From positions 2,666,001-2,730,000 of the forward strand of contig CM074814.1 of assembly GCA_037447605.1 (NCBI GenBank): a DNA stretch of 64,000 nt. The letters are read 5' to 3'. The position numbers were made by a program, and so were the translations under genes. Below, one piece after another: positions 1 to 64,000 of this stretch. Source of the DNA: Zygnema circumcarinatum SAG 698-1b. Lineage: Eukaryota > Plantae > Zygnematophyceae. The number at the start of each line of letters is the position of its first letter. Position 1 is the stretch's first letter. The notes below the pieces were generated by a model. It was not told where the DNA came from, made no database searches, and saw nothing but the letters and a program-made list of their open reading frames with translations.

Positions 1-16391: not shown

Positions 16392-19300
16392 ATGGAGCGT
16401 TTTGCCATGGAGCGGCTGCCAGCTGGCGCCCTCAAGCGCTGCCACGTTGCAGAGCACGAGACTATGGCGGCGCACGCCGTGGGCGCAGCCGTGTGGGCGA
16501 AGGTGAGGCTGGAAAAAGGGTTCGGGACCGGGGCAGGGTTTAAGGGCTCAGGGTTTTTTTGGGGCCATGATCTGGGTCTGGGTAATTAGGGTTTCGGGGT
16601 TTCTAGAAGAAGCAAGATTTTAGGGTTAGTTGGGTTTGTAGGGTTTGAAGGTTTGTAGGGTTTGTAGGGTTTTAGGGTGTGTAGGGGGCGTCACGGTGAA
16701 GAAGACCTCTTTCAAGTTACAAACTTAGATGTTAGAAAAACTGGTATCTAAACAAACAGCCAAATAATAGAACAAAAACGAAGAAGAACTGTGAATTCTG
16801 ATGCTTTTTTTTCCCGTTTTCTGTTCCGTTTTCCCGTTCCGTTCAGTGGGGATGCAGGTGGTGGGCCGGCGTCCTTGCTTGCGAAAAAGACGCCAACCTT
16901 AAGGCAGAGTTCCGGAAGCCGTGTCCTAATAACTCGTCCTCCTCCGAACACGCGCTCATATACTTCGTGCGCACGGCGTACCTCGCGTGGATTCCGCTTA
17001 AGAATCTGTTGCCCATAACGGAGGCTCCATGTCCGTTGGCGGAGGAGAGCTGGGAGGTAGGGAGGAGCCTGACTGCAGATCCAAGAAATTCTCCGAAGTG
17101 GGAGATGCTGCACCGATTGGGGGACTGCATGTTGGACATAGCGGACTGCATACATGTGAAGGTACGGTTTCAGTTTCAGTTTCAGTTTCCGTTTTACTTT
17201 TAGTTTCTGTTTTACAAAGTGTGTTAGCTATGCACATCCTCTTTTTCAGCAGAATGTGAGAGAAGTAGAAGTAGAAGTAGGAGTAGGAGTAGAAGTAGAA
17301 GTAGAAGTAGAAGTAGAAGTAGAAGTAGAAGTAGAAGTAGAAGTAGAAGTAGAAGTAGAAGTAGAAGTAGAAGTAGAAGTAGAAGTAGAAGTAGAAGTAG
17401 AAGTAGAAGTAGAAGTAGAAGTAGAAGTAGAAGTAGAAGTAGAAGTAGAAGTAGAAGTAGAAGTAGAAGTAGAAGTAGAAGTAGAAGTAGAAGTAGAAGT
17501 AGAAGTAGAAGTAGAAGTAGAAGTAGAAGTAGAAGTAGAAGTAGAAGTAGAAGTAGAAGTAGAAGTAGAAGTAGAAGTAGAAGTAGAAGTAGAAGTAGAA
17601 GTAGAAGTAGAAGTAGAAGTAGAAGTAGAAGTAGAAGTAGAAGTAGAAGTAGAAGTAGAAGTAGAAGTAGAAGTAGAAGTAGAAGTAGAAGTAGAAGTAG
17701 AAGTAGAAGTAGAAGTAGAAGTAGAAGTAGAAGTAGAAGTAGAAGTAGAAGAAGAAGTAGAAGTGGAAGTAGAAGTGGAAGTGGAAGTGGAAGTGGAAGT
17801 GGAAGTAGAAGTGGAAGTGGAAGTAGAAGTGGAAGTGGAAGTGGAAGTGGAAGTAGAAGTGGAAGTGGAAGTGGAAGTGGAAGTGGAAGTGGAAGTGGGA
17901 GTGGGAGTGGGAGTGGGAGTGGGAGTGGGAGTGGGAGTGGAAGTGGAAGTGGAAGTGGAAGTGGAAGTGGGAGTGGGAGTGGGAGTGGGAGTGGGAGTGG
18001 GAGTGGGAGTGGAAGTGGAAGTGGAAGTGGGAGTGGGAGTGGGAGTGGGAGTGGAAGTGGGAGTGGGAGTGGAAGTGGAAGTGGAAGTGGAAGTAGAAGT
18101 AGAAGTGGAAGTAGAAGTGGAAGTAGAAGTAGAAGTGGAAGTGGAAGTAGAAGTAGAAGTAGAAGTAGAAGTAGAAGTAGAAGTAGAAGTAGAAGTAGAA
18201 GTAGAAGTAGAAGTAGAAGTAGAAGTAGAAGTAGAAGTAGAAGTAGAAGTAGAAGTAGAAGTAGAAGTAGAAGTAGAAGTAGAAGTAGAGGTAGAAGTAG
18301 AAGTAGAAGGATCTAAACATGCTTTTCAAAGACTTGGTTTAATGGATGTGCAATTTTAGGTTTTTCAGTATGCAGCCATATGCATAGACATATGTACATA
18401 ATTATTTGTTTTCTTTGTATCGCGGTGCCATGTGACAGTGTACGGTGCAGAGCATGCAGCAGTTGGCGCCGTGGCACGATCTTGCACTCGAAGTGTGGAA
18501 ATGCAAATCGTACGAGGAACTTGGAAGGCATCTCAAGCGCTTAGAAACTGTACACACCCTTGCTCCCTCTCCCTCCCTCCCTCCCTCCCTCCCTCCCTCC
18601 CTCCCTTCCTTCCTCTCTCCCCCTCTCTCTCGCTACCTCTCGCTCAATGTCTCTGTTTGCTTGTTGTATCTTGAAGATAATCTCTCATATTACAAACTTG
18701 AGCGTTTGGAATTGCAAAGATATTTCAACCTTTGAATGCCAATCTTTCTAACCTAGTCTTAGGTTGCTCTCTCTCAAAACGCGGCAGTTGTTTCTTCGAG
18801 AGTACATGACCCAAAGTTGGAAAAGCGGACTGGAGACGTGGAAGAGGAAATGTGACGAAGCCAATACTGTCGTCGATCTTGAGATCCTCATCAAAGTAAG
18901 CCTCGAATTTAGGGTTTTTGGGGTTTTGGGTTGGAGAGTCTTTACAATTTTCTTGTTGTATGTGTTAAGAAACATTGTATCTAAACTTAGATTTCTAATT
19001 GAACCCTAAATCTATTCTTCAAAGCCTTAAACCTGGAAGTTTAATCCTAAACCTAAAGTTCAAACCATAGACTCTTAATTCTACAAGCTTACCTTATCTC
19101 TAGACCTTTGACTTTCATTCTGAACCTCAAACCAGACTCTCTGAATCCCAAACCCACTCCCTAACTTCTCAAAAGATATAGAAACTAAAAAAATGTTAGG
19201 ATGCACTTTTGGGGTTTCTAGCAACTGAGAAAGGGAGTGGACCTGGATCGAGTGAATGCGGTTTGGAGTTCAAGCAGCGACCAAAGTGAGGAGTGGGACC

Positions 19301-20487
19301 AGTGGAGGGGAGAGGAATGGGAGATGTGGGAGACGTGGAAGGAGGAGAGGGCGGAGGAGAGGAGGAGGGAGGTGAGGGAGAGGAGTTCAAAGATGAAGAA
19401 GAAGAAGAAGACGAAGGGAGTGGCGGGAGGGAAGGGAGGTCAGAAAGAGGGCCACTTGTTGGAAAATGAGACGCATTCCGTTACGGAAAGTACAACGAGT
19501 GTTGTGGTGTTTGGTCGAGGGAAAAGGAGGCGGAGAACAGAAGTAGTCAGTGATGATGATGAGGGGGAGGGGGAAAGGAGGAGAGGGGCGAGAAAGCAGG
19601 TAAAGAGGAGAGATCGGGCAAGGAAGGGAGAGGGCGGCGGCAGTTCTTCGGCGTCATCGGAGAAAGGGAAGAAAAATGAGACGGAAGAAATAAGTGATGC
19701 TCTCGCAGTAGAACAGGGAAAAGTGACGAATGAGATAGAAATTGGTATGTTGGAAGAGGGAGAGGAGAGAGGGAGTGTAAGAGAGGAGAACAACGGAGGT
19801 GGGATGACAAGTAACATAATCATAGTGAAGGAGATTGGAGAAAAGGGAGAAATTATAGAAGAGAGAGATGAAGAGAGAGCGGAAGGGGACGACAAAGAGA
19901 GAGAGGGAGGGGAAGTGGGAGAGGGAGATAGAGCGAGGTGGGGAGGGGAAGGGGGAGGGAGAGAGGGAGAGGAAGTTGGAGAGGGAGGGGGAGATAGTGG
20001 AAGTGGGGGAGGGGAAAGGGGAGCGGGAGCGAGAGAGGGAGAGAGAAATGGATTTGTGGTCCAAGTCGTTGATAAAGACCCTTTCTTCAACGATGGCGAT
20101 AGGAATGGCGGGAGGGATCGTTTGGCAGAGAGAAAACACGAGTCAAGGGGATTATTGTTAAGGCTGAGTCCCACGGCTTTTGTAGACTCGGTTCTTAGGT
20201 TTGCGGGTATTGGGGATGTGAAAGTTTATGATGGTTTGGATGTCAATATGGATGTTGGGGTTGTCAAGGAGGATGTTAGGGCGGATGACATTGTCTGGGA
20301 TGTCGAAGGTGATGTTGGGGACATGAAAGACGAGGGGGGTAGCGATGTGAGTGAGGTTGAGAGGGCGGTTGGGAGCGTCTCTCCCTCTCGCGGAGAGGTC
20401 GCGGACTCGACCTCGGAGACAATCGAGACCTCGTACAGTCTGGGAGGCAGTCAGGACGACTCCCTGAGCCCGCCCGAGGGCGAGTAA
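16392..20487 (+). CDS. Tandem truncated SUVR5 paralogue: PWWP-like N-terminal domain plus acidic/basic low-complexity tail, no zinc fingers or SET domain; 5 exons
   Basis: Exons: 16392-16502, 16847-17161, 18439-18549, 18788-18895, 19222-20487, all phase 0 at the same positions as SUVR5 introns 1-4. Junctions AVWAK|WGCRWWAG, DIADCIHVK|, KSYEELGRHLKRLET| and |QLRKGVDLDRVNAVW align with PVWVK|[17 protein letters not shown]|, [15 protein letters not shown]| and |[15 protein letters not shown]. The frame is open throughout. Confidence 0.85.
17262..18308. repeat. Hexamer satellite (GAAGTA)n with internal GAAGTG/GGAGTG blocks, about 174 units, intronic
   Basis: Directly visible. It lies within intron 2 (17162-18438) of the SUVR5 paralogue. 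Confidence 0.97.
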
Positions 20488-21611
20488 CAGCCCTGCGTGG
20501 GGCGGGCGGAAGCGGGAGGGGGAGGGAGGGNNNNNNNNNNAGGGAGGGTGAGGGAGGGAGGGGAGGGAGTGGGGTTGAGATGCTTGAAACTTACTTACCC
20601 TTGTCAATCCTTGTACATAAAACTGTAAATAAAGCTGTAAATAAAGCCGTAAATAAAGCTGTGAATTCTCAGGCTCTGAACCCTTGAGAATGATGGGGTG
20701 TACTTGTGAGTGAAGAATTTGTGGGTTTTGTTTTTGGTGGCTGTAATATGTGGGTGTGTGTGGGGCTTTTGGTTTTCAAATTTTATATGAGAGACTTGAA
20801 AGCAATGTTGGGGGTTGGCAGAGTTGGTTTGTGGGTTCCTGAGCCCATAGTCTAGAGAGTGTGGTAAGTATGAATTCATGTTCAACAGCTTTGAACGTGG
20901 CCATCAGCTGAAGTCGATTCACCACTAGCGCTTTGCCACGTGTACAAATGTGTTACGTGGCGAGCCGAAGATCAGTTCGAAATGTCGCCATGTTGCGAAC
21001 ATGCCAACACGGCCATGTTCGAAAGTTCAAAAGTTGAACTCGTCAAATTCCGAAGATCAACAAGCCCGATGAAAAGTCCACAAGTCGGTCCTTAAAATAC
21101 TTGATGATCTAGATCAACCATGCATGCTGAAAGTCAAACAAAGCATCTTTGCCGTCGATATTTCAATCCGGAAATCGTGGACCGTCGATCGTTTTTTGAG
21201 AATTTCGATTCTTAAGTTTAAGTTCAACATGATTTATGGAGGCGTTTTTTATCAATGTTGATCTGATAAATCGTTGAGAGTGGACCCCAGATCCATCTTG
21301 CCGGCTAGCCGGAGCTGCCGTCAGCAAAGGGCCGCCGGCCGTTCGTTGCCAGCAAGCGGAGAGGTGCGCTGAGGGGGCGGTTGAGATTAGGGTTCGCAGA
21401 AATTAGGGTTTTGGGGAGAGGGATGGGAGGGGGAAGAGAGTGAAGAGGGAGAGTTGAGAAAGGGGAGGTGGGGGGACGAGGGAGAGGGAAGAGAGTGAAG
21501 AGGGAGAGTTGAGAAAGGGGAGGTGGGGGGACGAGGGAAGGAAGTGGGGGAGGGAGGGAGGGAGAGAGAGATAGAGAGAGAGAGAGAGAGTTAGAGAGAG
21601 AGAGAAAGAGA

Positions 21612-21644
<33 letters not shown>

Positions 21645-22446
21645 TGAGAAAGAGGGGGGGTAATTTTTAGGGTTGAAAGTTCTCCTCTCCCATTTTCCCC
21701 CCTAATTTTGGTCCGAACTGTAGCGCTGCTCTCAGCCTAAATTTAGAAAGGGCACAAAGTTGCGGTTCCTTTCCAAAGTATTTCCTTTTTTGGGCCCTCT
21801 TCTTTTGATTTTTGACAGGCTCTGGAAGGGGGAGAGCGCCTCCGAAGGCGAGGCAGGTCGGGCCCAGCACTGCGCAAAGTTTCTGTTTTTTTTCCGAATG
21901 TTTCTGATGCTTTCCCGAATTTGCGGGTGTTCCTATTCGGAAAATTTCAGTAAAAGGATTTGGAACATTTTGATTCAATTTTTTTTGAACCATTTGCTTC
22001 AAGAATCTCCCTCGCACTCCCTCCTCTCTCTCTGTTCTCCCCACACTCCCCTCCTCCCCCGTTCTCCCTCTCTTTCCTCCCCCTCCCTCCTCCCTCCTTC
22101 CCGCCTCTCCCCTACCCCTACTTCTTCCACCCCTTCGTTCCCTCTCTCCTCCCTCCCCCACCCTCTCCCTCTCCTCTCTCTCTCTTTCCCCCTGTATATC
22201 TCTCCCCCTCACTTCCTCCTTCACCCTGCCCGATCGTCTCTCGCTTTCGCTCACTTCCCCTTCCTTACCTCTTTCTTTTTCTTCCTCCCTCACCCTCCCC
22301 TCTCTCTCGCACTCTCTCTCTCACTTTCTGCCTCCTTGCCTCCCTCCCTCCCTCCTCACCCTTTCCCTCCCTTCTCTCGCGCTCTCTCTCTCACTCGCTC
22401 TCTCTCTCTCTCTCTCTCTCTCGTCATCTCTCCCTCCCTGCAGTAC

Positions 22447-25400
22447 ATGGCAGTTCTGGAAGCAGAACCAAGTTCATCATTCAACAAAGTTAACGTTGCC
22501 GATGGTCTCTCTCAAAAGTTATCGCTAATTCCCGGAGATACTCCCACCATGGAACCGAACCAAAACGAAACTGATTGGAACGGTAACAAAGAGACTTTTG
22601 TTGAGGATGCGCCGCCAGAAGAGAGAGAGAGAGAGGCGCGTGTGAGTGAGAGAGAGAGGATCGAGCTGATGGCTCTCTACCCTGCTGCCTTAGAGAACGG
22701 AGGGGGCGCTCCGCCTCCTGATTATGTTGACGATGGAGAGCCACGATTCTTTCTACATGTGAAGAGAGATAGGGTTTGTTTTTCCCTCTCTCTTCTCCCT
22801 GTCCTACACTCCTTCCTCCCTTCACTTTTCTGCCTCTCCCCCGCTCTCCAATTCTCCCTCTCTCCCTCCCTCTCTCTCTCTCGTCCACTCTCCCGCCTCG
22901 TTCTCTCTCTGCTCTTTTCCTCACCCTCTCTCACTATCCTCTCCTTCACCTCTCTATCTCTTTCTTTATGTGCAGGTGGAAGGGTTCCTCTCTCCCTTCA
23001 GCGATACTATTGATTTCAGTTTACCAAACACACGCATTTCATCAGCTGAGTTTGTCGGATTGAGAAAAATTCCGCAACGGAGATCGAGTGTGAGAGAGAG
23101 AGGGAGTAATACTCTCTCTCCCCCTCCAAGGTCTGTACGGAATTTGTTTTTAGGGTTACTCCGAAAAGGTCAAACTGCGTCGTCCATTACCTTTGGAGGA
23201 AACAAGGAGAGCAGAACCGTGCAGCATGGAACGGTGAAAACGGCAAAAAATGAAGAAATTCAACAAACTACGGAACGGTCTTACAGAGACCGAGATTTTA
23301 GACAGCAACTGGAAGATATTCCAATTATGGGCCTGGAAAGGCCTCCCCCCCCTCCCATGCAAGACACGTTCTATGCACGGAATCCGTTACCTTCGCCGGA
23401 ACGGCTAACGGAACGGAGAAGAAGAGAAACGTGGCCCGGCAGTTGGGTAACGGAGGAGGGACAAAGTCTGCAAATGTTTGAACTCCTTTGGAAGGAGGGC
23501 AGATCTGAGGGGATCCAACGGCTGAAATTCGAGACGAACGAAGAAGGGTATAACCCTGAATATCACAAAAATAGCCCTGAAAATTCTGAAAAAACCCATA
23601 ATTTCTAACGTCTATCTGAACGCTGAACCACTCACATTAGGCTTTTCATGGATGATACCTCCTCCTCTGCCTCCTCTTCTTCTCGCCCTCCTCTCTCGCA
23701 TCTCTCTCCTTTCCCTCCTCCCTCTCTCCTTCTCGCTCTCCCCCTCATCTCTCCCTCCGTTCTCCTCTCCCTCCACTTTCTGGTCCCTTATCCTTTGTTT
23801 ACTCTCTCACCTTCCTCCTCTTCCCGCCCTCTTTTCTTTTACGTTTCGACTGCTGCGCAATCCCTCCCTCACTCTCTCTCCCGCCAATGGTCTCTCACTC
23901 GTAGCTCTCTTCCTGGGCTTTCTTCCCACCTGCACTTTTTTCTTCCGCTATCGTTTCCATCTCACCCCTGCATTTTTCTGCCTCTTCACCTCCTCCTTTT
24001 CCCCCTTTTCACCCCTCCCTCCCTCCCTCCCTCCCTCCCTCCCTCCCGCAGGTACAGCCTCCTGAGCTCCAAGATCAACTGCTGGGCCGCTGCCGCCCAG
24101 GGCAACAGCATCTGCACCGACGCCGCCCAAGCCGCCCTGCAGGCCTGCGGAGGGCACATAAGGGAAAACCCTAAATCCCCAAACCCTAATTTTCAGCCCA
24201 CTTCCGACGAACCCTCCGACGCGAAATTTGCTTTCGGATTCGCAGCTAAATTGAAATCTCGATTTTCTGAACTTGGAGGAGGAGGAGGAGGAGGAGGAGG
24301 AGGAGATTTTTCCTTCGAAAAGCAGAGAGGCGGAGAGGAGGAGGAGGGAGCTAAAACCCTGAAAACCCTGAATCCCTTAAAGGCTCTAAATTTGGTGGGA
24401 GAGCCGGGCGGAAGTAAGGAGCCAATGGGGACTTTGGCGGAGGGGAGGGCGCGGCTCCATGCAGTTAAACAGGCCGTAGAAATTGCGGGAGCCAATGGAA
24501 TGCAAGGAAACGGAGCAAAAATTTCGCTGCCCGAAAATGTTATATCCTGGGGATCTGTGATGGTGGAGGGAAAAGTTTTGCCAAAGAGAGAAGGACGATC
24601 TCTCATGTTAAACGATCACCATTTTAAGGCGGTAAAGTTTTTGGAGCCATTGAAACCCTAAAATTCCGAAAGATTGCAATTTGTGAAAATTTCTGTAAGA
24701 AGAAAAAAAGGAGACAAAGTAGTTGAAGATGAGAACCTCTCCTTCTCCCTCTCCCTCTTCCTCTCCCTCTCCCTCTCCCTCTCCCTCTTCCACTCCCTCT
24801 CCCTCTCCCTCTCCCNNNNNNNNNNCTTCTCCCTCTCCCTCTCCCTCTCCCTCTCCCTCTCTCTCCCTCTTGAATATAACTCATGGAAGTCATGAAAACC
24901 CTAATTACTTTAAAGACTTCAGAAGTGAAAATATGCTTTTTTTTTTTCGTTTATTTGGCAGCTAGCGGCTGCATTACCTGCCAGGCTTCGGACTTCACAG
25001 TGGAATCTTCTGTACAGCACGTCACGTGACGGAATCAGGTGATTTTTTTACGCTGATTTCTCACATAGAAATGGGGCATTTTGTGACCCAAAAAAAATAT
25101 TCAGTAGCGAATTAGTGGGCGTAGAATGACTGGGACTTCAACATTGAGGGTGTGAGAATGCTTCTGCCTGCTTAGATTTCTTCAAGTTTGAGTATTGGTC
25201 CTTTGAAGGCTTAAGTTTAGATCTCTTGGGGTTACAGTTTAGGGTTCAGAAGCAGTTCGACGATTTAAGAGTTTGCAGTGGTGGTGAGGTCTAATTTGTA
25301 ATTTTTTTGTTTTTTTTTTTTGAGGCAGTTTGAACACTTTGTATAGGAAAGTTATGAAAAGGGGACCCTCCGTCCTTGTGGCGAGAGATACAAAGCAGCA

Positions 25401-26961
25401 CGTGAGCTCTCATCCTCTGAACATGGAAGATATGGTTATGAAGAATTGAAGGATTGAGGAAAGGGGGGAGGGGGGAGGGAGGAGGGAGGGANNNNNNNNN
25501 NGGGGGAGGAAGGAGGGAGGGGAGAGGGGAGAGGGGAGAGGGAGAGGGGGGAGGGAGGGGGGGGAAGGGGGGGAGGGAGTAGGAGGGAGGGGAGAGGAGG
25601 GAAGGGAGCGGGGAGGGGAGGGGGGAAAGAGAAGAGGGGTTGAGGTGGGGAGGGGGTGAGGGGGCGCGGCGGCGATGGGAAAGAGGGTAGGGGAAAGGAG
25701 GGAGGAGGAAGAAAGGTCAGGATGAAAGGAGGTTGAGAGGAGAGAGAGCCAAGAAGGAGAGGGAGGTGGGAGAGACAAGTGAGCCAATGCTGGTGGGTCA
25801 GTCCCTGCGTGAGAGAAAAAGGGTGTGAAGAGAAGTAGTGGAAGGAGAGGGAGGATAATCTTTCCAGCTTGCTATCTATATAGCAGTATCAGATGTAGCA
25901 GATGTTTTGTAAGTTTATTTATTTCTTTCCTTATTGCTGTCTATATTTGCTTTTATTGTTCGTTTTATTTAGCTTTATTTATTTATTTCCTCCTTTTTTG
26001 CTTCATTCGGCCTCAGGTATTCGGCTGCTACAGTTCCGAAGAGTGGCGCGTGGCGACAAGATATTACGGAAACGGCGAGTGCTTTGTGTTCCAGGTTTGT
26101 TGCCGCAAACTGACCAAGTAAGTAAGCAAGTAGGTTGTTCGCACGTGCTGGTAGAGCTTAGGGAGCTTCCAGGGTTCAGAGGACTTCAGAAACTTTATGG
26201 TCGTTAGGGTTTTTGCGAGTGCAGGTGCAGCCGGAGCTGAAGGCCTTCCGGTGGACTCGGGCCAATAGCTACTTCATGTACTCCACCACCTCCGTGCTGG
26301 CGATGGGAGGAGGGTGCGCTCTCACTCCCCCCTTCCCCCTTCCCCCCTCCCCTCCTCCCCCTCCCCTCCCCTCCCCCTCCCCTCCCCCCTCCCCTCCCCT
26401 CCCCCTCCCCTCCCCTCCCCCTCCCCTCCCCCCTCCCCCTCCCCTCCCCCCTCCCCCTCCCCTCCCCCTCCCCCCTCCCCCCTCCCCTCCCCTCCCCCTC
26501 CCCTCCCCTCCCCTCCCCCCTCCCCCCTCCCCCCTCCCCTCCCCTCCCCCCTCCCCTCCCCCCTCCCCCTTCCCCTTCCCCTCTCCTTCCCTCTCCCATC
26601 CCCGCCTTCCCCCTCCCCTCTCCCGCTCCCTCTTTCCCCCCCTCTTCCTGACCCCGTTCTCTTCCCGTGTTTTCCGCAGGGCTCATTACAGCATTCTCGT
26701 GAACTCCGATTTGCTTTCGGGATACAGTGGAGAGTGCGAGACCTTTGGAAGCAAATCATTGTCAGGGTGAGTGTTATGCCCCATTTGTACCCCAATTGTC
26801 TTTTTCAAAGGTAGGGTTGAAAAGGTTCGGTTCTGGGTTATGTCTGGGCTGATGAAACTTGTTGATTTTTTTTATGTGTTTTTCAATTCTTTTTCGTTTT
26901 GTTTTTTGACAGATCCGAAGAGTTTGAGCTGCTTCAAGTGGAAGTCTGGGGCTTTAAGTGA
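22447..26961 (+). CDS. TLDc-domain protein (OXR1/NCOA7-like)
   Basis: Exons: ~22447-22773, 22976-23547, 24052-24631, 24962-25038, 25329-25401, 26017-26094, 26225-26313, 26680-26766, 26913-26961. C-terminal TLDc: LPARLRTSQWNLLYSTSRDGIS|LNTLYRK, VFGCYSSEEW..YYGNGECFVFQ, NSYFMY..LAMGGG|AHY, GECETFGSKSL, FELLQVEVWGF. The 5' end may include an upstream exon near 21800. Confidence 0.88.
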
Positions 26962-28195
26962 AGCCAAATAGTTTCGCCATTGGTTTTTAATAAATAGCGG
27001 TTGTGCCGGAAAATCCAGGTTTAATTTTTTCTCCGCTTTGTTTTTTTGTTCCCTTTTATTTCCTTTTCCCATTTTGGAAGGGTGGTGAGAGCGAAAAAAA
27101 GAATTTGGTCAATCTTCATATTTTTTTTTTCTCTATTTTTTTTCTTTTCTTTATAGTGTCTTCGTCGAAAGTGGAGAATGTGGAGAAACTTACGAGGGGT
27201 TGAGTTTCAAATAAGATCATTGCCCCGACTACTTACCAGTGTTTTGGGAGGGTTTTCTTCGTGTGTGTGTGAGAGGGAGAGAGAGAAAGAAGGGGAGAGA
27301 GGGAGAAAGTGAGAGAGAGTAAGAGGGATACCAAGCTATGGAGTGGAAAGGGGGCTGTATAGAGAGGATGATGATTTCTTTTCTTTTCCTTTTTATGATG
27401 ACGTGTCATGGAAGATGTTAGGGAGGATGGGAATATGTTAAGCATGTTAAAGATGATGTTAGGGATGCCAATGTGATGGTGGGGCTGTTACACAAGTGTG
27501 AACTTTTCTTTCTGAAAGCTTTACTGATTGGGGAACACACTAGAGCAGAGAAAAAGGCGTAAAGAATTTCAACATTTTGGTTCAGATGCAATTTCTAAGC
27601 CAGGAAAAACCACCCTAAATAACCCAAAACCAGAAACCCAAAACCTCAGAAGCAGTTACATACCACTCTTCTTCTTAAACTCAAAAAAATAAAGGAAATG
27701 GAAAAAAAAAAGTTATTAGGGCGGAGGAAAAACAATCTTCTTACACTCCTCTCCTTGGTCTATATGTTCGGCTGCTCGGTTCCAAAGAAAAAGGGAAAAA
27801 ATGAGGCGAAAAAATGGGGAAAAGGGGAAGAAAAAAAAAAATAGGAACAATCTCGAGACTTGAGAGGCCAGCCGAACACCTCTCCAAGAAAAAAACAATA
27901 AAGAGGGAGAGCTTTAGGGTTCTTCAGAAAAGAAAGGCCGTCTCTCTCTCCCTCTCTTTCTTTCGCTCTTTCTGTTTACACTCTCATACATTTCCCTCAG
28001 TGCTGAACCCTATTCCTCGAAATTCCTCACTTCTGCTTCTCTTTTCTTCCCTCGTGAAGATAGTCGACAGATCATCCGGAAAAGGAAAAAGAACAAAGAA
28101 AAGAAATAAAAAAAGGAACTAACAAAAGAATGGGTCCTTTTCCTCACCTCCCCTTGTCCGAATCACCATCTTGAAAGACCCCAACCCTCTGTAAC

Positions 28196-30347
28196 CTACA
28201 ATCCTCCAATCTCCATTCCACTTGAGTGGAGAGAGAAGGTGAAAGAAAACATGCGAGACAGAGAGGGAGAGAGAGGGAGAGCGAGACTCTTGATAGTCGC
28301 CTCTCCGCACTAAGCCCTCCTTTTCCTCAACCTTCCTTTCTACTCCCCCTCCCCTCCTGACTCCCTCCCCCTCCCCCCTCCTCGCCTTCTCCTCTTCCTC
28401 GACCTCAACCCCTCCCCTCCTCTTCCTCCTACTCCTCCCCCTCCCTACTCTGCCTCCTCTCCTTAAAACCTAATCCTCCTCCGCCTCTTCCCCACTCCCC
28501 CTCCCTTCCCTCCTCTCCCTCTCCCTCTCCTCCCCCCTCTCCTCCCACCTCTCCCTCTCCCTCTCCCTCTCCCTCACCTTGAGCAGCCTGGCATCCGCCT
28601 GAATGAGAAACACGGGCAGTATGTGCCTCCCATTCCTCCCCGTTGCCTGATACTTCCTAACCGCCCCCTCCAGCTTCTGCACATACGCCCACATTCCGTG
28701 ACTAACCGCCATTTTGGCTAACTTCCGGGACAGCCCTGACTCCTCCATATGGAAGTTGACTATCTCACAGGCGCTGCTACTCTCGCTCCCTCTCCTTCCC
28801 TCCACGCTTCGAATTCTCCAACTTGACGAAAACAAACTGACTCTCCATGGGTTGCTCCTTTTTGGGGCCGCTCCATGTGTGGTCAGTTTCGAAATGCAAT
28901 GGAACGTCCGTGGCATTAGGGCCCAAATTCTCCGGCCCACCACGTACTCTCTGTCTCTTAAAAAAAGAGGAAATTTTCGAACCCATTGCGCCACCTGGCA
29001 CCCATTTTCGTTCCAATCTTCGAGGGTTTTGGAAGACAGCCGCGCCTCGTCCCACTCGGCCCTGAACCCATCGTCTAAAAAGAAATCTCGGGCAGTTTCT
29101 GGGTCACAATTTTCGATCACCATGCGGCTTCGGTATTCAGTGGGGCCGTTTTTTTCAAAGGAATCTTGCGACCAGGCGGCGTAGGAAAAACTTTCGGTTG
29201 CCCGGTCCATGTTCGGCCGGAAGCCCTCATCCAACCAGGAGGCTTCCCCGCCCTCCAGCCCGCGGAGAAAAATTTCGAGCTCCGCCTCCGTCACGTCACG
29301 CCCAAACCCTTCGTTTTCCTTGTCGCTGTAACTGGAACTGGAACTGAAACTGTCATCCTCCTCCCGTTCTATGTCCCGCCCCCGCCCCCCAGCTCCCCCC
29401 CCCTTCAACGTTAAGGGTTTTAAGGTCAGCCATGCCCTCCGAGGTTTCAGAAACTCCTCCCTCTCAAGGGTGAGCTCCGAGTCGGTGGTCCCCACAGAGA
29501 GATCGTCAGATTCGGAATATGCTGACGTGTCGGTCTGAGAGCCGTTGGATCCGTCCAGAGAATCCAGGAGCGAATCTTGACTTTCCCGCCGGCGAATGGC
29601 GAGCAGCCGCGCGTGCCGGCGGAGGTTTTCGAGGATGCCCTCTGCGTGGAGGCGGAGGAGGAAGTCGTCGAGCTGGGGGTCGGAGGTTTCGGGGGGGAGG
29701 GAGGGAGGGAGAGGGAGAGGGAGAGGGAGAGGGAGAGGGAGAGGGAGAGAGAGAGAGGGGGGAGGGAGAGGAGGGGGGAAAGGGCGGGGCATGGCGAGAG
29801 AAAGGGAAATGGAGAGGGGGGGGGAGGGAGAGGGGGGGAGGGGGGTGAGGAGAGGAGAAGGGGGGAAGGGAGAGGGGAAGGGGAGGGAGATGGGGGGGGG
29901 AGAAAGAGGGGAAAGAGGGAGAGAGGAGGGGGGGGGGGAGGGGAGGAGAAGGGGGGGAAAGGGGGGGGGAGAGGGGGAGGGGAGTGGGAGCGAGAGGTAA
30001 AGGAGGGAAAACGGGGGGAGACTGGGGGGAGGGGAGGAGTCGGAGGTGAGAGAAAGATAAGGGAGAGAAGGAGAACAAGGGGAGGAGGAGGAGGAGGGAG
30101 GCCGATCAGCCTGCGGAAATAAAGAAAGAAAGGATGGGGAGGGAGGGAGAGAGGGAGGGCGAGCGGAGCAAGAAAGAGTACGGATCGGTGAAAATAAAGG
30201 AAAGAGGTGAGGGGAGCGACACGGAGAGTGCGCGAGAGAGGGAGCGAGAGAGAGGGAGAGGAGAGGGAGCGAGAGAGAGGGAGAGGAGAGGGAGGAGGGA
30301 GAGGGAGAGGGAGGTGTAGAGAGCCCTTCCCAAAGCGATGGCAGCAA
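28196..30347 (-). CDS. START/SRPBCC lipid-binding domain protein (plant At4g14500-like family)
   Basis: Uninterrupted reading VTEAELEIFL..YRSRMVIENCDPETARDFFLDDGFRAEWD..WVRKFPLFLRDREYVVGRRIW..SSSWRIRSVE..GMWAYVQKL. Donor after ARLLK near 28578 and a short terminal exon near 28310-28196. The N-terminal structure is unresolved because of CT-rich sequence. Confidence 0.85.
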
Positions 30348-30848
30348 TCGAGAACTGACAGCAACGGGCCGCAGTCTGCGGGTTCAACCTGCCCCACTTT
30401 TACGGGCATCCCAAAAAAACGACTTCCGGGCAGCGTTGAAAATGGTTCAAAAACAAAGCCAAGGGTTAACGTTTCTCCCCCCACCAATCACAGTGGAGCC
30501 AAAACAGACAGAAGTTGAACCTCGATCCTAGTGGATCCCAAATCGTCGAAATTCACTATGGCGCATCCCCAAATACCACGTGGTAGAACACGATCGAAAT
30601 GGTGGAATTGAAAGTTAAAAGTTGTGGACCTGCTTTTCATTGTAAAAATGGAATCTAGTCAAGGGAGTTGATCCGGTCAGCCCGCTTAGGATCCACTGCG
30701 CCAGATGTCCCGCAAAACGCGGTGGGTGGTGACACGTGCCGCAAAATTATTGAGAGATGACCACTGGGCGGCAGCGCGTGGCGGTTTTTAAAAAATCGGA
30801 GTTGTAAACTTATGTTTATATTTATTTATATCAGCCTCCCAGACAACT

Positions 30849-30920
30849 GGTTCCGTGATCTAGCGGTTATGATGTCAGACTCTGAATCTGAATGCCCGAG
30901 TTCAATTCTCGGCGGGACCT
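30849..30920 (+). tRNA. tRNA-Gln(CTG)
   Basis: Acceptor stem GGTTCCG/CGGGACC, anticodon arm TCAGA-CTCTGAA-TCTGA, T arm CCGAG-TTCAATT-CTCGG, followed by a T4 Pol III terminator. Confidence 0.95.
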
Positions 30921-30984
30921 TTTGGTGGCTTTATAAAACAAAGTAACGACAAATTAAGTGCAGACTCACAAGTGAATGGTGGAC

Positions 30985-31090
30985 TCAACCAACCGTTGGC
31001 AGTGGTTGGGTGCAATGGTTGGTCACCCAATGGTTCACGTGTTACCTACCATCATGGAGTGCCAATGGTTGGTTGGTTGGTTGGTTGGCC
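30985..31090. repeat. CCAATGGTTGG-type motif array with (TTGG)n
   Basis: Several CAATGGTT copies and a GGTT tetramer run. The same motif family occurs at 42597-42786. Confidence 0.6.
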
Positions 31091-31480
31091 TTTGTTTGGA
31101 ACGCTTCGACTTGCTCTGGCGCACACGCTGTTTTAGTACAGTGCATATTTTGCATTATTTCATTCTTCCATGCAGACTTGACTTTTCTTCTCCTGCTTAT
31201 CTGCACTTTGATCATTTGCATGCCATCAAGGTCTCCTTGGAGCGCGACAAAAAGGCTTCATGCTTCACGCAACTTTCTTCATCCAGCATCAGGGTTTAAG
31301 GCTTTCAGGGTTTTGAGTGATGTTGAGGTTTCAAAGTCTTTTAAGCTTTTTTGAAAAGTGGCTTGTATGGCTTTTAAGTATTTGAAAGGTGGCCTTCACA
31401 TAAGCCTCAAGTTGGCCAGTCATGAAAACATGAATATGTACAACATGTTGTTCACAGTCGCGATGAAGCGGAGGGAGGAG

Positions 31481-34400
31481 TCAGCCCCTGGAAGTCAGCT
31501 TGAAGACGTGCTTCTTCAAGTATTTGAGCTCTGCAATCGACTCCTTGATGTCCTCCAACGCTCGATGGGACTCTGCTTTCTTGGGCATTCCTCGTGCTTC
31601 TGCGGAGAGTAATAAGGGCAAGGAAATAGTCGTCGTTTGAGAGGGAGGGGGAGGGAGAGGGGAAGGGGGAGGGGGAGGCAGTGGGGGGAGGGGGAGGGGG
31701 AAGCAGTGGGGGAAGAGGGAGGGGAAGAAGAAGAGGGAGAGAAAGAGGCGGGAAAAGAAAGGAATAGAGGAAGGACGAGCAGGAGAGAGGGAGCAGGACG
31801 AGGAGAGGGAGAAGGTGGGGGGAGAGAGAGGGAGAGAGAGTAGGAAAGGGGAAGTGGGAGAGAGGGAGGAAGAGGGCAAGGGGAAGTGGGAGAGAGGGAG
31901 GAAGAGGGCAAGGGGAAGTGGGAGAGAGGGAGGAAGAGGGCAAGGGAGGAGAGAAGGAGGACGAGGGAAAGGGGGAGGGTTAGGGTGAGTACGAGGAACG
32001 GGGGAAAGGAGAGGTAGAGAGAGGGAGAGGAACAGTAAGGTGAGGGATAGAAGGACGAGGCCGAGCAGGAGAGAGAGAGCAAGGATTTGAAAGGACGTGG
32101 GGTGGCGAGGGGGAAAAGGAGAGGGAGTGGGACAAGGGGAGGAGGTAGATAGACGGAAAGCGGACGGCGGAAGGAGAGGGGGAGATAGTGTGAGGTAGAG
32201 GAGGAGATTGAGGATAAGGTGAGAGGGAGAAGGAGAGAGAAGCGAGGGAGAGAGAGAGAGAGAGGGAACGGAATGCGAATGTGAGAGTAGAGTCATTCTC
32301 CCTGCACCATACACAGGACACTACCTTCCCTCTTTCCCTTCCGTTATCTATCAATACTGGAAGGGTTTCTGAAGTCCTATGCAGAGAATTTGACTCACGC
32401 CGCGGAAACCATCTCTGGCAGAGCGCCCGAATGCTGCTCACATCCACCAACACGTGCGTGAATCTCATGGCCAGAGTTGGCATGTGCTTCTGAAAAAGTT
32501 TGAAACAAAAGGCATACATATTAATTCGATAATTTAAAAAAGAAAAAAAGCAAAAATGGGTCCATGAAATGTATTGACTGCATGCAGGTGAATGCTCATA
32601 TCGTACAAGCATGGCTCTGGTTATAAATCAATGTTTCTCTATGTTTATACGTAGAACTATGAAAATTACGAAGAAGAAGAGAGTTTGGTCGAGTACCTTT
32701 AGGAACAGCAAATCAACATAAACTGAATTTCCGGCAAGCTGCAACTGATCGGACCCCAAATGTTCATCCAGAAATTCTGACACCTGTTGCTCCACCCCAT
32801 TTATACCCAAAGGTGAGCGCCCAAACTGGAGGCTCCCACAGACATGGAAAATACTCACCAAACTAAGAAACAGAGTTCATAAAAGTTGAGATTACGAGAC
32901 TCAATTGCGAATCCTCTCCCCCCCCCCTCCCCCTTCTCTTTTTCATTCTGCCAAACCAGAAGGAATACCTCAGACCCCACCTGCTTCTCGGCTGCTACCA
33001 AAGTGATGGAGCTTCGTCTCACTCTCTCCACCAGACCTGCACATCCTTGCGATAACATACCAAATTATTATACGATGTTTAACATGAAAGGTCAAATATA
33101 TTCTCCCGATACATTCTGTGCAAATGCAGGTGCATGCTTGGATACATAGAGCAATAGAGCTAAAACCCCTAAAAACCCTAAAAACTCTAAAAACCCTAAA
33201 AACCCTTAAAATTCTAAAATTATGTCCACGTGTATGCATATGCATCTGCACATACATGGACACACATGGCGCCTCTCCACATCTCTCTCCATTACATCTT
33301 GCAATGAATACACACACAGAAAAGAAGCTTGAAGGCTTTAAATGCTGCAGGATCTGAGAGATTCAGGGGGTGTAGAGTTCCAGAAATTTGAGGTTTTAGA
33401 GTTCCAAGTAGTTTAATGTTCTTTAAGTTTTAGAAAGAAAGAGAAAGGGGGGGAGAGAGAGAGTGTATACCGCTCTGAGTGTGGTGCTCCTGGCACCACT
33501 CGTTCATGGCTGCCAGAGTCTCCTCCGGCTCATGGATGACATGGTTGGGCCCCTGCACGCTGCCCCTCTTCATTCATGCTGCGTGATTCTTTATTTGCAG
33601 TATCCCTTTTGTGCCTGTAGTTCATTCCATTCTTTTCCTGTTAAATGTTCAGCTTATAAGTAACTTATTCATTAACGCAAAGCATACATTGCATGCAGAC
33701 ATTTCCTCCTCCTGCAACGATGTACTGCAAAGATTCGGATTGAACGTTCCTGATACTGCTGCGAAGCAAGAAACCCTAAATAGAGCCCTAAACAGACCTT
33801 ATTGTCATGAAAAACAATGACCCTGCACATGCCTGCAAACCATAAAAGCCATCAATACATATCTAAGGCGCAAGCATATCAATCAATCAATTGATCAATT
33901 ACCGCCGTTGAACATCGCAGTTCACTGCCAGTCAGTATCTGCCTATAAATTTGTTATTCGAGAGCAGGAACGCGCTTACCTCAACAATCGTTTCAAGGTT
34001 TCCATCGGTGATGATGCACGCTATCTCGAGGATGCGATCTCTTTCAACATCCAAACCTGCTCACAAACATTCATTCATACATTCATACATGTTCAGATTA
34101 AACTGTTGAGCACTTCCTTTCAAGCACCATATCCTTTCACATTTTGCTGCTGTGCTTGGTTTCCTAAAAAATGAATGTTTAGTCTCTTTCAAAAAAAAAA
34201 AAAAACAAACAAACAAAGATGCTTCTATGAACACCTGAAAGCATATCTTGAAATCCAGATCCTTTCGGGTTTGTTCGGAAATTTATTTTCCGTTATTGAA
34301 ATGATATCTAGTGGGAAACTCAATACTTCACTTGAAATTATAAAATTTTATTATCCAACGACTCTTTTCCCTTCCAGCAATGCATGCATTGGATATCATC

Positions 34401-34774
34401 TTCAGTATCAATATCTCAATCCAAAAAGAGTAGATCTCACATTCCTGCTCCTGAGCCTCACCTGTCATTTCAAGATCGATCCAAACAAGTGGTCTCCACA
34501 TTTTCCGTACGAGTTTAACATCCAACTCTTGTATCTTGTCACCAAATTTATTTTCAGTATCATTCTCAACACCATTGTCAGCGTCTTTCTCTTTTGAAAT
34601 ACTATTATTATTTTTTTTATTATTATTGCCTTCTTTCTTTTTCAATGTAGTAGTATTATTCGACTTGTTTTTGTCTTTCTTTTTTGAATACTTGGCATCT
34701 GCTTGAGAGGAGGACTCGCCCCCTTCCTCATAAAGCCGCAGGACTTCAAACTTGTTCAGGAAGCTCTCCATCAT
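31481..34774 (-). CDS. ORN: Oligoribonuclease (Orn/REXO2, DEDDh exonuclease), 7 exons
   Basis: PLVWIDLEMTG|LDVERDRILEIACIITDGNL..|GPNHVIH..MNEWCQEHHTQSG|LVERVR..|LAGNSVYVDLLFLK|KHMPTL..VDVSSIRALCQRWFP|..HRALEDIKESIAELKYLKKHVF. All GT-AG junctions are phase-consistent. Confidence 0.95.
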
Positions 34775-35255
34775 CAGTTTCCAGTTTTCAGTCTCCAGTT
34801 TGTAGTTTCCAAATTCAAGTTTTCAGTTTGAAGTTCTCAATGTCAAAGCTTTCAGCTCCCAGTTTTCAGTCTCTAGTTTCCGGTTTCAAGTTTTCGAATC
34901 ACCAGTTTTTTCAGTTCTCAGTTTATCACTTTCCAGTTTTCAGCTTCAATGCTTCAGGCAGACCACAGAAATCAATTTTCAATTCTTTTTTTGTTTTTTT
35001 CTGAATACTAACAATTGTGGAACTGAAGAAGCTCAAAATTCTTCACAATCGCCTGAAGGAGGAATTAGGATTTCCAGCAATCCCAGAGATTTAGGGTTTC
35101 AGGCCTTTCGTTTTCTAGAATATTATTTATCAAGGTTCGAGCGAGGGTTCAGACTATCTTGGCTTTCAGTCAAAATCTTTCTCTAACTTTTTTTTTTTTC
35201 AAATTACAATTCTGTCCTGAAAAGGATGAAGGCGGCAATGCAAGGATTTGCTATT

Positions 35256-35463
35256 CCGTACGACGAATCCGTACACCCCGTACGTTTTTGCCGTACCGTA
35301 TAGTACCGTACCACGCGTTCGTACACTACCGTATGATACAGTCAGCAGTCCTCATATTTTCCACCCTGTACAGTGCGTCCCCAAGAAATTCGCCCCGATT
35401 TTGCCGAAACCACCTTTTTGTACGGTAACTCTGTGTTAACCGTACTACCCGTACGATTCGTAC
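35256..35463. promoter_or_regulatory. Dense GTAC (SBP/SPL-box core) array: 12 GTAC, 7 of them CCGTAC
   Basis: Counted directly in about 210 bp, upstream of the oligoribonuclease gene. A second cluster of 5 GTAC lies at about 36254-36412. Confidence 0.5.
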
Positions 35464-37679
35464 CCCTAAAACCTGAAACCCTAGAAACCCTGAAAAGTTT
35501 TCAGGGTTCTTCAAATAGGGGAGATCCCCTAAATATCGTAAATAGCTTATTTATGTAAGATTTTGAGATTAGTTTACGTGATTTCAACTTAAATACCACA
35601 CAAGCCTCAAAAAAGCATTTTTTTGGTTAAAAACAAAAAGGAAATGAATTGCATTTGCAACCACGATAGCAATGATGTATATGAACTTTACTTGTTGGTA
35701 TAACAACACGGCTTTAGAAACTGGTGCAACCTCTTCGACTCTTATAGATTGGTAAATTTTACCAATCAATTAGAACAACTGTGCATTTGGCAATCACAAC
35801 ATATAGTTGCTTATTCAAAAACCCAATTGCACGGAAACTTTGTAGATCCAATCCTAAGCTCTCTATTTCCTTTTCCATCCATCATTAATTACTCCAAGTA
35901 TCACTTTAGAATCCATCATAGTCTTGAAATTTCCTCACAAAAACTCTATTCCAAATCATAACCTTTGAAATTCTAGGTGTAGTCACAAAGGAAAAACTGA
36001 AATAGGAACTAAAATTAGAAATGAATGAAAAATGATCTCACTCCCTTAGGAGTTTTAGGCTGAACAAGACAGCTATAAAAGTGATGCAAACTACTCAAAG
36101 AGACCCTCGACGAGCGGTCAAACTATCAAACTGTTTGCAGTGAAGAATGCCTTCCAATGAAAAGTCTGTCAACCTCTTTCGAAACTCGTCTTTCTCCCAT
36201 CCAATTACTGAATTCAGACTCGATGGTAGCAGTGTTGGGAAATGATGAACGTCCGTACGTGCACGGTTTCGTTCGTACAGTCCATATTTATGTGTTTTTA
36301 CAAAACCAAGTTAGGGGACAGTCCCCTATCTTAAGCCGAAATCCCCTATTTGAAGAGGCCTGCTGTTGACTGTAGTTTCATACACAGTACAAAAATGTAC
36401 AGATTGTACGGATTTTTCTTTTACGACTGACATTTTGTAATGGTAGCAACTGGAACGTTCTCATATCCCAAACGCTGCGCTTTCTTCACGCTGGCCGCTC
36501 CGCCGGGCAGGTAATTTGAAATGTCTAAAATTATTTCCCATGTTAGACCTTTCGAAGAATTCCTCAGATGTCAATTTCATTTCTTTACAGATATTATTTT
36601 GAAGGTCAAAATTCCCCATAGGAAAACATATATACAAACATAATCACCAAAGCAAATTTTTGACATAGAACTGCTGAGAATTTCTCTTATTCCTTTCCAT
36701 TTTTGAAACACTCTTTCATGCACAGCACACCACTTGAGTTCACATGCTTTCTCTCCCTCTCTCCCTCTCTCCCACCTCACACCCTCTCTCTTCCTCCCTC
36801 CCCTCTCCCTGTCTACCTTCAACGACTCTCCTTTCGCCTATTCATACAGAGGTTATAGTGAAAGTGAACACGAGGGAGGGCATCACTCCCTCACCCACTC
36901 CCACCCCTCTTCTCCCACACACACACTTCCCTCGCTCACTCTCTCTCACACTCTCTTCCTCTCTCTCTCACTCTAGTAGGCCCATAAAAGGAGCCCCCAA
37001 CAAAACCGCGCATGGCATTGCCGTCACACCAATGTCCTCCACCCTCTCCCTCTCCCTCTCCTCCCTCGCTCCTCGACCGCCGGAGAGGGACTGCAGCTGA
37101 GCTCCAGCCACGAGACATCCTCTCCCAGCAACACATGCTTTTATTTATATGCAGATGCACATCCCCCTGATCTACCACCCTCCCTCCCTCTCTCTCTCCC
37201 TCCCTCCCTCCCCTCGCTCTACACCTTCTCACTACATGCCGCTAAGCCTACATCCATAAAGATACAAGCGAGTAGCTTTTCTTTTTGCTGCCCGACGGAT
37301 GAGCCTTCCCCTGTATTGAGCTGTACAGTGCTGTTGTTGTAACACACAAAGGGAGAAGGCAGTTTCGTAGAGGAGAAAAAACGGGGCGCCCATAGGAACC
37401 CTAATTTTCAGAGCTTCAAATTTTCGATACCTCTCCCCTGCACGCGAGCAACGCCGGGCGGCAAAACTGCAGCTCCAAGAGACGGAACGTTTGCACCGTT
37501 CCGTTCGCCCCTACTGAATCTCACACATGTGCCCCCTTGCTTGGGGCAAGCAAAAAACGGGAGCACACCAAAACCCCCCCTTCTCCTCTCCCTCTTTCTC
37601 TCCACCGCTCAGACCCACCCCACCCCACCCCACACCCTAACCCACCCACCCACCCCACCCACCCACCCGCCAATTTCCC

Positions 37680-38515
37680 TCAGTTCAAGGCCCCACAATT
37701 CAGGTTGCACATCCCGTTCCCATTGCCAGCCCCAGCCCCAGCCCCAGCCCCATTCCCGTTCCCGTTCCCGTTCCCGTTCCCGTTCCCGTTTCCGTTTCCG
37801 TTGAGCATGGAAGCGCTGTTGAGCGAGCGGTCCTTGAGGCGGCGCATGAGGATGAGGTGCGGGGCGGTCCCGTGGCCGCGCTGGCAGACGAGGCAGTAGT
37901 GGCTGTTCTCGTTCGGGCAGGGCCGCCGCCCGCGCCCGAAGTGGCAGAAGCCGCTTTGGAAGAACTGGCGGCACCCGGCGTAGTCCTCGGGGGCGTCCAG
38001 GAGGGATGCATCTGGACCGGATATGCCGCGCCGGGACTCGGCCTTCAGCTCCACCTGGAGGGCGCGGATGGTGTAGTCTTCCAGCTGCGGGAGGGAGGGA
38101 GGGAGGGAGGGAGTGTTACGACGGAGGAGGGAGATGGAGGAGGGGGACGAGGGAGGTGAGGGAGGGGGACGAGGGAGGTGAGGGAGGGGGATGAGGGAGT
38201 CGAGGGAGGGGGAGGGAGGAAGGGAGGGAGGGAGAGGGTGTTAGGACGGAGGAGGGAGATGAGGGAGGGGGACGAAGGAGGTGAGGGAGGGGGAGGGAGG
38301 AAGGGAGGGTGGGAGAGGGTGTTAGGACGGAGGAGGGAGATGCGGGAGGGAGAGGAGGGAGGGAGTGTTTGTTAGGATGGGGAAGGAGGAGAGAGGGAGA
38401 GGGGAGGGGAGGGGAGGGAGGGAGATTGCAGCCAGATCTCGCAACTCCCTCTCTCAAGATTCCCCATTCTCGTCCACATTCGAATTCCGCCCCCCAAAAT
38501 AGTGACCTCAACAAT
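37680..38515 (-). CDS. 3' exon(s) of an uncharacterised protein with a Cys/His zinc-finger-like cluster and NG/AG-repeat tail
   Basis: GC-rich open exon 38084-37680 behind a CAG acceptor: LEDYTIRALQVELKAE..CRQFFQSGFCHFGRGRRPCPNENSHYCLVCQRGH. A candidate upstream exon lies at 38515-38446. The 5' part is unresolved because of a gap near 38660. Confidence 0.6.
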
Positions 38516-39418
38516 CTGAAGCGAATAGGAATGACTACAAACATCGCACGACATAAGATCACACCACCTTACATCCGATCGCATCACACTGCCTCAAAGC
38601 ACATGACATCACGTCACGTCTTCTCACATACCCCTCCCCCCCTCCCCCTCCTTCCNNNNNNNNNNGGGTGAGGGAGAGGGAGAGGGAGGGGAGGGGGAGG
38701 GGGAGGGGAGAGGATGGGGAGGGGGAGGGAGGGATTGGTGGGATGAGAGAGGTGGGGGTGAGGGAGAGGGAGAGGGTGGGGAGGGGGAGGGAGGGAGGAA
38801 GGGAGAGAGGAGATGAGCGCAAAGGAACGGAAAAGAGAGGGACGAATGAGAGACGGGACAAGAGAGGATAGGAGACGGGATGAGAGAGTGGGAGTGTGGG
38901 AGAGTGGGGGAGAATGAGAGCGAAGATGATGACGGAGTTGCGAGAGTTGATGAGAGAGGCGATTGATCAGTGAAAGAGTGACGATGGGAGTGCATAGGAG
39001 AAGCACCGGTGGGAGATTGAAGGGTGCTTTCAAAGTGTGGAGCAAAGGCTATGACTTTATAGAAAAGTAGAGCCAATGGACGAACGTAGTGAGGGAAGAA
39101 GGAGACCAATACTACCAGTCTTTAGGGTAGTGCATAGTATAGTGTTTGTGTGCAACAGAGAAAGACAGAGAGGGAGAGAAAGAGAGAAAGAGGAGACTGG
39201 TGAATTGTAAATGATGAGTGACTAGCATACAATATATATAGTACACAGCACTACAATACTATGAGGAGCTTCCAAATCTGTGCACCGACTAACTATCTGT
39301 ATGCCGCATTTGTTCGTTTGAGCATAGAACGGTATTATGTGACAGCTGTCCCAAGAATTAGTTGCGCAGATCCCTGCATTGCATAGAAAGGCCTGAAAAG
39401 GATAGCTGGACTTTTCAC

Positions 39419-39828
39419 TTATTGGAACTCATAATTTTCATGGAGAGAGCGGATGACATCGCTACGGCTATGGTAGATGCTTGCAGACATGGATCTGATG
39501 ACGGGAGGGAAGAAGAGAGAGAAGGCGAGAGACTGAAAGAGGGAGATTGGTGAAATTCCTAAGCGAGAACTTGCTCTCTTCCTCTCACGCCCCTCTGAGC
39601 CCCCCTCTCTCCCCAGACCCTGGCGATCACTGACCTCTGAGTTAGAGAGAGTTACAGAGAGCCAGAGAAAGACAAATAGAGAGCCAAGTGTCAATCAGGG
39701 ACAGACAGGGATAAATGCAAAAAGAGAGGCTGAAAGCGAGAGGGAAATTTAGAGATAGAGAGAGGGAGAAAAAGAGGAAGTGTGAAAGACAGAGGCAGAC
39801 CGAAACACTCGCCCAAAGGGAGAGAGGG

Positions 39829-39891
<63 letters not shown>

Positions 39892-40365
39892 AAGAACGCT
39901 CTCCCACCTAAGCCTGGCGATCTCCGCCAGCCCCTCCCCCTGCGCCCTCCTCCCGCGCAGGACCTCCGCCCGCAGGAAGGCCCCCTCCGCCGCGGACTCC
40001 TCCGCCGCCCTCCGCAGCCGCGCCCCCTCCGCCGCCTGCACGGCCGCCGCCATGCGCAGAGCGCGGACCTCCGAGCGCAGGCGGGAGGCCTCGGAGAGGG
40101 GAGGAGGGAGGGAGGAGGGAGGGGAGGAGGGGGAAGAAGAGGGCCGGGAGGAAAGGGAGAGGTGGGAGAGGGAAAGGTGAGAGGGGAGGTGAGGGAGGAG
40201 GGGGGAGGGGGAGGGAGAGGGGGAGGGTTTGAGTGGGGAGTGGGAGGGGGGAGAGAGAGAGAGGCCTTGCTGGTGCTGGAGTGGGGAGGCAGAGGGGAGG
40301 TCGTGAAGCCATGGATCTTCCAAGAGATCCTTTTTGCTGGCGAGGCCGCCGTCGCGAGGGGGCAT
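39419..40365 (-). CDS. Uncharacterised Ala/Arg/Glu-rich coiled-coil protein (exon 40365-39908 plus exon 39494-39419, or spliced on to the 38515/38084 exons)
   Basis: ATG at 40365 downstream of a telo-box. GC-rich helical segment SEASRLRSEVRALRMAAAVQAAEGARLRRAAEE..LAEIARLR. A phase-2 donor at 39907 is compatible with two downstream acceptors. Confidence 0.55.
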
Positions 40366-41974
40366 GGTGGGAGAGGGAGTGGAGGAAGTAGAGGGAGAGG
40401 GAAAGGAAGAGGGATAGAGGGTGCGGTAGTGAATGCTGGTTCAAATGTCACCGCGGAGGCTCTTTCCTGCGTTCTGACATGCCTCCTCTGTAATGGCTGT
40501 GAAACCCTAACACTGAACCCCGTCCGTACATCCCTCTCTTGCTCTCTCCCCTCCTCCCTCTCTCCCTCTCCCTCCCTTTCCTCTCCCTCCCTATCCCTTC
40601 CTCTCCCTCCCTCTCCCTCCCTCCGTCTATGTCTCCGTTTCCGTCTCCCCCTCCCTCCCTTCGCCCTCTCTCCCTGCAAGATCTCCTCTCAGTTGGATCC
40701 CTGCTTTCAAGGGGACACTTTCTTGGTTGGAAGAAGGGGAGGTATACAAAAGTGTAATTTCTTTCGTTTGCCAAATTTGGGATCGGCGATGGAAACGGGC
40801 TGTTGGAACATTTTTACAATGGAAAGAAAATTTTGGGAATGGTCCAAAAAGGACCAAATAAGAAAAAAAAAATGGCGAGCAATATTTAATCGGGGTTCAG
40901 GACCACGGCCTGTCGCGTCACACAGATATCTCGATATATTTGCGTGCGGGCAGTTTTAAGAAAATAAAATTTCTGCCTGGACATCAACGAACGGACACGA
41001 TCTGTTTTGTTTCCAAACTAGACGGCTGCGATTCGTTTGGTATCTACGATGAAACGTTTTTCTTGAACCGACAATATTGGTCAGCTGAATTTTTTTCTAA
41101 AAACGAACCGCTTCATGACCGAATAAAAAAATTCTCTGGTGCAATATTTTTGATCTGCCCGTTTTTATTGACCAATAGGAAGCGAGATCCTTTTTTATTC
41201 CGGCCTGCCCGAAAAGTGCCTCCGCCGACACATACGGCCGAAAGCGGCGCAAAAAGGGCCGAAAAAGAGCGCCTTCCCCTCCGCATTTCTGCCCGTCCGA
41301 TCAACTCCGTACGCATCGGACGGCCAGAAATCCACGAGTCTCGCACGTGCGACAAATCCGGTCGTGTTGTATACCTCAACGTGCGGTGTCTGCGATGCTG
41401 TGCGACGCTGTGCGACGTTGTGCGACGACCTGCGACGGTATTGTGCTATATTGCGACGAAAGGCGACGCTCTGCGACTAGTTTTGGAGCCCCTGCGACGC
41501 GGTTCTCGTCGTGTAGCGGAGAAGCCCGTTTCCCCGAGGGCAGCGTCAGCAGATTTTTTTATTTTTTGACAAAGATTTTTTTGTTTTTTATAAATACCTG
41601 CCCGAAGGAAAGATATTTTCTGAAAAGTCCAGAAATAAGACATTTCTACAGTGGATATTGCCAAACTATTTGTAAATCTGGTCCATTTTCCTTGGACCTG
41701 CCCGTAATTGTCCTTCTTACTGCCCAAACAAAAGATGCCCTCTCCGTCGTCCGTGGAGAGAAATGACCGATGACGTCATTTATTGACGTCATTATGTGTC
41801 TGCATGTCCCATGATGTCGGTGGTCAGTGGCCACCCGCCGCCGGTCGTGCTTCCCTGCCCGAAGAAAGAACGCGTATTGCGCAATGGGATAAATCAATCT
41901 TACAAGAGTACGGATATTATACTGTCCGGTGCAAATAGTCATTTGGACCATCCGCCGACGCTTCCTTCCCTCCG

Positions 41975-42185
41975 GCGCTCCGCCGGCCGGCCGGCCGGCA
42001 GACAAAATTGCCGGCAGGCAGTTGCCGGCCGGCTGCCGGCCGGGAGCCGGCCGGGCCGTAAACTACGACGGTACGTGTGAGGCAGCGCCTTGACTTGCCG
42101 GCCGGCCGGCAGACTCATTGCCGACTGGCAGAAAAACTGCCGACTGGCTGCCGGCTGGGCGCCGGCTGGGCCGTAAACTACTGTC
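41975..42185. repeat. Degenerate tandem duplication (2 x ~100 bp) rich in GCCGGC palindromes
   Basis: Both units begin GCCGGCCGGCCGGCAGAC and end GGGCCGTAAACTAC. Confidence 0.7.
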
Positions 42186-42596
42186 CGTACATTGTCGGTG
42201 GCCGACACGGCCGATCTTTCGTACGATCGGAATCAAAAGGGTCACGTGGCACCTCCCCATGAAAATACGCTCAAACCATTCCAAATCCTTACATGGAGAA
42301 ATCCGCTAAATTTACATCGACCAATCGTTGTTTTCCTTTACAAGTGTGACGCTGTTCATTCCGACGGTTCCATGCCAGATTCCGGGCTCCACGTGTGCTG
42401 GAATCTGGACCGTCAATTGATTCCTTGGATCCAATCGAGGCTGTCCACTTAGCCCCCTTCCAATGAGGTTTTCTGTTGCAAATAGCGTCGGCAGGTCGGG
42501 AATACGGACAGTCGCATTGCACAGATATCGCGATATATCGTCCGAATCACCAGTATTGAACCGTGGTCACAGATCGGGCGGCCCCTTTGAATCGGG

Positions 42597-42786
42597 TGCC
42601 AATGGTTTGGTTCAGTTTGCCAATCATTGGGCTGGTGCCAACCATTGGGTTGTTGCCAACCATTGCAGTTCAAGGGTTGCGATGACTGCCAATGGTTGGT
42701 TTCCATGCCATGCAATGGTTCCAATCATTGCCAATGGTTGGCTTTCTCGGCCATTCAATGGTTCCAACCATTGGCAATGGTTGGCC
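42597..42786. repeat. Array of about 10 CCAA-N3-TTGG-type motifs (GCCAATGGTTGG / GCCAACCATTGG) just upstream of the B3 gene
   Basis: Directly visible, in both orientations, ending about 60 bp before ATG 42844. Confidence 0.75.
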
Positions 42787-42843
42787 TAGTTTTAAGGGTT
42801 GCAGGTTTTTAGGTTTGAGGATTTTAGGGTTGTCAGGGATTCC

Positions 42844-44382
42844 ATGGCCCCCCGAGCGAAGCTGACGAGCTATGAGGTCCAGCGGCAGATGCAGATCGAG
42901 AATAACAAGAAGCGCTTGCAGGTTTGTCTCTGTATTTTTCTTTCTTTCTCAGAAAAAACATCTTTCAGAATGGTTTTTTCAGCACTTTTTTCACATTTTC
43001 TTGGAATTATTCCTTTTAAATCCTTTTATTCCAACTTAATTTCTGTCATTTGTGGATGGTTGTAACTCAATTTGTTGGTGTTTGCTTTTAGGAGATGGGA
43101 GTGATGGAGCTGAAAGAGGAGCTGGCGATGGCCAAGAAGCCAATTGAGCGGCGGACGCATGGGAAAAAGGTGGAGAGGGAGAGGGAGAGGGCGGAGGGAG
43201 AGGGAGAGGGAGAGGGAGAGGGGGGAGAGAGAGGGAGAGGCGGAGGGGGGAGGGAGAGGGAGAGGGAGAGTGGGGAGGGAGAGGGAGACGGGGAGGGAGA
43301 GGGAAAGGGAGGGGGAGACGGGGAAGGGATAGGAAGAGGGAGGGGAGGAGGAGGAGGGAGAGGGAGTGGGAGAGAGGGAGCGAGAGGGAGAGGGAGGGGA
43401 GACGGGGAGGGATAGGAAGAGGGAGGGGGAGGAGGGGGGAGGGAGAGGGAGTGGGAGAGGGGGGAGGGAGAGGGAGTGAGAGGGGGAGACGGGGGATGGA
43501 TAGGGAGAGGGAGGGGGAGGAGGGAGGGAGAGGGAGTGGGAGAGGGGGAAGGGGGAGGGAGAGGGAGAGGGAGAGAGAGACGGGGAGGGAGAGGGAAAAG
43601 GGGGGGGGGAGGGAGAGGGAGAGGGAGACGGGGGAGGGATAGCGAGAGGGAGGGGGAGGAGGGGAGGGAGAGAGAGGGGAGGAGGGAGAGGGAGGGAGGG
43701 AGAGGGAGAGGGAGAGGGAGACGGGGAGGGAGAGGGAGAGGGAGGGAGAGGGAGAGGGAGGGGAGACGGGGGAGGGATAGGGAGAGGGAGGGGGGAGGAG
43801 GGAGAGGGAGAGGGAATGGGAGAGGGGGAGGGAGGAGGGAGAGGGAGAGGGGAGAGGGAGAGGGAGAGGGAGGGAGGGAGGGAGGGAGGAGGGGAGGGAG
43901 AGAGGGAGAGGAGGGGGAGGAGGGAGAGGGAGGGAGAGGGAGGAGGAGGGAGGGAGGGAGAGGGAGTGGGAGAGGGGGAGGGAGGAGGGAGAGGGAGGGG
44001 GAGGAGAGGGAGGGAGAGGGAGAGGGAGAGGGAGAGAGGGAGAGGGAGGGGGGAGGAGGGAGAGGGAGAGAGAGGGAGGGAGGAGGGAGGAGGGAGGGAG
44101 AGGGGAAGGGGAGGGAGAGGGAGAGGGGACGGGCGGTAGGGGTGGAGATGGGGCAATATTGATAATGAACGGGAGACTGGAGGGGGAGAGAGAGGGAGAG
44201 TGGGAGGGTGGGTAGGGAGGGAGATGGGCGGAGAGGGAAAGAGGATCGGAGAGTAGGGAGGGTGGAGAGGGACGGAGACAGGGAGAGGATGAGGGGAGAG
44301 GGGGAAAGAGACCTTGGGAGGGAGGGGGTGTGGTGAAAGAGGCCGGAGAGGCGATGGGGGAGAGGTACTTTGTCAGTCTCTC

Positions 44383-44452
<70 letters not shown>

Positions 44453-46705
44453 CGTTCCTTTGTCTGATTTGAATTTCTTTTTTCTGGACAGCGGCCGATT
44501 CCGGAAGCACTTGTATCGCAGCGAAAATCTGCCCGGATGGCGGCGATGCCAATGAAGCCATCCTATCGAGAGGTACACTGTAGTTAATATTTCACCTTTT
44601 GTAAATTAAAAAAAAAAAAAAGGAGAGTAGTACTTCCATTGTACTTCCTTTGGAGAAATCTCTTTTACAGCGACCACTTTCAGGGGGAAATTTATGCTTG
44701 AACTCTCACCCCATTTGGGTACCTTTGCAGATGGAAAACTTGGTTTCTCGAACTCCTCGACAAAGCAGGTGAAGAGATTTTTCATTGATTTCATGCCCCC
44801 CCTTTCTCTCTCTCCCTCCCTCCCTCTCTCTCTCGCTGTCTCTGCTCTGTCTCGTTCATTCTCTCTCGCGCTCCCTCCCTCCCTCTCTCTCTCTCAATCT
44901 CTCCCTCTCTCACTCTCTATCGCTCTCGCTGTCGCTTTATTTCCATCCCTTACTCGTGCTCTCCCTTCCTCTCAATTTCTCTCTATGTATCTGCAGTCTG
45001 TGTAGTAGTATATCTATGTACCTAATCGTTCTTTACATTCATTCTTTCGCCCATTTTTTCATATGATCCAACGACTTATTCCTAAGTTGGTCCTTAAGAG
45101 AGCAGNNNNNNNNNNCCCCCCCCCCCCCCCCCCACACCCTCCCATAACCAGAATAACTCGAAACCATCATAACACATAACCCTAAAATCCCAAAAAACGC
45201 AAAACGTCAAAAAACCCATTTGTACCCCATTCTGAACCGTTTGACCCAAAAACTGCCACACTCTCGAAGACCCCATTTAGACCCCATTTTTATCCCACCT
45301 TCCTCTGACTGAATTCCCACCTTTCCCCCCCCCCTTTATTCAATCTTTGCAGTTTCCAGTCCTCTGACAGAGATAGAGCCCCTCCCTATCTGAGAGACTT
45401 CATTTCAACTGAACACGCAGAAGCTGCACAGAGAGCCGCGCTCTCATTGGCTGAGGACCTCACGGTTCCATGCATGATTAAACAGATGGTCCCCTCAAAT
45501 GTTTCGGGCTGTTTCTGGCTGGTAATTCCTCTAAACCACCTCTCGCTCTCTTCCTCTCTCCCTCTCTCCCTCTCTCCCTCCCACCTCTCTCTCCCTCTCT
45601 CTCCCTCCCTCTCTCTCCCCTCCATCGCTCCCCTCTCTCTCTCCCGTCTCCCTCTCCTCTCTCTCTCTCTCGCTCTCTTTTCGTTCCCCCTCTCTCTCTC
45701 CCTCTCTCTCTGTGCAGCGCTGCGGAAGGACGGTACAGGTCGGCAGAGGTCCCTCAGGCGGCGGTGGAGGAGGCAAAGCAGGCAGCCATGGCGGCTGCAG
45801 CGGAGAGGGAGAGACCCTGTCTTGTGCAGGAGGTGGTGCCCTCCCAAATGTCGGGAGGGTTCTGGATGGTGTGTGCGTCTGGTTGCTAACTCTCTGTCAC
45901 TCCTTCCCTCTCTCCCTCTCTCTCTCTCTCTCTCTCTTTGTCTCTTTCACTCTCTCTCTCTCGCTCTCTCTTTCCCTTTCTCTTTCTCTTCCTCTCTCTT
46001 TCTCTTCCGCTCTCTCCCTCTCTCTCTCTCTCTTCCTCTCTTTCTCTCTCTCGCTCTCTCCACTTTTTTTGTAGCATGTTTAGTATGTATCGATATCCAG
46101 ATACATGGATATGCCCATCGTTTTTACATTTTCCATTTTCTTTTTACAATTTGGTCGTTTGATTCCATCATCTTTCTGTGACAAGAAACTGGAAATTCTC
46201 CTAAATGCAAACCGCCGTTTCCGTTGCAATTCCCCTCCATTCCCATACCCGCTTGTGTTTGCATGTAACTTTCAATTTCTCTCCCCTTTTAGAAAAAACT
46301 CTCAAGACGAACCCCCGTTTCCATTCCCCATCCCCTTTCTCTACTTTTTCATTTCAATTTCAACCCTTTTGGGCTTCCTGGTTGCCTGGTGGGTCGTCAA
46401 ATCAACCCCAACTTGAACCCCAACATGAACCCCAATAACATGAACCCCAACAACATGAACCCCCACATGAAAATTAGGGTTTAAGAGCGCGGTTCTGCGA
46501 GCAGCACATGCCCCCCGCGGAGGCCCTCGTGGTTCTCGAGGACGCGGGGGGGCGGGAGTGGGAGGCCGTCTACAAGGCGCACAAGAGGGCGCTCAGCGGC
46601 GGCTGGCGAGGGTTCGCACTCGACCACCGCCTGGACAAGGGAGACGCGCTGCTATTCGAACTTGTGGAGACGCACCGGATGAAGGTGGGAGAGGGTCTCT
46701 CTCTC

Positions 46706-46745
<40 letters not shown>

Positions 46746-47721
46746 CCCCTCTTTCTCTCTCACTCTCTCCCCCTCTTTCTCTCTCACTCTCTCTCTCTCT
46801 CCCTCCACTTGTTCGCTTTGGTCACGGCGCTCGCTTCGCTCTCCTCTCTCCTCTCTCTTCCGTCCCCCTCCCCCTTCCCTTCCTCCCCTCCTTCCCCCCC
46901 CCCTCGCCCACTCCCCCCTTCTCCCTTACTCCTACCCCCTTTCCTCCTCTCCCCTCCTTCCTCCTCCCTCCCTCCCCTTTTCCTCATTCCCCTATCCCCC
47001 GTTTGCCCCTCCGCCCTCCCCACCCCACTTTGCCCCACCTCCCTCTCTCCCCTTCCGCCCTCCCCCTTCCCCTCCCCCTCCCGTCAGGTGGTGAACTCGC
47101 TCGCATGCTGCCATGCGCTCTGTCCCTCTCTCTCTCTCTCTTTCTCTCTCCTTGTCTCTCTCTCTCGATCCCTCCCCCAGTCTCTCTCTCCATCTCGCTC
47201 GTCTCTCGCTTTCCCTTCCCCAACACGGCTACTCCCACTCCCCACCTCTCCCGTTCGTTTGTGTGTGATGCTGCCTTCTCTTCCCATATCAACCCTCCCT
47301 TCTTTCCTCTCTCTCTCACAGGGTCCCTCCCTCTAAAGAGCCTGCCTTCCTCCCCCCTCTCCCTCCCAAAAAAACAAAACAAAACAAATCTCAACCTCCC
47401 TATTTTCTCCTCTCTATTCTCCTCCTCTTCTCCTCTCTATTTTTTCTTGATTCGAACTCTTAAAAGGTGCACATATTCCGAGCTGCGGAACAACCGGCGG
47501 CCTTGCAAAGCGGCTCCATGGAACCCCCGTTACGGAAATCCGTTGCAACTGATTCTGAAGAATATCGTTATGAAAGAACTGTTTTCACGGTCAAGTCCCG
47601 AAAGGAAAAAGGCGATGAGGAGGAAAAAAGAGGCAAAAAAAGGGGAAAAACTCTAGGGCAGGTTAAGGAGGGAAGGACGGAGCAGCTTCAAAAAAAGGCA
47701 AAAAAAAGCAAAAAAAGATAA
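42844..47721 (+). CDS. B3-domain transcription factor (REM/VRN1-like, At3g19184-type) with duplicated alternative exon 5
   Basis: Exons: 42844-42921, 43092-43169, 44492-44572, 44731-44768, [45371-45521 or 45718-45868], 46478-46684, 47467-47721. Motifs: YEVQRQMQIENNKKRLQ|EMGV, RKSAR..PSYRE, MIKQMVPSNVSGCFWL|GLRARFCEQHMP, LSGGWRGFALDHRLDKGDALLFEL..MK|VHIFRA. Confidence 0.9.
45371..45521 (+). other. B3 gene alternative exon 5A (151 nt, phase 2 to 0)
   Basis: GACAG|A..CTG|GTAATT; encodes DRAPPYLRDFISTEHAEAAQRAALSLAEDLTVPCMIKQMVPSNVSGCFWL. Confidence 0.85.
45718..45868 (+). other. B3 gene alternative exon 5B (151 nt, phase 2 to 0)
   Basis: TGCAG|C..ATG|GTGTGT after a long pyrimidine tract; encodes AAEGRYRSAEVPQAAVEEAKQAAMAAAAERERPCLVQEVVPSQMSGGFWM. 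Confidence 0.8.
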
Positions 47722-48899
47722 AGTCTGGGAAAAAAATAATGTTTTTAAAAACAAAGGAGTCAGCTTGGGAGGGGTGGAAAGGAGTAAAGAAAGTATTTTT
47801 CAATAGTAGGGATGGTGAAGATGGAGTGCAAATGGGGTACATGCGAGATCACATGTTAACATAGTTTTTAGCTTCCAGACATCAGTTTTTAGTTTCAGGC
47901 TTTAGGTTGAGTTTAGTTCGCTGTTTCACCTTTTCAGATTTTAGTTTTCAATCTTTATTTTTTTCATTTTTCCGTTGCTAGTTTGGCTGTTTGTATTCTA
48001 TAAGGTTATTTTGACATCCAAATTTGGGTAGATTTTCAGTGACTAGTGATCCGCACGGTTTCAGACAAGGGACTTAGGGTTTAGGGTTTGAGACATTTGA
48101 AATTTCAAGGATAAGGGTTTCCAAAAAAGTGTTTTAGGGTTCTGTTCCATGCCGTCAATACAAAATTTTTAAGAGAAATCTCCTCACTCTGTCCCATTAC
48201 ATTATTGTGCGACTCCACGAAGAGGTCGAGCATAGGCTCCCCTTCCCTCTCCCTCCCTCTCCCTCCCACTCCCTCCCTCTCCCTCCCTCTCCCTCCCCCT
48301 CCATCCCTCTTCCTCCCACCCCCTCCCTCTTCCTTTCCCTCCCTCTCCCTCTCCCTCCCTCTCCCTGCCTCCCTCTCCCTCTCCTCCTTTTGCCTGTCCA
48401 CACTACATTCTACTTCCTTCCTATTCCCTAAAAATAATTGCAAAAATGTCCCAAAAATGAGGGAATTATTGAACCGCCGTTTGGAGGCGGTTAAACGAAG
48501 GGGAGGGGATGGGCGACCTCCAATAGAGCGCAGAGGGAGGAGAGAGAGGCGAAGATTGCAGGGCAGCGTGCCGACTCAAGGAGGGAGAGGGACGGAGACA
48601 AGAGGGGGAGAGGGAGAGCGAGGGTGAGGGAGAGACAGAGGGAGAATGAGACGAGGGGAAGGCAGGGGTGGGGGGGGGAGGGAGGGGGGATGGAGGGGAG
48701 GGAGTGGGCAAGGGAAATAGGTGGAAGGATGAATGATGGCGCGGGGGAGGGGGGACGGAGGAAGAGGGAGATGAAGGGAGGGGGGGGGGGGAGGGAGAGG
48801 GAGAGGGAGAGGGAGAGGGAGGAGGGAAGAGGGAGAGACGGGGAGGGGAGGGGAAGGATAGCGAGAGCAAGGGAAACATAAATTTACGCTTTTAGGGTT

Positions 48900-53140
<4,241 letters not shown>

Positions 53141-54179
53141 GGGCGCTGTTTTGCATTTGCCTTCTGCTTGAAAGGAGAAGCGTAAATATATATATATTTT
53201 TTAAAATTTGTACAAAATTGTTAAATCTTTGGGTGGAAGCAAGCGAGGGTAGTGAGGCGCAGTGAGGCGCAGAATGAAAGTGAGAAAAAACCCTTTTTTG
53301 AGGCCAACAAACCACGAGTGGGTCAATATCGGACGACTCGATATATCTCGATACGGTATATGCCAAAACTTTGCGATATGGCTCGATACAACCTTTACAA
53401 CTGTGGCTGCATACAGTTCAAGTTTTGAGGTTTTTCCATAAGTTTGGACTAATTCTTCATATTACAACTCTGATAGGTTGTATGTGACCGGTTCCTCGTG
53501 GTTCTCCATGTTGACTTTGTCCAAGTACCTTTGATGGCATCGCCATCATGAGACCAATGCCAATTCTACTCTCCTCATTCAACAGTCCTTCAGTGCAACA
53601 ATTAAGGCCTGGGAGCTGCGGTCCTTCCCTTGTAGATGAGGGAGGAGAAGACCATCAGCAGAGCAAGTTTATAAGGATATAAAAAGAGGTTCTGACGAGA
53701 TCCAAAGGCATATGAAGAATTTTCAAAGGGTTCAGAGTTCCAAAAGTCACAGAGCAGAATCATATTTCTGAGTTTGAGTATTTCATATTTCCTTTGGGAC
53801 AATCTAGAAACGATGAACCCGTCGGTTCGTGAGTCAGTTGGACGGTCAGTTGGTCGGTCAGTCACAGTGAACCTCAAAATTTGTACCAGGATTCAGGGTT
53901 CAGGATAGTGGCCTTTGAAAGTGACAAATTGGTAGGAACCATTTTTGAAAAGTACCATTCACAAAGAATACAAAAACAATAGCTTGGAAGGTTTGCACCT
54001 GCCTGGGTACAGTCATTCAGCTACTACAAAACAGGCCTCCAAAATGTACATACACATAGGAATACATGGATCTCCCTCTCTCTCTCTCGTCCCTCCCCCT
54101 ACTCGCCCTCCTCACCCTCCCCTTTCCCCTCCTCCTCCACCCCTCTCCTCCCACTCTCCCTTCCCACTCTCTCTTCCCC

Positions 54180-57100
54180 TCACAGCTGCACCGTGAAGCA
54201 CTGATCCGGACTGGGGCTATCATGATCCCTCCTCGCGAGGAAGGTCCTCCCATCATTCATCACCGCCCAGAGGCTGCACTTCCAGAGCGCTACCCCCTTC
54301 CTGTCCCTCCAAATCAACTTCCCCATCTCTGCCGGAGCAGCGCAGTCCCTCCTCACGCACCTCACTACCTCTCTGTCCGGCTCCATGTTGTTGGGCTCCG
54401 CCACACAGCCCAAAGCCACATACCCGGCAGGGGGGCGGGGCATCCACACAGTAACGGGAGTCTTGGCTCCGCCATCAGCATCTCGCCAGATCTGGAAAGG
54501 AGGGGGGGTGGGGAGGGGGGGGGGGGGGNNNNNNNNNNCAACAACAAAGGACTTCAACGTGTGAGGTTTTGGGGGTTCGAGATTATGAAGGTTCCGAGGT
54601 TTGAGGATCCAAAGGTTTTCAAGGATTCATCAGACATGCGTGAGTTGTATGATTAGGCATCGTCTTGTGTTAATTGGTGTTGAGTCTCTCTGCCTGTCGG
54701 TGAAATCTTTCCCCACTTCCCTCAAACACCACCTTTCCTTTATTTGGGAAAACAAGAAAAGGAATCTCTCTCTCTCTCTCACCAGGTTGAAGCCCTCTGG
54801 AGGAGCAAACTTCCCATTGCCGTCATCGCGGTACACCATCGCCTTCTCTGGTTGGTCGTATCCGGCTATAGCCAAATCGCCCACTGACACGAACCTGATA
54901 CCCTCCAATAAGCAACTCGCGTGTTAAGACAAGGGAGCAGAAGGGAGAGTGGGAGAGGGAGCGCCAAGGGAAGCGGGACGGAGAGGGGGAAGGGGGGAGG
55001 GAAAGAGAGAGGAAGGGAGAGGGATAGTAGGGGAAGGGGGACCGGAAGGGGGACGGGAAGGAGGACCGAAAGGAGAGACCAGAACGTGAGGGTGAGGAGA
55101 AGAGAATGTTAGGGGGGGGAGGGGGGGGGAAGCGAGGTACAGAGAGACATTAGTCAAAGGTAGAGGAGGAAGGGAAGGTGGAAAGTGAGGGCAAAAGACT
55201 TAAGAGGCTGAAGGGAGACCGAGAGGAGGACGAAGCGAGGGAAAATGATATAGGTTGGGAGTACAAGGAAAGTAGAGGGCGAGAAAAGGAGAGGTGCTGC
55301 AGCTTTTTGCAATAAGCCTGTTAAGTTGACAAAACAAAATTTGAGAAGAAGCACACTAAATCACTTTTTTGTTCCATACATACAGACCGATCATGACTGT
55401 GTCCATGAGCATGCAAAGGTTGTGAGCATACCCGGGGGGAGGAACAGGTCTCCAGATAGACACAGGATACTTTTGGCTCCAAAGGGCCCCCTGCAGCACA
55501 AACCCACAGAAATCTGCAATTTAGCTCATGAAAAAGTCCATCAATCGCAGCAAAAAAGCCTAATACCCTCTCCCTCCCTTTCCCCACCAGTTTCTGACAA
55601 CCCTAAAACTCCAATACACAGTTCAACATGAACTCTGCCACTCACCTTATCCCACCACACACGTTTGAATGACCGAATGATTTGCCCTGCTTGCTCGTAA
55701 GAGCCCTTCTTCGATGTCGCCATTGTTGGTGAACGCCGAGAGCTTTGAGCTCTCTCAGAGCTGCTGGCCATGGCTGCTTGATTTCTGGGAACCTCCTCAC
55801 TCTCTGATTCAAGCATGACCTGCCCCGCCCCTCCCACTATGGCCCCAAATGTGGCCATGACGGGGATGACTATGGGGGCGGCTGGGAAGGCCAGTAGGCC
55901 CAAAGCAGCCCCTGAAGCTGCGCCTGCTCCGGCTCCTGTATATGGCCGACTTTCAGCTCTCCTTGACTTCATCTGCATTGCCAAGGTAGGAGGAGAGGAG
56001 GATAGGAGCGGAGGAGAGGAGAGGAAGAGAGGAGAGAGGGGGGAGAGGAGGACGAGAGGAGTGACGGAGATGGGGAGAGGAGCAGACGGGAGGAAGAGAG
56101 GAGGAGAGGAGAGGAAGAACAGCGAGGGGGAGAGGACGAGAGAAGTGAGGGAGATGGGGAGAGGAGCAGAGGGGAGGAAGAGAGGGGGAGAGGAGAGGAA
56201 GAACAGCGAGGGGGAGAGGACGAGAGGAGAGACGGAGATGGGGAGAGGAGCAGAGGGGAGGGAGAGAGGAGGAGAGGAGAGGAAGAACAGCGAGGGGGAG
56301 AGGACGAGAGGAGTGACGGAGATGGGGAGAGGAGCAGAGGGGAGGAAGAGAGGAGGAGAGGAGAGGAAGAACAGCGAGGGGGAGAGGACGAGAGGAGTGA
56401 GGGAGATGGGGAGAGGAGGAGAGGGGAGGAAGAGAGGAGGAGAGGAGAGGAAGGACAGCGAGGGGGAGAGGACGAGAGGAGTGACGGAGATGGGGAGAGG
56501 AGGAGAGGGGAGGAAGAGAGGAGGAGAGGAGAGGAAGGACAGCGAGGGGGAGAGGACGAGAGGAGTGACGGAGATGGGGAGAGGAGCAGAGGGGAGGAAG
56601 AGAGGAGAGGAGGAGGAGAGGGGAGGGGGAGGCGGAGAGTGAGAGAGGAGGAAAGGAGGACAACGGGATGAGTGACGAAGTTCAGAACATTTATCGCACT
56701 AACTAACTTAAAAAAGTCACTTAAAAAAACCAAAAACAACAAGGTAGCAAAACTCACCAGCGCAGCCACAGTCGCCCGATCCGGTCCGTACTTGCTTTGA
56801 GCCAACTGTACTGCCTCTTGAATTTCTGTTGCCTGCGTTGTTCCTGGATGACACTGAACCATCCGCATTATTTTCTTTGTATCGAAGAGACGACTATCTT
56901 GCGACCACTCGCGGAGATGTAGCATCAAACGAGAAGGTGGGGATGAAGGGGGGTCTTCTTTGCCAGACTTGAGCTCCGTAGCCATCAGCTCATCCCATGA
57001 AATATCCCACATGATGCTGCAAGGCTCCTTCAGAAGGTCAGGTCGCTTCCCCGCAATGCCGCCGGAAGGATGCTGCATACAACATGCTCGCATTTGCATG

Positions 57101-60100
57101 AAGTATCAGAGGGTGTGAAGACTTTTTGGGGAGCATTTTGGGGTTTGGGTTTTGAAGAGCATTTTGGGGTTTGAGGGTCTTGATTTTTGGGTTTTTAGGG
57201 CTAAACAGTCTCGAAGTAGAATTGTGTCTCATTTCCCAAACTGGCGATGGGATATTTTCGTCATTTCTAAAGAAGGAGAACATAGTTCATGCATTTTTTA
57301 GGCGAAGGACGTTTCAATAGACCAGATAAGGGAGGGGAGAGGACTATTGGGAAGTGAACGACACTCAGGGAAGTGTGTGTGCGAGATCCCTTCCAGCCAG
57401 CCATCTATTGATGATGGCAGGATGCACACACGCATGCATGCATGCATGCATGCATGGCATGTGCATGCATGTGAGCTCACCAGGGTCTCGATTCCCTCCT
57501 GTCCACCCAGACCTTCTGCATGACCTTTGTCAAAAACTTCAGCTTGAAGCTCCTCAGACACCTGCAATAGGTGGCCAGGAGAAGGTTTGCTCCCAGGCAG
57601 ACCTGACTAAGCAGAGAGAGAGGAAGCACTCCCTCCTTGCAGACGCGAGAACATACTTCAGATTCTCGTAATGAGGTTTCCCCACTTTTACGACTTTCAA
57701 TCTTGAAGGTCCTTTGTTTGGTTCTTTCGTTTTGAACTCTTGGTTTTTCTAAGAGTTTTAAGTGAGCTGAGAGCTGACCTGAAGCAGCATGCACCGCTGA
57801 TTGGTAATCATGAAGGTCCGCTTCCCAGGAAGATTGAAATGAGTTTCATATGCGTCTGACAGGGCATACTTCGATCGTTCCTTAATGTCGAATGGACTTG
57901 CTCCAAACAACGCACCACGCTCTGCCAGCTGAAGAATGATCTGCTCTCCGACAAACATTCGTTGCCATCGGTAAGAATGCTTGCAAGGAGAGAAAAAACC
58001 ACCAGTCTATTTGGAGCTTCGCGTAAGCAGCTCTTCAAAGGTGGCCAAGCAATTCTCAAGTAATTACCCACTCCCTTCAGGAAGATACTAGATACTACTT
58101 CCCTTCACTTCTCAGTACTTATTATTCTACAAGTCGTAGACTCGAAAATAGCACAGAGAAGCACTGTATAGCCACAGACTTACCTGTCCTCTTGCAGCAT
58201 ACTCATCAAATGGCTTCAAAATGTTGTCCCCTCCCACAGCCCGAGGCAGCCTATTTCGCTTTAATGCCGCTTTTGCAGAAATCGCTGCTGAGAGTTTCAT
58301 GCGACTTGCGTTCACTCCATCGGCAGTCTTTCCGACGAAGTCCAAAACTCCACTTACTGGCTGAGCTGCCACTCCCACAATACCTTTCCCCACACCTGAC
58401 ATAAACCCTTCTACTCCGGATTCCTGAGCCCCTTCAACAGGTTTTGTGAGAATGCCCGTGAACCCTCTAAACAGTCCCTTCGCCAAGGCTTCTCCACCTT
58501 CACGTAAACCGTCTCCAAATCCTTCAATGGTGCCTTTGCTTTCCTGCATTCGCAGATAAGGAGGAGCAGGACATGCTGAGAGACATGTTGATCTCTGATC
58601 TCTACCTTTGAACAATAGACAAGAAGTAGAACATGAGAATGATCATGAGAATAATCTCAACAAAAGGAAAGGAATGTGGAAGGAAAGGAAACAGAAAGAT
58701 AAGGAAAGGAAAGGAATGTGCCACACACTCCTTTCCATTACGCAACAAACTAATTATCTATGATGCCTTAATACATGAAAGGGAGTAGTTTGAGTCACCT
58801 GTGTTTGGCGACTGCGAATGAAGGCCTTATCCATTGAGAGAGCTGCCACTCCTTCGCTAAAATTCCCCAAAGCTGAGCTTGCATTGCCCAAAAAGTCGAG
58901 CCCTGATAGCAACTGGAATGGCTGACTAAGGAGATCATGGCTGATCGCAGAGGCAGCAGCTCCACTCACTTGACTCTTTCTCATCTGAATGTCGGTAAAG
59001 ACCTTTTGCTTCAAGTGAATCTGCAACTCCATAAAGCATCAGGCCAAAATTTCAAAATTTCAAAATTTCAGGGTTTGGGTTACCAGCATTTACGTCTGAA
59101 TGGAGGCTTCAATCCCCTGCTAACTTCCTGCAGTATGCAGACTATCACGAGTTTCAAACCCGATAGATAAGCATTCCTTCAAACAGAATGGAACGAGCAA
59201 CACTTACGAGCATCTCGTCGGTATTGCCTAGAGATGTAATGAGGGTTGACCAAAATCCCAAAATTCCGCGAGGGCGCTGGGAAGGAGCCATTGCCAGCGT
59301 CAGCTTTATCCTGCTCTCAGAGATGTTTAGCAACCTGCAACGAATTTTTTGCAGGAATAACAAAATAGTTGGTATGGTATGCAGTTCAAAAACAAAGTTC
59401 TCCATGGAAAAAATCAGACATGCACAATCAGCAATCAAGAACCATCTTTCATAGCCAGGATGAAAGCAGAGAAACGTCGGATGTGGCATTCTCGTTCATT
59501 CGTTTGGGGGCGGGAGGGGGGGAGGTGAATGGTTTTTCATTTTCTAGTTTGATAATTGAAACGGGCAGCTGACAGGAATACTCCTTCACTGCATTAGCTG
59601 AGGCTTCATAAAGCTAACAAGAAGGAGTGTTGGGAGAGAGGGGGGGGAAAGCATGGAAGGGAAATGCGGGAAATGTTGTGGGCTTATACCGAATGGCGAC
59701 TAACGGATCGACCGCCACCGCTGTGGTCTTATTGGAGGACAGTCGGCCCAAATTGAGCCTACCAATCATAGTATGGAATCGCCAAATGATGGGCTCATGA
59801 ATGTTTACAAGCCAAGCTTCACTTGGGAGCTGCAAGAGGAGGAACGCGGAGTTACTTCAGTGCATGCAGGCAAACTTGAACTTAGCACTTTCTTTAACGT
59901 TGAGAGAGTTTGACTTCAACTCCAAGCATGACAGCCCGTCTACTGTGCAGCTCTGAACTTAACCAAAAGCTCTCCCTTCACAATAAACAGGGCTCTAAGC
60001 AAGCCTAGAAGAGTTATTGAGAATGTCTGTTGCATGTAAAGCTTTTTTTCGTATGCAGAGAGGAATAGGTTACACAAGCAACTCGCCTGCAAGCCAATGT

Positions 60101-63100
60101 ATGGATAATTTTCTTCATCAGTCTTGCTCTCACTGGTGATCGTCAGCTTCAAAACATAGTCCTGCCTTGATCCGTTTGCTTCCATTGGTGCAAGCAGGAC
60201 CGGCATGGCTGTTAGGGGCAGCTGGTTATCAATCTGCAAGTGGCCTACTCGTACTTTGATTCTGCAAACCAACTCCACTTCATCAAATAAGATATCCAAC
60301 CAAAATTGAAGAGACTCTAGTTCATGTCAACCACCTGAAGGAACTGGTTGCTCACAGATCACTCTAAGCATCTACAGCTTCCCGGGTCCAAAGCAACACT
60401 ACGAGCATGAAGGAATAGAAGGAAGAAGAAGAATAAGAATAAGAAGAAGAAGAATAAGAATAAGAAGAAGAAGAATATTACCGGCCTGCGTAATGGTCCA
60501 AAAGAGGTGAGTGATTACCTGCTGAGTCCGCTAACATTTGCGTCATAAGCCAAGAAAGCTCCATGCATAGAGATGTAAAGAAGCTCTTCGGGAGTCTGAT
60601 CCACAATGGATATACCAAACTCATCCAGTTCCAAAAGCAAATAAAACTTCTTCTGCGCAGTCACATCTTCCAGCCCTGTTGTGCCGCCCTGCTGCATTGA
60701 ACCTGTCAAATCTCCATTTCCTGGAAGCAGATTGGAGGATGAAGCAGCCCAGTCATCTTGGTCACTACTTGGTCGCCAATCTGAAATTCGTACACACATG
60801 TTTCCTAAGAAGTCTCGTTTGACTACAAAGCGCAGAGCTGCAACAGGTCCTTTGTCAGTATCCTTCGGCTCGTGCTCTGCCTCTTCATCAATATTGAACA
60901 ACTGTGCGGAATTTGGGCCTGCCCCATCAACCATAACTTCTAGCAAATGCTGTTTCTTTATGTCGACCCATGCGAATGGTAATGCGCAGCCGACATTAAG
61001 AAGCTCCCATGCAGAATCGTCGGTGCCGATTTGTCGGAAACGGATAGGCAACACTGACGACCTGTTCTCAATCCTGAAAGAAAGAGAGTGACAGGCAGAG
61101 TGAGGAGACGGAGGGGAAATGGAAAGAAGGGTAGAGAGAAGAGAGAGAGAGAGAGAGAGAGCAGTGGGGCTCACTTGCATGAGCTCGACGTCTCAATCAA
61201 AAGACCATCAAGAGACCTTAATCTGCCATTCAGTAAGCGAAGTAGACAAAGGCGACTTACTTGTAAGGAAGATTTTGTGATCCGAGTCGGAAGAGAACTG
61301 AGAAGCGCGAAACATTGACCCCATTTTGCACATCGGCCCTCAGTGTGACACTTCCCTCACTTTTGGACTTCCGCATGATGACATAAAGGACTCCTTCAAC
61401 ATCTACGCTAAAAGGCCGAGACCATTCGCAGCCATCTATGCGAATCTGCAGAAGAAAGACAATCAGAGCGTAGAGTTTGTGATATTTTTCTTTAACAAAA
61501 AGGGGGAGAGTTCAATGAGGTGCGCAATCTGCCTTTCTTCATTGAAATCTGTGCAAGCTGACAGTAGTGAGTTGTTTAATGTGTTGGCGATCTAACTAGA
61601 AGATGGACCAGCATCAAGAATTTTTTGACAAGCAGGAAGTGTTGATGGACATGAGAAGTCTTGAAGAATTGTAGGGTTCACCTGAAGAAGTTCAGGTTGC
61701 CATTTCGATTCCCAGTAGATGGACCTATCAGGATCAGTGGGTGCAAGCAGATTTTCATGGACTCCGCCCACTTGTCGGATAACCATATTCTGGCCGATGA
61801 GGTTCTTAAATGTGGTATGTGGCTGGAAACGGATCACCTGCATTTTCAGGACAGTCCAAAAAATTCATTGACTCTGTGGTTTACTAAATCAAACAGAACA
61901 TAGCTGCAAATGTTCATTGACACTTTGCTTTCAAGTCAGACCTCTGTTTCTTAGCAATCGAGCTTTCAGTCAAAGTGATTCAACCTTTTTAAGATCAGCC
62001 TCAAAGTAGTTTGCAGAAATGCCTCAAACACTCTTGCTTTAGAATTTCACTGGAGATTTAGAGCACTTGAAAACTCTGATTCCCTCGCATCAAGGAGTGA
62101 GGTAGCTCCTGTTATCAAGCTTCCGTTACAAAGGAGTGAGACAAATACCTTTGTTCTTTCGTAACCAAGAGTGGACATATCCAGCATGACGGAAAGCTTG
62201 ATGTATGACCCATCGTCCTTGTTTATTGCATAAAGCTCCACTCGTTCTATCTGCATTGCATGCGATGGACCCACCAGCTGTCAACAGATTGGCCTCTTCA
62301 AACACTATACTAAAGCAGCCACCTCTCTGAAGAAAGAAATTGAATCACCAATCGAGCGATTGCATGCACCATATAACTTGCCCTATGGCTATATATATAT
62401 ATATATACATATAGCTATAATCTATAGCTTAGCTTTATTAGCATGCATTTCGGACAATCAGAGGACATTCTTAAGTAGTACAGACTGATTCAATAGGGTT
62501 ACAACAAGATCGTAAAAGAACAACTCCAAGTCCGATAAGTCCCAAAACATGAATTTGAATTTGAAGTACATGAGTTAGCTGCCGACTCACCTTATCCTCG
62601 AATGCCTTAAGGGCTATTGCTTTGTCAAATACACCGTCTGGGTTGAGAGCTACAGAGAGCCCAACATTATCCATGCTCGGCAGAGACAACATAACCGGTT
62701 GAGATTTCTCCAAATTCTCTAGAGCTCCAAGGCTACGTATCACTTTGTTAGCAACCGAAGAAGGACCTTCTTTAATTTGGGCCGGCAGCTGTGCCGCATT
62801 TTTTGCAGCCTTTGAAGCTAACTGTAGCCAGAGGCTGTCAGTATTCTGCCCACTGAAAGGTTCAATCTCAGCCAAACGGCAATAGAGGGGTACGGCTGTA
62901 TCATTTAACACCCAGTATGGCACAAACAGGCGGACAATCTTTGCTGACACTTCAGTTGCACCCATATCGTTCTCCAAACTCACTCGTAATCTCCTGCTTT
63001 CACAAAAACAGAGCTTTCAATGCAAGGTTGAATGCTCCATGTATAAGAAACAAGAGGCTGCTTCGCACAAAAAAGGAAAAGAAAAAAGTCCTGTTTCATG

Positions 63101-64000
63101 CAAAATGGATAAGCTCAAAGGGACTTATTCACTACTTGCAGAGCACAGGTATGCGACGAACAGATGTTATACCAACAAGCAAAGAAAACGGATAGCTTCT
63201 GAAACCCAGAAACTTAGGCAGTTATGAAATGATGTAAAGGAGAAGCCCACCTCTTACTGAGAGCATTGGCAATCCAGAAGAAGCCTGGCAAGCTGGCAGC
63301 CCAAGGATCGGAAATGAGAACAGCATCCTGGAACATTTCAAAAGACATGGTTTGTCAGTTGAGACTGCGTCATTTTTTTAAGAGAGATAGCTGCCTTTGC
63401 CTCTCTTTGTCTCACTCCCTCTTCCTCGCCCTCTCTCACCCCACCACAACCCCATCTCCTTCACTCTTAACTTGACTTCCTCACTCCTGATGCAGTCAAG
63501 CCTATCTTGGAGAAAAAAGAAGAGAAAGGAGGCTTCACCTTTTCATGTTTCCATGCGCCCTGTGGTAGCCAGGTCAACATAAGCTGATTCCGAATATCAG
63601 CAGAATAAACATGAACTGCTTCTCCAGCATTCACCAAGGCATGCTGCCTCCGCACAGAACCTGCCCCAATTGGCAATCGAGCAGCTTTTTCCCATACAAT
63701 GCATTCAGACACACATGGAAGACGATTTTCCAACTTGAGCGGTGCCCGCACCGTCAGTCGCCAATCAGTGACAGGACTGTTCATATCACTGTATAGGCGG
63801 GAAGGGTCCGCTTCTATACATAGCCAAAAAGACTCGTGGGCAGAAGAGCATTCCAGAAGCTCCTCCCTTTTCATCACTTCTTTCATTGTCATTAGGTCAG
63901 ATAAGAGAAGCTGCTTTCCTGTGCTACCAACCCCATTGTTCCCCTTAGACTTATTCCCTTGCTCTGAGGCAGGCGGAACTACTTGACTCCATTTATATGC
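54180..64000 (-). CDS. VPS13: VPS13 lipid-transfer protein, plant VPS13M type (3' part: VAB/SHR-BD repeats, VPS13_C, ATG2_C, PH-like, C-terminal Vps62 repeats); runs off the window
   Basis: IVRLFVPYWVLNDT, LAPTDPDRSIYW, FRIENRSSVLPIRFRQ, LQIDNQLPLTAMPVLLAP, LDFLGNASSALGNFSEGVAALSMD, GILTKPVEGAQESGVEGFMSGVGKGIVGVAAQPVSGVLD, VSIWRPVPPPG|FVSVGDL, VTVWMPRPPAGYVALGCVA; stop at 54180. Confidence 0.94.
56040..56610. repeat. 84-bp purine-rich minisatellite, about 7 copies, in a VPS13 intron
   Basis: Unit approximately GAGGACGAGAGGAGTGACGGAGATGGGGAGAGGAGCAGAGGGGAGGAAGAGAGGAGGAGAGGAGAGGAAGAACAGCGAGGGGGA. It shows up as a 28-aa periodicity in ORF 55815-56642. Confidence 0.9.

What the first reader, a model, noticed from the sequence alone, without database searches (positions are those of the whole stretch)
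45371..45868. Mutually exclusive tandem exons that swap the first part of a B3 DNA-binding domain
Seen: exon 5A (45371-45521) and exon 5B (45718-45868) are both exactly 151 nt, enter in phase 2, leave in phase 0, have canonical AG/GT sites and no stops. They align without gaps over 50 aa: ..AEAAQRAALSLAEDLTVPCMIKQMVPSNVSGCFWL versus ..VEEAKQAAMAAAAERERPCLVQEVVPSQMSGGFWM. Either one joins exon 4 to GLRARFCEQHMP in frame, whereas including both or neither shifts the frame. This is the classic mutually exclusive exon signature, which is considered very rare in plants. Established: the swapped segment covers the helix preceding the domain, strand beta1 and the following loop, which contacts DNA in B3 structures. 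Inference: one locus makes two B3 factors with different specificity (KQ/NV/C versus QE/QM/G), a splice-switched transcription factor that I do not know from streptophytes.
Basis: partly seen in the sequence, partly recalled or inferred. Interest (0 to 1): 0.85.

Follow-up and report, generated by a model that had tools for sequence, protein, structure and literature searches.

The report
Conserved either-or exons in B3 gene
A transcription-factor gene of a plant-lineage (probably zygnematophyte) alga carries two ancient sister exons, and each mRNA uses only one, so one gene makes two versions of the DNA-touching arm of its B3 domain; this kind of splicing is rarely documented in the plant lineage.

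Summary
Exons 5A (45371-45521) and 5B (45718-45868) are homologous, in phase, and precede a single exon carrying the rest of a B3 domain.

- **RNA evidence.** RNA-derived contigs from four public runs show exon 4>5B, and two of them also show 5B>exon 6. This is the main mRNA. One run also shows exon 4>5A and 5A>exon 6. No 5A>5B joint was seen.
- **Conservation.** Two other genomes carry the same A-then-B pair before their exon 6: an unnamed ENA contig and Closterium sp.
- **Orthology.** All B-type exons form one clade (97/95). A-type exons resemble the single exon of land plants.
- **Selection.** Between species, exon A is as constrained as the constitutive exon 6 (pN 0.24 vs 0.23, with pS saturated).
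- **Distribution.** A lycophyte locus and 80 metagenome loci have only one such exon.
- **What is swapped.** The segment is a helix, strand beta1 and the N-arm loop. One A/B-specific column aligns with base-contacting ARF1 H136 and VAL1 I307.

Verdict: an ancient, selected, mutually exclusive exon pair. It is a new member of a known kind. Different DNA specificity of the two isoforms is inferred, not shown. Use of 5A rests on two low-depth contigs in one run.

The parts
42844..42921 (+). Exon 1 with the start codon. It encodes the N-terminal 'SYE..R....EN.KR.QE.G' motif typical of this B3 clade.
   Evidence: ATG and GT donor read from the sequence. Homologous to exon 1 of L002 (tblastn E 3e-5) and to the N-termini of the HMMER hits. 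The boundaries are inferred, not seen in a laid contig.
43092..43169 (+). Exon 2
   Evidence: The loose end of RNA contigs upstream of exon 3 in X1, X20 and X12 matches 43138-43163 uniquely. AG/GT flanks.
44492..44572 (+). Exon 3 (81 nt)
   Evidence: Joint 44572>44731 in all four runs.
44731..44768 (+). Exon 4 (38 nt, ends in phase 2). It is the common upstream partner of 5A and 5B.
   Evidence: RNA contigs join it to 45718 in X1, X20, X11 and X12, and to 45353 in X12. L002 has a 38-nt exon at the same place.
45353..45521 (+). Exon 5A, the 'A-type' or canonical N-arm exon. The RNA-supported acceptor is at 45353 (169 nt). The positionally conserved acceptor at 45371 gives 151 nt.
   Evidence: In X12: joint 44768>45353 (depth 2.8), and a 186-nt contig covering 45349-45522 that continues with the first 13 nt of exon 6 (depth 5). 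Against L002 exon A: pN 0.24, pS 0.74. Scores 32.6 bits on the N-terminal HMM built from homologues.
45522..45717 (+). Intron between 5A and 5B (196 nt, mostly CT repeats).
   Evidence: Sequence. No 45521>45718 joint was found. The equivalent intron is 49-52 nt in L002 and 2254 nt in Closterium.
45718..45868 (+). Exon 5B, the 'B-type' or derived N-arm exon (151 nt). It is the predominant choice in the runs examined.
   Evidence: Contigs exon 3-4-5B-6 in X1 (607 nt, depth 28) and X20. Exon 4>5B is also seen in X11 and X12. It belongs to a B-type clade with L002, Closterium, Mesotaenium and two transcripts (97/95).
46478..46684 (+). Exon 6 (207 nt, phase 0 to 0): the rest of the B3 domain, the common downstream partner.
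   Evidence: Pfam PF02362, E 2.4e-13. Joints 45868>46478 in X1 and X20, and 5A>46478 in X12. L002 has a 207-nt exon at the same place.
47467..47721 (+). Exon 7: the last B3 strand (VHIFRA), a basic tail and the stop codon. The 3' UTR runs to at least 48100.
   Evidence: Contig pieces 46477-46681 and 47464-48100 lie on the same records. Sequence, ORF.
45423..45435 (+). Arm inside exon 5A of a 13/13-nt complement to the 5B acceptor. A candidate, unproven element that could hide the 5B acceptor.
   Evidence: the repeat finder pair I3. Duplex energy -38.4 against shuffles of -22.9 +/- 3.9, with 0 of 500 as low. Not found in L002 or Closterium.
45706..45718 (+). The other arm: the end of the polypyrimidine tract, the AG, and the first base of exon 5B.

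Best explanation
**Gene.** It spans 42844-47721 on the + strand. It has seven coding exon positions and a 296-codon ORF (295 aa). It encodes a single-B3-domain factor of the plant clade that has an N-terminal 'SYEE.R..R.EEN.KR' motif.

**Exon pair.** The fifth exon position is occupied by two ancient sister exons. One is chosen per mRNA.
- A-type (5A) keeps the canonical sequence found in land plants (..K.MV.S.VSGCFWL).
- B-type (5B, ..PSQMSGGFWM) is a derived version.
- In the runs examined 5B is the default and 5A is a minor, run-specific choice.

**What the exon encodes.** It encodes a linker, the helix in front of the domain, strand beta1, a short helix and the loop up to beta2. This corresponds to the 'N-arm', which together with the C-arm makes the base contacts in solved B3-DNA complexes.

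**Inferred function.** The locus yields two factors with the same body and different N-arms. These would differ in DNA affinity or specificity. The B form might alternatively be a weaker-binding, competing form.

**How exclusivity is kept.** Productive exclusivity follows from the reading frame, because each exon is 1 mod 3. Skipping both gives a stop at the second codon of exon 6. Including both scrambles the rest of the domain. How double inclusion is physically avoided probably differs between species:
- in relative L002 the A-B intron is only 49-52 nt (steric exclusion, inferred);
- in this genome a 13-bp complement between the body of 5A and the 5B acceptor is a candidate.

**Shown:** anatomy, both splice forms, conservation, selection, location in the fold.
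**Inferred:** functional difference, regulation, mechanism of exclusion.
For: **Anatomy and homology:**

**RNA:**
- exon 4>5B in four runs;
- 5B>exon 6 in X1 and X20;
- exon 4>5A (45353) and 5A>exon 6 (13-nt overhang identical to 46478-46490) in X12, at depth 2.8-5 against 13.9 for 5B;
- no 5A>5B joint.

**Conservation:** L002 and Closterium L003 have A then B then exon 6. All have AG/GT flanks, are open, and are 1 mod 3.

**Orthology:** the six B-types form one clade, 97/95.

**Selection, window vs L002:**

| Exon | pN | pS |
|---|---|---|
| A | 0.24 | 0.74 |
| Exon 6 | 0.23 | 0.76 |
| B | 0.36 | 0.88 |

**A is canonical:** it scores 32.6-35.9 bits on an HMM built from 41 other B3-clade homologues (those named are land plants), against 1-18 bits for B. 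46 homologues score higher with 5A and 20 with 5B.

**Single exon elsewhere:** lycophyte L004 and 80 metagenome loci.

**Fold:**
- AlphaFold model of a homologue, pLDDT 90. The exon border falls after the loop, at the start of beta2.
- Foldseek top hit VRN1 B3, followed by B3-DNA complexes.
- In the profile alignment the A/B-specific Cys/Gly column falls on ARF1 H136. H136 contacts bases (PMC7533888). By my own register against the RAV1 alignment, not a tool result, the same column corresponds to VAL1 I307. The lysine of beta1 corresponds to VAL1 K297, whose alanine replacement impaired specific binding (PMC5934628).
Against: - Use of 5A rests on two short, low-depth contigs from one run of unknown type. 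The 5A>exon 6 junction has only a 13-nt overhang.
- Contigs drop rare variants, so the absence of a 5A>5B joint is weak evidence.
- About half of the 5A-containing signal in X12 is contiguous with the upstream intron. This could be unspliced RNA or a different start site.
- X11 and X12 read through the 5B donor into the intron. Part of what was laid is therefore pre-mRNA or DNA.
- No transcript with an A-type exon was found for any relative. The exception is the Closterium gene model, whose evidence base is unknown. Protein searches for 5A fragments found nothing.
- No DNA-binding data exist for this clade. Its nearest solved relative is VRN1 B3, which as far as I recall binds DNA without sequence specificity.
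- Double inclusion ends in the last exon, so classical NMD would not remove it.
Confidence: 0.78

Rival explanations
1. 5A is a dead or decaying duplicate of 5B (or the reverse), and its rare inclusion is splicing noise with no function.
For: 5A has zero depth in two of four runs and low depth in the others. No 5A-containing protein fragment exists in the protein collection.
Against: Exon A is as constrained between the window and L002 as the constitutive exon 6 (pN 0.24 vs 0.23, with synonymous sites saturated). It keeps length, phase and both splice sites in three genomes. It is closer to the family consensus than 5B. Closterium's gene model uses the A-type.
Confidence: 0.03
2. 5A is used mainly as part of an alternative first exon. 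Transcripts would start inside intron 4 (around 45117-45350) and run into 5A. They would make an N-terminally truncated B3 protein, or a non-coding regulatory RNA, rather than a true internal either-or choice.
For: Contigs contiguous from 45117/45145 into 5A occur in X11 and X12, and a fragment 45131-45299 occurs in X1. Their depth is similar to that of the spliced 4>5A joint.
Against: A spliced 44768>45353 joint exists. The intron segment next to the gap and poly-C is repetitive (depth 170-1000 at 45020-45143), and X11/X12 also hold other introns of the gene, so unspliced RNA explains it. The conserved phase relation with the 38-nt exon 4 in L002 argues for an internal exon.
Confidence: 0.08
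3. The pair is a regulatory, unproductive-splicing device. The choice among 5A, 5B, both, none or a retained intron mainly tunes the amount of one functional protein, not its kind.
For: X11 and X12 read through the 5B donor, with a stop after 6 codons at 45887-45889. Skipping both gives an immediate stop.
Against: A pure dosage device does not need protein-level conservation of both exons, nor type-specific residues kept across species. The two roles can coexist.
Confidence: 0.08
4. Assembly artefact: 5B or 5A belongs to a paralogue collapsed next to the gap at 45106-45115.
For: A 10-N gap and a poly-C run lie in intron 4.
Against: 5A, 5B and exon 6 lie on the same gap-free stretch. RNA contigs join exon 4 to both exons across the gap. 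Independent contigs of two other organisms have the same layout without gaps. Only one exon 6 is present.
Confidence: 0.01

Closest known systems
Homologous tandem-duplicated mutually exclusive exons of animals (tandem exon duplication as described by Kondrashov & Koonin 2001 and Letunic et al. 2002, cited in PMC3266260; ATE1 exons 7a/7b, PMC7797038; criteria of WebScipio/Kassiopeia, PMC3923563)
   Same: Neighbouring sister exons of similar length, the same phase and conserved splice sites. One is used per mRNA. A sub-domain is swapped while the rest of the protein stays constant. Both copies are conserved across species.
   Different: This case is in the plant lineage and lies inside a DNA-binding domain. 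No conserved competing RNA structure was found. The A-B intron length is not conserved (49-52, 196 and 2254 nt).
Arabidopsis FLM/MAF1 mutually exclusive exons (beta/delta isoforms; PMC3266260)
   Same: An internal either-or exon choice in a plant transcription factor that changes its properties.
   Different: According to PMC3266260 the FLM 3' exon is a cryptic exon found only in MAF1-3, so it is recent. It lies in the I-domain, not in the DNA-contacting part. Here the exons are clear paralogues, both conserved across distant species.
Picea abies DAL19-clade MADS-box genes with mutually exclusive first exons encoding the MADS domain (PMC6243048)
   Same: Alternative exons that encode alternative versions of the DNA-binding domain of a plant transcription factor.
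   Different: Those are first exons and imply alternative promoters. Here the exons are internal, share both flanking exons, and replace only the N-arm of the domain.
VRN1 B3 domain (PDB 4i1k) and the land-plant B3 proteins sharing the N-terminal 'SYEE..EN.KR' motif (e.g. Thalictrum KAF5199381.1, Diphasiastrum KAJ7539304.1)
   Same: The same domain and fold. The same intron position after ..FWL in the lycophyte gene. The A-type exon resembles their single exon.
   Different: They have only one such exon. The function of this clade is not known to me.

Membership tests
B3 DNA-binding domain (Pfam PF02362) | Profile match above the curated threshold | tested here: met
   Exon 6 alone scores 50.3 bits against a cut-off of 30.1, matching profile positions 20-88. 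Both spliced isoforms match a clade HMM end to end, at 135 and 127 bits.
B3 DNA-binding domain (Pfam PF02362) | Pseudo-barrel fold with an N-arm and a C-arm | tested here: met
   Tested on homologue P0007, not on the window's own spliced protein. AlphaFold pLDDT is 90. Foldseek top hits are VRN1 B3 (TM 0.76/0.85), then the ARF, TEM1, NGA1 and VAL1 B3 domains.
B3 DNA-binding domain (Pfam PF02362) | Binds DNA | not testable with these tools
   No binding data are available. Only positional homology to contact residues of ARF1 and VAL1 (PMC7533888, PMC5934628).
Mutually exclusive exon cluster (homologous, tandem) | Adjacent exons with sequence homology, similar length, the same phase and canonical splice sites | tested here: met
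   Lengths are 151 (or 169) and 151 nt, both 1 mod 3, with AG/GT flanks. Homology E 1e-7 within the window.
Mutually exclusive exon cluster (homologous, tandem) | Each exon is found spliced to the same upstream and downstream exons in separate transcripts | tested here: met
   5B: exon 4>5B in four runs, 5B>exon 6 in two. 5A: both junctions in one run (X12), at low depth and with short overhangs. The evidence for 5A is thin.
Mutually exclusive exon cluster (homologous, tandem) | Both exons are never (or only unproductively) joined in one mRNA | tested here: inconclusive
   No 45521>45718 joint appears among contigs of four runs, but contigs drop rare variants. Joining both shifts the frame.
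Mutually exclusive exon cluster (homologous, tandem) | Both exons conserved in other species | tested here: met
   L002 and Closterium L003 have the same order and phase. B-type clade support is 97/95. pN is well below pS for both exons.
Mutually exclusive exon cluster (homologous, tandem) | A defined exclusion mechanism (steric, U2/U12 incompatibility, competing RNA structures, NMD) | tested here: inconclusive
   The donors are ordinary GT and not U12-like. The 49-52-nt intron occurs only in L002. The 13-bp 5A/5B-acceptor complement occurs only in the window. The double-inclusion stop lies in the last exon.

The most novel reading that the evidence does not exclude
The closest algal relatives of land plants have kept a regulated splice switch since before Closterium, Mesotaenium-like lineages and this organism diverged. 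The switch exchanges the base-reading N-arm of a B3 transcription factor. One gene thereby yields a canonical (land-plant-like) and a lineage-specific DNA reader, with different targets in different conditions or life stages. Land plants have only the canonical exon. It would be the first deeply conserved, homologous, internal mutually exclusive exon pair inside a plant-lineage DNA-binding domain.
Probability: 0.4. Interest if true: 0.78.

Novelty: new member of a known kind. Interest (0 to 1): 0.6.

Why it matters
Homologous mutually exclusive exons are a classic way for animals to diversify channels, receptors and enzymes. In plants they have mostly been predicted rather than shown. The 2014 Kassiopeia survey predicted 166 such exons in 66 Arabidopsis genes. 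It found no internal one annotated and none described in the literature (PMC3923563).

This case has direct splice evidence for both forms, and the pair is conserved across genomes. Purifying selection on both copies is measurable. The location is also interpretable, since the swapped part is the arm of the B3 domain that reads DNA.

It offers a natural experiment on how B3 N-arm residues set DNA recognition. It also marks a character that separates these algae from land plants, and it gives gene annotators a concrete template. Current models of the relatives each contain only one of the two exons.

Tried and rejected
1. **Protein word-index searches.**
   - Exon 6 was searched with a length trick and 5A on its own. 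Both found nothing.
   - The gene's own protein is therefore absent from that collection. No extra 5A transcripts could be recovered.
2. **Looking for isoform pairs in relatives' clusters**. Only single isoforms were present.
3. **Genomic loci for Mesotaenium (P0091) and Selaginella (P0066).** Neither is on record.
4. **Metagenome scan for more loci with the pair**.
   - It returned 80 loci, all with one exon. None was an obvious additional zygnematophyte.
   - This is useful only as a negative control.
5. **Conserved competing RNA structures.**
   - Inverted-repeat scans and duplex energies were run in three species.
   - Only a window-specific 13-bp complement stood out. Many other pairs are CT/GA low-complexity matches.
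6. **U12-type incompatibility.** Rejected from the donor sequences.
7. **Steric exclusion as a general mechanism.** Rejected, because the A-B intron is 196 nt here and 2254 nt in Closterium.
8. **NMD as the guard against double inclusion.** Weakened, because the stop falls in the last exon.
9. **Misassembly and the dead-duplicate reading.** Both rejected (see rival explanations).
10. **Steps not done.**
    - The spliced isoform proteins were not sent to Pfam, AlphaFold or the database tools, because they have no single reference. A homologue was folded instead.
    - The organism was not identified.
Full report
**1. The observation**

Reading 44400-46900 and translating confirms the two segments. 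45371-45521 and 45718-45868 are each 151 nt. Each is preceded by AG, followed by GT, and open in frame +1.

Their last 34 residues align without gaps: 14 identical, 26 similar, pairwise E 4e-11. In a six-frame search of the whole window each exon finds the other as its only significant match (E 1e-7 and 5e-5). The first 16 residues are not alignable (pN 0.68). 5B is open in all three frames, so its lack of stops carries little weight.

The next exon (46478-46684) is present once in the window. It matches Pfam B3 positions 20-88 (E 2.4e-13, 50.3 bits against a cut-off of 30.1). The alternative exons therefore supply profile positions 1-19.

**2. Gene model**

RNA-derived contigs and the sequence give the following coding exons.

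| Exon | Coordinates | Note |
|---|---|---|
| 1 | 42844-42921 | ATG |
| 2 | 43092-43169 | |
| 3 | 44492-44572 | |
| 4 | 44731-44768 | 38 nt |
| 5A or 5B | 45353/45371-45521, or 45718-45868 | one per mRNA |
| 6 | 46478-46684 | rest of the B3 domain |
| 7 | 47467-47721 | stop codon; 3' UTR beyond 48100 |

Frame consequences:
- Either exon alone gives a 296-codon ORF (295 aa).
- Skipping both stops at 46482-46484.
- Including both runs out of frame through 5B and exon 6 and stops only at 47550-47552, in the last exon.
- Retaining the 5B-exon 6 intron stops at 45887-45889.

The N-terminus (MAPRAKLTSYEVQRQMQIENNKKRLQEMG) carries the motif shared by the nearest homologues. I recall this clade from land-plant B3 proteins, and it is visible in the hits.

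**3. RNA evidence (Logan contigs of four runs, the only laying allowed)**

Main form:
- The joint 44572>44731 is in all four runs.
- Exon 4>5B is in all four runs.
- 5B>exon 6 is in X1 and X20. In X1 a single 607-nt contig at depth 28 carries exon 3-4-5B-6.

Minor form:
- 5A has zero depth in X1 and X20.
- In X12 there is a joint from exon 4 to 45353 (GT..AG, depth 2.8).
- Also in X12, a 186-nt contig (depth 5, against 13.9 for the 5B contig) covers 45349-45522 and continues with GTTTAAGAGCGC. Together with the ambiguous G, this is the first 13 nt of exon 6.

No contig joins 5A to 5B.

Caveats:
- The run types are unknown.
- Contigs show presence, not absence.
- X11 and X12 also hold intron sequence. 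One stretch is contiguous from 45117 into 5A. Another runs through the 5B donor to 45896. A third covers 46071-46681. They therefore contain pre-mRNA or DNA.

**4. Relatives**

An exhaustive HMMER search with exon 6 found about 1200 relatives but not the window's own protein. The closest include:
- P0091, Mesotaenium endlicherianum ME000287S04922;
- P0006, Closterium sp. Naga37s-1;
- P0007, a transcript contig;
- P0005, on a 6992-nt ENA genomic contig.

On that ENA contig (L002) and in the Closterium locus (L003), tblastn found two exon-5-like segments in tandem upstream of exon 6, A-type first. The table gives the exon anatomy.

| | Window | L002 | Closterium L003 |
|---|---|---|---|
| Exon 4 | 44731-44768 (38 nt) | 2018-2055 (38 nt) | not defined |
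| Exon A | 45353/45371-45521 (169/151 nt) | 2255-2405 (151 nt) | 12388-12631 (244 nt) |
| Exon B | 45718-45868 (151 nt) | 2455/2458-2611 (157/154 nt) | 14886-15054 (169 nt) |
| Exon 6 | 46478-46684 (207 nt) | 2840-3046 (207 nt) | starts at 15795 |
| A-B intron | 196 nt | 49-52 nt | 2254 nt |

Every one of these alternative exons has AG/GT flanks, is open, and is 1 mod 3 in length.

**5. Orthology and selection**

Over the last 18 residues:
- A-types are 61-72% identical to each other.
- B-types are 61-67% identical to each other.
- A and B within one genome are 39-50% identical.

A maximum-likelihood tree of 22 columns puts all six B-types in one clade, 97/95. The six are the window, L002, Closterium, Mesotaenium, P0007 and P0132. 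A-types fall outside it among the land-plant sequences. The alignment has few columns, so only this one branch is trusted.

Nei-Gojobori proportions between the window and L002 are shown below.

| Exon | pS | pN |
|---|---|---|
| A | 0.74 | 0.24 |
| Constitutive exon 6 | 0.76 | 0.23 |
| B | 0.88 | 0.36 |

Both exons have therefore been under purifying selection since the species split, and A is as constrained as exon 6.

An HMM of the N-terminal 24 residues was built from 41 other B3-clade homologues. The four algal B-type or Closterium proteins were left out, and the homologues that carry names are land plants. It gives 32.6-35.9 bits to the three A-types and 1-18 bits to the B-types. In a separate comparison, 46 homologues score higher with 5A and 20 with 5B. 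So A is the canonical version and B the derived one.

**6. Distribution**

The lycophyte Diphasiastrum has the same intron position after ..FWL but a single exon.

A profile scan of metagenome contigs gave 80 loci. From their sequences they look like land-plant host DNA, moss-like sequences and green picoplankton-like contigs. Each has one exon-5-type segment before its exon 6 match. Second hits lie more than 4 kb downstream, so they probably belong to neighbouring paralogues.

With the data available, the pair occurs in 3 of 3 loci that carry B-type sequences and nowhere else.

**7. Where the swapped part sits**

- An AlphaFold model of P0007 residues 104-236 has pLDDT 90.2.
- In that model the alternative exon encodes:
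  - a disordered linker,
  - a helix (model residues 16-31),
  - beta1 (37-41),
  - a short helix (44-47),
  - a loop (48-52).
- The exon border falls at residue 53, at the start of the next strand.
- Foldseek's best match is VRN1 B3 (4i1k, TM 0.76/0.85), followed by B3-DNA complexes of ARF, TEM1 and VAL1.
- A family profile aligns without gaps to ARF1 123-141 and to RAV1. The column that is Cys in every A-type and Gly in every B-type falls on ARF1 H136.
- H136, with G137, contacts bases and changes conformation between TGTCTC and TGTCGG (PMC7533888).
- By my own register against the RAV1 alignment, the same column is VAL1 I307, a base contact. The beta1 lysine is VAL1 K297, a backbone contact whose alanine replacement impaired the specific complex. 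[quoted passage not shown]
- Type-specific differences are [H/N][V/I] against QM, and C against G. All lie in this loop.
All other B-types keep the lysine.

**8. Mechanism of exclusion**

- The donors are ordinary GT sites, so U2/U12 incompatibility is not indicated.
- The A-B intron of L002 is far shorter than its neighbours (49-52 nt against 199 and 228 nt). That would fit steric exclusion, but this is not conserved.
- In the window a perfect 13-nt complement links 45423-45435, inside 5A, with 45706-45718. The second arm is the end of the pyrimidine tract, the AG and the first base of 5B.
- The duplex energy is -38.4, against -22.9 +/- 3.9 for dinucleotide shuffles, with 0 of 500 as low. Control acceptors are not significant.
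- This was noticed post hoc and has no counterpart in L002 or Closterium. It remains a candidate only.
- The reading frame guarantees that only single inclusion is productive. Double inclusion would not be a classical NMD target.

**9. Comparison with what is known**

- Tandem exon duplication giving mutually exclusive exons is a well-known kind (references in PMC3266260; PMC6071210; PMC7797038).
- In Arabidopsis, 166 such exons in 66 genes were predicted. No internal one was annotated or described at that time (PMC3923563).
- Two transcription-factor cases exist in plants. FLM/MAF1 has a recent cryptic 3' exon in the I-domain (PMC3266260). The Picea DAL19 clade has mutually exclusive first exons that encode the MADS domain (PMC6243048).
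- Searches for mutually exclusive exons together with Zygnematophyceae, or with B3 domains, found nothing relevant.
- I therefore class this as a new member of a known kind. It is notable for its depth of conservation, its place in the DNA-reading arm, and its lineage.

**10. Limits**

- The organism was not identified. The affinity to zygnematophytes rests on the shared B-type exon and on the named homologues.
- Use of 5A rests on one run.
- Regulation, protein-level existence and DNA binding are untested.
- The same scan noted another candidate pair of tandem exons, in an RGLG gene, elsewhere in this genome (s1-321699). I did not check it.

Noticed in passing
window 45869-45896 and 46071-46477: In runs X11 and X12 the contigs that carry exon 4>5B read straight through the 5B donor into the intron. 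Exon 6 is contiguous with the 3' part of that intron. X1 and X20 splice 5B>exon 6. Retention would end the protein 6 codons after 5B, with a stop at 45887-45889. This could be run-specific intron retention, or simply pre-mRNA or DNA in those libraries.
   Followed up: partly
window 45351-45371: Two in-frame acceptor AGs lie 18 nt apart in front of 5A. The RNA contig uses 45353. The one matching the 151-nt exon A of relative L002 is 45371. This may be an alternative acceptor that adds 6 residues (FQSSDR).
   Followed up: partly
window 45020-45143: Contig depth jumps to 170-1000 next to the 10-N gap (45106-45115) and the poly-C run. A loose end in X11 at 45178 leads into telomere-like CCCTAAA-containing sequence. 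This looks like a repeated element inside intron 4. TTTAGGG-like units also occur in the 3' UTR around 48075-48095.
   Followed up: no
window 43170-44491: Intron 2 is a 1.3-kb, almost pure GA/GGA low-complexity tract (G+C skew up to +0.97). The other introns of the gene are CT-rich. This is a strand-asymmetric microsatellite expansion.
   Followed up: no
L003 (Closterium) 12727-12753, 15185-15232, 16242-16852, 17213-17583: The Closterium locus holds further partial copies: two relic ends of exon-5-like sequence (..RGCFWL|gt and ..PGDFWL|gt), four tandem copies of the 3' half of exon 6 (..GFAMDQELDAGDAVVFEKM..), and four VHIFRAA[DE] starts. The annotated protein P0006 strings several of them together. 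This may be local tandem duplication, further alternative exons, or an assembly or annotation artefact.
   Followed up: no
L002 2406-2457: The intron between exons A and B of this relative is only 49-52 nt, against 199 and 228 nt for its neighbours. There are two in-frame acceptor AGs 3 nt apart (NAGNAG-like) at 2453-2457.
   Followed up: partly
P0091 (Mesotaenium ME000287S04922), residues about 214-227: The annotated protein has a 13-residue insertion within the exon-6 part of the B3 domain (PSCRALATCRPGG) that no relative shows. It is probably a mis-called splice site in the gene model.
   Followed up: no
If that is real, this genome may use the mechanism more than once.
   Followed up: no
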